From the NCBI GenBank assembly GCA_018238625.1, contig JABCSY010000002.1, positions 28,097-92,096 on the forward strand: a DNA stretch of 64,000 bases, given 5' to 3'. Position numbers and translations under genes: made by a program. The DNA comes from Promethearchaeota archaeon (GTDB lineage: Archaea; Asgardarchaeota; Lokiarchaeia; Sigyniarchaeales; SOKP01). This document shows positions 1 through 64,000 of this stretch, piece after piece (the first letter of the stretch is position 1; each line of letters starts with the position of its first letter). The notes beneath the pieces were generated by a model, which did not search any database, was not told the DNA's origin, and was given only the letters and a program-made list of their open reading frames with translations.

Positions 1-180
1 TGTGGACAAAAAACTCGCTAATTCTACTATATTGAAAAAAATTCTTGTCGGCCAAATGACACATGATTTTAAAATCGCTGTATAATTTTTAATTATTAGG
101 AAATTAATTATTTATATTTTGAAATTAATAAATTTAATAATTTTTTGAAAATTTTATAAAGATAAAAAGGCGTTGTAAAA

Positions 181-1254
181 ATGACTTATCACATACAAGA
201 TGATATTACTGAAATAATTAATCGTCTTAGAAAAGATAACATTACATTTCAAGATAAAACTATTTTAGTAACTGGAGGCGCAGGATTCCTAGGTTCCTGG
301 GTATGCGATGTTCTAGTAAAACAAGGGGCATATTGCATATGTTTAGATAATTTATCTTCGGGGAGATTTGATAACATCTCTCAATTAATGGAAAAAGAAA
401 ATTTCCGTTTTATTAATCACGATGTATCTAAACCTATTTATTTTGGATTGACCCATCATCCAAACGGAATTTGCGTGGGCAATATTAATAGAATTGATAT
501 TGTTATGCATATGGCTAGCAGGGCGTCTCCATTTGAATTTAAAAGATTTCCAATTCCAATACTAAAAAGTAATACTCTTGGAACGATGAACGCTTTAGGT
601 ATTGCAAAAGCCCATAATGCGTTATTTTTCTATACAAGTACTTCGGAAGTGTATGGTAATCCTCCCGATGAAGCAATTCCGACACCTGAGACCTATTTTG
701 GGCACGTAAACCCCGTAGGTCCCAGAAGTTGTTACGATGAGTCTAAAAGGGCTGGAGAGGCTTTTGTCAAGGCGTATGAATTACAACACGGAATCAGAAC
801 GAAAGTAATAAGAATTTTTAACACTTCTGGACCAAGAATCAGATCTGGACCGGAGTTTGGAAGAGTTGTTCCAAATTTTATTCGTCAAGCGTTAAGCGAC
901 GAAGACATTACGATTTTTGGCGATGGTTCTCAAACTCGTTCTTTCATTTATGTTGTAGATGAGATTGAAGGAATTTTAAAGGTAGTTTATAAAGACGAAG
1001 CAATTGGAGAAGTTATTAATTTGGGTAACGATAAAGAATACACTATTTTACAATTAGCTAAAATAATAACAGAATTGACTAATTCTAATTCAGAAATTGT
1101 ATTCAAACCTTTGCCTATTGACGATCCTGTCAGAAGATCTGCTGATTTAAGAAAGGCAAAAAGAATTCTAAATTGGCAACCTACAACTTCTTTTAAAGAT
1201 GGGTTATTGAAAACAATAGCTTGGTTTAAAGATAATGTTCAAAATGAAAAATAA
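181..1254 (+). CDS. NAD-dependent epimerase/dehydratase, UDP-glucuronate decarboxylase-like
   Basis: GGAGFLG Rossmann motif, STSEVYG, YDESK catalytic motif, GDGSQTRSF. Confidence 0.9.
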   Translation: MTYHIQDDITEIINRLRKDNITFQDKTILVTGGAGFLGSWVCDVLVKQGAYCICLDNLSSGRFDNISQLMEKENFRFINHDVSKPIYFGLTHHPNGICVGNINRIDIVMHMASRASPFEFKRFPIPILKSNTLGTMNALGIAKAHNALFFYTSTSEVYGNPPDEAIPTPETYFGHVNPVGPRSCYDESKRAGEAFVKAYELQHGIRTKVIRIFNTSGPRIRSGPEFGRVVPNFIRQALSDEDITIFGDGSQTRSFIYVVDEIEGILKVVYKDEAIGEVINLGNDKEYTILQLAKIITELTNSNSEIVFKPLPIDDPVRRSADLRKAKRILNWQPTTSFKDGLLKTIAWFKDNVQNEK

Positions 1255-1759
1255 AGAAGCAAAAAAAAAAGTAACTAACAGTTACGAAGAATTTGATAAA
1301 CTTCTAAAAATTCTCTTAATTATCGGTATAATTGTTGTGTCTGGCTTTATAATTTATGCCGTATTATCTCCTAAATCAGGTTATTGGTATCTTGGTATTT
1401 TGAATTCTGACAAAAAAGCAGAAAACTACCCTACAAATGCTGCAGTTGATGAAAATATTACTTTTTATATTTCTGTTGGAAATTATTTAAATCGGGAATT
1501 TTCTTTCCATTTAGAAATTTTAAAGGGAAATAACGATACCGTACTAGGACCATTCCCCTCGATAAACGCAACCACATTTGTGAATTCGTCAACAATTACT
1601 CTACAGCATAGAGAGGTTTGGATTTCAAGTGCATTTAATGTTTCCTTTTCACAGGCTGGAGCGAATCAAACTATAATTGCGGAATTATGGGAAGTCCCAT
1701 CTGCAGGAATTAGAAGATTTTATGATGTGGTATATGTAAGATTAAATATTACTTCTTAA
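1244..1759 (+). CDS. DUF1616-like membrane-anchored protein
   Basis: One N-terminal TM helix, KAENYP motif, beta-rich C-terminal domain; overlaps the upstream stop. Confidence 0.6.
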   Translation: MKNKEAKKKVTNSYEEFDKLLKILLIIGIIVVSGFIIYAVLSPKSGYWYLGILNSDKKAENYPTNAAVDENITFYISVGNYLNREFSFHLEILKGNNDTVLGPFPSINATTFVNSSTITLQHREVWISSAFNVSFSQAGANQTIIAELWEVPSAGIRRFYDVVYVRLNITS

Positions 1760-1814
1760 CAATCGTGAAAATGAAATAAATCTTAATTGTAGCAATGAAT
1801 TAAATCGTGATAAT

Positions 1815-3191
1815 TTAATTTTTAGATCCAATAATTTGTACGTCTTTGACCCTTACATACGGGGCTTTAAAAGGCCCATATATTTTATAATCTCTTGATA
1901 CAGCATCAATATTTTTAAACAAATCCACTAAGTTTATTCCAAACATAGTTTCGTTTAAAGCTTGTTTTACTTCTCCATTTTTAATTACATTACCTTGGGA
2001 AATTAATCCACTAAAGTCCCCTGTAGCAATATTTGCCGAATCTCCTGTAGAATTTAAGAATATACCCTCTTTAACATCTTGTATTATTTCTTCTATAGAA
2101 GAAGTTCCAGTTTGCATAACGAAGTTTGAAATACCTATGGAGGGGACAGAACTAAAGGACCTTCTAGAGGCGTTCCCTGTGCTTTCAACGCCTTCCTTCC
2201 CTGCTGTATAGCTGTTGTGTAATAAGCCCGATTTCAAAAAAATTCCTTTTTCTATAATTTTTTTATTCTTGCAAGGAACGCCCTCTCCATCGAAATTACT
2301 AGATCCTACAGCACCATCTATCAATGCGTTATCTTCAAGAGTTAAATATTCAGAACCAATAACTTTTTCTCTCTTATCAACCAGAAAACTTCGTTTATAT
2401 TGAAATAATTCTGCGTTTATGGCGGAAGCAATTGGGTTTAAAATAAGATTTATAGTCCCTTTAGGAGATAAAATTACGGGCATCTTTTTAGTCTTAATTT
2501 TAATTCTATTAAGATTTCTTTTCGCGTTTTTTAAAGCTTCAATCGCGGTATTTGTTCCGTTAATATCCTTTAGTTTTCTTTTCATTTGGGATTCGTACCC
2601 ATTTGAAGTCTCTCCAGTACTTTTATTTTTTACAATAATGTTTGATGAAATTGAAAATACAGTTTCTTTTTCAAACACTTCGATATCGTTTGAATTGAAT
2701 ACATAGGAAGTATTGCAATTAGATGTGAAATCACCAGATTGAGAAATCGCTAAGTCATCGTCTTTACATACTTTAATCAATTCTTTAACATATTCAATTG
2801 AGTCTTCGATGGTTAATGTTTTTATACGGGTATCGTATAATTGTCTAATATTGGGATAAGATTTGTATTTTAATGGTAAATTTTGAAAGTTAGGATCGGC
2901 AGTGCCTACATTCATCATCTTTATGGCGTTTTTAATAATTTTTTCGATAATTCTTTTATTTAATTTATTTGTGAACGCAAACCCTAAAGAACCTCTTTTA
3001 TCGTAGATTCTAATCGAAACTCCATGGTCACTTCCTATTTCACTGAATTTTATTGAATTTTCTTCTAGTTCGATGTTGGTATATTCGTTCTTGCCAACGA
3101 ATATTTCTGCGCATTTAAAATTTGGAGCTTTTTTTTCGGCGATTTTTATCCCATAATTGGCAAGCTCAAAAATATCAATCGTATTATCCAT
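1815..3191 (-). CDS. pmbA: TldE/PmbA family protein
   Basis: FDGEG, STGNA, TGDFS motifs; no HExxxH; directly follows tldD. Confidence 0.85.
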   Translation of the reverse strand: MDNTIDIFELANYGIKIAEKKAPNFKCAEIFVGKNEYTNIELEENSIKFSEIGSDHGVSIRIYDKRGSLGFAFTNKLNKRIIEKIIKNAIKMMNVGTADPNFQNLPLKYKSYPNIRQLYDTRIKTLTIEDSIEYVKELIKVCKDDDLAISQSGDFTSNCNTSYVFNSNDIEVFEKETVFSISSNIIVKNKSTGETSNGYESQMKRKLKDINGTNTAIEALKNAKRNLNRIKIKTKKMPVILSPKGTINLILNPIASAINAELFQYKRSFLVDKREKVIGSEYLTLEDNALIDGAVGSSNFDGEGVPCKNKKIIEKGIFLKSGLLHNSYTAGKEGVESTGNASRRSFSSVPSIGISNFVMQTGTSSIEEIIQDVKEGIFLNSTGDSANIATGDFSGLISQGNVIKNGEVKQALNETMFGINLVDLFKNIDAVSRDYKIYGPFKAPYVRVKDVQIIGSKN

Positions 3192-4652
3192 TTAATTCAA
3201 TCCCCCTACGGTTATATTGTCGATTCTAATGTACGGCCCTCCATCACTTACACGAACGCTTTGACCGCCCTTGCCACATATTCCAGATGAAAAACCGAAT
3301 GTGTTTTTGTCACCAATAGCGGAAATTTTTTTTAAAACTTCTAAAATCATACCTGATAACGCAACATCTCTCATCAATTCTTGTTTTTCTCCATTTTTAA
3401 TTTTATAGGAAAATTTACATTTAAATTGGAAGTTTCCTGTGGTCGGATTCGTATAACCATACAAAAAGTCTTCACAAAGAATTCCGTTTTTCGTGTCTTG
3501 AATCATTTCATCGGCATTCCAGTCTTTTGGTTCGATGTAAGTAAATCCCATTCGAACTTGAGGCTTAGAAGAGCTAGATGAAGCTCTTCCATGGCCATTT
3601 GGAGGTACATTCATTCTAGAGGAGGTTTCTAAGTTATGTAAATAATTCTTGAACACTCCATTTTCAATTAGCACTGTTTTTTGGGAAGGTGTCCCTTCAT
3701 CGTCTACAAAAAAACTCCCAAATAACTCATATGGTAATCCAAAATTGGACCCTTGCCCCATTGAAGGATTATCCACTACATTAACATCGTCAGAAGCCAC
3801 TTCTTGACCAATTTTTCCTTCCAATATGCTTTCCTTGCTCAAAACCAAATCTGCTTCACACGCATGTCCAAGTGCTTCGTGAATTAAGGTTCCGGCAAGT
3901 TTAGGATCGGCTATAATCGTAAAATTTCCTCCAACCGGAGATTTTGCTTCTAATAATTTAATGGATTCTTCTGCTGTTTTAACGCTTAAATTTTCTGCTT
4001 TCTTTGTAGATAATATTTCGAATCCCCCCAAACCGCCGACAGAATTAATTGATCTTTGGATTACACCCCCCTGTTGGGAATAAACTATGTTCAACAAGCG
4101 TAAATATGAAAGATCCTGATAAATATTACTACCAAACGAGTTTATTAAAACATAGCTTTTAACGCCATCCATGTAAATCGTATGCGTATTTTTTACCTTT
4201 TTAGAATAAGTAGATGCAAGCTTTTCGTGATGTTTTACGAGAAGAATCTTTTCTTCAATATCTACATCTGCAAGCTTTCTCTTACTCTTAATTTTAAAGT
4301 TTTTTTTAATAGGATCAACTTCTTTGATTTTGAACTTGTGTTTTGATAAAGACTCTGTTAATTTAGCTAGCTTAATCGATTTCAAAAAGCTTGTTTTAAT
4401 TAAATCTTTGTTAAGATCTTTCAAGACATAAAATCCCCAACCTCCATTTACAAAAGTTCTTATTCCACAATTTGTAATTTCATAGGAAGAGATTTCTGTG
4501 CTTTTTTGATCCGTAAAATCTATAGTTGTTCCATTGCTTATCGTTGCCCTTATATCCCAATAATCTATCTGGTTTCCCGCTTCTTGAGTTAAGTGTTTTA
4601 TAAAATCGGTATCAAATAGCTTTAATTCGTCTTTAATCCCCATAGTATTCAC
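3192..4652 (-). CDS. tldD: TldD family metalloprotease
   Basis: HEALGHACEAD, DDEG, CGKGGQ..V.DGGP motifs. Confidence 0.9.
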   Translation of the reverse strand: MNTMGIKDELKLFDTDFIKHLTQEAGNQIDYWDIRATISNGTTIDFTDQKSTEISSYEITNCGIRTFVNGGWGFYVLKDLNKDLIKTSFLKSIKLAKLTESLSKHKFKIKEVDPIKKNFKIKSKRKLADVDIEEKILLVKHHEKLASTYSKKVKNTHTIYMDGVKSYVLINSFGSNIYQDLSYLRLLNIVYSQQGGVIQRSINSVGGLGGFEILSTKKAENLSVKTAEESIKLLEAKSPVGGNFTIIADPKLAGTLIHEALGHACEADLVLSKESILEGKIGQEVASDDVNVVDNPSMGQGSNFGLPYELFGSFFVDDEGTPSQKTVLIENGVFKNYLHNLETSSRMNVPPNGHGRASSSSSKPQVRMGFTYIEPKDWNADEMIQDTKNGILCEDFLYGYTNPTTGNFQFKCKFSYKIKNGEKQELMRDVALSGMILEVLKKISAIGDKNTFGFSSGICGKGGQSVRVSDGGPYIRIDNITVGGLN

Positions 4653-4760
4653 TCAATCACCGTATATGAATTATTAATTAAAATTTAATAGTATTATATT
4701 TAGAACTTTAAAAAGATTGAAGAGGAGAGGTTTAAATAATTTTATTTTTTAAAATAATTT

Positions 4761-5003
4761 TTATTTAATATCATCTTTTGGGTTAAGATAATAAAAAAGC
4801 GATTCTTTTTCTCCACTCATCTTTAGTTTCTTGATAGTTTTAATCGCTTCTTGGAGCGTTACCATCTTTGAAATTTTAACAGAATTTTTAAACTGAAACG
4901 ATCGATTACATTTCCAACATTTTTTTGATTTTAATATCTTTTTGCTATAAAACCATTCGCCACAGTGATAGCATCTAAAGAAGTAGAACTTTTGAATGTG
5001 CAT
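4761..5003 (-). CDS. DUF1922-like zinc-ribbon protein
   Basis: FRCYHCG and KKCWKC cysteine pairs. Confidence 0.6.
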   Translation of the reverse strand: MHIQKFYFFRCYHCGEWFYSKKILKSKKCWKCNRSFQFKNSVKISKMVTLQEAIKTIKKLKMSGEKESLFYYLNPKDDIK

Positions 5004-5192
5004 CTTAAGGTGATAATAAAAAAATTAATTTAAATTTCCAGTAAGGCTACTAGTTTTCTAACATACAAAGTAGTATATTTTGACATTGATAAAAAAAGGG
5101 TAAAATTAAATTTCCAATAGAAACTATTAATTCTATATAATTATATATATCGTATATATCAAAAATTTAAGATTTCTCAAGGTTAATTCAGA

Positions 5193-5855
5193 ATGAAGGA
5201 GATAAATGAGAAGGAGTTAAAAAAACTAAATATTGATGAATTAACGCACTTATTTGTCGATAACATAAACGAACAAAATTTGAAATTAATTGAAGGCATT
5301 GAATTTCTTGTCGAGGAAGATTTTAACAATTTCAAAAAAAACCTAAATTATGTCATTGAGACTAATACTGAAGTTCAAATCAAAAAAGCTTTTGAAGCTA
5401 AGATATTTAAATCTAAGCTAATGTTTTCAAAGGCAGATAGGCTAAAACTATTTAATAAAATTAACGATATCAAAAATATTGGAGAATTTTCTGCTAACAA
5501 AATGCTCCTTTATAGAGTTGTATTTCCTGATGAAGAGTTTAAACTCCAAGTACAGAAAATACTTAAATCATTAAAATTGATTTCAAATCAATTGACAGAC
5601 GCAATCAAATTTATTGGTTCTGATTTAACTAAAGCTCACGATGTCTGCGAAAATATCAAAGACGAAAGACGGAGGATGAGAAAAGAAGAGTGGCAACTTC
5701 TTAACCGTTTGTATAATTATGATATGGATTACTTATCAAGGACTTTCCTTTACTTGAAAGAATTAATAGAAGGCGTAATGAAGTTGGCTGACCACATCAA
5801 GAGTTTTTCAGAGTACATTCAATTTTTAGCAATAAAATATTTAATTTTCGATTAA
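5193..5855 (+). CDS. DUF47/PhoU-like phosphate transport regulator (divergent)
   Basis: All-helical, PhoU-like repeats; directly upstream of the Pit transporter. Confidence 0.65.
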   Translation: MKEINEKELKKLNIDELTHLFVDNINEQNLKLIEGIEFLVEEDFNNFKKNLNYVIETNTEVQIKKAFEAKIFKSKLMFSKADRLKLFNKINDIKNIGEFSANKMLLYRVVFPDEEFKLQVQKILKSLKLISNQLTDAIKFIGSDLTKAHDVCENIKDERRRMRKEEWQLLNRLYNYDMDYLSRTFLYLKELIEGVMKLADHIKSFSEYIQFLAIKYLIFD

Positions 5856-5876
5856 AATATAAAACTAGGATTTGAT

Positions 5877-6908
5877 ATGGCCGGCGACCTGACTTCAATT
5901 TTAGTTATCGTTTTAATTATTTTGGCGATCTCCCTCGCATTCGCTATAGGCGCTAATGACGAAACTTTATCTTCGTTAGTAGGAGCGGGAGTTCTAAAGT
6001 TTAAGGTTGCGTTATTAATTGGGGGAATTGCCGTCGGAGCTGGGATGTTCTCCTTTAGTTTTTCGTTTGTAGCAAAAACGGTAGGTTCTGACTTATTAGG
6101 AGAGGGTTTAACCTATACTACTTTTATGTTGTTAACTGTTTTAATAAGTAGTATAATTTGGCTAGTAATTGGGAGTTTCGCGGGAATTCCTTTAAGCAGC
6201 ACTCACTCGCTAATAGGAAGCATAGTTGGAGTTGTAATCGTGTATTCTTTTTTACAAGGAGGAGTAAATCCTGAAACGGCGTTTAATTGGGTTAAATTAG
6301 GTAATGTCGTTCTTGGTTGGTTTATATCGCCTGTGTTTGGCTTAATTATTACATATATGCTTTTTAAAATAATTGCTAAAACTTACTTATCTAAATTGAA
6401 AGGTTTGAATCAGATCGAGAAATCTGAAAAGAATTTCAAGTGGTTATTGTTAATTACAGTTATCTTTGCCGAGATATGGGTGGGGGCAAATTCGGGCGAA
6501 GCTTTAGGTATCCTTTACGGGTTATTGGATAATGGCTCGTTGAATATGGGGCAGTATTTATTCTACGCATTTATATGCGGGATCGCTTCTTGTATTGGAA
6601 TATATTTTGCCGCACGATACGTAATTAGAAACTTAGCGTCGCAAATGATTGATTCTCGACCGAGCGAAGGTTTAATTATTCAATTAAGTACTGCCTTAAT
6701 TTTGATGGTTGCTACATTATTAAGTTTACCAATATCTCATAGTCACGTCATCGTATTTTGCATAATTGGTATGGGTTTAGCTCAAAAAAAAGAAGTAGAT
6801 TATAAAGGATTAGGAAAAATGGGGATATATTGGGTTATTACCTTCCCAATAGCAGCGCTGCTTGCCGGATTTCTTTATTTTGGATTTAATTTTTTTGGAT
6901 TAAAATGA
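5877..6908 (+). CDS. Inorganic phosphate transporter, PiT family
   Basis: GAND motif, PLSSTHS and PISHSH repeats, multiple TM helices. Confidence 0.9.
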   Translation: MAGDLTSILVIVLIILAISLAFAIGANDETLSSLVGAGVLKFKVALLIGGIAVGAGMFSFSFSFVAKTVGSDLLGEGLTYTTFMLLTVLISSIIWLVIGSFAGIPLSSTHSLIGSIVGVVIVYSFLQGGVNPETAFNWVKLGNVVLGWFISPVFGLIITYMLFKIIAKTYLSKLKGLNQIEKSEKNFKWLLLITVIFAEIWVGANSGEALGILYGLLDNGSLNMGQYLFYAFICGIASCIGIYFAARYVIRNLASQMIDSRPSEGLIIQLSTALILMVATLLSLPISHSHVIVFCIIGMGLAQKKEVDYKGLGKMGIYWVITFPIAALLAGFLYFGFNFFGLK

Positions 6909-6971
6909 CGCTCTAAAAAAATATATATATATAAATATTATATATGCATTACAAAAAAAAGTAAAAAAAAT

Positions 6972-7664
6972 GTGATAAAAATGGGTTCATTAATAGAATT
7001 TTTAAAAAGAGAAACGGCTTTAAATGTTTTAGAAAAAACGATTAAACACGCGCAAATCGTTCAAGAATGCGTGAAAGAATTAGAAGTGGGGTTAAATTTA
7101 TTATTAAAAGAGAAAAATATCGAAAAAGCTAATAAAAATTTTCATAAAGTTGATCTTCTAGAAGACGATGCGGATAAATTAAGAAGGAAAATCCAAAGAG
7201 AAGTCTCTAAAGGTGAGTTAAACCCTAGCATAAGATTAAACTTATCACATTTAGTAAAAAGATTGGATGATGTAGCAAATTGTAGCACTGGCGTTGCTCG
7301 AAGAATTGTTACGATACCAATAAGTTTTTGGGAACAAAGTAGCGAAGAGACCCTTAGCATTGTCTTGAAAATAATTAAAACAACCGTAGAAGCAGTTGAA
7401 TATTTAGATAAGATCGTGATTGATTTAGTGGAAAAAAGGAAAAATGTGAAAGAGTACGCTAAACTAATAAATCAATACGAACACGAAGTAGACCTATTAA
7501 ATATTAAATTAAGAAAAAGCCTTCAAGAAACAGACTACAACGTAAATTTCTTTACAATTTTTACTGTCGGAAACATATTCGACATATTAGAAGCTATATC
7601 CGATTCTATTGAAGGCGTTGCCGATTATATTATGGTTCTTCTTACAAGTTCGAGCAGTCTTTAA
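6972..7664 (+). CDS. DUF47 family phosphate transport regulator
   Basis: LEDDADKLRR, EHEVD, ISDSIEGVAD motifs; adjacent to Pit. Confidence 0.85.
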   Translation: MIKMGSLIEFLKRETALNVLEKTIKHAQIVQECVKELEVGLNLLLKEKNIEKANKNFHKVDLLEDDADKLRRKIQREVSKGELNPSIRLNLSHLVKRLDDVANCSTGVARRIVTIPISFWEQSSEETLSIVLKIIKTTVEAVEYLDKIVIDLVEKRKNVKEYAKLINQYEHEVDLLNIKLRKSLQETDYNVNFFTIFTVGNIFDILEAISDSIEGVADYIMVLLTSSSSL

Positions 7665-7793
7665 GTCGTATTAAATTGCATAAGAACGAAATCAACATCA
7701 ATTTGTAAAAATTAGATTATAAAATTAAAAAATCAATTGCTAATCCTTTTAAAAAATAAAGAAAAATAATGAAAAATTCTTTCTAAATACTAC

Positions 7794-8687
7794 TTAATTT
7801 TGTGTATCAAAATTAAAACTGATATTTTTAAGGAGTTCTTTATACCTTGAGCGTAATGTGACTTCCGTAACGGAAATTACGCGCGAAATATCTTTCTGAC
7901 TCACTTTAACGTTTCTCAACTTCGCGACAAGATATATGGCGCCCGCACACAATCCTTTAGGATCCTTGCCAGATATCGACGTAGTTTTAATAAAATTTTG
8001 AAGTACGCGCATCGCCTCTTTTTCAACCTCGATCCCTAAATTCAAATCTGCGCAATAACGTGGAATGAGCGTTACCGGGTCAATATGCGATATTTTTAAA
8101 TTTAACTCCCGAACCAATATTTTATAGCACTTTTTTACTATGTTATCGTTAATTGAAGCTTCTGCTAAAATCTCTTGAAGAGTAATTGGTACTTTTTCGT
8201 CTTTACACGCGTAATAAGCGCACGCTGCAACCATACCATTAATTGACCTGCCTCTTAATAGTTGTCTCTTAAAAACTTCTTTATACAATCGTACTGCGGA
8301 TTTTTTTACTCTTTCAGGAAAATTTAAGTTGCCACCAATTCTTTTTAATTCGGTTATAGCCATTAACATGTTGCGTTTCTCCCAAGATAAGTGCGTATTC
8401 CATTTAGCAGCCCGCCTTAAATCTGGGTTTTTGATTTTAGTCCTATCAATAACAGTACTTAAGCCAATATCGGGCATTAAGATCGACATAGGAGATCCTG
8501 TACGTTCCTTTCTATCTTTTTCGTGTTTAGAATAGGCTCTAATTCCGCTATGGTTAATGTCTAAATTTCTCTCACCTACAACTAAACCACATTGTTGGCA
8601 GACGGTTTCCCCTCTTTCTAAAACATTGATTGTACTTCCCCCGCATTCGGGGCATAAATTTGCTAACACATCTATTTCTACGACCAT
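7794..8687 (-). CDS. tfb: Transcription initiation factor IIB (TFB)
   Basis: CPEC..CQQCG zinc ribbon, ERTG B-reader, GRS and GKDP cyclin repeats, TEVTLRSRYKEL. Confidence 0.95.
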   Translation of the reverse strand: MVVEIDVLANLCPECGGSTINVLERGETVCQQCGLVVGERNLDINHSGIRAYSKHEKDRKERTGSPMSILMPDIGLSTVIDRTKIKNPDLRRAAKWNTHLSWEKRNMLMAITELKRIGGNLNFPERVKKSAVRLYKEVFKRQLLRGRSINGMVAACAYYACKDEKVPITLQEILAEASINDNIVKKCYKILVRELNLKISHIDPVTLIPRYCADLNLGIEVEKEAMRVLQNFIKTTSISGKDPKGLCAGAIYLVAKLRNVKVSQKDISRVISVTEVTLRSRYKELLKNISFNFDTQN

Positions 8688-8770
8688 TTTAATATACCTC
8701 TTTTCAAACCATGTAAAATTTATCTTTTTTTAAATTTTTTTTTCGTTCTCCTAATTTTCATAGGAATTAA

Positions 8771-8841
8771 TTGATAACAAAAATTATTTTTTGTACACAT
8801 AATATTTTGATTGTTATCACAAATTATACTTCTTACATATT
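8771..8841. promoter_or_regulatory. Candidate operator: TGATAACAA inverted repeat plus CTTACATATT
   Basis: TTGATAACAA at 8771-8780, its inverse TTGTTATCA at 8811-8819, CTTACATATT at 8832-8841; both motifs recur at 10351-10360 and 10414-10423. Confidence 0.3.
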
Positions 8842-9225
8842 TAAACATTACGATTTTAATTCAAAAATTTACTAATAACAGCAACAAATTTTTTTTTTAT
8901 AACGAATTCAATTTTTTTCTGTGAAAAAAACGAATTTGAATATAAATATTTTTAATGGGATTAAAAATCTATATAATATCGATATATACCATAAATTAAG
9001 ATTCTTTTTTGTTGGGATTTGATTTTTTGATTTTCTTACCAAGGAATTATTTTGGAATGTAGAAATCTGTTAACATTTCATTTTTTTCGTAAGTTAACGC
9101 GACTTAAATTACTCAAAAAAAAATAGTTGCTTAAGTGTGAGCAAAAAATTTCTATTTAGATAATATTAAATAATACTTCTTTCACTAATTTTTTGGTACA
9201 AATCGTGTTTTAAGGTGAAATATTA

Positions 9226-10269
9226 ATCACGGAAAAACGTAGAAGCTCGAACAAATCGGAAGATGGGTCAAAAAAAGGAGACCACAATTCAAAAACTGAG
9301 AAAGAGCAACCTGAAATTAATAAGGGGGGCAAAACTGAAAAAAACGGCGATAGTCCTCGAATGACTAAAAAAGAAATTGAAAACCTTGATTTGAACGATG
9401 AAAAAATTAAGCGTCTCATGGAAAAATACAAGAGAGAAACGGGTAAATACGTGATTTGGCGGGGGACTGTAACAGAGGGCTTTAAAAAATGGTTAAAAGG
9501 CGAGAAAATATATACACGAGATAAAGAAAGAATATCTTTATATGTAGCTGACGACACTAAGGATGAGTGGCAAGAATTCATTAACATAAACAAAGATGAT
9601 TTTCCTACTTTTTCTGAACTAATAAGGCAGAGCGTCAAGTCGTTTATTGAAGACTCTAGTAAAGTTTCGAGCGAATTATCAAAACTTAACCCAAAAACAA
9701 TATCCAACATATCTCACGCGTTAAAAGAACCGCTAACTTCTATTAAAGGGTACTCTCAATTATTGCTTGAGAGCGAAGATTATAAAGGTAAATTGAGCAA
9801 TCATGTAAAAGAAACTGTGAAAAATATCTTTGATCAAAGCAATTTGTTAGAAAATATTATAAAGAATTTCTTAGACAACATCAAACCCGATAGTTCTCCA
9901 TACGATATTTTATTAATTGAAGACGATTTAGCGACAATTCGATTGATCACCAGTTATTTTGATAGTAAAAAATACAAGTGTAAGGGTGTAGTTAGCGGAG
10001 CGAAAGGGTTAGAAGAACTACGAAGAACCACCCCTAAAGTCATTTTATTAGACATAATCTTACCAGACTTAAGTGGGTACGATATTTGTAAAACCATAAA
10101 AACTGATAACTCTTTTAAAAAAATTCCTGTGTACTTTCTTACGGCCATTTCGGCGTCTGAGGTAAAAAAACATGTTGAAGAAACAAAAGTAGATGGGTTT
10201 ATTCTTAAACCTTTTAACTTTTCTGATTTTGACGTTATTTTTAAAATATTAAATGGAAGAGCAAAATAA
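9226..10269 (+). CDS. RHH-like + HisKA + receiver domain protein (no HATPase)
   Basis: ERISLYV..SELIRQSV (RHH-like), SHALKEPLTSIKG (H-box), LIEDD/LLDIILP/LTA/LKPF (REC). Frame is open back to ATC 9226 after AGGTGA; first ATG is at 9361. Confidence 0.75.
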   Translation: MTEKRRSSNKSEDGSKKGDHNSKTEKEQPEINKGGKTEKNGDSPRMTKKEIENLDLNDEKIKRLMEKYKRETGKYVIWRGTVTEGFKKWLKGEKIYTRDKERISLYVADDTKDEWQEFININKDDFPTFSELIRQSVKSFIEDSSKVSSELSKLNPKTISNISHALKEPLTSIKGYSQLLLESEDYKGKLSNHVKETVKNIFDQSNLLENIIKNFLDNIKPDSSPYDILLIEDDLATIRLITSYFDSKKYKCKGVVSGAKGLEELRRTTPKVILLDIILPDLSGYDICKTIKTDNSFKKIPVYFLTAISASEVKKHVEETKVDGFILKPFNFSDFDVIFKILNGRAK

Positions 10270-10464
10270 TTAGAGTCAAATTCTCCTGTAAAAATCCTTA
10301 ATTATATGAGAAATTATTGCTTACATTTAGAGATAAAATATTATAGATTACTTACATATTAAAAAAAAAAAAACAATGTTTATTTTTTGTAAAAAATTAC
10401 TTTTATGTAATATTTGATAACAAAGTTAGAATTTTTTATAATTAGTAAATATTTACGGTAAATT

Positions 10465-11469
10465 TTGAACGGTAAAAAGCAATTAAATCACATAGTAAAA
10501 AAAAGGGTGTTAAAAATTCCTGACGAAAAGAAACGCAATAATAATTCGAACGGTGATAATAACTATTCTATACCTAAAGTAACTGAAAACGAATTAAAAA
10601 ATCTTGATTTGAAGAGCGAAAAAACCAAAGAACTAATGAAAGAATACGAAGAAGAAACCGATAAATACGCTATCTGGCGTGGTTCTATAACCGAAGGCTT
10701 TATTAAATGGTTGAAAGGAGAAAAGATTTATGATCGCGAAAAAGAGCGAATTTCGTTGTATGTAGCCGATGAAACTAAAGCTGACTGGCAGGATTTTATA
10801 AATACTCATAAAGAAAAATACAAAACCGTATCAAAACTCATAAGAGAAAGCGTAAATTACTTTATTAAACAGAAATCGGGCTTAATCGGTGAAGATTTGC
10901 ATAAACTAGACGAGAAAACTCTTACGAACATATCCCACGCGTTAAAAGAGCCATTAACATCAATTAAGGGATTTTCACAACTATTGATTGAGAATTATAA
11001 GGAGGAATTGACGGAAGATGTATTTAATACTATAAAAAATATCTTCGATCAATCTTTACTTCTCGAGAATAAAATTATTAGTATTCTAGACAATATAAAA
11101 ATGGAAAGTTCTAAGTACGACATTTTGCTTATCGAAGACGACTTAGCGACAATTAGATTGTTAACGAGCTATTTTGATAGCAAAGGTTTTTCTTGTAAGG
11201 GTGTCGTAAGTGGAACAAAAGGATTGCAAGAATTAGCCAATAACCCTTGTAAATTAGTTCTACTCGATATTATTTTGCCAGATTACAGCGGTTACGATAT
11301 CTGTAAAAAAATTAAATCAAATAGAAATCTTAAAGACATACAAGTCTTTTTACTAACAGCCATCCCGGGTTCTGAAGTAGAAAAAAATTTTGAGGATAGT
11401 AAAGCTAACGGTTACATCTTAAAACCATTTGATTTCTCTGATTTTGAAGTGCTATTTCAATATTTATAA
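10465..11469 (+). CDS. RHH-like + HisKA + receiver domain protein, paralog 2
   Basis: Same architecture with near-identical motifs to the upstream paralog; start may be ATT 10516 after GGGTG. Confidence 0.75.
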   Translation: MNGKKQLNHIVKKRVLKIPDEKKRNNNSNGDNNYSIPKVTENELKNLDLKSEKTKELMKEYEEETDKYAIWRGSITEGFIKWLKGEKIYDREKERISLYVADETKADWQDFINTHKEKYKTVSKLIRESVNYFIKQKSGLIGEDLHKLDEKTLTNISHALKEPLTSIKGFSQLLIENYKEELTEDVFNTIKNIFDQSLLLENKIISILDNIKMESSKYDILLIEDDLATIRLLTSYFDSKGFSCKGVVSGTKGLQELANNPCKLVLLDIILPDYSGYDICKKIKSNRNLKDIQVFLLTAIPGSEVEKNFEDSKANGYILKPFDFSDFEVLFQYL

Positions 11470-11505
11470 AGAAATAGAACTTTTTTCTTTTATTAAAAAA
11501 ATAAG

Positions 11506-11609
11506 CGGGCTATGAGGGACTTTCGCCTCCATCTGATAAGGATGGAAGTATCGAACCCCCGACCTGCCGGTTAAGAGCCGGATGCGCTACCTGCCTGCGC
11601 TAATAGCCC
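11506..11609 (-). tRNA. tRNA-Lys(CUU) with 30-nt BHB intron at 59/60 (11520-11549)
   Basis: Acceptor GGGCTAT/ATAGCCC, anticodon CTT; BHB: TTCG/CGAA helix, ATA and AGT bulges, CTTCCATC/GATGGAGG stem. Confidence 0.9.
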
Positions 11610-11633
11610 TGTTTACTAAATCACCATTGAAAA

Positions 11634-11738
11634 CGCACCTGGAGGGATTTGAACCCCCGAGCGCTTACGCGCACTGGCTTGCTTGATAGTTTCTATTGTA
11701 CGCTCAAGGCCAGCGTCTTACCACTAGGCTACAGGTGC
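11634..11738 (-). tRNA. tRNA-Ser(UGA) with 23-nt intron at canonical 37/38 (11680-11702)
   Basis: GCACCTG/CAGGTGC acceptor, G73, long variable arm, CTGGC/GCCAG anticodon stem, CTTG/CAAG central helix. Confidence 0.9.
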
Positions 11739-11977
11739 TCTGGAATTACGGTTTTTCGACAAAGTGGTATTATTATCACACTCCACCGAATTATCCATGT
11801 TTAATGGATGATCTATATTTTCTATTTTTTTTTTAATGATATAGGTATTAAAATAGATTATATTTAATAAAATAAATTTTTTTTTATTTTACTCTCGTAA
11901 TTCATACTTAAAAGAACACTTAAAAGAAAAATATAAATTTTATGTTTCATTGACTTATAATTGAGATGATATAAAAA

Positions 11978-12466
11978 ATGAGTGGGGCCAAAGATTTTAG
12001 ATATTTAATTCCGGAGCGAATCTTTAAATCGATAACTGACAGAGCAGCAGAAGTGTATCCTAACATCGAAAATTACTGGATTTTTGCGGATCGTAAAGAA
12101 AACTTCGGAATAGTTAATAAATTTATTGTTAATCCAGATTTGAGAAAAACCAAAGTTCACGTAAAACCTAGAAGTTGGATGCGATATAAGAAATCGAAAA
12201 TCTACAATATGCGGAAGTTTAAACAAGAGCTTGGAATAGATATAATCTGGCAGGCTCATACACACCCTTCAGGAAACGAGAAATTACACGCAATCGATAA
12301 AAAGATTTTAAAATATCTCTCAAATGGTGTAATGATAATTGTAATTCCTAATCTTCCCGAAAACGAACCTCCTTTAAAAGCCCATTTAGTTGGTTGGTAT
12401 TACGATAAGCGATACACGAAGAAGCCAATCATCGAGATGATGGTGTTCGAGATAATCCAAGAGTGA
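11978..12466 (+). CDS. JAB/MPN (JAMM) domain metalloprotein
   Basis: E...HTHPS...D zinc-binding motif. Confidence 0.7.
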   Translation: MSGAKDFRYLIPERIFKSITDRAAEVYPNIENYWIFADRKENFGIVNKFIVNPDLRKTKVHVKPRSWMRYKKSKIYNMRKFKQELGIDIIWQAHTHPSGNEKLHAIDKKILKYLSNGVMIIVIPNLPENEPPLKAHLVGWYYDKRYTKKPIIEMMVFEIIQE

Positions 12467-12716
12467 TTTTAAGCTTAAATTTCTTTCTTTTCTTTTTAAA
12501 TTTTATTAGTTACTAATTTACGAGATTAAGCAACAAAAAGAATCGAAAATAACGCTAGTAAAAAAGGTGTGATTTTAGAATTATCACATTGAATTTTTAT
12601 TTATTTTTTCTTTGTTTCATTTCGATATAAATTAAATACGCAATACAATGAAAAAGTATTAAAATTTTAGATATTTATATGTAAAATATAAGATTTAAAG
12701 TTTATAAAAACACTAA

Positions 12717-12848
12717 GCAATCGTCGCTTAGCCTGGTAGAACGGAAAAGCGTGCCGAAAGCGCTGGATTGCTAATCCAGTGTCCAAACGGACTCGTGGGT
12801 TCGAATATCCCATTGATTACAATGGGGTCGGGACTCCCACCGATTGCG
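12717..12848 (+). tRNA. tRNA-Ser(GCU) with two BHB introns (12740-12758 in the D-arm; 12806-12834 at 59/60)
   Basis: GCAATCG/CGATTGC acceptor, GCT anticodon, long variable arm; removing both introns restores the GCTT/GAGC D-stem and TTCGAAT T-loop. Confidence 0.9.
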
Positions 12849-12871
12849 TTCTTATAACATTTAAAAAGCAA

Positions 12872-12974
12872 GGGCCCATGGTCTAGTGGTTATGATTCAA
12901 TTTTTAGAAATTGAATAATATACGTCTCGCTTACACCGAGAAGGTCGGGAGTTCAATCCTCCCTGGGCCCACCA
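12872..12974 (+). tRNA. tRNA-Val(UAC), CCA encoded, with 27-nt BHB intron in the D-arm (12895-12921)
   Basis: GGGCCCA/TGGGCCC acceptor, TAC anticodon; BHB: GTTA/TAAT helix, TGA and ATA bulges, TTCAATTT/AAATTGAA stem. Confidence 0.9.
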
Positions 12975-12984
12975 TTTTTTCATT

Positions 12985-13779
12985 CTATACAAATAATTTT
13001 CTGATTCTTTCAGGTCTAATTGCGCTCAACTTACAATTTTTAAGGTATTTACCGATATCTGCAATAATTCCTGGAGCGTTTGTGTTTTGTCTTAGAATTA
13101 CGATATTCTCCAGAAATCCGAATCGCTCTATTGACGCGATATCTCGATAATGACCGGTCCTTATAAGAGCTTTTTTGAATTGCCCTTTTGTTTCACCGCT
13201 TACAAAAACGCCCTCGAGATTTTCCACAACTAATTTACCGTAAATTTTTAAAGTCTTCTGATCTAGAATGCCTTGGATTTGTTCTTTTTCTTTATCGATT
13301 GAAGTAATTTTTATATAAACAGGAAAATGATCGATAAAATCGTAAGCTTTAATAATTTCTGTTAACGAAACATCTCTTCCTTTACATAATTGTTTTCTAA
13401 GAGCGTGAAGATTAAGTAAAACATCCGTTTTAGGGTTTAAAATAGCACAATCCACAAAAATTCCAAACCCTACCTTTCCTACGTCTAATAAGACTCCTTT
13501 ATACGTTTGATTTATTTCAACCTCATCGAACTCAACGATGGCTCCAACTTCTTTCTTAAATAAATTAAGAAGGAAGATTTCTTCTGGTCCTGATATTAGA
13601 ATCTCAACTCTATCGTCAAATTGTCTTACCTTTTTTATTTGAACTTTTGTATTTGGAAAGCTTTGAGCTAATTCGTTCAAATATTTTCTATATCTTATTG
13701 AAATTTCTCTTTTATCTTTATCTGTAGAGACGTTATAAATTTTATCGTATAGGACTAAATTTTTTACCATACAAATCAT
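12985..13779 (-). CDS. DUF2110 family protein (S1-like region)
   Basis: GKVGFGIFVD, GHYRDI..IERFGFLE, T.APGII..IG motifs typical of this archaeal family. Confidence 0.7.
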   Translation of the reverse strand: MICMVKNLVLYDKIYNVSTDKDKREISIRYRKYLNELAQSFPNTKVQIKKVRQFDDRVEILISGPEEIFLLNLFKKEVGAIVEFDEVEINQTYKGVLLDVGKVGFGIFVDCAILNPKTDVLLNLHALRKQLCKGRDVSLTEIIKAYDFIDHFPVYIKITSIDKEKEQIQGILDQKTLKIYGKLVVENLEGVFVSGETKGQFKKALIRTGHYRDIASIERFGFLENIVILRQNTNAPGIIADIGKYLKNCKLSAIRPERIRKLFV

Positions 13780-13934
13780 TAAAATAATTATTATAATAGT
13801 AAGTATAGCGTAATATTTCTTATTTTCTCTTATTCCATTAGTTAATTTTAGCTTAATTTCGTTCTGATAAAATTTAAATTGATAAACTTTTATGATAGTT
13901 TAAAGAAAAGCATAAGAATTTGTTGGTGTGAGTT

Positions 13935-14306
13935 ATGGAACAACAACGATTTAATTATTTAGTTGAAGAACTAAGAAAGTACGACGGTATGGGAGAAATT
14001 TTCTTGTTGGATTCTAACGGCGAGATAATTTTTAAATCAGAAGAATTCTCCTTATCAAACGAAGAAGCTAAAGCTATGCTTGTAGCGTGGAAGCAAAAAG
14101 AACCAGCTCTTAAATTTCAGAATCATAGATATGCAATATTAAAAAATGATGATATTCAATTAGCGGCAAAAAATATTGCTGGGGAAAAGGGAAATATAGT
14201 TGGATCGATAACAAAAGACGGAGATTACCTCATAGCACATACTCAAGATGAAGGTTTGATTTTACTTGAGTGGTCAATTTTTATAAATAAGATTGCTTGG
14301 AGTTAA
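13935..14306 (+). CDS. Asgard profilin-like protein
   Basis: 123 aa; pattern helix-IFLLDSNGEIIFKSE-helix-LKFQNHRYAILK-AAKNIAG.KG resembles Lokiarchaeal profilins as recalled. Confidence 0.6.
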   Translation: MEQQRFNYLVEELRKYDGMGEIFLLDSNGEIIFKSEEFSLSNEEAKAMLVAWKQKEPALKFQNHRYAILKNDDIQLAAKNIAGEKGNIVGSITKDGDYLIAHTQDEGLILLEWSIFINKIAWS

Positions 14307-14531
14307 ACTGTTTGAAGAATTCACCTAATTATTATCAAGTCTTTTAAAATTACTTTTTATTTCTTTTTTATCTGTATCCTGAATTTGAGCAAATAGTTTT
14401 TTTTTTATTGTGAATTTATGTTCAAAAGCTAATACTTTATTTAGACAAAATATAAATTTTATTAAAAATTTCAATATTTTAATAGTAAAAAAAAAATAAG
14501 ATAATTAATTAAAAATTAAAAGGGATAAATC

Positions 14532-15248
14532 ATGTTCCAGCAAGCAGGACGAGGGTACGACATGGCAATAACTCAGTTTTCTCCAGAGGGTAGGCTGTTT
14601 CAGGTCGAGTACGCTATAGAGGCCGTGAGAAGAGGAACAGCGGCTATTGTCTGTAGGAATAGTCATTCAGTTGTTTTTGCCGTCGAAAAAAAGAGTTCCG
14701 AACTTCAAGAAATTATTGGCTCGGAAAAAATATTTAAAGTTGACGACCACATTGGCGCAGCTATCGCTGGGCTTACTGCTGATGCTAGAGTGCTTATTGA
14801 CAGAGCAAGAGTTCAGGCACAAGTTAATATTTTAAATTACGAGGAGAATATTTCGGTTAAAGATAGTACGCTTAATATCTGCGAATATCTCCAACTTTTC
14901 ACGCAGAACGCAGGTGTGAGACCTTTTGGAGTGAGTTTCCTTATAGCTGGAGTTGATCCAAATGGAGAGGCTTCGTTGTATTTGACAGACCCCTCGGGCG
15001 CTATGTGGGGTTATAAAGCTTTTGCGATAGGTTCAGGTGCAACTGAGGCGCGGGTTTACCTTGAAGAAAATTATAAAGAAGATATTAGTGATGATGAATT
15101 AAAATTATTACCTTTAAGAGCTTTAAAAGAATTAATGGGTGATAAATTGAATAAAGAAACTTGTGATGTAGCTTTCATTATAAAAGACGATGTTAAATAT
15201 AAATTATTGAGTAATGAAGAAAAGGAAGATTTATTGAATAAATTATAA
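14532..15248 (+). CDS. psmA: Proteasome subunit alpha
   Basis: YDMAITQFSPEGRLFQVEYA, RPFGVS, TDPSG. Confidence 0.97.
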   Translation: MFQQAGRGYDMAITQFSPEGRLFQVEYAIEAVRRGTAAIVCRNSHSVVFAVEKKSSELQEIIGSEKIFKVDDHIGAAIAGLTADARVLIDRARVQAQVNILNYEENISVKDSTLNICEYLQLFTQNAGVRPFGVSFLIAGVDPNGEASLYLTDPSGAMWGYKAFAIGSGATEARVYLEENYKEDISDDELKLLPLRALKELMGDKLNKETCDVAFIIKDDVKYKLLSNEEKEDLLNKL

Positions 15249-15372
15249 TCTTCTATAATGTATTTAAAGTTCAAGGTTAGCCCTCATTAATATTTATCAA
15301 TTAATATAAGGCAAAAAATAAAAAATTGTAAAAAATGGGATCCTTCAATAAAGTAATTAGTGAAAAATTTAA

Positions 15373-16164
15373 ATGATAGGAAGAGCAAGAATAGATTTAG
15401 GTGGTTTCATTGTTGGGCGCATAGCAAAAGAGGGACGCACTTTTGAGATGTTATTAGCCCCGGACAAAGCATGGGAAGCGAAAAAATTCATTCGAGAAGA
15501 AATAAACAAACGTCTTATGGAAGGAAGCGAAAAATCTCGCGTTTCTGCTGAAGAACTCTTAAAAAATCCTAAAATTACAATTGATTTAATTTTTGAAAGT
15601 TTTACCGTGTTTGAAGACTTGAGAAGGGGAAAAAAAGCAACTGACGGCGATATGGAAGCTGTATTTAATACTACAGACGGAAGACTTATCGCAAGCCACA
15701 TTTTGTTAGAAGGAGAAATACATTGGACTCAGACCCAACGAGATGATGAAAGAGATAAAAAATTAAAGCAGATAATTACAATTATCTCTAAAAACGCGAT
15801 AAATCCTCAAAACAAAAAACCACACCCATATCAAAGAATTGAAAAAGCTATAGAGGAAGTAAAAGTTAAAGTTGACTTAATGAGAAGCGCGGAAGAACAA
15901 ATTGAAGATGTACTTAAACAGATACGAGCAATCATACCTATTAGAATGGAGCAAGTGGAAATTGCGATAAAGATTCCTTCAGCCTTTACTGCAAAGGGCT
16001 ATAATGTTGTTGCGCAATTAGCACAAATTAAAAAAGAGGAGTGGCAATCGGATGGTTCTTGGGTTTCAGTTGTTAGTTTGCCTGCAGGATTGCAGATGGA
16101 GTTGATTGATAAATTAAATAAGTTAACTCACGGACGAGTTCAAACAAAATTAATAAAATCCTAA
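15373..16164 (+). CDS. sdo1: Ribosome assembly factor SBDS
   Basis: INPQNKKPHP..RIE.A, EEWQSDGSW; position in the exosome superoperon. Confidence 0.93.
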   Translation: MIGRARIDLGGFIVGRIAKEGRTFEMLLAPDKAWEAKKFIREEINKRLMEGSEKSRVSAEELLKNPKITIDLIFESFTVFEDLRRGKKATDGDMEAVFNTTDGRLIASHILLEGEIHWTQTQRDDERDKKLKQIITIISKNAINPQNKKPHPYQRIEKAIEEVKVKVDLMRSAEEQIEDVLKQIRAIIPIRMEQVEIAIKIPSAFTAKGYNVVAQLAQIKKEEWQSDGSWVSVVSLPAGLQMELIDKLNKLTHGRVQTKLIKS

Positions 16165-16253
16165 CCAGGTAATTTTTAACTAATTTTCAATAATGGTTTT
16201 TTACGATAATTAATCAAAAATATAAATAATAAATAGAGAGTGATTACAAATAA

Positions 16254-17063
16254 ATGGAAAATGAAGAAGATGAATTAATAGAAGAACCTCTTACAGATAA
16301 TGATGAAGCTGAAGAAATAGGTGAATTAGGTGGTGAGGAAGTTTCTCGGGAAGTTGTTGTGCCAGGAGAGGTATTGACAGAAGATACAAAAAATTTCTTA
16401 CCAGGAAGAGGTACAATTTTAAATAAAAAAAGAACAAAAATAATATCTTTAAACATTGGTTTAAAGCAGATTAACAAAAATTACATTAATGTCATCCCTC
16501 TTAAAGGGTTTTATACGCCTCGAGCAGGAGATAAGATTATTGCTTTAGTTACAGATAAAAACCCAGTCAAATATAGATTAGATATTAACGCAAAAAAGGA
16601 TGGGATTTTAAAACCAAGAAATACAGTAAAAAGAGGAAAACCGAGAGGATTTAGAGGGGGAGGTTCAGATCATGAAACTCCTTCAACTGATAAGTATCAA
16701 ATTGGAGATATATTAATTGTAAAGGTGCTTTCTGCGGATCGTCTAAATCAACCTGAATTAACAACCGTCGGTCAATATTTAGGCAAAAGAAGAGACGGCA
16801 TTGTTATCTCAATCAATCCTCCAAAAATTCCACGAGTTATTGGACGTAGTGGTTCTATGATTAAAATGTTAAAAAATCTGACTAAAAGTAATATATTTGT
16901 AACGCAAAATGGGCGTATTTGGTTAAAAGGTGAAAATATTGCTTATGAAAGGTTATTAATTGACGCAATAAAGAAAATTGAAAGAGAAGCCCATACAGTC
17001 GGGCTAACGGACCGAATTTCAGAATATATTGATAACGAAAAAAAGATAAGAGGTATAAATTAA
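16254..17063 (+). CDS. rrp4: Exosome RNA-binding subunit Rrp4
   Basis: VVPGE, S1 domain, KH motif PRVIGRSGSM, NGRIW, EAHTVGLTD. Confidence 0.95.
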   Translation: MENEEDELIEEPLTDNDEAEEIGELGGEEVSREVVVPGEVLTEDTKNFLPGRGTILNKKRTKIISLNIGLKQINKNYINVIPLKGFYTPRAGDKIIALVTDKNPVKYRLDINAKKDGILKPRNTVKRGKPRGFRGGGSDHETPSTDKYQIGDILIVKVLSADRLNQPELTTVGQYLGKRRDGIVISINPPKIPRVIGRSGSMIKMLKNLTKSNIFVTQNGRIWLKGENIAYERLLIDAIKKIEREAHTVGLTDRISEYIDNEKKIRGIN

Positions 17064-17831
17064 ATGCCACTAATTATTAAAGATGAGTATCCAGAAAAAT
17101 TATTTCGTGAAGATGGGAAGAGACTTGATGGTCGAGACAAAAATGAGTTAAGACCTATAAAAATGGAAGTAGGAGTACTAAAAAATGCAGATGGTTCAGC
17201 ATATTTAGAATGGGGTAATAATAAAGTTTTTTGTGCTGTTTACGGACCTAGAGATGTTCATCCTCATTATTTAGCGAAACCTGACAAAGGAATTTTAAGA
17301 GTTTTTTATAGAATGGCAACTTTTTCAGTGTTTGAGAGAAAACGCCCAGCTCCTGGACGTCGAGAAAAAGAGATCTCAATGGTATTAGGAGATTGCTTAG
17401 AACCTTTGCTGTTTCTTGAACTTTATCCTGGTAATTCGTTTGAGGTTTTTATTAACGTGATGGATGCTGATGGCGGAACACGATGTGCATGTGCCACAGT
17501 TGCTGCCTTAGCACTCGCTGATGCAGGGGTTCCTATGAGGAGTCTAGTAACAGCTGTTGCCGTAGGAAAAATCGATGGAGAATTAGTAACAGATTTATCA
17601 GGAATAGAAGATAAAGCGGGTGATGCAGATTTACCGTGTGCGATAACATGGTTTAATGAGGAATTATCATTACTCCAATTCGATGGTAGTATGGATTTAA
17701 AAGAGTTTAACGAGAGTTTAACTCTTGCTAAAGATGCTCTAATAAAGATCCATGAAATGCAGTTAAACACGCTAAAAAATAAATATATTTCAATTCAAGA
17801 AGAATATTCTGGAGGAAAGAATAAAAAATGA
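17064..17831 (+). CDS. rrp41: Exosome subunit Rrp41
   Basis: RLDGR..ELRP, ADGSAY, VYGPR, DGGTR. Confidence 0.95.
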   Translation: MPLIIKDEYPEKLFREDGKRLDGRDKNELRPIKMEVGVLKNADGSAYLEWGNNKVFCAVYGPRDVHPHYLAKPDKGILRVFYRMATFSVFERKRPAPGRREKEISMVLGDCLEPLLFLELYPGNSFEVFINVMDADGGTRCACATVAALALADAGVPMRSLVTAVAVGKIDGELVTDLSGIEDKAGDADLPCAITWFNEELSLLQFDGSMDLKEFNESLTLAKDALIKIHEMQLNTLKNKYISIQEEYSGGKNKK

Positions 17832-18652
17832 TGAATACAAAACGCGTAATCTCAACAATAGAAAAGAATTACATTCTCAATAATTTGAGGAAAGAAGAAA
17901 GAATTGACGGTAGAGGACTTTGGGAATATCGAGATTGGACTATAAAACCAGATGTTATCGCTTCAGCAGAAGGATCTGCTGACGTCACATTAGGAGATAC
18001 TAGAATAATTACGGGGTTAAAATACGATGTAGGAACCCCATTTCCAGACATTCCTGAAGAAGGCGTTTGTACTTTTATGGCGGAACTGCTACCTTTAGCT
18101 TCCCCCATATTTGAGAGGGGACCTCCAAGTGAACAATCAATTGAACTTGCTCGTGTTGTTGACAGAGGAATTCGACATGCAGACTGCGTCCAAACAAAAA
18201 AATTATGTATAAAAGCAAATAAAGCGGTATATATTTTATTTCTAGATCTATATATTATTAATTATTCGGGGAATTTAATTGATGCAGGTGGTATAAGTTC
18301 GTTAACTGCATTAATTTCAAGTCACATTCCCGAAGGAAAATGGGTGGACGATCAAATTGAATGGACGGGCAAATATTTAACCGGAGAAACTATTGTAAAT
18401 GAACTACCAATTGTTACAACATTTGGAAAAATCGGCGATGTCATATTTTTAGACCCTACTTTACCAGAAGAACTAGTGAGTGATGGAAGAATCTCCATTT
18501 CTGTTACAGAAGATAATGTAGTATCTATTCAAAAAAGTGGTCTTGCTACATTTTCTTTAGAAGAAATAAATATGTTGTCCAAGAAATCTATGGAGATAGG
18601 TAAAAAAATTAGGAAGGAATTAAATCTTTGGCAATACAAAGTTAAATATTAA
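17828..18652 (+). CDS. rrp42: Exosome subunit Rrp42
   Basis: RIDGR, AEGSA, ELARVVDRGIR, GNLIDA, DPTLPEE. Confidence 0.95.
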   Translation: MMNTKRVISTIEKNYILNNLRKEERIDGRGLWEYRDWTIKPDVIASAEGSADVTLGDTRIITGLKYDVGTPFPDIPEEGVCTFMAELLPLASPIFERGPPSEQSIELARVVDRGIRHADCVQTKKLCIKANKAVYILFLDLYIINYSGNLIDAGGISSLTALISSHIPEGKWVDDQIEWTGKYLTGETIVNELPIVTTFGKIGDVIFLDPTLPEELVSDGRISISVTEDNVVSIQKSGLATFSLEEINMLSKKSMEIGKKIRKELNLWQYKVKY

Positions 18653-18719
18653 AACTTTTTTTAATTGTATTTTTTTTTTAATTTTTTCTGTTTTAAATGT
18701 TTTTTGAGATTATTTTGTA

Positions 18720-19697
18720 TTAAAATTGTTGTTTTCTATCTTTTCTTAGAGTTTCAAACGTGCCATATCCTCCCGAAATTCCATCAAGTTCAAAAGTTCC
18801 AAATGCTTGTACTAAGATTGATTGATTACCCTCATTATCTTGAAAATTGACGGGGATAATTGTGCCTACATCAGCCTTGAGTATATGTCGATCGCCGAGA
18901 TTGTCGATCAATTCTAACTCTGAACTTATAGGTAAAATTCCATCTTGTTGAAATTTTTGATCTATTATTCTTAGCGTCTTTAAAGGAATATTTTTTCCAT
19001 CTTTAAATAAAAACCCACCCGTAGATAATCTGCCATCATTAGTAATAATCGCAGCAGGATTAATTGCTAAATTTTCGTTAAACCAAACTACGTAATAAAA
19101 CCAATCTCCAATACCAGTCCAATCTCTTACCCCATAAGTGTGATCTCTTTGTCCTAAAACCCGATTAATGTGAAAAATTTCATCACCAACTTTTAATTCC
19201 CCGGAAACAAGTCCTATTTGTTCCCAATGTTTATCTCCTGATTTTTTACCGATCTCTAGCGATTCTGGAGTCATATATTTGCTATATTCGTATGGTTCGT
19301 TGATAGGATTAAACGAAAAATCCATTTCAATCGATTGGACTTTTAAAATGAGTTTTGGGTTTTCACGCACTTTTGGTAAGTCTAACGAGTTCTTTACAAA
19401 AACCATATTACCTTTAAATTTATAATTCCAATTTCCATCTAATTGCCAACCATGTACCATTCCTTTTACTTTAAGAGCATCTGAATAATCCTTTTTTTTA
19501 ATCTGTTGGTGATATCCTGCTACGGAACCATCAGGCAGAAAAAGAAAGAAAAAAGTCATACCCTCCTGTTTATTTGGTTTAAAACCAATTCTAGACATGC
19601 CCCCCAATTTGTCCTTTTTACTGTAAAAAACAAAATAATAACTTTCGTTCCATTCAGGATGTTTGGTTGATTTATCTATGTGAGTTATTTTTTCCAT
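18720..19697 (-). CDS. Beta-rich protein, DUF7064/7065-like (AttH/CrtC-type fold)
   Basis: WNESYYF, HWEQ.G, GQRDHTYGVRDW, GYG.FE motifs. Confidence 0.55.
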   Translation of the reverse strand: MEKITHIDKSTKHPEWNESYYFVFYSKKDKLGGMSRIGFKPNKQEGMTFFFLFLPDGSVAGYHQQIKKKDYSDALKVKGMVHGWQLDGNWNYKFKGNMVFVKNSLDLPKVRENPKLILKVQSIEMDFSFNPINEPYEYSKYMTPESLEIGKKSGDKHWEQIGLVSGELKVGDEIFHINRVLGQRDHTYGVRDWTGIGDWFYYVVWFNENLAINPAAIITNDGRLSTGGFLFKDGKNIPLKTLRIIDQKFQQDGILPISSELELIDNLGDRHILKADVGTIIPVNFQDNEGNQSILVQAFGTFELDGISGGYGTFETLRKDRKQQF

Positions 19698-19716
19698 TTT
19701 TTATTTTAAACCTTTG

Positions 19717-22455
19717 TTAATTTTTAATTGTAACAATTCCATTATAGCCATTAATATTTACAATTTGACCGTTTTTAAAGAGTTTACAGGCGTTTGGAAC
19801 GTTTGTAACTGCAGGTATACCATATTCCCGAGCTACTACTGCACCATGACTAAGTATCCCTCCCGTTTCAGTGATAAGACCGCCTATTTTTGAAAATACA
19901 GGAGTCCACCCTGGATCTGTTCGAGGTACTACAAGGATCTCGTTTGCTTTAACTGTAGAGATTTGATTAATAGTTCGAATTATGTGAATTTTCCCAGTAA
20001 TTATTCCATGGCTTGCTGGTATTCCTTGGATAATTGAACTATCTTTTGAGTACTTTAAAACATCGTTAAATTCATGGGAATCTAAAAGAAATTTTGGAGG
20101 AACTTCATGCTCAAATTTTAGAAAATCTCTTTTTCTACTACTGAGTTCAATCTGTAATTTGGACAATTCGCTCTCATTAAATCTATGATGTAATAAATCT
20201 TCAATCTCTTTTTTTTTTAGAAAAAATATATCATTTGACTCCTTTAGAATTCCCTCATTAGTAAATAGTTTTCCTATTTCTAAAAAAACCATCCGATTTC
20301 TTGTAATCCAGCGATCCAAGTTAAATCTCTGATTTTCTCTAAAGATTATGTATAACCGGCTTAGTTTTAAAATAACACTTAAGATTTTCCATTTTATAAA
20401 ACCAAATCGTTGCGATCTAATTTTGTATTCAACTATCTTCTCAAATTTTTCTTGGATCTCACAGCTGAAAAAGTTTTTACTAGTTTTTGCATGTGTTGTT
20501 TCTGTGGTTAATGATTTTAAGATATTAAATATGTGAATCATTGGTTTTTCGCTCCAACGGGGGTAATATGGCTCTCTAGTGAATCCACGATCGCCAAATT
20601 TCTTTAAAAAATTATCCAATTCTAATAGAAAATTGTTAATTTGTGAATTTTTTTCATGTTTTAGCAGGTCATAAATATTTTCAGATTTATTGTCGAGTAT
20701 TATTGACTTTAAGTTAGAGTCATCTTGAATTAAGGCCGCTAATGAATGAATTCCCTCATTAGTTTCAGTTAACTTATGTTTTAAGCCTGATATTAAAACG
20801 GGATAATATAGTAATGATTCATTTTTCCCTAGAAAACGAGTTAGAAGATATTGTGTCATTAAATTCATTCCAATATTATGAACGGGGATCCCATACCTTA
20901 CTAAACAGAAATGAGGAACCATTGCACGATTGAGATCTTCTGCAAGTGAAAATAAAGCCAGCCCATCGCTTGTATCTTCAATTTTTTTGAATTTTAAATC
21001 AAAATTTATGCAAAACGGATTAAATATCATATTAGTCCACTCATCGTATTTTACCGCAGTTTTAGTAATGCTACCATCAGGATCATAAAACATTACTCGA
21101 ATTTCTGCAATCACACGATTCTTAATATGGAAAGGAAGGTTTTTAATTGTTTCTTTACCGTAGTATCCATAACCATCTGGAAAGTAATTTAAAAGATCTT
21201 CGTTTCGTAACATATTTGGAATTTCATTTTCTACTTTAAGTTTAAGAACATTTAAATTGAAATACACGTGACCATTATAAAGCTTTAAAAGCTTATTATC
21301 TATATTTTCATAGCCCAAAATACTATTAAGCTCGATATTAACAATTTTGGTTAAATTATCTCCTAATAATTCGAAAAAGAGAGGACTAACAGGATCATTC
21401 CAATAATCGTCGCTATAGCCTCGACTCCACATTTTTTTTTCTCTGATTTTTAAGGGACTCATTGAAGTTATAGGGCGCGATTGAAGAAGATAAATGCGAT
21501 CGTCTTGATCTATAGCCCATTCTATGTCTTGAGGCTTTCCTCCAAAGATATTTTCAATTTTGCCCCCAATTCTAGCAAGTTTAACAATGATCTTGTCTGA
21601 TAGAGAAGATTCCCTGCTTTTTTGTTCGGAGAGGAGTCTTTGCTCGATACCACTATCTCCATTAGTCTCTTTTGAAAAAATGGCAAATTCTTTTTTTCCT
21701 ATTCTTTTGTCAATGACTCTAAATACTTTTTTTCCTTTTGTAAGTATTTTTTGAACAATGTATTGATCTGGATTAATCTGACCAGACATTAAGGATTCTC
21801 CTAATCCAAAATTAGATTCAATAAGAATTTCTGAAATATCCGATGTAATAGGATTAGCTGTAAATAAAACTCCTGCAGATTTTGGTGAAATCATTTTTTG
21901 AACAATGGTTGCAATTTTAACATTGTTATGAGGTATCATATTCTTTATCCTATAAGATATTGCTCTACCCGTCCAAAGAGATGCATAGCACTGTTTAATG
22001 TGATGAAGAATCTGCTTGAACCCTTTAAGATTTAAATAAGTATCATATTGACCCGCAAATGAAGCTTCTGGTAAATCTTCTGCTGTAGCCGACGATCTTA
22101 CGGCAACATAATAAGTTTCATAATGAGGATACTTAGCAGAGATTTCATTGGTGAGTTCAATAGGAAGTGGACTACCCTCAATAGCGTTTTGAATTGATTT
22201 CGCTGCTGCTTCAATAGAGGCATAATCATTATCTGTGATTTTATTTAGTGAATCTTGGATAATATTATCAAGCTTATTACGCACTAGAAATAATGAGTAA
22301 GCCGAAGTTTTTATGACGTATCCTTCTGGAACATAAAAATCATTTGCCATTAGAAAGCTGAGATTAGCGGCTTTACTACCGATATTTTTAACATCATCAG
22401 TTAATATTTCAGTTAAATTTATTGTAAAAGGACCATCTACAACCAAATAAATCAC
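19717..22455 (-). CDS. PEP-utilising dikinase, rifampicin-phosphotransferase-like architecture
   Basis: N-terminal ATP-grasp (VRSSATAEDLPEASFAGQ, QDIEWA, LQSRPIT) and C-terminal swivel His domain (GGILSHGAVVAREYGIP); start may be TTG 22446. Confidence 0.85.
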   Translation of the reverse strand: MIYLVVDGPFTINLTEILTDDVKNIGSKAANLSFLMANDFYVPEGYVIKTSAYSLFLVRNKLDNIIQDSLNKITDNDYASIEAAAKSIQNAIEGSPLPIELTNEISAKYPHYETYYVAVRSSATAEDLPEASFAGQYDTYLNLKGFKQILHHIKQCYASLWTGRAISYRIKNMIPHNNVKIATIVQKMISPKSAGVLFTANPITSDISEILIESNFGLGESLMSGQINPDQYIVQKILTKGKKVFRVIDKRIGKKEFAIFSKETNGDSGIEQRLLSEQKSRESSLSDKIIVKLARIGGKIENIFGGKPQDIEWAIDQDDRIYLLQSRPITSMSPLKIREKKMWSRGYSDDYWNDPVSPLFFELLGDNLTKIVNIELNSILGYENIDNKLLKLYNGHVYFNLNVLKLKVENEIPNMLRNEDLLNYFPDGYGYYGKETIKNLPFHIKNRVIAEIRVMFYDPDGSITKTAVKYDEWTNMIFNPFCINFDLKFKKIEDTSDGLALFSLAEDLNRAMVPHFCLVRYGIPVHNIGMNLMTQYLLTRFLGKNESLLYYPVLISGLKHKLTETNEGIHSLAALIQDDSNLKSIILDNKSENIYDLLKHEKNSQINNFLLELDNFLKKFGDRGFTREPYYPRWSEKPMIHIFNILKSLTTETTHAKTSKNFFSCEIQEKFEKIVEYKIRSQRFGFIKWKILSVILKLSRLYIIFRENQRFNLDRWITRNRMVFLEIGKLFTNEGILKESNDIFFLKKKEIEDLLHHRFNESELSKLQIELSSRKRDFLKFEHEVPPKFLLDSHEFNDVLKYSKDSSIIQGIPASHGIITGKIHIIRTINQISTVKANEILVVPRTDPGWTPVFSKIGGLITETGGILSHGAVVAREYGIPAVTNVPNACKLFKNGQIVNINGYNGIVTIKN

Positions 22456-22656
22456 CCATGAAATTTAGGATATAATTTTAAGTTTAAAATTAAAATCTTT
22501 AATACATCTTTGTTTAAAATTATTTATAAAAGTTAATTTAACCTAGCCTACAAATTAACGAATTTAGGGGAAATTGATTTTTCTTAATTGGAAAAATTTA
22601 AAGTTTATAGTAGTTTTTATTTAAACACAACATATTAAAAGAAATTAGTGATATTA

Positions 22657-22950
22657 ATGGGTAAAACGAAAAAAACCGGTCTTTCAGCCACTTTTGGAGC
22701 TCGCTATGGCTCTAATGTTCGCAAGAAATGGAGACTAATCATGGAAAAGCAAAAAGGGGGAAATTTAAAATGCCCTCGATGCGAAACAAAAGGATCGATC
22801 CATAGAATTTCGACTGGTATATGGTATTGCAGAAAATGTAGTGCTAAATTTACAGGAGGGGCATATAACACCCAAACACCTCGAGGCGCAGAGTCCTTTA
22901 GAATAGCGAAGCGAAAACAAAGAGAATCAGAAGTAATTGAAGAACAATGA
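22657..22950 (+). CDS. rpl37ae: 50S ribosomal protein L37Ae (eL43)
   Basis: FGARYG, CPRC...GIWYCRKC..FTGGAY. Confidence 0.95.
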   Translation: MGKTKKTGLSATFGARYGSNVRKKWRLIMEKQKGGNLKCPRCETKGSIHRISTGIWYCRKCSAKFTGGAYNTQTPRGAESFRIAKRKQRESEVIEEQ

Positions 22951-23216
22951 ATAATGATAATTTTTTTACAATAAAATCTACTTTAGAGCTTAAATTTAAA
23001 ACTTCTAAACTGTGTGATATTTCTTATAACTCATTTTTACCCGAATTTAACATAGTAAAATCGAAAAGATCTACTATAGAGATGAAAAAAGAGGAATATT
23101 CGTTAATATTTCAAATTAATAGCAACGATATCACTGCTTTCAGGGCAAGTATTAATGAGATAATCAGTTTTGGAAAGGTTATTGATAATACGCTAAAAAT
23201 TGTTGAAAATTCGTAA
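22947..23216 (+). CDS. pcc1: KEOPS subunit Pcc1
   Basis: RS.I...., I.SNDITAFRASIN motif; superoperon position. Confidence 0.8.
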   Translation: MNNDNFFTIKSTLELKFKTSKLCDISYNSFLPEFNIVKSKRSTIEMKKEEYSLIFQINSNDITAFRASINEIISFGKVIDNTLKIVENS

Positions 23217-23274
23217 ATTTCATATTAGAAATTTCATTTTTCTATAAAATATAAAAAATATTATGTGATTATCA

Positions 23275-23631
23275 TTGACAATAAATTACGAATCCTTAAA
23301 CGAAGAAACAAAGAAGAAATTTCAAACTCTATCTCAATTTGGTCAAACTTTAGAGATCCTTACACAACAGAAGTTACAAATTGATAGTAATATTAGAGAA
23401 ACAGAACTAGCGATAGAAAATCTTACTGAAGCTACTCCAGATACTCCGGTTTACAAAAGTATTGGTGGCGTGATGGTAAAAAGTACTCGAGATAAACTGC
23501 TTGACGAGAAAAATACTAATAAAGAAACTCTAACTATGCAATCTAAAACGCTTGCTCAAAAGATCGAAAGAACTAAGAGTACTTTTGAGAGCATGCAGAA
23601 ATCTCTTCAAGAAGATTTACAAAATCAATAA
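23275..23631 (+). CDS. pfdB: Prefoldin subunit beta
   Basis: Coiled coils around VYKSIGGVMV. Confidence 0.9.
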   Translation: MTINYESLNEETKKKFQTLSQFGQTLEILTQQKLQIDSNIRETELAIENLTEATPDTPVYKSIGGVMVKSTRDKLLDEKNTNKETLTMQSKTLAQKIERTKSTFESMQKSLQEDLQNQ

Positions 23632-23647
23632 TATATTCAATATTTTT

Positions 23648-24655
23648 ATGCTTAATACTAAAAAAGATGATTTTTTAAGTTATTTAAAGGGAAAAAATCT
23701 CTTAATTACCACTCATGATTCAGCTGATCTTGACGGTTTTGTGTCTGTTATAGTTTTAAAATTCTTTTTTGAGAATTTTTTCTCAAATCAAAATATATAT
23801 TTAACCTTCTCAAAATTATCTAAATATACTCAAAATTTTGTTGTAAAATTTCTCCAAAAATTTCCAGACTTTAATTTTCCCTCTAAAAATGACGAAAACT
23901 TCTCGGATATTGACATTATAGTTATTGTCGACACAAATAATATAGAACAAATAAAATTGTCAAGCGCATTAAATTTAGAAGTCCCCTTTATTTTTGTAGA
24001 TCATCATTTAGATTTAAAAAAGAATTATGGAAGAAACATAACATCGTTAAATTTAATATTTGAAAATTATTCTTCGACAGCAGAGATAATATTAGAGTTA
24101 ATTGATAATTACGACTTCAATCTTCCAATCCCATACAAATATCTTTTAATATCGGCAATATTAACCGATTCAGGGTTTCTTAAATATGGAAATACCGAGA
24201 CTATCAAGCATTTATTGAATATTTTGCAAAATGGAATAGATTTTCAAGATGTTCTACCATTATTAGAGAATGAAACCGATATTTCTAAAAAAATTGCAAA
24301 CATTAAAGGGTTGCAAAGAGCTAAACTAATTCGAGCTGACAGTTGGTTAATTGGTATTTCACATGTTAGTAGTTTTAGCGCCTCCGTTGCTTCAACTTTA
24401 ATAAAAGTTGGATTTGATGTTGGAATTGTTTATACAAAAGAAAAATCTAAGTATAGAATCAGCGCTCGAGCAAAAAAAAATGTATGTTTAAAAACGGGGT
24501 TGCATCTTGGGAAAGTTTTTAATGGAATAAGTAATGTAGATGGTGGCGGGCATGATGGCGCTGCGACTTTAAACGGTGAAAATGATTTAGAGCGTACTCT
24601 TAACGAAATAATAGATTCTATAAAACGAACTTTAATTAATTATAAACCGTTATAA
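23648..24655 (+). CDS. DHH family phosphoesterase
   Basis: H.SADLD, VDT, DHH, SSTAEI, TDSG, GGGH..AA; ATG 23648 preferred to the overlapping upstream start. Confidence 0.9.
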   Translation: MLNTKKDDFLSYLKGKNLLITTHDSADLDGFVSVIVLKFFFENFFSNQNIYLTFSKLSKYTQNFVVKFLQKFPDFNFPSKNDENFSDIDIIVIVDTNNIEQIKLSSALNLEVPFIFVDHHLDLKKNYGRNITSLNLIFENYSSTAEIILELIDNYDFNLPIPYKYLLISAILTDSGFLKYGNTETIKHLLNILQNGIDFQDVLPLLENETDISKKIANIKGLQRAKLIRADSWLIGISHVSSFSASVASTLIKVGFDVGIVYTKEKSKYRISARAKKNVCLKTGLHLGKVFNGISNVDGGGHDGAATLNGENDLERTLNEIIDSIKRTLINYKPL

Positions 24656-24685
24656 AGCAAATAGATATGTAGATATCCTTATATA

Positions 24686-25525
24686 ATGAGCCTAATTAAA
24701 TTTAGCAATTTTCATTTTCGATACAAAGGAAATGAAGAATATGCTTTAAATAATATTAATTTAAAAATTGAATCTAACAAATTTATTTTGTTAGCCGGAG
24801 AGACTGGATCTGGAAAAACTTCGTTAATCAGATGCATGAATGGCTTAATCCCCCAATTTTATGCGGGTTATTATAAGGGATCTGTGGAAATCTCAGGAAA
24901 AAATACAACTGAAACATCTATATCAAAATTATCTAAAGATATTGGAATTGTATTTCAAAACCCTGAAAACCAATTAATTGCAATGAATGTAGAACACGAA
25001 ATTGCTTTTGGTTTGGAAAACCTTGGAATTTCGAGGGATGTTATTAAAGAAAGAATTGAAGAAGTTGTAAAAATAACTGAAATTGAAAACATAATGGATA
25101 AAGCACCTTTTGAGATCAGTGGCGGTGAGCAACAACGAGTTGCTATTGCTTCAATTTTAGTATTAGAGCCAAAAATTATCGTTCTAGACGAGCCTACCGC
25201 AAATTTAGACCCTTTTTTTGCTCAAAAAATTATTACTTTATTGAAAAAAATTCAAATTGAAAAGAAAATTACAGTTATAATTAGCGAACATCGAATGGAT
25301 TTGATTGTCCCAATTGTGGACGATATAATCTTGATGAAAGAAGGTGAAGTTATCGCTTACGACGAAAAAGATAAAATAACTAGTGATGACATTTTTGAGA
25401 ATTTAAATATTAATAAACCAAAAATATATTCAATTTTTAATAAATTGAAAAAAAGAAATTTATTTGGGCAAAATATTCCAATATCGATTCAAGATGCTAT
25501 TAATTTATTAAAAACTATTAATTAA
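24686..25525 (+). CDS. ecfA1: ECF transporter ATPase A
   Basis: GETGSGKT, FQNPENQ, ISGGEQQR, LDEPT. Confidence 0.9.
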   Translation: MSLIKFSNFHFRYKGNEEYALNNINLKIESNKFILLAGETGSGKTSLIRCMNGLIPQFYAGYYKGSVEISGKNTTETSISKLSKDIGIVFQNPENQLIAMNVEHEIAFGLENLGISRDVIKERIEEVVKITEIENIMDKAPFEISGGEQQRVAIASILVLEPKIIVLDEPTANLDPFFAQKIITLLKKIQIEKKITVIISEHRMDLIVPIVDDIILMKEGEVIAYDEKDKITSDDIFENLNINKPKIYSIFNKLKKRNLFGQNIPISIQDAINLLKTIN

Positions 25526-25537
25526 ATTTGAAAGGTT

Positions 25538-26413
25538 ATGAAGGAAAAGAACTCGCTACCTTTAATAATGATGCATGATGTTGAATATGTTTATTCAAAT
25601 GGGACGGTGGCATTAAAAAAAGTCTCTCTCAACATCAATAAAGGCGAGTTTATAGCAATAATGGGTCAAAACGGAGCGGGAAAAACGACATTAATTCGAA
25701 CTATTAACGGCTTAATCCGCCCTACTAAGGGAGAAATTTTTTTAGAGGGTGAAAATATCGACTCTAAAACTATTGCTACTTTATCTAAAAAAGTAGGAAT
25801 TATTTTTCAAAATCCTACACATCAACTATTTTCTAATACGGTTGAGGATGAAATTAAGTTTTCGTTGAAAAATCTTAATTTAGACAAAGAAGAAATTCAG
25901 ATAAAAGCAGATAAAGTATTAAAAGAATTTAATCTAGAAAAGTATCGAAATCGATCGCCATTAAGTCTATCTGGCGGAGAATCAAAAAAAATAGCTGTTG
26001 CTTCAATTATATGCCGCGACACCGAAATTTTAGTTTTTGACGAGCCAACATTGGGTCAGGATGCAAAAGAAATTAGATTTTTTGTTAAATTATTACATAA
26101 CGAATTAAAAAGGGGGAAAACAATAATTATAGTAACTCATAGTGTAGAATTTACTATAGAGCACGCCCCAAGGACCGTTTTAATGAGCGGAGGAAGAATT
26201 ATTGCTGATGGTCCAACAAAAAATATTCTTACTAATGAATTTTTAGTAGAAAGCTCATCGCTAGTTATGCCACAAATTTATCAACTTAGAATTGAACTTC
26301 AAAAAATTGGAATTGATGTCCCTAAAGAAGTTGTAAAGGAGCAAGAAATGATAAATTTTCTTAACAATTATTTGGAAAATAAGACAACAACTATACCCGA
26401 GGGTCGTCCATAA
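25538..26413 (+). CDS. ecfA2: ECF transporter ATPase A'
   Basis: GQNGAGKT, FQNP.HQLF, LSGGE, DEPTLGQD. Confidence 0.9.
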   Translation: MKEKNSLPLIMMHDVEYVYSNGTVALKKVSLNINKGEFIAIMGQNGAGKTTLIRTINGLIRPTKGEIFLEGENIDSKTIATLSKKVGIIFQNPTHQLFSNTVEDEIKFSLKNLNLDKEEIQIKADKVLKEFNLEKYRNRSPLSLSGGESKKIAVASIICRDTEILVFDEPTLGQDAKEIRFFVKLLHNELKRGKTIIIVTHSVEFTIEHAPRTVLMSGGRIIADGPTKNILTNEFLVESSSLVMPQIYQLRIELQKIGIDVPKEVVKEQEMINFLNNYLENKTTTIPEGRP

Positions 26414-27190
26414 ATGTCTTTAGAATTTCTCAGTGCATTCAAATTTTTGAAAAAAGAAACTTTTTTACATAATCTAGATCCAAGAACAAAATTATTGTTA
26501 GCGATAACCTACACTATTAACGCTTTGTTGTTCCAAGAAATCATCCCTTTATTATTAATTTTAATAACTTTACTGCCAATAATTCTTTTAGGACGCTTAT
26601 TTAAACAATGGTTAAGAAGTATCAAAGGAATGTCCTTTCTCTACATTTTTATCATTGTTTTGAACACCCTATTTATCAAGGACAGGGGTTTATCATTTGC
26701 AATAGCCATGATATTAAGAATCTCCATAATGATTTCAGCATTTTCATTGTTTTTCTTAACTGTCGACCCAAACGATTTGACTCTTTCTTTGATTTCTATG
26801 AAGATTTCCTATGAATATGCGTTTTCCTTTTCATTAGCTTTTAGATTCGTTCCAACGATTGCAATAGAGGCTCAAAATATTATGGACGCTCAACAAAGTC
26901 GAGGTTATGAAATGCAACAAAAAGGCATTATTAATCAGGTAAAAAATCTATTTCCTCTCTTAGTCCCTCTAATAATAAGCTCTATAAAAAGAGCTTTTAA
27001 CGTCGCAGAGGCTCTTGAATCAAGGGCTTTTGGAAGTAAAAAGGAGCGTACTTTTTATTTTACTATTAAATATTCAACCAAAGATTGGATATTTACGATA
27101 TATTTGATTTTATTGTCGACTACTCTAATTTTTATTAAGATCCACTTTATTTCAATGCCACTATGGTTTAGATGGAGTTTACCTGTATGA
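26414..27190 (+). CDS. ecfT: ECF transporter transmembrane component T
   Basis: LDPRTKL, RFVP, AQQSRG, ALESRAF. Confidence 0.92.
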   Translation: MSLEFLSAFKFLKKETFLHNLDPRTKLLLAITYTINALLFQEIIPLLLILITLLPIILLGRLFKQWLRSIKGMSFLYIFIIVLNTLFIKDRGLSFAIAMILRISIMISAFSLFFLTVDPNDLTLSLISMKISYEYAFSFSLAFRFVPTIAIEAQNIMDAQQSRGYEMQQKGIINQVKNLFPLLVPLIISSIKRAFNVAEALESRAFGSKKERTFYFTIKYSTKDWIFTIYLILLSTTLIFIKIHFISMPLWFRWSLPV

Positions 27191-27843
27191 TCATAAATTC
27201 TTTCAAAGGTTTAAACGAAAATCTTAAGTATTACGTAGGAATTAATCAAATTGAGGTTGAGCCAGAAGAATTATCTTTAGAAAAGCTATTAAAATTAATT
27301 GAAGTTATACAAAAAAATCATAATGACACTGTATTACAATTTTTCAACGAAAAGTATGTTCTAAATAAAGAACATATATTTCACGCTTGTTATTTCGTTC
27401 AAAACGCTTTTTTTAATAAAATTAATATTTCAAATAAAAAAAATATTGAACTTTTTTTATATTTGGCAGCTAAAAGGCAAATTAAGTTAGGTCTCGAAGA
27501 TTTTGGGATAGATAATTATAATATTAACAATCGTAGAATTAGTTTTTGTGTAATCTCGTCGAAAAACAACGTTAAGCAAATTAATTTGGAAGTAAATGAG
27601 TATTTAGGTTCTAAAGACATGAGTTTAAATTTAGAAGAACCATCTATAGAAAAATACAAAATCGTTAAAAATTATTTTAATTTTTCTAATAAGCAAATTT
27701 TAACTGTGTTAAAGTCATATGGGATTAAACTAAGTTACATAGAACCGAACGAGAAAAATATCGTTAATCTATTTAGAGCTTTAAACGATTTATTATGTGA
27801 AGAGATGGCTTTGTTAAGTTTAGAGAAAACAAGATCTGATTAG
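27187..27843 (+). CDS. cgi121: KEOPS subunit Cgi121
   Basis: Q.F...., EHI..A, ELFLYLAAKRQI..., EEMALL; ATG overlaps the ecfT stop. Confidence 0.8.
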   Translation: MIINSFKGLNENLKYYVGINQIEVEPEELSLEKLLKLIEVIQKNHNDTVLQFFNEKYVLNKEHIFHACYFVQNAFFNKINISNKKNIELFLYLAAKRQIKLGLEDFGIDNYNINNRRISFCVISSKNNVKQINLEVNEYLGSKDMSLNLEEPSIEKYKIVKNYFNFSNKQILTVLKSYGIKLSYIEPNEKNIVNLFRALNDLLCEEMALLSLEKTRSD

Positions 27844-28370
27844 AGCCTATTAAACTTATTATTAATCCTAACTAAATCGTTTGGGTTTAAAAAAGAAATT
27901 CCAGTAACATTTCCCAGGATTTCTATCCTTATAATTTTGTCTGGATTATCCAAATTAACTTTATTATTAACAATTTTAGCAACCAATTCAATAACAGTGT
28001 CTCTTTCTACCAATTCATTTTTTCTACGTATTAAATCAATCTTAAAAGACTGATCTTCATTAATATAAATGCGATAATATTTATCTACGAATTCTTTGAT
28101 AGTTTTTGTATTAGTTTCACAAACATAATCAATTGGGGTAATTTTTAAAACGAACTGAAAAAAATTAGGATCATTTTCTATTATGTTTTTAATTCTAGAT
28201 ATAACTTCTTTACGATCAAGATTAGTTACTGCTGTTATCAATCCAGGATACTTTAGCCCTGATATAATAGGGTATTTGTCGCCACACATTAACAGAGTAA
28301 ACCAGATTTCTGCTTTTGCGTTTGTCTCGTTATATCTTGAGGTTGAGATCAATAGATTAAAGTTGTTCAA
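27840..28370 (-). CDS. THUMP domain protein (Tan1-like)
   Basis: SFKI...RR, KVNLDNPDKIIRIEILG. Confidence 0.85.
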   Translation of the reverse strand: MNNFNLLISTSRYNETNAKAEIWFTLLMCGDKYPIISGLKYPGLITAVTNLDRKEVISRIKNIIENDPNFFQFVLKITPIDYVCETNTKTIKEFVDKYYRIYINEDQSFKIDLIRRKNELVERDTVIELVAKIVNNKVNLDNPDKIIRIEILGNVTGISFLNPNDLVRINNKFNRL

Positions 28371-28386
28371 ATTTTACTCCTTATTT

Positions 28387-29055
28387 TTAATCTTCCTTTA
28401 TTTCTAAAATGCTTTCGATATCTTCTTCTTCTATCAACCCAATTCGCAGTAATTTTAACTTTTCTGAGCTACAATCAACGATTGTCGTAGGAACTTTCGA
28501 TTGTGATTTTCCTCCATCGATTATTAAATCAATAGGTGTTAAGAATTTTTTCGCAACTTCGCTTCCACTAATAGATGCTGTCTCTCCAGAATAGTTTGCT
28601 GAAGTCCCAATTATCCCACCAAAGCATCCTTTTAATTTCAGTTTTTTTAAGATATGTAAAACGATCTCGTTTTCAGGAATACGGATACCAATAGTATTCT
28701 GAAAAGCAGTAACTTCTGGAGGAATGATATTTGGTTCTTTTTTTTTTAAAATTAAGGTTAGTTGACCAGGCCAAAAGTGATCTGCTAGCTTTCTACCTAA
28801 AATGTTAAACTCAGCTATTTTAGAAGCTTCCTCAACATCAGCTACTAACAATAACAATCCTTTAGATCGTTCTCGAAATTTTATTTCGTAAATTTTTTCA
28901 ATAGCATTAAGATTTGTTGGATCACATCCAAGCCCATAGACAGAATTGGTAGGAAAAGCGATAACTTTTCCTTCTATTATGTTTTCCACTACAATATCTA
29001 GAAAATATTCAATTTCTTCTATTTTTTTTCCCGCTAATTTAATTAAAAAACCCAT
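28387..29055 (-). CDS. tsaC: L-threonylcarbamoyladenylate synthase (single-domain TsaC/YrdC type)
   Basis: FPT.SVYGLG, K.R, FWPGQLT, RIP, TSAN.SG, PTTIVD, LR.G. Confidence 0.92.
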   Translation of the reverse strand: MGFLIKLAGKKIEEIEYFLDIVVENIIEGKVIAFPTNSVYGLGCDPTNLNAIEKIYEIKFRERSKGLLLLVADVEEASKIAEFNILGRKLADHFWPGQLTLILKKKEPNIIPPEVTAFQNTIGIRIPENEIVLHILKKLKLKGCFGGIIGTSANYSGETASISGSEVAKKFLTPIDLIIDGGKSQSKVPTTIVDCSSEKLKLLRIGLIEEEDIESILEIKED

Positions 29056-29119
29056 AATATTCGGTTAAAATGTAAATGTAAATTAATAATAGAAAATGAA
29101 GATAGTAATAATTTAAAGA

Positions 29120-30061
29120 TTATTTTTGGTAATTATCTTGACAACTTAACTCAGCAGCAATTCGTTCCCAATTACGATCGAGGCGTTCTTGTAGTTCAAT
29201 TAAATCCTTTTCTGAAAGTTTTGAGAATCTTTTTTGATTCGAAAGATAGTCGATCAATGGCGTCCTCTTAGATGGGTCTAATAGTGGTTGGCTCTTTTTT
29301 GAAAGTTTCATTATACCATTTTCAATCTCATATAATATCCAAGAACCCGTTTTAACGGCCAAGCGCGCTAGTTCAATTGTACTTTCGGATTGATACCCCC
29401 ATCCCGGTGGACATGGTGCTAGAATGTGAATGTATCTACATCCCTTAATTGATTTTGCTTTCTTAAATTTATCGTAAAGATCAAGCGGTTCACTAACACT
29501 ACATGTGGCAACATATGGAATCTCGTGAGCTGCCATTATAGCTGGAAGATTTTTCTTGTACCTTTCTTTTCCCAATGTTGTTGTCGTTGTAACAGCCCCG
29601 TGAGGCGTGCTTGATGATCTCTGGATGCCCGTATTCATGTAGGCCTCGTTATCGTAACAGCAATAAATAAAATCAGAATTTCTTTCAGCAGCTCCACTTA
29701 GACCTTGAATACCAATGTCCGTCGTACCTCCATCTCCAGCAAAAACTAGAGTTGTCATTTCCCCCCATACTTTACCTGGAAATCGATAATTCTTTGCTTT
29801 GAATGCGGCAGACATCCCAGTTGCTGCCGCTGCTGCCGCTGCAAATGCCATGTTTGTAAAGGGAAAGTTTGGTGCAGCTTTAGGCCATAATCCTACTACT
29901 ACATTTAAACAACTAGCTGGCGTTACTAACGCTGTTTTAGGTCCTAACGCTTTCATTGCCCATCGTAGGGCAATTTCGAGACCACAACCAGCACAACAAG
30001 AATTGCCTGGAAGAAAAAACTCTTCTTGGCAAGATTCTAATGCTTCTTTTAATTTTACCAT
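29120..30061 (-). CDS. porB: Pyruvate/2-oxoacid:ferredoxin oxidoreductase beta subunit
   Basis: CAGCG, GDGGTTDIG, DNEAYMNTGIQRS, PCPPGW. Confidence 0.92.
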   Translation of the reverse strand: MVKLKEALESCQEEFFLPGNSCCAGCGLEIALRWAMKALGPKTALVTPASCLNVVVGLWPKAAPNFPFTNMAFAAAAAAATGMSAAFKAKNYRFPGKVWGEMTTLVFAGDGGTTDIGIQGLSGAAERNSDFIYCCYDNEAYMNTGIQRSSSTPHGAVTTTTTLGKERYKKNLPAIMAAHEIPYVATCSVSEPLDLYDKFKKAKSIKGCRYIHILAPCPPGWGYQSESTIELARLAVKTGSWILYEIENGIMKLSKKSQPLLDPSKRTPLIDYLSNQKRFSKLSEKDLIELQERLDRNWERIAAELSCQDNYQK

Positions 30062-30064
30062 TAC

Positions 30065-31321
30065 CTATTTCACCTCTAATAGCCCATCCCAATAAGTGCC
30101 ATAAAGCATATCTTTTGGGAGCTCTCCGGTTTCGTTTAGTTTTATTAGCATTTTTAATTGATTTTTTTGTTGTTCTAAAGTAACTTCTCTTCCGCCTAAA
30201 CCGTTTATCATTGGCAATATTCTAGCGGTACCCTTAACATCGTGTAAAGCTGTTTTTACCTCAGAGCTCACAGGTCCTCCCGTTGGGCTTCCAAACGCCG
30301 TTGCTCTATCAACTACTCCAAGAAGTGGGACTTTTTTAGCAATTTCAATAATATCTTCAACTGGAAAAGGTCTTAAATACCTTAATTTAACCATACCAAC
30401 TTTATACCCTTCTTCTCTCAAATCATCAACTGCTTGTTCCATTTGTAGAGCTAAGTCCCCATAAATTACCATTCCTACGTCTGCTCCATCCATTTTATAT
30501 TCTTGAATTAAACCGTTTCCGTAATTTCTACCAAAGGCCTTTTCAAAATCTTTTGCTACACTCTTGATTTTCTCTTTAGCTCTAATCATGGCATCGTGGA
30601 TCTTCATTCTGAATTCGTAATAGAATCCCGATGGCATAATGAGATTTCCAAACATTAGAGGCCTTTCCGGATCGATCCACATATGAGGCCATCCCTTTTC
30701 ATCTGGCAAAGGTGGTAAAAATGAATCAACTAGATCTTGATCTTCAATTATTACAGGTTTAGACGTGTGAGATAATATAAATCCTCCATAAGCGACGAAC
30801 TTAGGCAATAAAACCTCGTAATCTTCGCATATCTTATAGGACATTAATACTTCGTCGTAAATTTCTTGATGAGTCGCACAAAACGCAGTCATCCATCCAG
30901 TGTCCCGACAACTAATAACATCTGTAAAATCAGCCCATATATTCCATGGTGGAGCTGCCCCCCTTGATGCAATGGTGGTGACAATTGGCAATCTGGACCC
31001 ACTAGCCCAATGAAGCATTTCAAACATGTAGAAAAGACCTTGTCCTGCCGTTGCTGTAAAAGTTCGAGTTCCAGCCATACTTGCTGTAATTACTGAAGCC
31101 ATTACAGAATGTTCAGACTCCACTTTTATATACTGAGTTCCTGGCATTAAACCATTATCGACAAATTCAGAAAGCTTTTCTACTACAGTTGTTTGAGGTG
31201 TAATTGGATAAGCGCTTATTACTTGAACCCTAGCAGATTTAGCAGCATAAGCAGCAGAGATGTTTCCTTTTAATACTATGGTTTCTTTTTCTTGAATAAA
31301 ATCATTTGTGGCTTCAACCAT
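30065..31321 (-). CDS. porA: Pyruvate/2-oxoacid:ferredoxin oxidoreductase alpha subunit
   Basis: [24 protein letters not shown]. Confidence 0.92.
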
Positions 31322-31664
31322 CTTTTATATCACTCTCTCTAATCATTTCAATATTTTTAGTAGGACATTCTTTTGCGCAGATTCCACATCCTTTACAATA
31401 CAATAAATCAATTTCAAAATGCCCATCTTCTTTCTTTTCAATAACGCCTTCGGGACAGTACATCCAACAAAATCCGCATTTATTACAATTTTCTTGATCT
31501 ATTATCGGTCTAAACGTTCTCCAATCTCCAGTTGTTCCCATATTTCCTTCAATTGGTAGGGAAATAGGAATTGGAGATAATTCTTTCCAATTTTTATATT
31601 CTTGAACTTTGGGACGTTCTTCTTTAGATTTATTAATCTTTTTCCATTTTTCAGATTCAGACAT
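31314..31664 (-). CDS. porD: Pyruvate/2-oxoacid:ferredoxin oxidoreductase delta subunit
   Basis: TGDWR, two 4Fe-4S motifs ([25 protein letters not shown]). Confidence 0.93.
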
Positions 31665-31666
31665 AT

Positions 31667-32242
31667 TTATACCTCCCTTACAGACTCATAAGCGTCTTTT
31701 GCCACAGTCATGTTTTTCTCTAACCTATTTTCTCCAAATTCTTTTTTAAGAACTTTTTCCATAATCTTAAGATCGTAAAACCCCGTAATTTTACCAAAAG
31801 CCCCTAACATAGGTATATTTAGAATTGGTCCACTAGAATGCATGAATCCTCTATTGATGCAAATCCCTGTTGCATCTATTAGATAGATCTTTAGGTTTTT
31901 TGGAAATAAACTTAAATCGATCGGTTTAGCGCTATTAATTAAAAGTGTGACTCCTTCCTTAATCGTTTCTTTCACTCTTGGAATATCTAACAATGAAGTA
32001 TCAAAAACCATGATGTAATCGGGATTGACTACACTGTCGTAAGTCTTTATAGGTTTATTCCTTGAGAACTTAGTGAATGCTTGAATTGGAGCACCTCTTC
32101 GTTCAGCACCTATAATTGGGATCGCAATAGCATCTTTAAAGCCTTTTTCAAAGGTTAATTGTGCTAATAACTGACTAGCAGTAATAGCCGTCTGACCACC
32201 CCTACCATGGTAGGTTACTTCTACAATTTCATTATCTGTCAA
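31667..32242 (-). CDS. porG: Pyruvate/2-oxoacid:ferredoxin oxidoreductase gamma subunit
   Basis: [19 protein letters not shown]. Confidence 0.92.
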
Positions 32243-32514
32243 ATCTTTTTCACTTATTCGTTATAGAAAATTATAAACATTAAATTTGTACTAATACGGT
32301 TATTCTAGTGATTTTCACATAAAATTATTGGTGTACTATTAATTATTTCCAATACATTAAAAATTTCTGGAAAAAATTTATAAGTAAGCTGTTTAATAAG
32401 CAATAGACCACTATAAAGAATAAAATACCCAAAAAAATTCTCACTTAATTGAATCAAAGAAGTTTTAGAATTTTTACATCAATTACAATAATTTAACTAT
32501 ATATAAGTGAAATT

Positions 32515-33084
32515 ATGTCAGAGAGAGCTGAAAAAACCGAAATTAATTATTCTTTTAAATGTCCAATTTGTAGCGAAGGAAAAATTGAAATCAGTAAGGT
32601 GACATATGATGTACCAGACGGAGATAAAATTTTAATTATTAAATTTGAATGTAACTTATGTAATTATTCTAACAATGATATAATCCCTTTAACAACTAAT
32701 TTTACGCCAGGTATTATGAAGTTAAAGGTTACAAGTGAAGACGACCTAAAATCTAAAATATATCGTTCCCCCGTAGGGGCATTAGAAATTCCAGAATTAG
32801 AATTAATTGTTAACCCGGGTCCTAGAGCTGATTTTTATTATACCAATGTAGAGGGTATTTTATTTCGATTTGAAAACGCAGTTTCAATATATCGGAAAAA
32901 TCTCGAAGATGATGACGCTCAAATAAAAGAAATTGATAAAATTTTAAAAGACTTGGGAAAGGCATTAAAGGGAGAATTTAAGTTCACACTGATTATAACT
33001 GATACAGGAGGGGGAAGTTATATTATTCCTAACGATAAATCAAAATATTCATTCGAAAAATTTGAGCCGAAAGAATTAAATTAA
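32515..33084 (+). CDS. ZPR1 zinc-finger family protein
   Basis: CPIC..C..CNY, IPELEL...PG, TNVEG, D..G.SYI. Confidence 0.88.
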   Translation: MSERAEKTEINYSFKCPICSEGKIEISKVTYDVPDGDKILIIKFECNLCNYSNNDIIPLTTNFTPGIMKLKVTSEDDLKSKIYRSPVGALEIPELELIVNPGPRADFYYTNVEGILFRFENAVSIYRKNLEDDDAQIKEIDKILKDLGKALKGEFKFTLIITDTGGGSYIIPNDKSKYSFEKFEPKELN

Positions 33085-33152
33085 AGGAAATCATCATTAT
33101 TTTTTTATAAATATTAATGAAAAAAATAGAATTATTAAAAATGTGAAATCAA

Positions 33153-34331
33153 ATGGTAATTAAAAAAGTTGGAATCCTTACGGGAGGTGGCGATTGCCCG
33201 GGTTTAAACTCCGTTATATATGGAATAATGTTGAAAGCTTATGATGCGGGCATAGAGTGTGTTGGAATCCTTAAAGGATGGAAGGGCCTTATGGAAAATC
33301 TTACAATCCCTCTTAAGATTGCAGAACACGATGACTTGCATACTATTGGCGGGACTATATTATATACGAGTAGAACTAATCCCTTTAAAGGAGCAGAATC
33401 TAAAGAAAAAGTAGCAAAAGATCTGGTAACTAAATTTGAAGATTTAGGAATAGATGCGCTTATCGCTATCGGTGGAGATTTAAAACGGTTTACATTTTAA
33501 ACCTAAAACGATACTTTAAGCGTTGCGGATGCTATGTGCAAATACTCAAAAGCGAACGTAGTTGGCTGCCCAAAAACGATAGACAACGATTTGGCTGGAA
33601 CACATTACACGTTTGGCTTCTGGAGCGCTGTACAGCTAGCCTCCAACGCGATGGATAACTTAACGACAACCGCGCGTTCCCATCAGAGAGTGTTTGTGGT
33701 AGAAATTATGGGAAGAGACGCAGGATTTCTTACAATGTATAGTGGAATTTCTGCTGGTGCCGATATAATATTAATTCCTGAATCACCATTTAGTTTAGAG
33801 AAGGATATTATTGACGTGCTTAAAAAAAGAGTCAATGCAGGATACAAATACCACATAATTGCTACCTCAGAAGGAGCTTATCCAAATTCAGAATCGTTGG
33901 AAAAGGATTTTAAAACAATATCGAAAGAAACGATTGATAAATTACCTAAAGATACATATGGAAACCCTTTGCTTGTAAAATTGAATATATCCAAAATAAT
34001 TGTTGACGAACTCAACTTAAGAGAAGATTTAAAAAAGGAATTTCAGAATAATGGGGTGGATTTTGAGTGTAGAAGCGTAGTTCTGGGCCACACAATGCGA
34101 GCAGGGACGCCTAATTCGTTCGATAGAATCTTAGGATTGAGATTTGGGTTAGCAGCTATGAATCTTGTTTTGAAATCTAAATTTGGGAACATGGTTTCGC
34201 TTCAAGGAAATAAAATTGAAACTATACCACTTTCAGAAGGGGTAAAAAAGAAATACATTACCTCGGATAGCGATAAAATGGAATTACGAGACCTATTAGT
34301 GAAAATTAGATATTTATCGAAACAAAAATAA
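33153..34331 (+). CDS. pfkA: PfkA-family phosphofructokinase, PPi-dependent type; two segments 33153-33477 and 33508-34331 (382 aa if spliced)
   Basis: TGGGDCPGLN, GGTIL.TSR, GGD/DT split by an insertion, PKTIDND, MGRDAG, LGHTMR; both ORF pieces share one frame. Confidence 0.9.
33478..33507 (+). other. Candidate 30-nt BHB-type intron in the pfk mRNA
   Basis: Two in-frame TAA; 7-bp intron stem TTTAAAA/TTTTAAA; exon stem TATCG/CGATA; 3-nt bulges AGA and AAA four positions apart; cuts give GGA GAC GAT ACT. Confidence 0.75.
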
Positions 34332-34378
34332 TTCCACTGTTTTTTTAATTGTATTGTATTAAAAAAAAGAAATATAGA

Positions 34379-35617
34379 TTAACCATAATGTTTTTCCTCT
34401 TCGTGTTCTGCATCAATCGCGTCTTGCTCTACATCACGACCAAGCCATTTTTCGCTTAGCTTCTCTTTATAATATTCATGTTGGATGATGAGATTCATTA
34501 TTTCCGTTGTTCCGGTCCAGATCTCTCCTATACGAGCGTCTCTCAAAAGACGTTCTATTGGATATACGGTTGTATACCCGATACCTCCCATTATCTGCAT
34601 GGATTTGTTAATAACTTTCCAGCACGCTTTAGTTGAAAATTTTTTGGATTCAGAAACTAATCTTCTTTGAAGAGCGGGTGGCGCTCCAGCATCTATAGAT
34701 TTCGCAGTATTAAACACAATTGCTCTTGTTGCATCTAAATAAGTAATGCAATCCGCTATCATGAAGTTAACGGCTTGAAAATTCTTTATAATCTGTCCAA
34801 ACGCTTTTCTTTTGGTGCTATATTTGGTTGCTATTTGAAAACAAGCGCGTGCCAATCCGAGAAAACCAGAAGCTGTAGTTAATCGTTCTGGAACCATCAT
34901 GTGGTAAAATATTTTACCCCCATCTCCTTCTCCCAGGATTAAATTCTCCTTAGGGACTTCCACATCTTTAAAAACTAACCTCCCTGCTCCACCGCCTCTA
35001 GTACCTAATAAACCGTAAATATATGCTGCGTCTACTGCATCGCTTTTATCAACAATAAATAAGCTTAAAGAATCTCGAGGGGACGCTTTAGGATCCGTTT
35101 TAGCGTAAACCAAAAAGAAATCAGCACCTTCAGCGCCAACAACGAATCGTTTTTCTCCATTTAATATGTAGTGATCTCCTTCTTTTACAGCAGTAGATGT
35201 GGCTCCAAAAAAATCCGAACCGCCTCTTGGTTCAGTTAACGCTTCAGCAGTAAATTTCTTACCTTCGCACATAGGTTTTAAATAATTTAACTTTTGGTCT
35301 TCTGTGCCAAATTTATTAAGCGCTTCCCCACATATGCTCGGTAACGAAAATAAACAGGTTAGGGAACTTCCTAGTACGCCAACTTCTTCTTGAGCAATAA
35401 TTTCACTTTCCCAATTTAAACCACGACCACCGTATTTCTTTGGAAACCTTATTCCAATCAAATTTTGTTTAGCTAATGCTTCCATCCACTCACTTGGATA
35501 TTGAATCTCGTCTTTATCCATTTGTCTTAATAATGAAGGTGGTACAGCGTTTTTAACGAACTCTCGAACTTCTTCTCTAAATTTTTTATTTTCTTCGCTT
35601 ATTAAATAATCATACAT
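34379..35617 (-). CDS. Acyl-CoA dehydrogenase
   Basis: LTEPRGGSD, LNGEK.F, RKAFG..I..FQ, QIMGGIGY, I..GT.EI. Confidence 0.93.
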   Translation of the reverse strand: MYDYLISEENKKFREEVREFVKNAVPPSLLRQMDKDEIQYPSEWMEALAKQNLIGIRFPKKYGGRGLNWESEIIAQEEVGVLGSSLTCLFSLPSICGEALNKFGTEDQKLNYLKPMCEGKKFTAEALTEPRGGSDFFGATSTAVKEGDHYILNGEKRFVVGAEGADFFLVYAKTDPKASPRDSLSLFIVDKSDAVDAAYIYGLLGTRGGGAGRLVFKDVEVPKENLILGEGDGGKIFYHMMVPERLTTASGFLGLARACFQIATKYSTKRKAFGQIIKNFQAVNFMIADCITYLDATRAIVFNTAKSIDAGAPPALQRRLVSESKKFSTKACWKVINKSMQIMGGIGYTTVYPIERLLRDARIGEIWTGTTEIMNLIIQHEYYKEKLSEKWLGRDVEQDAIDAEHEEEKHYG

Positions 35618-35800
35618 TTTCGATTCTCCTTAGATGATTTATACTACAATTAAGTAATGATGGGTCTAATAAAAACAATAGATAAATCGAACTTTATTAG
35701 TTTACAATTATTTAAATTGATCATTATAAATTGGATTTTTAAAGAAAAGAGAATATTACTTTATATTATATTATCAAACTCGTAAATTATTGATCTAATT

Positions 35801-37051
35801 TTGCTTACAAAAAATAAAAATGGTTTTAAAGAATATCCTAATGCGTTTAAAGTGTTAGTCCTCGCCACTTTCATTGATAGATTTGGAAGTTTTTTATTAT
35901 TTCCTTTTTTTGCATTGTATATAACCGCACATTTTAATGTAGGAATGCCCCAGGTAGGATTCCTATTTGCAGTGTTCTCTGCAGGTGGTATAATCGGTGG
36001 TATAATCGGAGGTGCATTATCCGATAAATATGGCCGTCGTGCTATGCTACTTGTTGGCCTGATTTCTAGCGGTGTAAGCAGCATCTTCATGGGATTAGTC
36101 GATGATTTGAATGTTTTTTACATCCTCGCTGTGTTTATGGGTTTAATGGGAAATTTTGGAGGTCCGGCGAGACAAGCAATGGTAGCAGATTTGCTTCCCA
36201 AAGAGAAACAAGCAGAGGGATTTGGGATCCTACGGGTGGCTGTTAATCTTTCAGCAGCGTTCGGTCCTATCGTTGGTGGATTTATAGCGACTCAATCTTA
36301 TCTCTTTTTATTTATTGCAGATGCTGTGAGTAGCTTAATTACAGGTATTATTGTATTTTTTGTCATTCCAGAAACGAAACCTGAAAAAAAAGAAGGCGAA
36401 GCAGAAGAAACAGTTATGAAAACCGTGATAGGATATAAAGAAGTTTTAAAAGATTGGAGATATATGTTGTTTCTCTCTGTGTCTGCTCTAACGGTGATTG
36501 TATATATGCAAATGAACGCCACATTGTCGGTATTTTTGCGTGATATCAATGGATTTCCTACGCTGTATTTTGGTTTTTTGTTAAGTATGAACGCGGTGAT
36601 GGTGGTGGTATTTCAAATATGGCTAACTAAGAAGGTGTCAAAATTTTCTCCTATGAAGGTGATGGCTGTAGGAACGCTGTTTTACATGGTGGGATTCGGT
36701 ATGTACGGTTTTGTTTCAGAGCCGTACCTATTTTTCATCGCAATGGCAATTATTACTATTGGAGAAATGATTGAGATGCCTGTTGGACAAACTGCAGCTG
36801 CATTTTTTGCTCCTGAAGATAAACGAGGACGGTATATGGCAGTGTTTGGCTTCCACTGGGCGATCCCTAATCTATTTGCGATTTTAGTTGCTGGACTTAT
36901 CTGGGAGAATATAGGACCAAATTGGGTTTGGTATATCGCAGGTATTTTATCACTCTTTGCAGCGATAGGATTCTGGCTACTTCATGGAATTACAAAAGCT
37001 CGATTTTCAAAAGAGAAGGAATTGCTCGTTGAAGAAGGGCAAGAAATATGA
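35801..37051 (+). CDS. MFS transporter
   Basis: G.LSDKYGRR motif A, about 12 TM helices. Confidence 0.9.
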   Translation: MLTKNKNGFKEYPNAFKVLVLATFIDRFGSFLLFPFFALYITAHFNVGMPQVGFLFAVFSAGGIIGGIIGGALSDKYGRRAMLLVGLISSGVSSIFMGLVDDLNVFYILAVFMGLMGNFGGPARQAMVADLLPKEKQAEGFGILRVAVNLSAAFGPIVGGFIATQSYLFLFIADAVSSLITGIIVFFVIPETKPEKKEGEAEETVMKTVIGYKEVLKDWRYMLFLSVSALTVIVYMQMNATLSVFLRDINGFPTLYFGFLLSMNAVMVVVFQIWLTKKVSKFSPMKVMAVGTLFYMVGFGMYGFVSEPYLFFIAMAIITIGEMIEMPVGQTAAAFFAPEDKRGRYMAVFGFHWAIPNLFAILVAGLIWENIGPNWVWYIAGILSLFAAIGFWLLHGITKARFSKEKELLVEEGQEI

Positions 37052-37185
37052 TTTTTTCATCAAATTTACAATCAATACCCCAATTTATAGAAAAGATATT
37101 TTGGATAACTTTTTTGGATGTGCTACTTTTAAAATCTAATAAAGTGTGTCTTAGAAAATTACATTATTAAGAGTATGAAATATTT

Positions 37186-38436
37186 ATGTTAGGAAGAATA
37201 AAGATTGCCTATAAAGGATATCCCAACGCATTCAAAGTGCTGGTACTCGCCTCTTTCATTGACATGTTAGGAGGTTTTTTGTTATATCCTTTTTTTGCGC
37301 TCTACATCACCCAGCGTTTTGGTGTGGATATGATCATAGTGGGATTACTATTTACGGTGTTTTCAGCTGGAAATATAATTGGTAGCATGGTTGGAGGTGC
37401 GTTAGCCGATAAATATGGACGTCGCGTAATGATCATAGTAGGTTTGATCATAAGTGGGACAGGCAGTATCCTCATGGGGTTGGTGGACGATCTGAATGTC
37501 TTTTTCATTCTTGCGGCAAGTTTAGGTTTGGTTGGTAATATTGGGGGGCCTGCGCGACAAGCTATGGTGGCGGATTTGCTCCCAAAAGAAAAACAAGCAG
37601 AAGGATTTGGGATTATGCGCATTTTTATGAATCTTGCAGCAACAGCAGGACCTCTTCTTGGTGGATTTTTAGCCACGCAATCTTATATGTGGCTGTTCCT
37701 ATCCGATGCTGTAAGCAGCTTTATTACAGCTATTATTGTATTTGTTGTCATTCCAGAAACAAAACCTGAAAAACCAGAAGACAAACCGGAAGAATCTGTT
37801 ATAAGTACTATAGTTGGTTACAAAGAGGTTCTGAAAGATGGAGTTTTTATGCTTTTTCTTTTCGTTTCTGCCATAATGGTAATGGTTTATATGCAAATGA
37901 ATAGTACTCTATCTGTATTCCTATGGGAAGTTCATAAGTTCCCACTGCAAAGTTTTGGGTTATTGTTAAGTATGAACGCATTAATGGTGGTGGTATTACA
38001 ATTTTGGATAACTAAAAGGATTTCAAAGTATGCTCCCATGAAGGTAATGGCCATTGGAGCTTTGTTTTATGTAGTGGGGTTTGGTATGTACGGTTTTATT
38101 TCTGCTGTTTTCCTATTCTTTATCGCTATGATAATTATCACGATAGGGGAGATGATTGTGACACCTATTCAACAAACTGCTGTGGCATCTTTTGCGCCTG
38201 AAGATAAGCGAGGTCGCTATATGGCAATGTATGGTTTTTCTTGGGGGATTCCAAATTTATTTAGTGTTTTAGTTGCTGGACTTATCATGGATAATATAGG
38301 TCCAAACTGGGTTTGGTATATCGCTGGTATTTTATCTCTCATTTCCGTGGTAGGATTTTATTCGCTTAATGGAGTAACAAATAAACGATTTTCAAAAAAA
38401 AAGGAAACTATACTTGAAGACGTTCTTGAAGCATAG
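37186..38436 (+). CDS. MFS transporter, tandem paralog
   Basis: G.LADKYGRR; same length (416 aa) and many identical blocks with the upstream gene. Confidence 0.9.
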   Translation: MLGRIKIAYKGYPNAFKVLVLASFIDMLGGFLLYPFFALYITQRFGVDMIIVGLLFTVFSAGNIIGSMVGGALADKYGRRVMIIVGLIISGTGSILMGLVDDLNVFFILAASLGLVGNIGGPARQAMVADLLPKEKQAEGFGIMRIFMNLAATAGPLLGGFLATQSYMWLFLSDAVSSFITAIIVFVVIPETKPEKPEDKPEESVISTIVGYKEVLKDGVFMLFLFVSAIMVMVYMQMNSTLSVFLWEVHKFPLQSFGLLLSMNALMVVVLQFWITKRISKYAPMKVMAIGALFYVVGFGMYGFISAVFLFFIAMIIITIGEMIVTPIQQTAVASFAPEDKRGRYMAMYGFSWGIPNLFSVLVAGLIMDNIGPNWVWYIAGILSLISVVGFYSLNGVTNKRFSKKKETILEDVLEA

Positions 38437-38701
38437 ATCTTAGTTCAATTAAGAGAAGATAATTACTATATTTATATCACCCTAAAATATTTTTAAACGA
38501 ATAGTTTTTTGTATGACTAAGAACTACACTGAGATAATATGGAGGAATATATGAAAAAGCGTGAAAGTTCGGTTTCACGAACTTATGTAACAAATAATTA
38601 AATTTAGATTTCAAAAATTGAAAAATTAAAAAACAAATTATTAAATAATAATTCTTTTAATCGACCATGGCCATTCAAATAATAAAAGGGAGTACAGAAA
38701 G

Positions 38702-39145
38702 ATGGAAGACATAGAAAAAAAGAATAAGAAAGAAATACCAAAATTTACTTGGGTTGTTCTAATTATTCTGGGATGCATTGACCTATTGCGTGGTATAATG
38801 CACACAATATTTATTGATGAGGCTATTGCTCTTTTTGCCCACTTTGATTTAAGTGGTCCAATGGCAGGAGACCTAATGTTACAAATGAGTGCATTTGGAA
38901 TTTCTAATTTAATCACCGGTGCAATGTTTATAATTATTGCACTAAAAGCAAGACAAATGGCAGATATAGCGTTGATATGTATTCCTGTTGCATATTTAAT
39001 CGGAATAATTGCAATTAAGATAAATAATATTGTTCCACAGTCCGATCTTCTTGGGCAATACGGAATGATGGTCTATCTTGGTGTTAGTATTATTACATTT
39101 ATCGCAACTAGAGTGAAAATGTGGCTTGAAAATAAAAAGAAATGA
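38702..39145 (+). CDS. Small membrane protein (about 4 TM)
   Basis: Hydrophobic helices, DLLRG.MHT motif, GGGAG upstream. Confidence 0.7.
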   Translation: MEDIEKKNKKEIPKFTWVVLIILGCIDLLRGIMHTIFIDEAIALFAHFDLSGPMAGDLMLQMSAFGISNLITGAMFIIIALKARQMADIALICIPVAYLIGIIAIKINNIVPQSDLLGQYGMMVYLGVSIITFIATRVKMWLENKKK

Positions 39146-39163
39146 TTTTTTTGAGTTTTTTAA

Positions 39164-40381
39164 TTAAGGCTCAATTTCGAATATAACCTTAAGATATTCG
39201 TATTTGGAATTAAGTAATTTTAGTATATTTTTCGCAATTTTTCTTAGATTTTGTGCGTGTAATGGTTTCTCTTCAGCTTGTTCGCCGTAGAAATCGTGAA
39301 TCATCTTTCTTGCTTCATCTACTCCGTTCGCATCCCAAAATTTTTCCCAATGAGTTGAGATTCTACAGAGCGATTTTATCTTCTCGTCTGGGTATTTAGA
39401 TTTATCTAAAATGATATCTTTATATTTTTTAATAGCTTCGCCAACTTTTTCAAGGTGGTCCGCAATAGCAAAAGAATACCGATAAATACTTATTAGGTTT
39501 GAAGTAGTTCTAGTATTTCGTGTATTGGCTGCCTGTTCAAAAGAATTCCATGCATCTAACCATTCATTTTTGTGAATACCATTAATGCCATTGTTCACCA
39601 TTGCTACATTTATAATATCACTCAAATCTACATCATGACCTCTTTTAATTTTTTTATCAAATATTTCCTTAAGGCTTGACCCTTCAAGATAGCTCCCCGC
39701 CCCAAAATCAAGTAATTGATTAAGATTGTTTGCAGCAAATAATGTTTCGCGCCTAAATTCTTTAGTGTTAGGATTATTCCATTCAATTGTTTTTTCCCAT
39801 TCTCCTGAATTTTTATTTTTTATGAAGCTACAATCTCTCAATGTTGAATCCAATAAAATTACATGAAACATCCAAAAATCAATGTCGTCTGTGAATCTTT
39901 TCCTTCTCCAATCTCTCGTAGTATACTTACCTAAATAGAGTTTCAATGTACCCCTAAGTAAAGAAAGTTTTCCATGTTTTAACGAATCGAGGGCTAATTC
40001 ACAATAATGGTGATTAGGATTATTTGAACATTCTTCCAGTTTCTTAAGAATTTTCCGGGCTTCTTCAGCAATAATATCACAGGGTATATTTCCATCGGAA
40101 GGATAGCATCTTGACCCTCCTTCAATAAAATTTTTAAAAAGTTCAAAATCATTTTCTGGAATTGAATACCAAGGATTATTAAAAACAGTTTTACTAAAAA
40201 TATAATGAGTAAAACCGCTATCATCTTTCCAAGTTTTATCTATTAGGGGTGAAACATCTCTGTGGTTATCTCCCTTTTTTACTGCATCGGCTTTTATATC
40301 CCAAATTCCATTCATTGAAGAATCCTGCTTACAATTTAATAAAAATAAGAAACTTCTGAAATTATAATAAAAATTAGGCAA
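39164..40381 (-). CDS. Hypothetical protein with AbiEii-like nucleotidyltransferase motifs
   Basis: LRGTL..Y...RFTDDIDF and K..R..D..DI; start may be ATG 40315. Confidence 0.5.
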   Translation of the reverse strand: MPNFYYNFRSFLFLLNCKQDSSMNGIWDIKADAVKKGDNHRDVSPLIDKTWKDDSGFTHYIFSKTVFNNPWYSIPENDFELFKNFIEGGSRCYPSDGNIPCDIIAEEARKILKKLEECSNNPNHHYCELALDSLKHGKLSLLRGTLKLYLGKYTTRDWRRKRFTDDIDFWMFHVILLDSTLRDCSFIKNKNSGEWEKTIEWNNPNTKEFRRETLFAANNLNQLLDFGAGSYLEGSSLKEIFDKKIKRGHDVDLSDIINVAMVNNGINGIHKNEWLDAWNSFEQAANTRNTRTTSNLISIYRYSFAIADHLEKVGEAIKKYKDIILDKSKYPDEKIKSLCRISTHWEKFWDANGVDEARKMIHDFYGEQAEEKPLHAQNLRKIAKNILKLLNSKYEYLKVIFEIEP

Positions 40382-40460
40382 AAATTCTTTTTATCTAATT
40401 TAATATTAATCAAGACTAAATTAAATAATTTTTATTATAAATTAAAAGGAGAGATGTAAT

Positions 40461-40646
40461 TTGGATAAATATGAATATAAGGTTTTCAATGCAAAACAAA
40501 ATAAAGAAATAAGATTTCTTTGGAAGAATCCTGATAATTATGAAAAGTTTTTAAACGAAATGGGACAAAAAGGTTGGGAGTTTGATAAAGAACGAGATTT
40601 GGGTGGTGTTTGGACTCTAATTTTTCGAAAGAAAATAATAGGTTAA
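40461..40646 (+). CDS. DUF4177-like small protein
   Basis: YEYKV, LNEMGQKGWE, LIFRK. Confidence 0.7.
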   Translation: MDKYEYKVFNAKQNKEIRFLWKNPDNYEKFLNEMGQKGWEFDKERDLGGVWTLIFRKKIIG

Positions 40647-40734
40647 TCGAGATCATTTTTTATTCTTAAAAAAATTCGTTTAAAATTTCTTTTTTATAAC
40701 ATAATATAAATAATATAACCATTTTTACAAGAAT

Positions 40735-41412
40735 ATGAACGATTTCTTTTCAGTTTTTACATATACTCCTTGGGATAATCTTAATACAAAGTTGTTGACT
40801 GAAGTCAAGTTAATATCGCTTAAAAGTATAACCAAAATGTTTCCTGTAATTGAACCAGGATTTTTTGATGATTTACTTTCAAACTTGTATAATTTCAAAC
40901 ATTATTCATGGGTTCAATGTGTTAAAAGAATTGTCGGTCCTAATGATGAAGATTACGATATAGCTCCTTGGAATTTCATATGGGCAATGGATAATGAAGG
41001 AAGAATTTTTCAATTTTTAATTCAAAAAGAGAAAAATGAATTTAAAGACTCACAGGCAACACTAGTAGCTTTAGCCCCTCCAGAATTAGGTAAATTGTTT
41101 AATCAGTATAAAGAAGGAGCCATACTTCGAACTTTATCTTTACTAAATAATCCGAAAAAAATGAAATTTCTAATAGTTTTAGCACCTAAAGGTAAATCAA
41201 TCGCTGAGGAACAACAATTAATTCAAGTTGATAAAAAAGCTTTAGAAAAGTTTAAACTCATTAATGAACTAAAGCAAATGCCTAACATAAAGGGCCAATG
41301 GTTCCCTACAGCTGAAGTAAAATGTCCAGTTTGTAAGGGGCCATTAACAGAGATAAATGATTACAAAGTTGGATTCGTGTGTCCACGATGCGGATTTAAA
41401 AAAGTGAAGTAA
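40735..41412 (+). CDS. Hypothetical protein with C-terminal zinc ribbon
   Basis: CPVC...CPRCG at the C-terminus. Confidence 0.65.
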   Translation: MNDFFSVFTYTPWDNLNTKLLTEVKLISLKSITKMFPVIEPGFFDDLLSNLYNFKHYSWVQCVKRIVGPNDEDYDIAPWNFIWAMDNEGRIFQFLIQKEKNEFKDSQATLVALAPPELGKLFNQYKEGAILRTLSLLNNPKKMKFLIVLAPKGKSIAEEQQLIQVDKKALEKFKLINELKQMPNIKGQWFPTAEVKCPVCKGPLTEINDYKVGFVCPRCGFKKVK

Positions 41413-41511
41413 AACTAGCTTTTTATTAAAACCTTTAATAATGATTTTTATTACATGATGTGATCTATAACATATTATTGAACCTAAATATAAAAGGAGA
41501 ATATTCCAACT

Positions 41512-43050
41512 ATGTTTGTTGCAGCTTTAGACTTAGGAACTACAGGATGTAGGACATTTATTTTTGATATAACCGGATCTATTTTATCAAGCGATTATCA
41601 AGAGTGGGAGAGTTTTTATCCCGTACCTTCATATGTGGAGCAAGATGCAAACTTATGGTGGGAGTCGATTAAAAAAACCATCGAAGCAGCCATAAAAAAG
41701 AGTGGAATCGACAAATCAGAGATCGTTAGTCTTTCTGTAGTAAATCAACGTGAAACGATCGTACCTGTTGATACGGAAGGGACTCCATTACATAACGCAT
41801 TAGTTTGGCAAGATAGACGGACAACTGAACAAGTAGACTTTATTAAAAAAAAAATAGGTATAGATAAAATTTATAGTACTACGGGTCTAACAATAGATCC
41901 TTATTTTTCAGCTACAAAGATTCTTTGGTTTAAAGATAAAAAGCCAGAAATCTATCAGAAAACGCACAAATTCTTGCTAGTTTCAGATTTCATTATTCAT
42001 AAACTAACTGGGCAATTTTACTCAGATTATTCTAATGCTTCCCGAACAATGCTATTTGATATAAATAAACTCAAATATTCGGAAGATATTGCCTCTGAGT
42101 TAGAAATAGATTTGGATAAAATGCCAGATGCCCTTGAAAGCGGAGTTGATATAGGGGAGATCGTTACAGAAGAAACTTTATTCGATAAAAAAACCTTGGT
42201 TATTACAGGCGCTGGGGATCAACAAGCAGCAGCCCTAGGAGTGGGCGTCGTCGCTCCGGGGCGAATAAAACTAACGACAGGAACTGGAAGCTTTATTTTA
42301 GCTTATTTGGATAAACCCAATTTTGATCCCCAAAAACGAGTATTATGTAGTTGTCACGCAATCCCTGGGGCTTGGATCCAGGAAGCAAGTATTTTTACAA
42401 GTGGGGCTTTTCTAAGGTGGTTTAGGGACCAACTCGGAAAAGAAGAATGTACATTAGCTGAAGAACAAAATCAAGATCCTTACATAATTCTAACGGAAGA
42501 AGCTGAAAAGTCTCCTATTGGTGCTAATGGTCTATTAGCAATCCCCCACTTAGTTGGTGCTGGAGCACCACATTGGAATCCATATGCGAGAGGTATAATT
42601 TATGGGTTATCTTTAGGGCATAAAAGAAGAGATATCGTTAGGGCGATTCTTGAAGGAGTAGCATTTGAAGTTAAAAAGAATATTGAAGTTTTTGGAAAGC
42701 TAGGGATTGAAACAAAAGAATTAAGGTTAACTGGAGGGGGTTCTCGCTCTGATTTTTGGAATCAAATTTTTTCCGATGTATTAGGTGTATCATGCGTCAG
42801 AAATGTTATTGAAGAGGCTACATCTTTGGGAGCTGCTATATTAGCAGCTACTGGAGCGGGATTGTTTTCAGATATCGCTAAAGCTGCCGAAAATGTGTGT
42901 AAAGTAGATAATAGATGGAATCCTGATATAAACCGACAGGAGTTTTATCAAGATATTTACAAATTATCGAATGATTTATACAAGGTTTTAAACGAGAAAA
43001 ATTTTTACAAAACCTACATCAATACGCTCCAAAATAAAAAAATAGTTTAA
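41512..43050 (+). CDS. FGGY family carbohydrate kinase (xylulose/glycerol kinase-like)
   Basis: DLGTTG, NQRET, WQDRR, D.SNASRT, GDQQAA, TGTGSF, GGGSRS. Confidence 0.92.
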   Translation: MFVAALDLGTTGCRTFIFDITGSILSSDYQEWESFYPVPSYVEQDANLWWESIKKTIEAAIKKSGIDKSEIVSLSVVNQRETIVPVDTEGTPLHNALVWQDRRTTEQVDFIKKKIGIDKIYSTTGLTIDPYFSATKILWFKDKKPEIYQKTHKFLLVSDFIIHKLTGQFYSDYSNASRTMLFDINKLKYSEDIASELEIDLDKMPDALESGVDIGEIVTEETLFDKKTLVITGAGDQQAAALGVGVVAPGRIKLTTGTGSFILAYLDKPNFDPQKRVLCSCHAIPGAWIQEASIFTSGAFLRWFRDQLGKEECTLAEEQNQDPYIILTEEAEKSPIGANGLLAIPHLVGAGAPHWNPYARGIIYGLSLGHKRRDIVRAILEGVAFEVKKNIEVFGKLGIETKELRLTGGGSRSDFWNQIFSDVLGVSCVRNVIEEATSLGAAILAATGAGLFSDIAKAAENVCKVDNRWNPDINRQEFYQDIYKLSNDLYKVLNEKNFYKTYINTLQNKKIV

Positions 43051-43151
43051 ATCTCATACTTTTTTATAGTATATATCTTCTCTAAAGTCAACCAACAATA
43101 AACAATTTTATATATTTAGTTTGTTATAAATTTTTTAAATAACATAGATTA

Positions 43152-43757
43152 GTGAAAAAAATGGAAGAATCAAATATTGATTATAAAGGAAATTTTACTT
43201 CAAAACAAAGGGCAGTAGGAGAATTGTTTTATATTGTTATTGTTATTGCGTGCTTAATTACAGTTACAGGAGGTATTTGGTCATTATTTGACTTTGTAAT
43301 GCCAACTGGAAAATTTGATGCTTTTATACTCCTTAATTTAGGATACCAAATCGCAATAATCGCTGGATTTTTATCGGGATTGTTCTTTCTTTTAATATTT
43401 TTCTTTGGGTTATTCAAGAAAGGAAGAAAATGGGTTTTGGCATTCATTTTTAATTTAAAAGAAATCGAAGAAAAGTATAAAAATCGTTTGGATGTTAAAA
43501 TCGCAGCTGGAGGTTTGCTATTAAGTTTAATGGCAACTATTATTGGAATTATGATCGCTCTATTTCAAGATATATTAGGGGGTTCTAGTAGTATTTCGCC
43601 CTTTTCGGGATTATTGGCATCTTTTTCATCAGGTAATTGGATACTATTCACAGGTGTTTCGGTATTTGCAGTTTTAGCAGTCACATTATTTTTAATCTAT
43701 TTTTGGAAGAATGGTTATTACCTTATATTAAAAATAATGGGAGTTTTAGAAAAATAA
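43152..43757 (+). CDS. Hypothetical membrane protein (internal two-fold repeat, about 4 TM)
   Basis: Hydrophobic segments ending in FKKG..W and WKNGY. Confidence 0.65.
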   Translation: MKKMEESNIDYKGNFTSKQRAVGELFYIVIVIACLITVTGGIWSLFDFVMPTGKFDAFILLNLGYQIAIIAGFLSGLFFLLIFFFGLFKKGRKWVLAFIFNLKEIEEKYKNRLDVKIAAGGLLLSLMATIIGIMIALFQDILGGSSSISPFSGLLASFSSGNWILFTGVSVFAVLAVTLFLIYFWKNGYYLILKIMGVLEK

Positions 43758-43873
43758 TAGATCCCAAACTTTTTTTTACTACTTATTTTTTATTTTAAAT
43801 TTTTACTTCAATCAAATCAGTAAATTCTCTCTCTTATCTTATTTTTATTAATTAAGCGTCATATCTAAAATCA

Positions 43874-45400
43874 ATGCTCTTTAAAGTTGGTATTGTTTTT
43901 AATTTTCTTCAATTACCGGATGTTTCTAAATACCCATTTGTAATTAACAAGCGAAATGACCATATTATTGTTAAAAAGGGATTGTTTGTATCCACTAAAA
44001 CAATTGAGGGTTATTTGATTGGCATAATTGAGAAAATCGTTTTAATAAATGAATATTTCTCGGATGCCTTAACAATTAAATCTTATAACAGCGAAAGCAA
44101 TCCCAATATTCTCAAAGGGCTATTTCCTAGTGATGATTTTGAATATGCTATTGCTATCGTTAGAAATTTAGGGATTATAGAGTTTAAAGAGGATAGCGAA
44201 GAAGAGATCGAATTAATAGCAAGGATGACATATCCTGCGAGCCCTGGTAAAGAAGTTTATTTGGTAGAAGAAGAAATTCTCAATAATTTTATAGGTTTCG
44301 ATAAAGTGCATGGTTTAAATTTAGGAAAATTAAAGGTGTCAAATATCGATACTTATATAGACATGAATCGGTTATTGAACAAACACCTTGCCATTCTTTC
44401 AATATCTGGAGGTGGCAAAAGTTATCTTACTTCTATTATTATTGAAGAATTATTAACAAGAGATGAAACTTTTGGAACGCCCGCAATTATAATGATTGAT
44501 GTCCATGGGGAATACAAATATTTAGATGCAATCTCTACGATAAAAGATAAAGTTAAAGTTATAGATACTTCATATTTTCAGATTTCTGTACCTAGATTGA
44601 GCGCTTATTCTTTTAAAAAATACCAAGAGCAAATATCTAATGTGCAAATAAGAGAATTATCTAAATTCATTAAAAAGTTAAGAAAAAATAAAGATTTAAA
44701 GAATAAATATAATCTAAATAACATTATAGATGTAATTGAAAAAGAACCTGAAGGCAATAAAAGTACAAAGCAAGCGTTAGTGGGATGGCTTTCTGAATTA
44801 GAACATTTAACCCTTTTTGGCTCGCAAGAAAATCCAATTTTAAAAAAAGTCATAAATCAAGGGGAAATTACTATTTTTAATCTTCAAAACGAAATTTCGA
44901 TTCGTAAAAAACAAATTATGGTTGATTATATTTGTAGTCGCTTGTTTTATCTAAGAAGAATGAATGAAATTCCTCCTTTTTTATTAATTATTGAAGAGGC
45001 TCACCAATTCGCCCCTGAAGCGGCTCATTCAAAGGCACTATCTAAATATATAATTGAAACCATCGCCAGAGAGGGAAGAAAATTCATGGCGTGTTTATGT
45101 TTAATAAGCCAAAGACCCAAAAAGTTAAGCACAACGACCCTTTCTCAAATTAACTCAAAGTTAATTCTAAATATTAAGAACCCATACGATTTAAAGCATT
45201 TAATGGATAGTTCAGAAGCTATCACTAAAGAATACGCTGATATGATTTCAAGTTTAGGAGTAGGTGAAATGTTATTGATGGGGAATGCTGTAAATTATCC
45301 TATATTTTTAAAAATAAGGGAGAGAAAATTTATATCTCAAATTGAAAATATATCTTTAGCTCAAGTGTGTTTAAATTGGAAAAAATTTCAATCAGTTTAA
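43874..45400 (+). CDS. HerA/DUF87-family ATPase
   Basis: HLAILSISGGGKSY Walker A, D.HGEY, EEAH.FAP Walker B, AREGRK, SQRP. Confidence 0.88.
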   Translation: MLFKVGIVFNFLQLPDVSKYPFVINKRNDHIIVKKGLFVSTKTIEGYLIGIIEKIVLINEYFSDALTIKSYNSESNPNILKGLFPSDDFEYAIAIVRNLGIIEFKEDSEEEIELIARMTYPASPGKEVYLVEEEILNNFIGFDKVHGLNLGKLKVSNIDTYIDMNRLLNKHLAILSISGGGKSYLTSIIIEELLTRDETFGTPAIIMIDVHGEYKYLDAISTIKDKVKVIDTSYFQISVPRLSAYSFKKYQEQISNVQIRELSKFIKKLRKNKDLKNKYNLNNIIDVIEKEPEGNKSTKQALVGWLSELEHLTLFGSQENPILKKVINQGEITIFNLQNEISIRKKQIMVDYICSRLFYLRRMNEIPPFLLIIEEAHQFAPEAAHSKALSKYIIETIAREGRKFMACLCLISQRPKKLSTTTLSQINSKLILNIKNPYDLKHLMDSSEAITKEYADMISSLGVGEMLLMGNAVNYPIFLKIRERKFISQIENISLAQVCLNWKKFQSV

Positions 45401-45664
45401 GCCTTCCAGAATTTCTGCTCTAATTTTTTGAGATTGTTTGTTAAGCACAATCATCTTTTTGGTCTTTGAGACTCGGAAGACATTAATAATAGTTCGGCTT
45501 TCTAATTTCATCAATAATTCTTCTAACATCAATGGGTTAATGTAAGGGAACTCCTTTTTAAGTAGTTCTTCCAATCGTTTATTTAATACTTCTCCTTTAT
45601 TTTTAATCAGAATATCGATTAAAGAATTTACTATAGGTTTTTGGTTCCAACGTTGTGTTTCGAT
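45392..45664 (-). CDS. Small winged-helix-like hypothetical protein upstream-extended to an ATC start
   Basis: ORF 45392-45574 stays open to an in-frame TGA at 45671-45673; AGGTGA Shine-Dalgarno precedes ATA/ATC; LLMKLE...IINV motif. Confidence 0.55.
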   Translation of the reverse strand: METQRWNQKPIVNSLIDILIKNKGEVLNKRLEELLKKEFPYINPLMLEELLMKLESRTIINVFRVSKTKKMIVLNKQSQKIRAEILEGLN

Positions 45665-45747
45665 TATTGATCACCTTTTAATCAATTTTAAATAAAAAAA
45701 AGTCTATTGTAATTAAAATGATCTTTCTCAAATTAACTTTATGAATA

Positions 45748-47985
45748 TTACATAACCATTCGATCTTCTGTAGATTGTTGAATGTTTCTACTTTTAAATT
45801 TTTCTACAAAATTTTCATACGATTTAATTACTTCAGGTAATATACTAGGGTTAATTAATTCTGATGCTTGCTTAAAGTGCTCTTTCGTAATTTTTCTTGC
45901 TCTTATATTTTCTCTAAGGGCAATCATACCTGCCTCACGACATAAAGTCTCAACATCCGCACCAGAGAAACCCTTTAATGTCCTATTTAAGGCATCCAAA
46001 TCTATATTATTCGCAAGTGGCATATCTTTAGTAAATAATTTTAATATTTCAAGTCTTCCTATTTCATCGGGCGGGGGTACCAGTAGCATCCTATCAATCC
46101 TTCCAGGTCGGATTAAGGCGGGGTCTAAAATATCAGGGCGGTTGGTAGCAGCAATCACCACGATATCTTTCTTAACTTCTAAACCATCTAATTCAGTTAA
46201 AAATTGTGAAAGAACTTTTTCGGACACTCCCGAATCTGTAGTATGCCTACCTCTACTTGGAGCTATTGAATCAAATTCATCAAAAAAGATAATACATGGT
46301 GCTGCCATTTTTGCTTTTCGAAAAATTTCGCGAATTGCTTTTTCGCTTTCTCCTACATATTTAGATAACAATTCAGGTCCTTTAATAGAGATAAAATTAG
46401 CTTTACTTTCGTGTGCAACTGCCCTTGCCAAAAGCGTTTTTCCACACCCAGGTGGCCCATATAATAAAACACCTCTAGGAGGTTTTATTCCCATACGCTC
46501 AAAAATTTTTGGATGCGATAAAGGCCAGTCTACTGCCTCTATTAATTTCTGTTTTAATTCCTCTAATCCACCTATCTGCTCCCAAGAGACATTTGGTATT
46601 TCAACGAATACTTCTCTTATTCCAGATGGCATTACTTCCTTTAAAGCCTCCTCAAAATCAGCTTTAGTTATCTTCATTTGTTCAAGTAATTCAGGATCTA
46701 TCATTTCAGAATCTAAATCAATCTTTGGTAAATACCTTCTGAGAGCTGCCATCGCAGCTTCTCTACACACTGCCATAATATCCGCACCAACGAATCCATG
46801 AGTAATGTTAGCATAATCTTTTAAAGATATTTTCTCGAGAGGCATATTTCTCGTATGAATTTGAAAAACTTCTCTTCTTCCTTTTTCATTTGGAACTTTT
46901 ATCTCAATTTCTCGATCAAATCTACCTGGACGCCTTAACGCGGGATCTAAACTATTAGGTCTATTTGTTGCTCCAATAACGATAACCTTTCCTCTACTAT
47001 GTAGCCCATCCATCAAGGCTAATAATTGAGCAACAACCCTTCGCTCTACTTCACCAGTTACAGTCTCTCTTTTTGGGGCAATTGCATCGATCTCATCAAT
47101 AAATATTATTGATGGGCTCTTTTCTTCAGCGTCAATAAATATTTTCCGCAATTTTTTCTCAGATTCGCCATAAAATTTGCTCATAATTTCTGGACCGTTT
47201 ATTGAAATAAAATAAGCTTCGCTTTCATTAGCTACAGCTCTCGCTAATAAAGTTTTTCCGCAACCAGGAGGACCTCTCAGTAAAATTCCTTTTGGGGGAT
47301 CAATACCTAGACGTTTAAATAATGAGGGGTGTCTTAGTGGGAGTTCAACCATTTCTCTAACCTTTTGTATCTCGCGATCTAATCCACCAACATCTTCATA
47401 AGTAACATAATCAGCACCCCTTTCTTCGTCTTCAGTAATACGTTCGCTAATATGCAGAGCTGTTTCTGGTTTGATTGTACAAACTCCACCTGGTCTTATA
47501 CTTATAACTTTAAAGGTAATTTCTCGACTTATTCCTATTGAGATAAATATGAAATCGTCGATCGTAACAGGATAATTATTTAATTTTCGTTTAACGAAAG
47601 TTTCGAATCTGGGATTGGACTTTATTTTTACGCTTATTGGCGCCAAAACAATATTTTGAGCGGGGTGAGCTTTGACCTTCCGAATTTGGATTGTTTCATC
47701 TATACTTGCTCCTGTATTTTTCTTTAATCTAGAATCGATGCGAATAATACCTAATCCACTATCTTGGGGGTAACTCGGCCAAGCTATTCCCGCACTTTCC
47801 TTCTTTCCAGTAAGAGAGATAACATCACCAGTTTGAATATTTAACTTTTCCATAGTTTCTTGATCAATTCTAGCAATATTACGGCCGATATCCCTTTTTT
47901 TAGCTTCTTGCACTCGCAGCGCAACTAATTGTGAATCTTTATCTTTACTATTAGTTCCCTTTTTATCGTTTTCTTTAGTTGACAT
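45748..47985 (-). CDS. cdc48: CDC48/VCP AAA+ ATPase
   Basis: N-domain plus two AAA modules (GPPGCGKT twice, DEID/DEFD, RPGR). Confidence 0.97.
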
Positions 47986-48077
47986 TTTTGATCGAATAAA
48001 TATAATATAATTTTCAATATATATGAAGTAATAATTTTGTAAAAATTTTTGCTTTTTTCTAATATTAAGTTTTAATT

Positions 48078-49127
48078 TTATTTGAAGAAATTGTCCAAAG
48101 ACACTTGTTTTTTAGAAGAATCTTGCTTTTTCAACCGTTCAATTGCGTTTTCAACCCTAGTTTTTGAAAAATTGTGATGTTCTATCAGTAATTCTTCAAC
48201 TTTATCGTAATTAATTTTTTCCCAGATTATCTTTGGATATTTTTTTTTTACATCTGGGTATAAAAAGATATCTTTTATTTGGTCAATCAATTCTTTTTCC
48301 AGTTGAATTTCTATTTTACCAACTTTTACATTATTTTTTAAAATATTTTCTAACGAACCATATTTCTTGATAAGGTCATAAGCCTTGTGTTGACCAATTC
48401 CCTTAATTCCTGGGAAAAAATCAGTTCCTATTAAAATCCCCATCTCTATCAGCTGCTCTCGAGTAATATTTAAATTTTCAAGAAATTTAGATAATGAAAT
48501 GTATTCTATATCTAAAGTGACTGTAGTATCTCTAACCTTTTTACTTCTACTTATTGCGAAATTTCTAATTAACCTTTTTCCTCCAAATAATAATGTGTCA
48601 TAATCCTGGGATGCACAAGCCCAAGCATCACCAGTTTCAACTAGAAGGGCAGATTGAGCCTCACCTTCAGAGCTCGCCTCTACAATTGGAATCCCCAGAT
48701 ATTTTAATAATTTTTTACTATCTTCAATCATATTCGTATCTAATTTAGATGTCATCTGAGCGTATTTTTTCGCTTCTCTAAAGTCTTCCTTCTCTTGAGC
48801 TTTTATCATCTTTTCCTTAGCATCTTCTTTAATTCTCCTTCGTTCTTTTATTGTCTCTAGTTTTAATTCAGAAGGAGTCCCATCAAACACATAGATTGGT
48901 TTGATGTTATGCTCTAAAAAATTTATTGTTCGATAAAATAATCCAGATAGATGAGAAGTCACATTGCCATTATAATCTTTTAAAGGAGTGCCATCTCTTT
49001 GCCTGATAATCGCTAAAAATTGATAGATCGTGTTAAATGCATCAATGGCAATGCGTTTATTTAATAGATTATCAAATGTAATAGTCCTTCTTACATCTTT
49101 CACTAATTCATTTATTTTAGTACCCAT
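48078..49127 (-). CDS. fen1: Flap endonuclease 1
   Basis: DAFNTIYQFL, TSHLSG, EGEAQ, SQDYD, GTDF, C-terminal PIP box QVSLDNFF. Confidence 0.96.
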   Translation of the reverse strand: MGTKINELVKDVRRTITFDNLLNKRIAIDAFNTIYQFLAIIRQRDGTPLKDYNGNVTSHLSGLFYRTINFLEHNIKPIYVFDGTPSELKLETIKERRRIKEDAKEKMIKAQEKEDFREAKKYAQMTSKLDTNMIEDSKKLLKYLGIPIVEASSEGEAQSALLVETGDAWACASQDYDTLLFGGKRLIRNFAISRSKKVRDTTVTLDIEYISLSKFLENLNITREQLIEMGILIGTDFFPGIKGIGQHKAYDLIKKYGSLENILKNNVKVGKIEIQLEKELIDQIKDIFLYPDVKKKYPKIIWEKINYDKVEELLIEHHNFSKTRVENAIERLKKQDSSKKQVSLDNFFK

Positions 49128-49187
49128 GTTTTAACTTTTATATTTTTTAACCCATTTTTATTTACATTTTTTACTATATATTTTGCA

Positions 49188-49742
49188 CTATATTTTTTCC
49201 TTTATTAGTGGTCTTCTTTTTAGTTTAGACCCACACATTTCACAAATTTTATTAAAATCTTTAGGTTTGAAAATAGTTTTACAATAGGGGCAATATATCT
49301 CAAATAATATCTTTTCTTTTATACCCTCCCTAAACAGAGGCATGAATTTTATTTTTAGTTCACTACATAAATTTTCCATGGAATAATCGTTTGTGTAGAG
49401 AACAATCTCTTGGTTATGTGTGTCCATCAATTCTAAAGCTAATGCAATTAAATTCACATCAGCTTTAGATAACGCATTTATATCACCTGTTAGTTTAGAT
49501 TTTGCGTCTACTATGTTAATGTAATTTTCATTAGCCCTTTTTATAATTAGTTTTCCTAGTTCAACTGCCACTTCTATTCTATGAATAATATTTCTATTCT
49601 TATCTTTATATCTTTTAACTCGAATCTCATCGATAATTTCTGGAGTGGTGAAAATTGTCTCCTTAAAAAAATTGAAATCTATACCTCTTAAAAAAATGTT
49701 AGTATCAAAAACTAGAATTGAACTCTTCTTCAGGACTGTCAT
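49188..49742 (-). CDS. nob1: Nob1 endonuclease (PIN + zinc ribbon)
   Basis: FDTN, LS.AD, TNDYSMEN, CPYC..C.MCGS. Confidence 0.9.
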   Translation of the reverse strand: MTVLKKSSILVFDTNIFLRGIDFNFFKETIFTTPEIIDEIRVKRYKDKNRNIIHRIEVAVELGKLIIKRANENYINIVDAKSKLTGDINALSKADVNLIALALELMDTHNQEIVLYTNDYSMENLCSELKIKFMPLFREGIKEKILFEIYCPYCKTIFKPKDFNKICEMCGSKLKRRPLIKEKI

Positions 49743-50631
49743 CTATCGGAACCTTGATTCCTCCAATAATTTTTTTCCTTAACCGCCTAATATAATTATC
49801 GCTTATACTTCTGGAAAGACGGATAAATTTGGTGTGGGAATTTGCTTTACGGACTTTGATAACTGTGTTTGGTTGGATATTTTTAAATGTTCTCTGGCCG
49901 TCAATTATAATTTTAGCACTTAGTCTTGGTCTTAGAAGTTGAATTTCAACTTCGCTATCAATAGGAAGCACCATTGGTTTCAATCCTGACCTCGCAAAAC
50001 TATTTAATGGCGTTATTTGCATAATATCCATCGTAGGTTTTACAATTGCACCTCCCGCACTTAGATTATATCCCGTAGAGCCTACTGAAGTTGAAATAAT
50101 AATACCATCTAAATAACTTCGATTTAGAAAACAACCATCTATTTTAACTGATGTTAATAATACTTTAGAACTTTTTGATGAAACTATTAGAACTTCGTTC
50201 AATGCATTATTTAATCTAATTTCTTCAGAAGCTTTAATTACATATGGGGCTAATTTAGAACATTCTTCAATTATATATTCGCCTTTTAATACACGATTTA
50301 TGTCATTAAAGACGTTTCTTTCATTAGTTTCGTCTAAAAAGCCGATAGACCCAATATTTACTCCCAAAATGGGTGGAGCGTCGCGTTGTGATAGGGCACT
50401 TGCCACCCTCAGAATAGTTCCGTCTCCACCAATGGATATGAGAAATTTAGTATTCTCTGCTGTCATCTCTTTAAGATCCATACCATTGTGAGGTAAGATT
50501 TTTGGGGCGATTCTGGTTTCCAATTGAACAATTTCGCCTTTTTTCACTAAATAATCAAAAAGTTTCTTAGTTAAATTTATCGCTCTCTCTGAATCCATTC
50601 TACAAGCTAATGAAACTGCTTTTTTTTCCAT
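49705..50631 (-). CDS. nadK: NAD kinase
   Basis: GGDGT, G.IGFL, LNE, DG...ST..GSTGY.LSAGG, DGQ. Confidence 0.93.
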   Translation of the reverse strand: MEKKAVSLACRMDSERAINLTKKLFDYLVKKGEIVQLETRIAPKILPHNGMDLKEMTAENTKFLISIGGDGTILRVASALSQRDAPPILGVNIGSIGFLDETNERNVFNDINRVLKGEYIIEECSKLAPYVIKASEEIRLNNALNEVLIVSSKSSKVLLTSVKIDGCFLNRSYLDGIIISTSVGSTGYNLSAGGAIVKPTMDIMQITPLNSFARSGLKPMVLPIDSEVEIQLLRPRLSAKIIIDGQRTFKNIQPNTVIKVRKANSHTKFIRLSRSISDNYIRRLRKKIIGGIKVPIDDSPEEEFNSSF

Positions 50632-50734
50632 CGAACTCAGACTTCTTTTTGTTTTTCTTTTCTTTTATTGATATATTATAAAAATGAATAAATTTTAAGA
50701 AAATACAATTCTAATTCTGCTCAAAATTAACATT

Positions 50735-51169
50735 CTAATTAATTATTACTCTATTTAGCAAAGTTTTTCCCGCTAATTTCCAATATTCTACTTGCGCCAT
50801 CGACATTTTACCGGGATCGTTTTGTAATTCCTTTAACTTTGCTTTTAAATCTTCCTCTGCCGGCCAATTAACATCCACTGATTCATAGGATTCGAGATCC
50901 ATAATGTTAAGTGATGTATCTTCAATAAAGTTAATCTGGGCAGTACCTTTGAGTATCTCGGGAATGGAAACCATGTGACCCGATGGTATGGTGAGAGATC
51001 TCTTGTTATTATCGAATACACCAACACATACAACTCGTACTTTGGCGTGACCGTGTTTTCCTGACTTACTTCTCTCAGTAGCTTTTATAACGCACGGTTC
51101 TTCATCAACCATAATGTATTGACCAGTTTTAAGCTTTTGAACTTCTGTTCTTCTAATGCTCATAATCAT
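50735..51169 (-). CDS. eif5a: Translation factor aIF5A
   Basis: SKSGKHGHAK hypusination motif. Confidence 0.95.
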   Translation of the reverse strand: MIMSIRRTEVQKLKTGQYIMVDEEPCVIKATERSKSGKHGHAKVRVVCVGVFDNNKRSLTIPSGHMVSIPEILKGTAQINFIEDTSLNIMDLESYESVDVNWPAEEDLKAKLKELQNDPGKMSMAQVEYWKLAGKTLLNRVIIN

Positions 51170-51318
51170 TTTCTCCTTTTTTTTTCAATATTAGGTTTGT
51201 ATGAAATATTTTTTATTTTCACATATCTTTTTTTATATAATATTATCTTTATTTAAAAAAAAATATTAGTTTTTGTTAATATTATTTATTAAAACATAAA
51301 AGTAAAAATAGATTTGTT

Positions 51319-52695
51319 ATGGCATTTAAGAAACTAGGGAAAGATCTCGAGAACATAATGCGAAAATTACGAGGTTTACCAAAGATAGATAAAGATGTAA
51401 TTAACGCAATCGTTCAAGATTTGCAAAGAGCACTACTAAGTGCTGATGTTAAAGTTGAATTAGTTTTCCAGATGACTGAAAACATTAAAAAAGAGGCAAT
51501 GAACACTGATCTTAAAAGAGCAAGAAGAAAAGATTTCATAATCAAACTTGTTCATGACGAATTGGTAAAAACTATCGGAGGGAAATCTGCTCCCATTAGA
51601 ATAAAGTTAGGGAAAAGTAATGTGATTTTGCTTGTCGGAATTCAGGGATCAGGTAAAACTACTACTGTTGGTAAGTTAGCACGATTTTATAACAATAAAG
51701 GGTATAAAGTAGCTACTGTCACAACGGATACATGGCGTCCAGGGGCTTACGAACAACTTGTTCAACTAACAAATCAAATAGGGGTGAAATGCTATGGAAA
51801 TCCTAACGAAAAAAATGCAATTAAACTTGCCATAAGAGAAACTAAAAAAGCGATAAATGATGGACACAACATTGTTATCGTGGATACTGCTGGACGCCAC
51901 AAGGAAGAGAAAGAATTAATGAAAGAGATGGAAAAGATTGAGAGCAACTTAAAACCTAACGAAGTAATCCTCGTAATTGACGGAAGTATAGGCCAACAAG
52001 CTTATTCGCAAGCAGAAGAATTCGCAAAATCCACAAATATTGGTAGTATAATCGTAACTAAATTAGATGGAACCGCAAAAGGGGGTGGTGCTCTTTCTGC
52101 TTGTGCTGCGACTAAACAATCCATAAGATTTATTGGTGTTGGGGAAAAACTGGATGATTTTGAAGAATTCAATTCAAGTACTTTTGTAGGTACTTTATTA
52201 GGTATACCAGATATAGAAGGTTTAGTAAAAAAAGTTGAGGAAGCTGAAATTGATGTGGATCCAGATATGGTTAAAAGAATGATGAAGGGTAAGTTCACAT
52301 TGGATGATCTTTACCTACAATTAAAAAGTATTAAAAAAGTAGGTAAGATGAAAAATATTTTAGCTATGGTTGGAGGAGGAAATATTCCTGACGCTTTAAC
52401 TGATGATGCTGAGAAGAATTTAGAAAAATGGCGCGTGGTTTTAGATTCTATGACTTCGGAAGAAAAGTTCGACCCTAAAATTATCAAAAAAACCAGAAAA
52501 AGAAGAATTGCTCTTGGAAGCGGTACAGATTATGCTACAATAAATCGAATGCTCGATCAATATAACCAAATGAAAAAGTTCTTCAAAAAAGCCTTACAGA
52601 TGCAAAAGAAAGGTAAAGGAATGCCTGGTATGCCGGGAATGGGAAAGCAAGGAGCACAATTTATGAATAAGTTAGGAAAGGATTTTAAAATTTAA
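51319..52695 (+). CDS. srp54: Signal recognition particle protein SRP54
   Basis: GIQGSGKTT, DTAGR, TKLDG.AKGGG, M domain RIA.GSG. Confidence 0.96.
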   Translation: MAFKKLGKDLENIMRKLRGLPKIDKDVINAIVQDLQRALLSADVKVELVFQMTENIKKEAMNTDLKRARRKDFIIKLVHDELVKTIGGKSAPIRIKLGKSNVILLVGIQGSGKTTTVGKLARFYNNKGYKVATVTTDTWRPGAYEQLVQLTNQIGVKCYGNPNEKNAIKLAIRETKKAINDGHNIVIVDTAGRHKEEKELMKEMEKIESNLKPNEVILVIDGSIGQQAYSQAEEFAKSTNIGSIIVTKLDGTAKGGGALSACAATKQSIRFIGVGEKLDDFEEFNSSTFVGTLLGIPDIEGLVKKVEEAEIDVDPDMVKRMMKGKFTLDDLYLQLKSIKKVGKMKNILAMVGGGNIPDALTDDAEKNLEKWRVVLDSMTSEEKFDPKIIKKTRKRRIALGSGTDYATINRMLDQYNQMKKFFKKALQMQKKGKGMPGMPGMGKQGAQFMNKLGKDFKI

Positions 52696-52708
52696 ATACA
52701 ATTAAAAT

Positions 52709-53374
52709 TTGATAAACTTGGTTAATTTTCTAATATTTATAGAGAAATTCCCTAAATATTCTAAACGCGATATAGATGTAGGAAAAACTCCCATCTATGT
52801 GTATAATTTATGTTCTATAATACGGGAATCTTTTTGTTTATCTTATTCAATCAGAAAAAATAATAACTTGTATCTATATTTTGAATCGGTTCAACTTCTG
52901 ATAAAGTTTGTCGGTAAAAAGTTGAGATTTCTAGGTTCTGATGAGAGGTCTCAAGCATTGCTTCTAAAAAGAGCATTAGATAAAATAAATGGGGATAAAA
53001 AAGTAAAAACTCAAGAATGGGAAAAATCGACTCCAGGTATTTTTGTGAAGAGATTACCAAATTCTAACTCTATTTTAGAAAATATTGATAACATTCTTCG
53101 TAACAAAATAGTATATATTGCCGAATTTGAAAACAAGGATCTTTATTCTGATGTAACCAGTTTAAATGATTCAGACGATATGAGCGAATATTGTTATATT
53201 CTTCCTTATCCTCAGAATTCACAGAGTTCATTGAGATTTTTACAAGTAATTAAAGAAAACTACAGTTTAAAATACATTAATCTTTCAAACATTAAAGGGA
53301 TTGAAAATAAAATCTTAATTATTAATTTTCGAATTGACCAAAGTACGGATGTTAATAAAGAAATAGAAAAATGA
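52709..53374 (+). CDS. TrmY-like SPOUT-fold protein (divergent)
   Basis: F.LS.SIR.N, G..LR.L..DERS.A.L..AL, STPGI; C-terminal SAM knot looks degenerate. Confidence 0.55.
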   Translation: MINLVNFLIFIEKFPKYSKRDIDVGKTPIYVYNLCSIIRESFCLSYSIRKNNNLYLYFESVQLLIKFVGKKLRFLGSDERSQALLLKRALDKINGDKKVKTQEWEKSTPGIFVKRLPNSNSILENIDNILRNKIVYIAEFENKDLYSDVTSLNDSDDMSEYCYILPYPQNSQSSLRFLQVIKENYSLKYINLSNIKGIENKILIINFRIDQSTDVNKEIEK

Positions 53375-54759
53375 TTTTAAAAAATGCACTCATATATATT
53401 GATGGTTCGCTTCGGAAGGGAGCTCTATTAATTCATAATGGAACGATTAAATCAGTTGTAAATGAAAAATCGAAGGAAGATTTAAAGATTATTCGAAGCC
53501 ATAATGAAGATGAAATAGAGATAGATTGCGAAAAGAGAATGGTTTTACCAGGCATTATTGACATTCATTCTCACTTAAGAGATATGGGGCAGAGCGAAAA
53601 AGAGACTTTTTTAACAGGAACATTAGCAGCAGCTTTTTCGGGAATTACGACAGTATTTAATATGCCGAATACAATACCTCCTGCTATAAATTCTTATCAA
53701 GTTAAAAAATGGATGGAAAAAGCACAAAATAACATTTATGTGAATGTGGGGTTTATTGCTGGAGTTCCAAGAGATTTTAATTTCAACGAAATTATTTCGA
53801 TTATTGATTTAGGCGTTATTGGATTCAAAATTTATCCGTTAGGCTCATTAAATGAGATCGATTGGATTAATTACTTAAATGTTCAAAAGATTCTTAATAT
53901 TTCATCTAATTTGCAAATTCCTATATTTATACATCCAGATTGGCCTCTTTCTTTTGATAAAAAGGATGATATTTACGAGAATTACACGCTGGAACAATTT
54001 CCAACCTTAGAATTGCATAATAATCTTTACCCCGTTTCTATGGAAGCTAAATATGTGAATTTTGTTCTGGAAAATTATTATAAGATTATTGTCGATTTAG
54101 ATTTAAGCCCGAAAGATTATCCAATAGTCCATTTCTGTCATATAAGTTGCAAGAATAGCTATTCTCTAATACGGAAAGCTTTAGATATGAATAATAAATT
54201 AAAAATATCTTTCGAAATAACACCACATCATTTATTTTTAAATAATAAAATAAAAATAAGCAATCCAAATTATGGTAAAGTCTTACCTCCTTTAAGAGAT
54301 GAAGAACATTCCGTATATTTATTTAATGAACTGAAAGGAGGACATATAAGCCTTATAGGTTCAGATCATGCACCGCACACATTGGAGGAAAAAGGTCGAG
54401 GATATCTCGATTCACCTTCAGGATTTCCCGGATTTGAAACCTATCCGTTAACTCTATTAAACAAAGTTTTTAAAGATGAACTCTCTCTCGAAAAATTTGT
54501 TAAAATTACTTCAGAAAACCCAGCAAAGATCTTTAACTTAAAGAATAAAGGATTTATCAAAGAGGGATACGATGCCGATTTAATTATAGTTGATGAGGTT
54601 CCAGAATACCCTATTAAATCAAAGAAATTTAAAACAAAAGCGAAATTTTCCCCCTACGAAGAATACAAAACCACGGTTCAGATTTGGAAAGTTCTTCTAA
54701 GAGGGAATGAGGTTAATATCGAGAAATCTGAACCGAATGGTAAAATCATTAGAATGTAA
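53371..54759 (+). CDS. pyrC: Dihydroorotase family amidohydrolase
   Basis: PG.ID.HSHLR, MPNT.P, E.TPHHL, PPLR, SDHAPH. Confidence 0.85.
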   Translation: MILKNALIYIDGSLRKGALLIHNGTIKSVVNEKSKEDLKIIRSHNEDEIEIDCEKRMVLPGIIDIHSHLRDMGQSEKETFLTGTLAAAFSGITTVFNMPNTIPPAINSYQVKKWMEKAQNNIYVNVGFIAGVPRDFNFNEIISIIDLGVIGFKIYPLGSLNEIDWINYLNVQKILNISSNLQIPIFIHPDWPLSFDKKDDIYENYTLEQFPTLELHNNLYPVSMEAKYVNFVLENYYKIIVDLDLSPKDYPIVHFCHISCKNSYSLIRKALDMNNKLKISFEITPHHLFLNNKIKISNPNYGKVLPPLRDEEHSVYLFNELKGGHISLIGSDHAPHTLEEKGRGYLDSPSGFPGFETYPLTLLNKVFKDELSLEKFVKITSENPAKIFNLKNKGFIKEGYDADLIIVDEVPEYPIKSKKFKTKAKFSPYEEYKTTVQIWKVLLRGNEVNIEKSEPNGKIIRM

Positions 54760-54818
54760 AATATAAATGTATGAAGAATATAACTATATATTAATAATTC
54801 TGTCTTGAGGTAGAAATT

Positions 54819-55457
54819 ATGACTGATGAGAACTCTTTTACTTTGGAAGATGGCATATTATTAATAAGATTTGCTCGAGAAAATATTGAATTTTTTCTCA
54901 GAAACGATCGAAGGATATCCATTCCAGATGACATTAAAAGTAAATTTACAGAGAATTATGGTGCATTTATCACTTTAAATAAAGTAAATGCGCCAAGCAA
55001 CTCTTTACGAGGCTGTATAGGATATATTGAACCAAGTTTTCCTTTATATGATGTAATTCATAGAGTTTCAATTAGTTCAGCAATTGAGGACCCGCGTTTT
55101 CCATCTGTTTCACTCGAGGAAATGAACGAAATTGTTATTGAGCTTTCTATATTAACACCTCCTAAATTAATCAATGTAAATCGTCCAAAGGAATACCTTG
55201 ATAAAATTGTTATCGGGAGAGATGGACTTATAGCTGAAAAAGGTATGAGAAGAGGATTGCTTCTTCCTCAAGTACCAATTGATCATGGGAGAAAATGGGA
55301 TGTAAAAACATTCTTAAGTCATACTTGCGTCAAAGCAGGGCTCTCAAATGACGCTTGGAAAGAAAATGAAACGAAAATCTTTTCTTTTCAAGCTATTCTG
55401 TTCGAAGAAAAAGAACCAAGGGGAGAAATTATTAGGAAGTATCTCTCTTCACACTAA
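54819..55457 (+). CDS. AMMECR1/AmmeMemoRadiSam protein A
   Basis: GAFITL, LRGCIG, DPRF, GRDGL, GLLLPQV, C.KAG. Confidence 0.93.
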   Translation: MTDENSFTLEDGILLIRFARENIEFFLRNDRRISIPDDIKSKFTENYGAFITLNKVNAPSNSLRGCIGYIEPSFPLYDVIHRVSISSAIEDPRFPSVSLEEMNEIVIELSILTPPKLINVNRPKEYLDKIVIGRDGLIAEKGMRRGLLLPQVPIDHGRKWDVKTFLSHTCVKAGLSNDAWKENETKIFSFQAILFEEKEPRGEIIRKYLSSH

Positions 55458-55473
55458 AATTGTCTTAAAAATA

Positions 55474-55948
55474 ATGAATGTTGTGGACAAAAACGAAAAT
55501 AAGATAATAGCAATTGACATTTCATCTAATTCTGTAAAGATTGGATTAGTTTCAGAACATTTAAAATTAGAATTAATCGAATCTCAAAATATTAATATAA
55601 TCAACGAAGATCTCGAAGTTATCGCTACCCCCAGCAATGGAAGAGTTTGTTCCCTATTTAGGGGGTGAGGTTGTGTGTGCAGAATATGGTGAGGCGGGAA
55701 GCGGAAAATTAGCAGATAATGTAAAAAAGAGTTTAGAAGAGAGAAATGCAGTAATACTCGCAAATCACGGAAGCTTGTATTGTGGAAGTCATTTAGAAGG
55801 AGCTTATATTGTTTTGCAATACTTAGAAAGAGGATCTAGAATTTATTATCTTGCTAAACTAATCAAAGAGCCATACCTTTTACCAGAAGACGTAATTGAC
55901 TACGAAATGGACATCTTTGATCTTTTCAAAGATTCGAAAAAAAATTAA
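55474..55948 (+). pseudogene. Fused remnants: FGGY kinase N-terminus joined out of frame to a class II aldolase C-terminus
   Basis: IIAIDISSNSVKIG, then a frame change near 55612 to LPPAMEEFVPYLGG..LANHG; aldolase HxH half is missing. Confidence 0.65.
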
Positions 55949-56122
55949 TTGCCTATAATCCTTTCTTAAATTCGTTTTTTTGTATTTTTTAGTACTTTAT
56001 TTTATAAAAAAAATTTATTAACTTTATTAATCTAAAACTCATAATTAAAAATATATCATTTGATGTTACTTTAAGAGAAAAATTGTAAAATTACAGGGCT
56101 AGAGGGAAGTAAGAAATTCAAT

Positions 56123-58204
56123 ATGACTAAAATCCGTGGTGTTATTGTCCCATCACTCACATTTTTTAATAAAGATTTAGAGGTTAATACTGAACTTCAT
56201 TCATTACTAACTCGTCATCTACTCGTGAACGGAGCGGATTCAATTTATTTATTTGGGCCAAAGGGTGCTGGGTTTTATTTTTCAGATAAAATAGAAGAAA
56301 AAATTAGATTGATAAATTTAACACTAGAAGTCACTGGAAAAAAAACTCCGTTAATGGTAGGAATATTTGGAAATAATAAGGATCGAATAATCGACCAACT
56401 AGATGAGTTAGGAAAAAAGTTTAGTACCCTTAATTTTATAATAGCACCACCTTATTTAGAAAAAATTGAAGACGTTAATTCCTATTTAGAATACATTTTT
56501 GGAGCTGTTAACATAAACAACCATATTTATATCCATAATAATCGTGAGGAATTTGCTGGAAATGAAATTAACCCGTCTATTATTAAGGAATTGATTGGGT
56601 ATGATAATTTTTCTGGATTTATTGACTCTTGTGATAACATAAATTATTGCAAATCATATATTAAACTAATTGATGAAGATTTTTCATTATTGTGTGAGAA
56701 CGAGGAAACTTTTCAGAAATTCCTTCAATTAGTTCCTTTAGACCTAAGAAAATATGTTGGAATTGTTCCTTGTGTCAGCAATTTAGTTAATCTAAGTTCA
56801 AAGTTATATTTTTGTGCAATTGAGGAAAAGATTTTAGAATTACACCAACTTCAAGAACAAATAAATGATATTAGAAATAAATTGTATGATATTAAAGCTC
56901 AAGATGGAAAAGAGCAACGAGGTTTAAAATACGCGTTTTTGTATTTATATAAAAACTTTTCATCAAATTCAATAGAAGATTTAAATATTTTGAGTCCATA
57001 TTTAGAAGGGACCCTCGATGAAATCACAAAAGAAAGAATAGAAGCATATGTGAACTATCTAATAAATCAAAAACGTATTTATCGATTATTTTCCTTAGGG
57101 AAAGATAATATATATCAATTAGATGATATGATAAACATATTTTCTAATGTAGAAGTCCTCCTTTCTCAAGGTAACATAAAGAAGGTTATTGGTCCTTTCG
57201 ATGCTGATATTAACACAATCTACAGGGTAAATTTTGAAAAGAATCAGTTAATCTTCAAATTTCGGACTTTAAAATCTTTTCAATATGAAAATATTGTAAA
57301 AGAAAAACTTCTATTTCCTTTCCTAGATGGGTCGTTAAATTCCAATTCTTCTGATCTTAGAGAAAAAATAAAAAAAATCGTTTCGATCAAGAAAGGAAAC
57401 TACCAATTTAGTAGCGATAAGACCCCTATTATACCAGTAGCAAATTTAGTTTATTTTGATGAAACTAAAGAAGTTATTCCATATATTTTTACTATCCAAG
57501 AATATTTCCACGGTAAGTCTTTAAAAGATTTGTTTAATCAATACACAATAGAGGATTTAAGCTTTTCCAAATCTAAATTCTTAACTTTGTTTGATAATTT
57601 AGGAGAACTTTTAGGGAAATTGCACACAATATCTTTTGATTCATTTCAAGAGCATATTTATAATATAGGTAAAAAATCAGAAATTAATTGGTTAGAACTT
57701 ATTAATTTAGAATTTGAAATGGAGAGCCAAGAAGCAAGAAGAAAAAAACTTGGTTATGATAATGAAATAAAGACATTTTTAAAGGACAATATATCTTTAT
57801 TAGAAGAAGAAAACGAACCAGTTGTACTACACAACGATTTTCAATGGACAAATCTAATAGTAAAAGATTCCCCCACCAAAATTCAGATAAATGGGATTAT
57901 AGATTTTGATGATTGGCGAGTTGGTGTTAGGGCACAAGACTTTGTAAAAATGGAATTTTTTACATTAAAACCAATAAATAATGTTGATATTAGAGAATCT
58001 TTTTATTACGGTTACAGGAAAAACTGTAATATTGGGCAAGATTTTTTCAAAAAACTTGATATTTACTCATTATTATGGTTTTTAAAGAATTACAATTCAT
58101 TATATGGAAATTTGGCCAATTTAGAAGGATCTAATTCAATTAATGAAAGAGACAAAATACTGAATTCATATGTTAAAGAAATAGAAAGAATTATTAATTC
58201 CTAA
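56123..58204 (+). CDS. DHDPS/NAL-like domain fused to an APH-type phosphotransferase
   Basis: N-terminal GVIVPSLTFF TIM-barrel start; C-terminal LHNDF..TN and IIDFD kinase motifs. Confidence 0.8.
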   Translation: MTKIRGVIVPSLTFFNKDLEVNTELHSLLTRHLLVNGADSIYLFGPKGAGFYFSDKIEEKIRLINLTLEVTGKKTPLMVGIFGNNKDRIIDQLDELGKKFSTLNFIIAPPYLEKIEDVNSYLEYIFGAVNINNHIYIHNNREEFAGNEINPSIIKELIGYDNFSGFIDSCDNINYCKSYIKLIDEDFSLLCENEETFQKFLQLVPLDLRKYVGIVPCVSNLVNLSSKLYFCAIEEKILELHQLQEQINDIRNKLYDIKAQDGKEQRGLKYAFLYLYKNFSSNSIEDLNILSPYLEGTLDEITKERIEAYVNYLINQKRIYRLFSLGKDNIYQLDDMINIFSNVEVLLSQGNIKKVIGPFDADINTIYRVNFEKNQLIFKFRTLKSFQYENIVKEKLLFPFLDGSLNSNSSDLREKIKKIVSIKKGNYQFSSDKTPIIPVANLVYFDETKEVIPYIFTIQEYFHGKSLKDLFNQYTIEDLSFSKSKFLTLFDNLGELLGKLHTISFDSFQEHIYNIGKKSEINWLELINLEFEMESQEARRKKLGYDNEIKTFLKDNISLLEEENEPVVLHNDFQWTNLIVKDSPTKIQINGIIDFDDWRVGVRAQDFVKMEFFTLKPINNVDIRESFYYGYRKNCNIGQDFFKKLDIYSLLWFLKNYNSLYGNLANLEGSNSINERDKILNSYVKEIERIINS

Positions 58205-58206
58205 AC

Positions 58207-58560
58207 CTATTCATAGAGAACACATGCCAATAAAGTAAATTTCCAAGGTACTTTCTCACTACTGTAAACCAGTAATTTAACTTCCTCAGAAGGTTCGATT
58301 CCTGAATGGTCACTAAATACTTTCCAGGCAATTTTACCAATAGCGTCATGATCTTCCAGAATTGTTTCAAAATTTTGTTTAATTCCTGCCCAATATATTT
58401 TTCTTGAATCTATAATTTCCTTTAGTTTTGGTAACTCAACTAAACCCTCTAGCACGAGGTTTTCAGAAACAAATGAGAAAAATTCGCTAAAATTATTTGA
58501 GACTTCATCTGGAGCTCCTAAATTTCTATCGTATAAAAACACAAGTCCAATTGATTTCAT
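58207..58560 (-). CDS. Hypothetical protein
   Basis: Intact 117-aa ORF with GGTGA upstream. Confidence 0.65.
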   Translation of the reverse strand: MKSIGLVFLYDRNLGAPDEVSNNFSEFFSFVSENLVLEGLVELPKLKEIIDSRKIYWAGIKQNFETILEDHDAIGKIAWKVFSDHSGIEPSEEVKLLVYSSEKVPWKFTLLACVLYE

Positions 58561-58722
58561 TTTTTTAAATTCACCAATTCATCGAGTTAATTATCTTTAT
58601 TATAAGTTTAGATTATATTCCATAAAAGATTAAACATATTCGTATTAAAATTATAAATTATGGAAGAATTAATAAATAGATACAATTAAACTTATTCGAT
58701 TGAGAAGCTACTATAAAATTGC

Positions 58723-59133
58723 TCACCAAAAAGCATCTTGGAATTTTTTTATCGTTTCTTCTAAGCTATCTTCGATTTCTTTTTCAAAATTTAAAAAAAC
58801 GCTTACATCATTATCCCAGTTAAGCATAATGTCTTCTGAGTATAAGTCGAAAAATTTGCTAGCAATAAATAGCATTTCTTGCATAACTTTTTTTTCTTTT
58901 ATTTTTTTCGCTGAATTTGCTATAAATAATAAACTATTTTGTTTTAATAGAGTATACCGTTTATCTTGTAATTCAAAATTAGATAATCCTTTATGAACAA
59001 GTTCTTCAGCAAACGAATTAAGGGCACTCATTAACCCACCAAAAAGTTGATCGTCCATATTTTCGTCAAATTTACGATGATAAAGAACGATTCCAGATTC
59101 GGTTAGAATCCAAATATCTTGTAATACTTTAAT
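58723..59133 (-). CDS. Longin/roadblock-like domain protein
   Basis: IWILTESGIVLYHR...D.QLFGGLMSALNSFA.E; extended to an ATT start after GTGATG. Confidence 0.65.
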   Translation of the reverse strand: MKVLQDIWILTESGIVLYHRKFDENMDDQLFGGLMSALNSFAEELVHKGLSNFELQDKRYTLLKQNSLLFIANSAKKIKEKKVMQEMLFIASKFFDLYSEDIMLNWDNDVSVFLNFEKEIEDSLEETIKKFQDAFW

Positions 59134-59207
59134 GGGTAATCATCACATTCAAATTCAAACATTGGTCTTTTTATAATATAATAAGAAAAAAAAGGTTTAA
59201 ATTTAAT

Positions 59208-59951
59208 CTATTTTTCGGTTTTTGGTCTAATGTATCCAAAGTAAGCACCTATAATGGCAAAAATAACAAAAATCCAGGCTAAAAAGTAGAATAACGAAAA
59301 TCCCGGTCCTCCTGCTAAAATTAGCACCCGATCAATTAAAAAACTTAATGGGACAAGAATAAAGAATATAGCCATTAATGCTAAAGATAAAAAGGCCGTT
59401 TTAAAAACTTTATTATCTGTATCTTTATAGGATTTAAAGGATTTAATGAAAAAGGGTATGTAAATTATTGCCATAAATACGAAAATTAACATAAAAGCAA
59501 AAACATCGTATAGCGTATTTCCTCTCTGATACACAAATAAAGCAAATCCGGCGGTAATAATCGCAAAAATCGTTACGATAATTCTCAAAACCTTATTGTA
59601 TCCTTTTCCGAAAACTTTTACTTTGAAAATGTACGAGAGATAGATACCAATAGACATGAATACAAAACTTATTCTAAAATCTATTATTCTAAGTAGAATC
59701 CACGACAATGGTGTACCCGGATCTGGAATAATTGTGTTATATACATAATCTATTCCAGAATAAAGCACAAAAACCTTCGATAACCAAGAAAAGACAATTG
59801 CAATTATGTAGCTCAGGAAAATTAAGAATAGATACAAAGTTAACTGGTGTTTCTTTTCGTAATATTTCATTAGGATTAAGACTAGAAAAATCAATGCTAC
59901 TAAGATAATAAAAGTTTCAAAGACCATCCCAATGAATTGTAAGTCAGCCAT
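59208..59951 (-). CDS. Hypothetical 7-TM membrane protein
   Basis: About seven hydrophobic helices. Confidence 0.65.
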   Translation of the reverse strand: MADLQFIGMVFETFIILVALIFLVLILMKYYEKKHQLTLYLFLIFLSYIIAIVFSWLSKVFVLYSGIDYVYNTIIPDPGTPLSWILLRIIDFRISFVFMSIGIYLSYIFKVKVFGKGYNKVLRIIVTIFAIITAGFALFVYQRGNTLYDVFAFMLIFVFMAIIYIPFFIKSFKSYKDTDNKVFKTAFLSLALMAIFFILVPLSFLIDRVLILAGGPGFSLFYFLAWIFVIFAIIGAYFGYIRPKTEK

Positions 59952-60132
59952 ATAAATTATGAAAAAGTAGAAGTATTTATATTTTAAGTTTCCAAGAGAT
60001 TGATGAAAATGATAGTTTAATTTCCATATCCTTTAAGAAATTTAACTAAAATTTAATTTCTTAATAAAATATAATAATTTAACTTTCTGTTTAAAAAGAG
60101 AGAATACATTTAGCGTAGATGGTTTAATTTTT

Positions 60133-61092
60133 ATGTCGAGCTTTAATAAAGAATTATCCTTAGCAATCAAATTGGTTAAAAAAGCCTCAAAAATTACAGA
60201 ATGGTTTAGAAAAGAAAAATTTTTATCATTTAAGAAAGAAGATGAATCGCCTGTAACTTTAGCGGATTTTGCTTCCCAAATCTTTATTATAAATAAAATA
60301 AAGGAGCTTTTTCCCGAAGACCACATTATTGCGGAAGAAGATAGTGGCGCTTTTATAAATCAAAATGTTGAAGATATTATTAAAAAGTGTTATAATTCGT
60401 TGAATCTAGTATTTGAGGATGACTTTAAAGACACTTTAAATTACCGAGGTTCTATTTCTAAACGTCAATGGACAATAGATCCCATCGATGGTACAAAAGG
60501 ATTCCAAAAACATTTAGCATACGCTATTGGGATTGGCTTTATGGTTCAAGCCGAACCAACAATATGTGCTATAGGTGTGCCTAATTATAAAAATACAAAA
60601 CTAACGATCTTTTCAGCTGAAAAAAACCATGGGGCTAAAGTATCGTATGGAGACCAAAACTTTACTAAGATAAATGTAAGTAATAAAAAAGAAATTAAGA
60701 AATTTCGAATATGTTATTCTTTACACTATAATAAACCTTGGGTGTTGAATTTTGCCCGGTCACTCGGTGTAACAAATTTTATTCCATTAGACAGCATGGC
60801 AAAGCTATGTATGGTTGCTGATGGTTCTTCTGAACTATATATTAAACCTATGAATATGCAACGCTCATTTACGTGGGATTTTTTACCAGGTGAATTGTTA
60901 GTTAAAGAAGCTGGAGGAATGATCACAGATATAAGAGGTAATCCAATTCAATATGTAAACGACAAGTGTAAGATTACTGCTCCTGGTTTAATTGCCTCAA
61001 ATGGAATTAGGCACGAGGAATTATTAAGTGCTCTAAAATCGAATGAAATTCTCAAAAATAGTTTAAACAATTTGAACTATACTTCTAAATAA
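60133..61092 (+). CDS. Inositol monophosphatase family, 3'(2'),5'-bisphosphate nucleotidase-like
   Basis: SPVTLADF, AEE, IDPIDGTKGF, DS.AK, WD, EAGG..TD. Confidence 0.88.
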   Translation: MSSFNKELSLAIKLVKKASKITEWFRKEKFLSFKKEDESPVTLADFASQIFIINKIKELFPEDHIIAEEDSGAFINQNVEDIIKKCYNSLNLVFEDDFKDTLNYRGSISKRQWTIDPIDGTKGFQKHLAYAIGIGFMVQAEPTICAIGVPNYKNTKLTIFSAEKNHGAKVSYGDQNFTKINVSNKKEIKKFRICYSLHYNKPWVLNFARSLGVTNFIPLDSMAKLCMVADGSSELYIKPMNMQRSFTWDFLPGELLVKEAGGMITDIRGNPIQYVNDKCKITAPGLIASNGIRHEELLSALKSNEILKNSLNNLNYTSK

Positions 61093-62165
61093 TTAATCAA
61101 TGTAGTTTGTGTCACACTTGGAGCTTTTTCTAAATTTGATAATCTTATTCCAACAAGTCTAACTTTCTTATTCATTGTAGAAAATTGTTTCAATAACTCA
61201 ATAATTACTTTTAATACCTTCTTCTTATCTTGAACATGATGAGTAAAGGATTTTGAACGAGTATATGTTATATATCCCTCAAGTCTTATTTTAAGAGTTA
61301 TCGTCTTATAATGTATCTTATTTTTTATTACATTTTTATGAATTCTATTATTTATTTCTTCAAGTTTAGACAAAATTACATTAAAATCATCTGTGTCCTC
61401 ATAAAACGTGCATTCCTTACTAATAGATTTTCTATCGCCATGAAGTTTTTTTACTTCTCGATTATCGAAACCGTTCGCAACATTCCATACCCATTCTCCG
61501 TTTTTTCCAAACAACTGAATCATTTTAGGAAGTGTAAGATTAATGATATCACCAATAGTTTTAATCCCTTTTTTGTTATAATATATTTTTGATTTCTTAC
61601 CAATTCCCGAGATTTTAGTAATATCCATAGGACCCAGGAATTTTTTAATATATTCTGGTTTTACGACCGTAACGCCATTAGGTTTATTATGATCTGAAGC
61701 GATCTTAGCAATCGATTTAGTTGGAGCACATCCTATTGAGATTGTAATGCCTACTTTTTTTTGTACTTCGTCTTTTAATTTTTCAGCTAATTCTCTTACC
61801 TCTTTATAATTTATACACTTATCTGATACATCTATATATGCCTCGTCAATACTTACTTGTTGAAACATATCTGAATAGGAATTAACAATCTCCATTACTT
61901 CCTTTGAGGCTTTATGGTATTTCTCAAAATTGGGATGAAGATAGATACCATGAGGACATCTTTTATAAGCTTGGGATATAGGCATCGCAGAATGGAGCCC
62001 GAATTTTCGAGCCTCATAGTTACAGGTACTGACTACACCCCTTCCTTTTCCATTCTTTGGGTCGGCCCCTATTATTATAGGTTTTCCGAAATATTTTGGG
62101 TTATCTCGTACCTCAACAGCAGCAAAAAAGCAATCTAGATCGCAATGTAAGATAAATCGGCTCAT
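61077..62165 (-). CDS. dinB: DNA polymerase IV (DinB, Y family)
   Basis: HCDLDCFFAAVE, YEAR.FG, SIDEAY, AKIASD..KP.G, PIP-like QTTLINY. Confidence 0.95.
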   Translation of the reverse strand: MSRFILHCDLDCFFAAVEVRDNPKYFGKPIIIGADPKNGKGRGVVSTCNYEARKFGLHSAMPISQAYKRCPHGIYLHPNFEKYHKASKEVMEIVNSYSDMFQQVSIDEAYIDVSDKCINYKEVRELAEKLKDEVQKKVGITISIGCAPTKSIAKIASDHNKPNGVTVVKPEYIKKFLGPMDITKISGIGKKSKIYYNKKGIKTIGDIINLTLPKMIQLFGKNGEWVWNVANGFDNREVKKLHGDRKSISKECTFYEDTDDFNVILSKLEEINNRIHKNVIKNKIHYKTITLKIRLEGYITYTRSKSFTHHVQDKKKVLKVIIELLKQFSTMNKKVRLVGIRLSNLEKAPSVTQTTLINYLEV

Positions 62166-62335
62166 TTTTAATCGTTCTTAATAAATTGTAGACAATAATA
62201 GTATTTCCGAATAAAATAAAAAAAGTTAGACGATGACGAATTATTAATTTAAAATTGCAAAATCACATAATTCTTCTCTAATGAATATCTAATTCTATGA
62301 AATACATTTTTAATCAATCTTTAATTTGAAATCAT

Positions 62336-63022
62336 ATGGAAACGGATAAGTTAGAACAACTTCGAAAAACGGTTGTAAGAGGAGCTCAAGAGATATATAG
62401 TAAGGGGTTAGTTGAGGATGGAGAAGGTAATGTTAGCGTAAGAATCAATAAAAATGAAATCCTATGTACTCCCACTTCAACAAAATATAAGTTATTAAGT
62501 CCTGAGCTAATTGTTTATATGGATTTAGATGGAAATGTATTAGGATCGGGTAAAATTCCTTCCACGGAAGTTAAAATGCATCTTGCCGTTTATAAGGATA
62601 GACCTAAAGTTAAATGTGTTATCCACACTCATTCTTCTTATATTACTATGCTTTCAGTTCTAAGAAGAAGCATTCCAATTATAATGGAACAACAATTGAT
62701 TTTCCTTGGTGGAGAAATTCGATGTACTGAAATTACTGAAGCCCACACAGAAAAAATGGGATCAAATGCGTTGAAAGCGCTAGATAGAAATAACGCAGCG
62801 ATACTCGCAAATCATGGGGCTATCATATGCGGAAAATCTGTTGATCATGCAGTTCGATTTGCTATAATATTAGAAAAGCTGGCAAAAGTGTATTGGGGTG
62901 CACTGCAAATTGGAGAACCATTAACCATCCCTGAGGAAAACCTTGAAAAACACGAGAAGATGTTTAACGGATTATTTGCTTGTTATCCACGAAAAATGAA
63001 AATTAAGAAGTCAAATAGTTGA
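62336..63022 (+). CDS. Class II aldolase/adducin family (FucA-like)
   Basis: GNVSVR, PSTE..MH..Y, HTHS, LANHG. Confidence 0.92.
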   Translation: METDKLEQLRKTVVRGAQEIYSKGLVEDGEGNVSVRINKNEILCTPTSTKYKLLSPELIVYMDLDGNVLGSGKIPSTEVKMHLAVYKDRPKVKCVIHTHSSYITMLSVLRRSIPIIMEQQLIFLGGEIRCTEITEAHTEKMGSNALKALDRNNAAILANHGAIICGKSVDHAVRFAIILEKLAKVYWGALQIGEPLTIPEENLEKHEKMFNGLFACYPRKMKIKKSNS

Positions 63023-63858
63023 TTTTTATGGAATTAGGTATTAGTTCTTTAGGAGATATTATCGATTTTGGACTTAGTAACAAGTGGAAGAATGTTAACG
63101 ATTTGTTGTTTAAATCCACAGAAGCATGCCTTAGTTTTGCCGAGGAACAAGACATTGCTGTGGTAGAAATAGTTATAGATCCACAAAATATATTTATAGA
63201 CGCGATTAAACAAAAATTCGTTGACTTGATGAGTTCTTATTCTATGAAAAAGCAAGTTCATGGTCCTTTTATCGATGTAAATTTATGTTCCCACAATAAT
63301 TCGATTTCTCAAGCCTCCGTAGAAGCCTATATTGAAACATCTAAACTTTGTGAAGAAGTAAATGTTGATATGATGACGATCCATCCCGGATTAGCGAACT
63401 TTATGATAGAATCAATTAGAGAATATAATAAAATTCAGTTAACCAAGGCGATCGAGGCTTTATTAGATTTCACAAAAAACCTTAATTTGACGATTTGTTT
63501 GGAAAATATGCCCAAAAACACAAACATCATGCTAGATGAAAATAATATTTACGAAATATTAAGTAAAATTAACAGAACTGATCTTTTTCTTACATACGAT
63601 ACGAGTCACTTTTACACTAACAGCGGAAATGTAGAGGATTTATGGGAGAAATCTCATGACATTATCAAGAACATACATCTGGTTGATAATTTCACTAAAG
63701 AAACCGATACACATCCTCCTTTAGGCAGTGGAAAAATCAAATTTAAAGAAATATTAGATATTATCAACAGTTACAACTATAAAGGAGCTCTAATTATAGA
63801 ACTAGCCTCTAATAAGAAATTACAAGATAGCATCGATTATATTAACCGGTTTTTGTAA
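63019..63858 (+). CDS. Sugar phosphate isomerase/epimerase (AP endonuclease 2 TIM barrel)
   Basis: HGPF.D.NL, HPG, LENM, D..H, H..DN, D.H...G.G. Confidence 0.88.
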   Translation: MIFMELGISSLGDIIDFGLSNKWKNVNDLLFKSTEACLSFAEEQDIAVVEIVIDPQNIFIDAIKQKFVDLMSSYSMKKQVHGPFIDVNLCSHNNSISQASVEAYIETSKLCEEVNVDMMTIHPGLANFMIESIREYNKIQLTKAIEALLDFTKNLNLTICLENMPKNTNIMLDENNIYEILSKINRTDLFLTYDTSHFYTNSGNVEDLWEKSHDIIKNIHLVDNFTKETDTHPPLGSGKIKFKEILDIINSYNYKGALIIELASNKKLQDSIDYINRFL

Positions 63859-63942
63859 GTAAGTGCGAAAATTCCATTATACAAAACTATTTTCTCAAAA
63901 TTTTTATACACTTATTTACGAAATAGTCTTATAAAATATATA

Positions 63943-64000
63943 ATGAAAATCATATCTCTTCAAATTAGCGACGACTTGTTAGATAGGTTTGAGAAAGTTC
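63943..64000 (+). CDS. Partial CopG/NikR-type RHH protein (runs off the window)
   Basis: MKIISLQISDDLLDRFEKV, a typical RHH beta-alpha start. Confidence 0.5.
   Translation, partial: MKIISLQISDDLLDRFEKV

What the first reader, a model, noticed from the sequence alone, without database searches (positions are those of the whole stretch)
33456..33523. Candidate BHB (tRNA-type) intron in a protein-coding gene: active site of PPi-phosphofructokinase
Seen: the two pfk ORF pieces are in one frame, separated by exactly 30 extra nt containing TAA at 33498 and 33504, inside the GGDDT motif. Manual folding gives exon stems GCGCTTA/TAAGCGT (33456-62/33517-23) and TATCG/CGATA (33467-71/33509-13); a 4-position centre GTGG/CCTA (two G-C pairs, one U.U, one G.A, so relaxed); 3-nt bulges AGA (33476-78) and AAA (33506-08); and a perfect intron stem TTTAAAA/TTTTAAA (33479-85/33495-501) with a 9-nt loop. 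Established: EndA cuts after the second base of each bulge. Applying that rule removes 33478-33507 and yields GGA GAC GAT ACT TTA = GDDTL, a complete 382-aa enzyme. The rest of the gene shows no decay. Archaeal mRNA introns of this type are best known from crenarchaeal cbf5. Inference: EndA/RtcB mRNA splicing in a central metabolic gene of an Asgard archaeon, possibly one of many such mini-introns mis-annotated as pseudogenes, and conceptually close to eukaryotic non-spliceosomal HAC1/XBP1 splicing.
Basis: partly seen in the sequence, partly recalled or inferred. Interest (0 to 1): 0.92.

Follow-up and report, generated by a model that had tools for sequence, protein, structure and literature searches.

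The report
Mini-intron inside an Asgard phosphofructokinase gene
A 30-base insert that breaks a sugar-metabolism gene of an Asgard archaeon looks like a tRNA-type intron cut out of the messenger RNA, and similar mini-introns sit in several other enzyme genes of its relatives, a gene structure so far confirmed in archaea for only one gene family.

Summary
A PfkA-family gene (33153-34331, +) carries an exact 30-nt insert (33478-33507) with two TAA codons, and removing it gives an intact 382-aa ORF.

It is neither decay nor an artefact:
- The same insert is in 11 of 37 same-genus genomes. A second 31-32-nt insert, near codon 13, is in 10 of 37.
- All spliced ORFs are intact, with dN/dS about 0.05.
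- Exon flanks are frozen where an insert is present.
- The second site is a canonical bulge-helix-bulge (centre helix paired in 17 of 17 sequences, with compensatory changes). The window's own site is a relaxed version.

The genome encodes two EndA-family proteins and RtcB.

Homology screens found the same kind of 29-35-nt insert in five more genes: a BcrAD/BadFG ATPase, a thiolase-like gene with up to four in one genome, an amidohydrolase, an acyl-CoA-dehydrogenase-like gene and a small ORF. Where tested, the protein-preserving junction is the one with bulge-helix-bulge geometry.

No RNA read covers the junction, so splicing is inferred, not shown. They are few per genome (three found in this one), not many. 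My literature searches found only crenarchaeal cbf5 as a confirmed coding-region case.

The parts
33153..33477 (+). pfk exon 1 (codons 1-108 plus the first base of codon 109)
   Evidence: ORF list and translation. Pfam PFK profile 1-101.
33478..33507 (+). 30-nt mini-intron (site B). The boundaries may equally be 33479-33508.
   Evidence: Exact insertion relative to 26 of 37 same-genus orthologs. In-frame TAA at 33498 and 33504. Removal restores the conserved GGDDT motif and a 382-aa ORF.
33508..34331 (+). pfk exon 2 with stop codon
   Evidence: Pfam PFK profile 101-276. No further gaps of 3 or more columns against 36 orthologs, apart from one 6-nt in-frame indel in G053.
33467..33471 (+). 5' strand of exon-exon helix h, pairing with 33509-33513
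   Evidence: 5 of 5 pairs, invariant in 15 of 15 distinct insert-bearing sequences. Complete in 9 of 9 bearing rows but only 4 of 23 insert-free rows.
33472..33475 (+). 5' strand (exon) of centre helix H, pairing with 33502-33505 (intron)
   Evidence: In the window, two G-C pairs plus U.U and G.A. Across 15 sequences, 68.3% of cells are paired. One pair never forms and one varies as U-G 6, U-A 3, C-G 2, unpaired 4.
33476..33478 (+). 5' three-base bulge. Predicted cut after 33477.
   Evidence: Geometry read. The cut rule is established knowledge of EndA and was not tested here.
33479..33501 (+). Intron hairpin h' (7 pairs 33479-85/33495-501, 9-nt loop)
   Evidence: Present in the MFE fold. 99.0% of cells paired in 15 sequences.
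33506..33508 (+). 3' three-base bulge. Predicted cut after 33507.
   Evidence: Geometry read.
33456..33462 (+). Outer exon-exon stem, pairing with 33517-33523
   Evidence: 89.5% of cells paired. Two pairs change on both sides (A-U, C-G, U-A, G-C types) but are also unpaired in 5 and 6 of 15 sequences.

Best explanation
The 30 nt at 33478-33507 are a bulge-helix-bulge (BHB) mini-intron inside the coding sequence of a PfkA-family phosphofructokinase gene of a Promethearchaeota (Loki-type Asgard) archaeon.

Inferred mechanism. In the pre-mRNA, exon bases on both sides pair with each other (helix h). Four exon bases pair with the 3' end of the insert (helix H). The insert folds into a hairpin (h'). 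This leaves two 3-base bulges. The two-subunit splicing endonuclease (EndA alpha and beta) cuts in each bulge. RtcB joins the exons, restoring the active-site motif and a 382-aa enzyme. The insert is released, probably as a small circle.

Shown here:
- the insert is exact, conserved and polymorphic among species;
- the gene is under purifying selection;
- the structure and the exon flanks are conserved;
- the enzymes are encoded;
- the same kind of element occurs at about a dozen sites in six genes of the genus.

Inferred, not shown: that cutting and joining take place at the RNA level, and that EndA and RtcB carry them out.
For: 1. Exactness. The Pfam profile is contiguous across the break. 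All 20 first orthologs give stop-free ORFs once inserts are removed at the predicted cuts.

2. Recurrence with polymorphism. Site B is in 11 of 37 genus genomes and site A in 10 of 37, with 15 of 37 carrying at least one. Among 80 GTDB loci, site B is in 14 and site A in 18. On a 32-row gene tree, site A needs at least 8 changes and site B at least 6.

3. Selection. The median dN/dS is 0.055 for 63 bearing-bearing pairs and 0.050 for 121 free-free pairs.

4. Structure.
- Site A: centre helix paired in 17 of 17 distinct sequences, including one C-G to U-A double change. The first two h' pairs change on both sides in 2 sequences. One variant has a wholly different hairpin with 9 perfect pairs in register.
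- Site B: 91.0% of cells paired, against 33.6-46.4% for slid controls.

5. Exon flanks. The site B exon helix is paired in 45 of 45 cells in 9 bearing rows, which show 2 flank haplotypes. In 23 free rows it is paired in 87 of 115 cells, with 19 haplotypes. For site A the figures are 44 of 45 against 82 of 115.

6. Enzymes. There are two EndA-family ORFs of 200 and 201 aa and one RtcB. Passages read in PMC5829648 state that Asgard archaea have the (alpha-beta)2 EndA with the L1 insert linked to broad specificity.

7. Generality.
- BcrAD/BadFG ATPase gene: 30-35-nt insert in 4 of 30 loci, with compensatory hairpin changes.
- Thiolase-like gene: six sites, up to four in one genome. At each site one protein-preserving junction has centre helix 4 of 4.
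- Amidohydrolase gene: 2 of 30 loci, with 4 of 4 only at shift 0.
- In three of three new G017 cases, the junction that aligns best to the intact orthologue is the BHB junction.

8. ARAGORN finds tRNA introns of 5-35 nt in 11 of 21 detected tRNA genes of this genome.
Against: - No RNA read or contig covers the junction. RNA runs X18 and X20 lie only on 33808-34332.
- The window's own centre helix has only two standard pairs, and one of its four positions never pairs in any of the 15 sequences.
- The MFE fold chooses a different centre, and its z-score is only about -2.2.
- Related sequences are not independent, so the shuffle controls and the bearing-versus-free comparison overstate support.
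- A genome-wide scan for BHB geometry that fuses two open frames gave no excess over phase-incompatible controls (score 14: 97 against 106.5; score 15: 6 against 5.5). The motif alone is therefore not diagnostic.
Confidence: 0.8

Rival explanations
1. The gene is a pseudogene and the insert is an inactivating insertion.
For: Two in-frame stops. An annotation pipeline would call the gene broken.
Against: - The insert is kept in 11 of 37 species, and the rest of the ORF is intact in all.
- dN/dS is 0.055, the same as for insert-free orthologs.
- Only one PFK-family match was found in the genome with this query.
- Ordinary indels in the family lie elsewhere and are coding. One example is a 30-nt stop-free insertion at reference nt 244 in 8 distant loci.
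Confidence: 0.02
2. The insert is an assembly or sequencing artefact.
For: The genome is a metagenome-assembled draft of 201 contigs with 7.59% contamination.
Against: Homologous inserts occur in independent assemblies of many species, with sequence differences. A DNA contig of run X2 spans the site without a gap, though that run may be the source sample.
Confidence: 0.01
3. The ribosome skips the insert (translational bypassing or another recoding event), with no RNA cutting.
For: The insert is short, holds a hairpin, and has a stop codon soon after the break. These features are recalled from phage T4 gene 60.
Against: - By reading, no matched take-off and landing codons are shared by the two site B sequence types or by site A.
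- Bypassing does not need the exon-to-insert centre helix, which covaries at site A.
- It also does not need the frozen exon-exon helix.
- Twelve sites in six genes all fit one geometry, with 3-base bulges.
Confidence: 0.04
4. The insert is removed from the RNA, but by a nuclease or ligase other than EndA and RtcB, or it is a regulated, mostly retained element that keeps the enzyme off.
For: The window's centre helix is weak. Nothing here ties the cut to EndA except the geometry.
Against: Geometry, size (29-35 nt) and bulge positions match EndA substrates. tRNA introns of similar size are frequent in the same genome. No Rfam family, ribozymes included, matches at the insert.
Confidence: 0.1

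Closest known systems
BHB intron in crenarchaeal cbf5 pre-mRNA (Watanabe 2002; Yoshinari 2006; Yokobori 2009, PMC2738675, passages read)
   Same: A short intron inside a protein-coding sequence, with a bulge-helix-bulge at the exon-intron borders. It occurs in lineages with a hetero-oligomeric EndA and is gained and lost among related species.
   Different: - Different phylum (Promethearchaeota).
- Different genes: metabolic enzymes rather than an RNA-modification enzyme.
- Two sites in one gene here, and up to four in a thiolase-like gene of a relative.
- Splicing of cbf5 was shown experimentally. Here it was not.
Archaeal tRNA introns, including the heavily interrupted tRNA genes of Asgard archaea (bioRxiv 10.64898/2026.10.13.758758 and PMC11291895, passages read)
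   Same: The same motif and presumed enzymes, similar sizes, and many non-canonical positions. The motif is half exon and half intron, and gains recur.
   Different: - The host RNA is an mRNA.
- The exon half of the motif must also encode conserved protein residues.
- Removal is needed to restore a reading frame rather than a cloverleaf.
BHB intron in the 5' UTR of Haloferax volcanii HVO_1309 (PMC7714728, abstract and passages read)
   Same: An EndA substrate in an mRNA, excised as a circle and confirmed in vitro.
   Different: It lies in the untranslated leader (46 nt) and does not interrupt the coding sequence.
HAC1/XBP1 unconventional mRNA splicing in eukaryotes (recalled; mentioned in PMC4090602 passages)
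   Same: Protein-only, spliceosome-independent removal of a short intron from an mRNA, with tRNA-ligase-type joining (RtcB in animals).
   Different: The nuclease there is Ire1, acting on loop motifs rather than on a BHB. That splicing is also a stress-regulated switch, and no regulation is known here.

Membership tests
Archaeal BHB intron (EndA substrate) | [quoted passage not shown] | tested here: inconclusive
   The window's copy has both bulges, but only 2 of 4 centre positions form standard pairs. Over 15 site B sequences, 68.3% of centre cells pair and one position never does. This fits a relaxed form, not the strict one. Site A in the same gene of relatives meets the strict form in 17 of 17 sequences.
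Archaeal BHB intron (EndA substrate) | Flanking helices: exon-exon (h) and intron hairpin (h') | tested here: met
   h is 100% paired and h' 99.0% paired in 15 sequences. Both appear in the MFE fold.
Archaeal BHB intron (EndA substrate) | Cuts in the bulges give a functional joined product | tested here: met
   Removal at the predicted bonds restores the motif and an intact ORF in 20 of 20 orthologs. At the thiolase-like, amidohydrolase and G017 sites, the protein-preserving junction is the one with centre helix 4 of 4.
Archaeal BHB intron (EndA substrate) | Host encodes the splicing endonuclease and an RtcB-type ligase | tested here: met
   PF01974 matches at two loci, both above cut-off, as ORFs of 200 and 201 aa. 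PF01139 matches at 556.8 bits. Which ORF is catalytic, and how broad its specificity is, was not tested.
Archaeal BHB intron (EndA substrate) | Excision and exon joining at the RNA level | tested here: inconclusive
   One attempt was made. The RNA runs do not cover the junction. A contig lacking the 30 nt in run X17 is 93% alike, and the tool rates that run as probably DNA.
cbf5-type pre-mRNA intron | Located in the cbf5 (pseudouridine synthase) gene of Crenarchaeota | tested here: not met
   The gene is a PFK-family gene and the organism is Promethearchaeota. It works like the cbf5 intron but is not a member of that set.
Translational bypass element (T4 gene 60 type) | Matched take-off and landing codons around the skipped stretch | tested here: not met
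   By reading the 15 site B and 17 site A sequences, no shared codon pair flanks the inserts in all variants.

The most novel reading that the evidence does not exclude
A family of Loki-type Asgard archaea carries a small, dynamic population of about 30-nt protein-spliced (BHB) introns inside protein-coding genes. I saw at least 12 sites in six genes and up to four in one gene. They were gained and precisely lost many times between species, with the exon sequence co-adapted to the splicing motif. If so, the closest prokaryotic relatives of eukaryotes already have interrupted protein genes that depend on RNA splicing for expression. That would open the possibility of splicing-level control of central metabolism.
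Probability: 0.65. Interest if true: 0.9.

Novelty: new member of a known kind. Interest (0 to 1): 0.82.

Why it matters
Passages read in PMC2738675 (2009) and PMC7714728 (2020) say that cbf5 is the only archaeal coding sequence with a confirmed BHB intron. My five literature searches found no report of such introns in Asgard protein genes.

If these inserts are spliced, three things follow:
1. Genes now called pseudogenes in Asgard genomes, here in glycolysis, fatty-acid and CoA metabolism, are in fact functional. This changes metabolic reconstructions.
2. Protein-catalysed mRNA splicing is a recurrent feature in the lineage nearest to eukaryotes, not a crenarchaeal curiosity.
3. The polymorphic sites give a natural data set on how introns enter and leave coding sequence, and on how exons adapt to a splicing motif.

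The claim is directly testable with RT-PCR, or with metatranscriptome reads, and with recombinant EndA.

Tried and rejected
**RNA evidence.** The look-up of sequencing runs listed 21 runs, and four were laid.
- The RNA runs X18 and X20 cover only 33808-34332 of pfk, so they say nothing about the junction.
- Run X17 has one 983-nt contig that lacks 30 nt at 33480. It differs at 65 other letters, and the run is rated probably DNA. I read it as an insert-free relative, not as spliced RNA.

**Structure-only census.** A scan of 2990 adjacent open-frame pairs for BHB geometry showed no excess of phase-compatible over phase-incompatible hits. I rejected it as a detector.

**Nucleotide comparison.** Comparing 272 kb of G016 with G000 (143 kb aligned) showed only what look like intergenic indels.

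**Homology screens.** These used paralogues, then 1.93 Mb of G017 plus 0.27 Mb of G016.
- They recovered pfk and the ATPase gene as positive controls.
- They also gave many single in-frame stops and overlapping-frame pairs. I did not treat these as introns; they are probably Sec or Pyl codons, antisense shadows, or adjacent genes that are fused in the paralogue.
- Only 1832 of 7862 G000 pair members had any hit in the relatives' sequence, so the census is incomplete.

**Other readings rejected.**
- A split enzyme made of two polypeptides. The break lies inside the active-site motif, and site A would leave a 13-residue piece.
- A mobile repeat. The insert is unique in the genome.
- A known RNA family. 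No Rfam match lies at the insert.

**Not completed.**
- ACAD-like gene. A genus survey gave coordinates only. Span arithmetic hints at about 33 extra nt in G017, G004, G005 and G018, but I could not look at the sequences.
Supplementary files of the papers were not seen. The tRNA-intron preprint's supplements might bear on coding genes.

Full report
**What is in the window.** The + strand carries a PfkA-family phosphofructokinase gene from 33153 to 34331. It is flanked by a ZPR1-like gene (32515-33084) and an acyl-CoA dehydrogenase gene on the other strand (34379-35617). The gene is one reading frame interrupted by 30 nt (33478-33507) that hold TAA codons at 33498 and 33504. The two pieces match Pfam PFK profile positions 1-101 and 101-276, so nothing is missing and nothing else is added.

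The thermodynamic fold alone is weak support. The MFE structure keeps the outer, exon and intron stems but pairs the centre differently, and its z-score is -2.18, with 8 of 200 shuffles as good. The insert has no other copy in its 4.29-Mb, 201-contig genome. No Rfam family matches it.

**Organism and enzymes.** Record titles of near-identical orthologs name Promethearchaeota or Promethearchaeia MAGs, that is Loki-type Asgard archaea. The genome encodes two EndA-family ORFs of 200 and 201 aa and one RtcB. Passages of PMC5829648 state that Asgard archaea carry the (alpha-beta)2 EndA with the L1 insert associated with broad substrate range. ARAGORN finds only 21 tRNA genes in this 98%-complete genome, 11 of them with introns of 5-35 nt. 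This fits reports of heavily interrupted Asgard tRNA genes (bioRxiv 10.64898/2026.10.13.758758 and PMC11291895, passages read).

**Comparative test of the pfk insert.** Same-genus orthologs were found in 38 of 42 genomes, and 37 were usable.
- The 30-nt insert (site B) is present in 11 of the 37.
- A second insert of 31-32 nt (site A), in the N-terminal glycine-rich motif near codon 13, is present in 10.
- Fifteen genomes carry at least one insert and six carry both.
- Among 80 loci from GTDB species genomes, site B is in 14 and site A in 18.
- In an order-wide draw of 151 genomes, in-frame stops of this kind appear only in rows of the window's own family, not in the 18 rows of the three other families.

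Removing the inserts at the predicted bonds gives stop-free ORFs in 20 of 20 orthologs. Nineteen are complete at 382 aa and one is cut by a contig end. By contrast, an ordinary 30-nt length difference in distant orthologs lies in a variable loop and has no stops.

Median dN/dS is 0.055 for 63 bearing-bearing pairs and 0.050 for 121 free-free pairs. On a 32-row gene tree, site A needs at least 8 changes of state and site B at least 6. Sister pairs with short branches differ in insert content. The inserts are therefore precisely lost, or gained, often.

**Structure.**
- The exon helix is invariant and the hairpin is 99.0% paired.
- The centre helix is only 68.3% paired. One position never pairs. 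One varies as U-G, U-A, C-G or unpaired, and the window's type is the unpaired one.

For site A, 17 distinct sequences give 92.3% against 30.7-52.2%.
- The centre helix is paired in 17 of 17, including a C-G to U-A double change where the exon change is synonymous.
- Two variants have unrelated hairpins that keep the geometry, one of them with nine perfect pairs in register.

Site A is thus a canonical motif, and the window's site B a relaxed one.

The exon flanks tell the same story. The five exon-exon pairs at site B are formed in 45 of 45 cells of 9 bearing rows, which show two flank haplotypes. In 23 insert-free rows they are formed in 87 of 115 cells, with 19 haplotypes. Site A gives 44 of 45 against 82 of 115. 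These rows are related, so the contrast is descriptive, not a test.

**Is it one of many?** A scan for motif geometry that fuses two long open frames showed no excess over its internal control, so geometry alone cannot find them and there are not hundreds. Homology screens did find more.

- *BcrAD/BadFG ATPase.* Using paralogues, a BcrAD/BadFG-family ATPase gene of this genome (C59:8501-9321) proved to be split by 35 nt inside a conserved motif. Pfam profile coverage is 1-136 and 135-271. The insert is in 4 of 30 genus loci at 30-35 nt, with compensatory changes in the hairpin, a conserved 3' end, and a centre helix of 4 of 4.
- *Positive controls.* Using 1.93 Mb of G017 and 0.27 Mb of G016 as reference, both positive controls were recovered.
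- *New cases in G017.* Three were found: an amidohydrolase-family gene, an acyl-CoA-dehydrogenase-like gene and a small ORF with no Pfam family. In each, the junction that aligns best to the intact orthologue of this genome is the one with motif geometry, with centre 4 of 4 and hairpin 5-8 pairs. The amidohydrolase insert recurs in 2 of 30 loci with a different hairpin, and has 4 of 4 only at shift 0.
- *Thiolase-like gene.* A thiolase-like gene of this genome (C71:39597-40904) carries a 30-nt insert next to a conserved histidine motif. Across 30 genus loci this gene shows five insert blocks plus one offset site, each 29-32 nt. One genome (G004) carries four of them. At every site exactly one of the protein-preserving junctions has centre helix 4 of 4.

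In all I saw 12 sites in six genes. Three interrupted genes are in the window's genome, from an incomplete census.

**RNA evidence.** None was obtained. A DNA contig spans the insert. True RNA runs cover only the 3' part of pfk. One contig without the 30 nt comes from a 93%-alike organism in a run that is probably DNA.

**Reading.** The best explanation is a BHB intron removed from the pre-mRNA by EndA and RtcB, with confidence about 0.8. A pseudogene, an artefact, translational bypassing and a two-polypeptide enzyme are each contradicted by the data above. Removal by another activity, or mostly regulatory retention, cannot be excluded.

The enzyme's phosphoryl donor is not settled. NCBIfam gives an ATP-PFK subfamily model above cut-off and PFK_mixed below.

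**Comparison with the known.** Passages read in PMC2738675 and PMC7714728 say that cbf5 of Crenarchaeota is the only confirmed coding-sequence case, and that a Haloferax 5' UTR is the only other mRNA case. Five searches and one title search found no report for Asgard protein genes. PNAS 2011 (PMC3064391) is not held, and supplements were closed. I file this as a new member of a known kind: the same motif and presumed enzymes, in a new lineage and new genes. Several sites per gene is the new aspect.

Noticed in passing
G000 C71:39597-40904 (locus L285/L286); relatives L290, L292, L300, L301, L314: A thiolase-like gene has six different 29-32-nt insert sites across the genus. G004 (L300) carries four in one gene, and G042 and G051 carry three each. 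All fit the bulge-helix-bulge geometry.
   Followed up: yes
G000 C59:8501-9321 (locus L135/L155): A BcrAD/BadFG-family ATPase gene is split by a 35-nt insert inside a conserved motif. The insert is in 4 of 30 genus loci, with compensatory hairpin changes.
   Followed up: yes
G000 contigs C26, C32, C119 (TGA); C27, C89, C91, C109 (TAG); others: Many gene pairs are separated by a single in-frame TGA or TAG, where an intact homologue reads through. ARAGORN also calls a tRNA with a CUA anticodon (Pyl) that has an intron. These are probably selenocysteine and pyrrolysine codons. Some TAA cases may be antisense shadows.
   Followed up: partly
G000 whole genome: ARAGORN detects only 21 tRNA genes in a 98%-complete genome, 11 of them with introns. 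Many tRNA genes are probably hidden by multiple or non-canonical introns.
   Followed up: no
window 32515-33084 (+): The gene just upstream of pfk encodes a ZPR1-type zinc-finger / jelly-roll protein (Pfam PF22794 and PF03367).
   Followed up: no
G015 C2:85985-86086 (locus L015): A 102-nt partial duplicate of the pfk 3' end lies about 100 nt downstream of the gene in one relative.
   Followed up: no
window 33995/34332, run X20: One RNA-run contig joins the two strands of the pfk 3' region (an 'opposite strands' joint). It is probably an assembly chimera or a fold-back artefact.
   Followed up: no
G000 C138:4279-11582, C144:2580-6140, C68:7638-11127: A family of large (about 1000-1160 aa) paralogous genes appears as several abutting or overlapping frames in some copies and as one frame in others. 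Whether they are subunits, fusions or frameshifts is not resolved.
   Followed up: no
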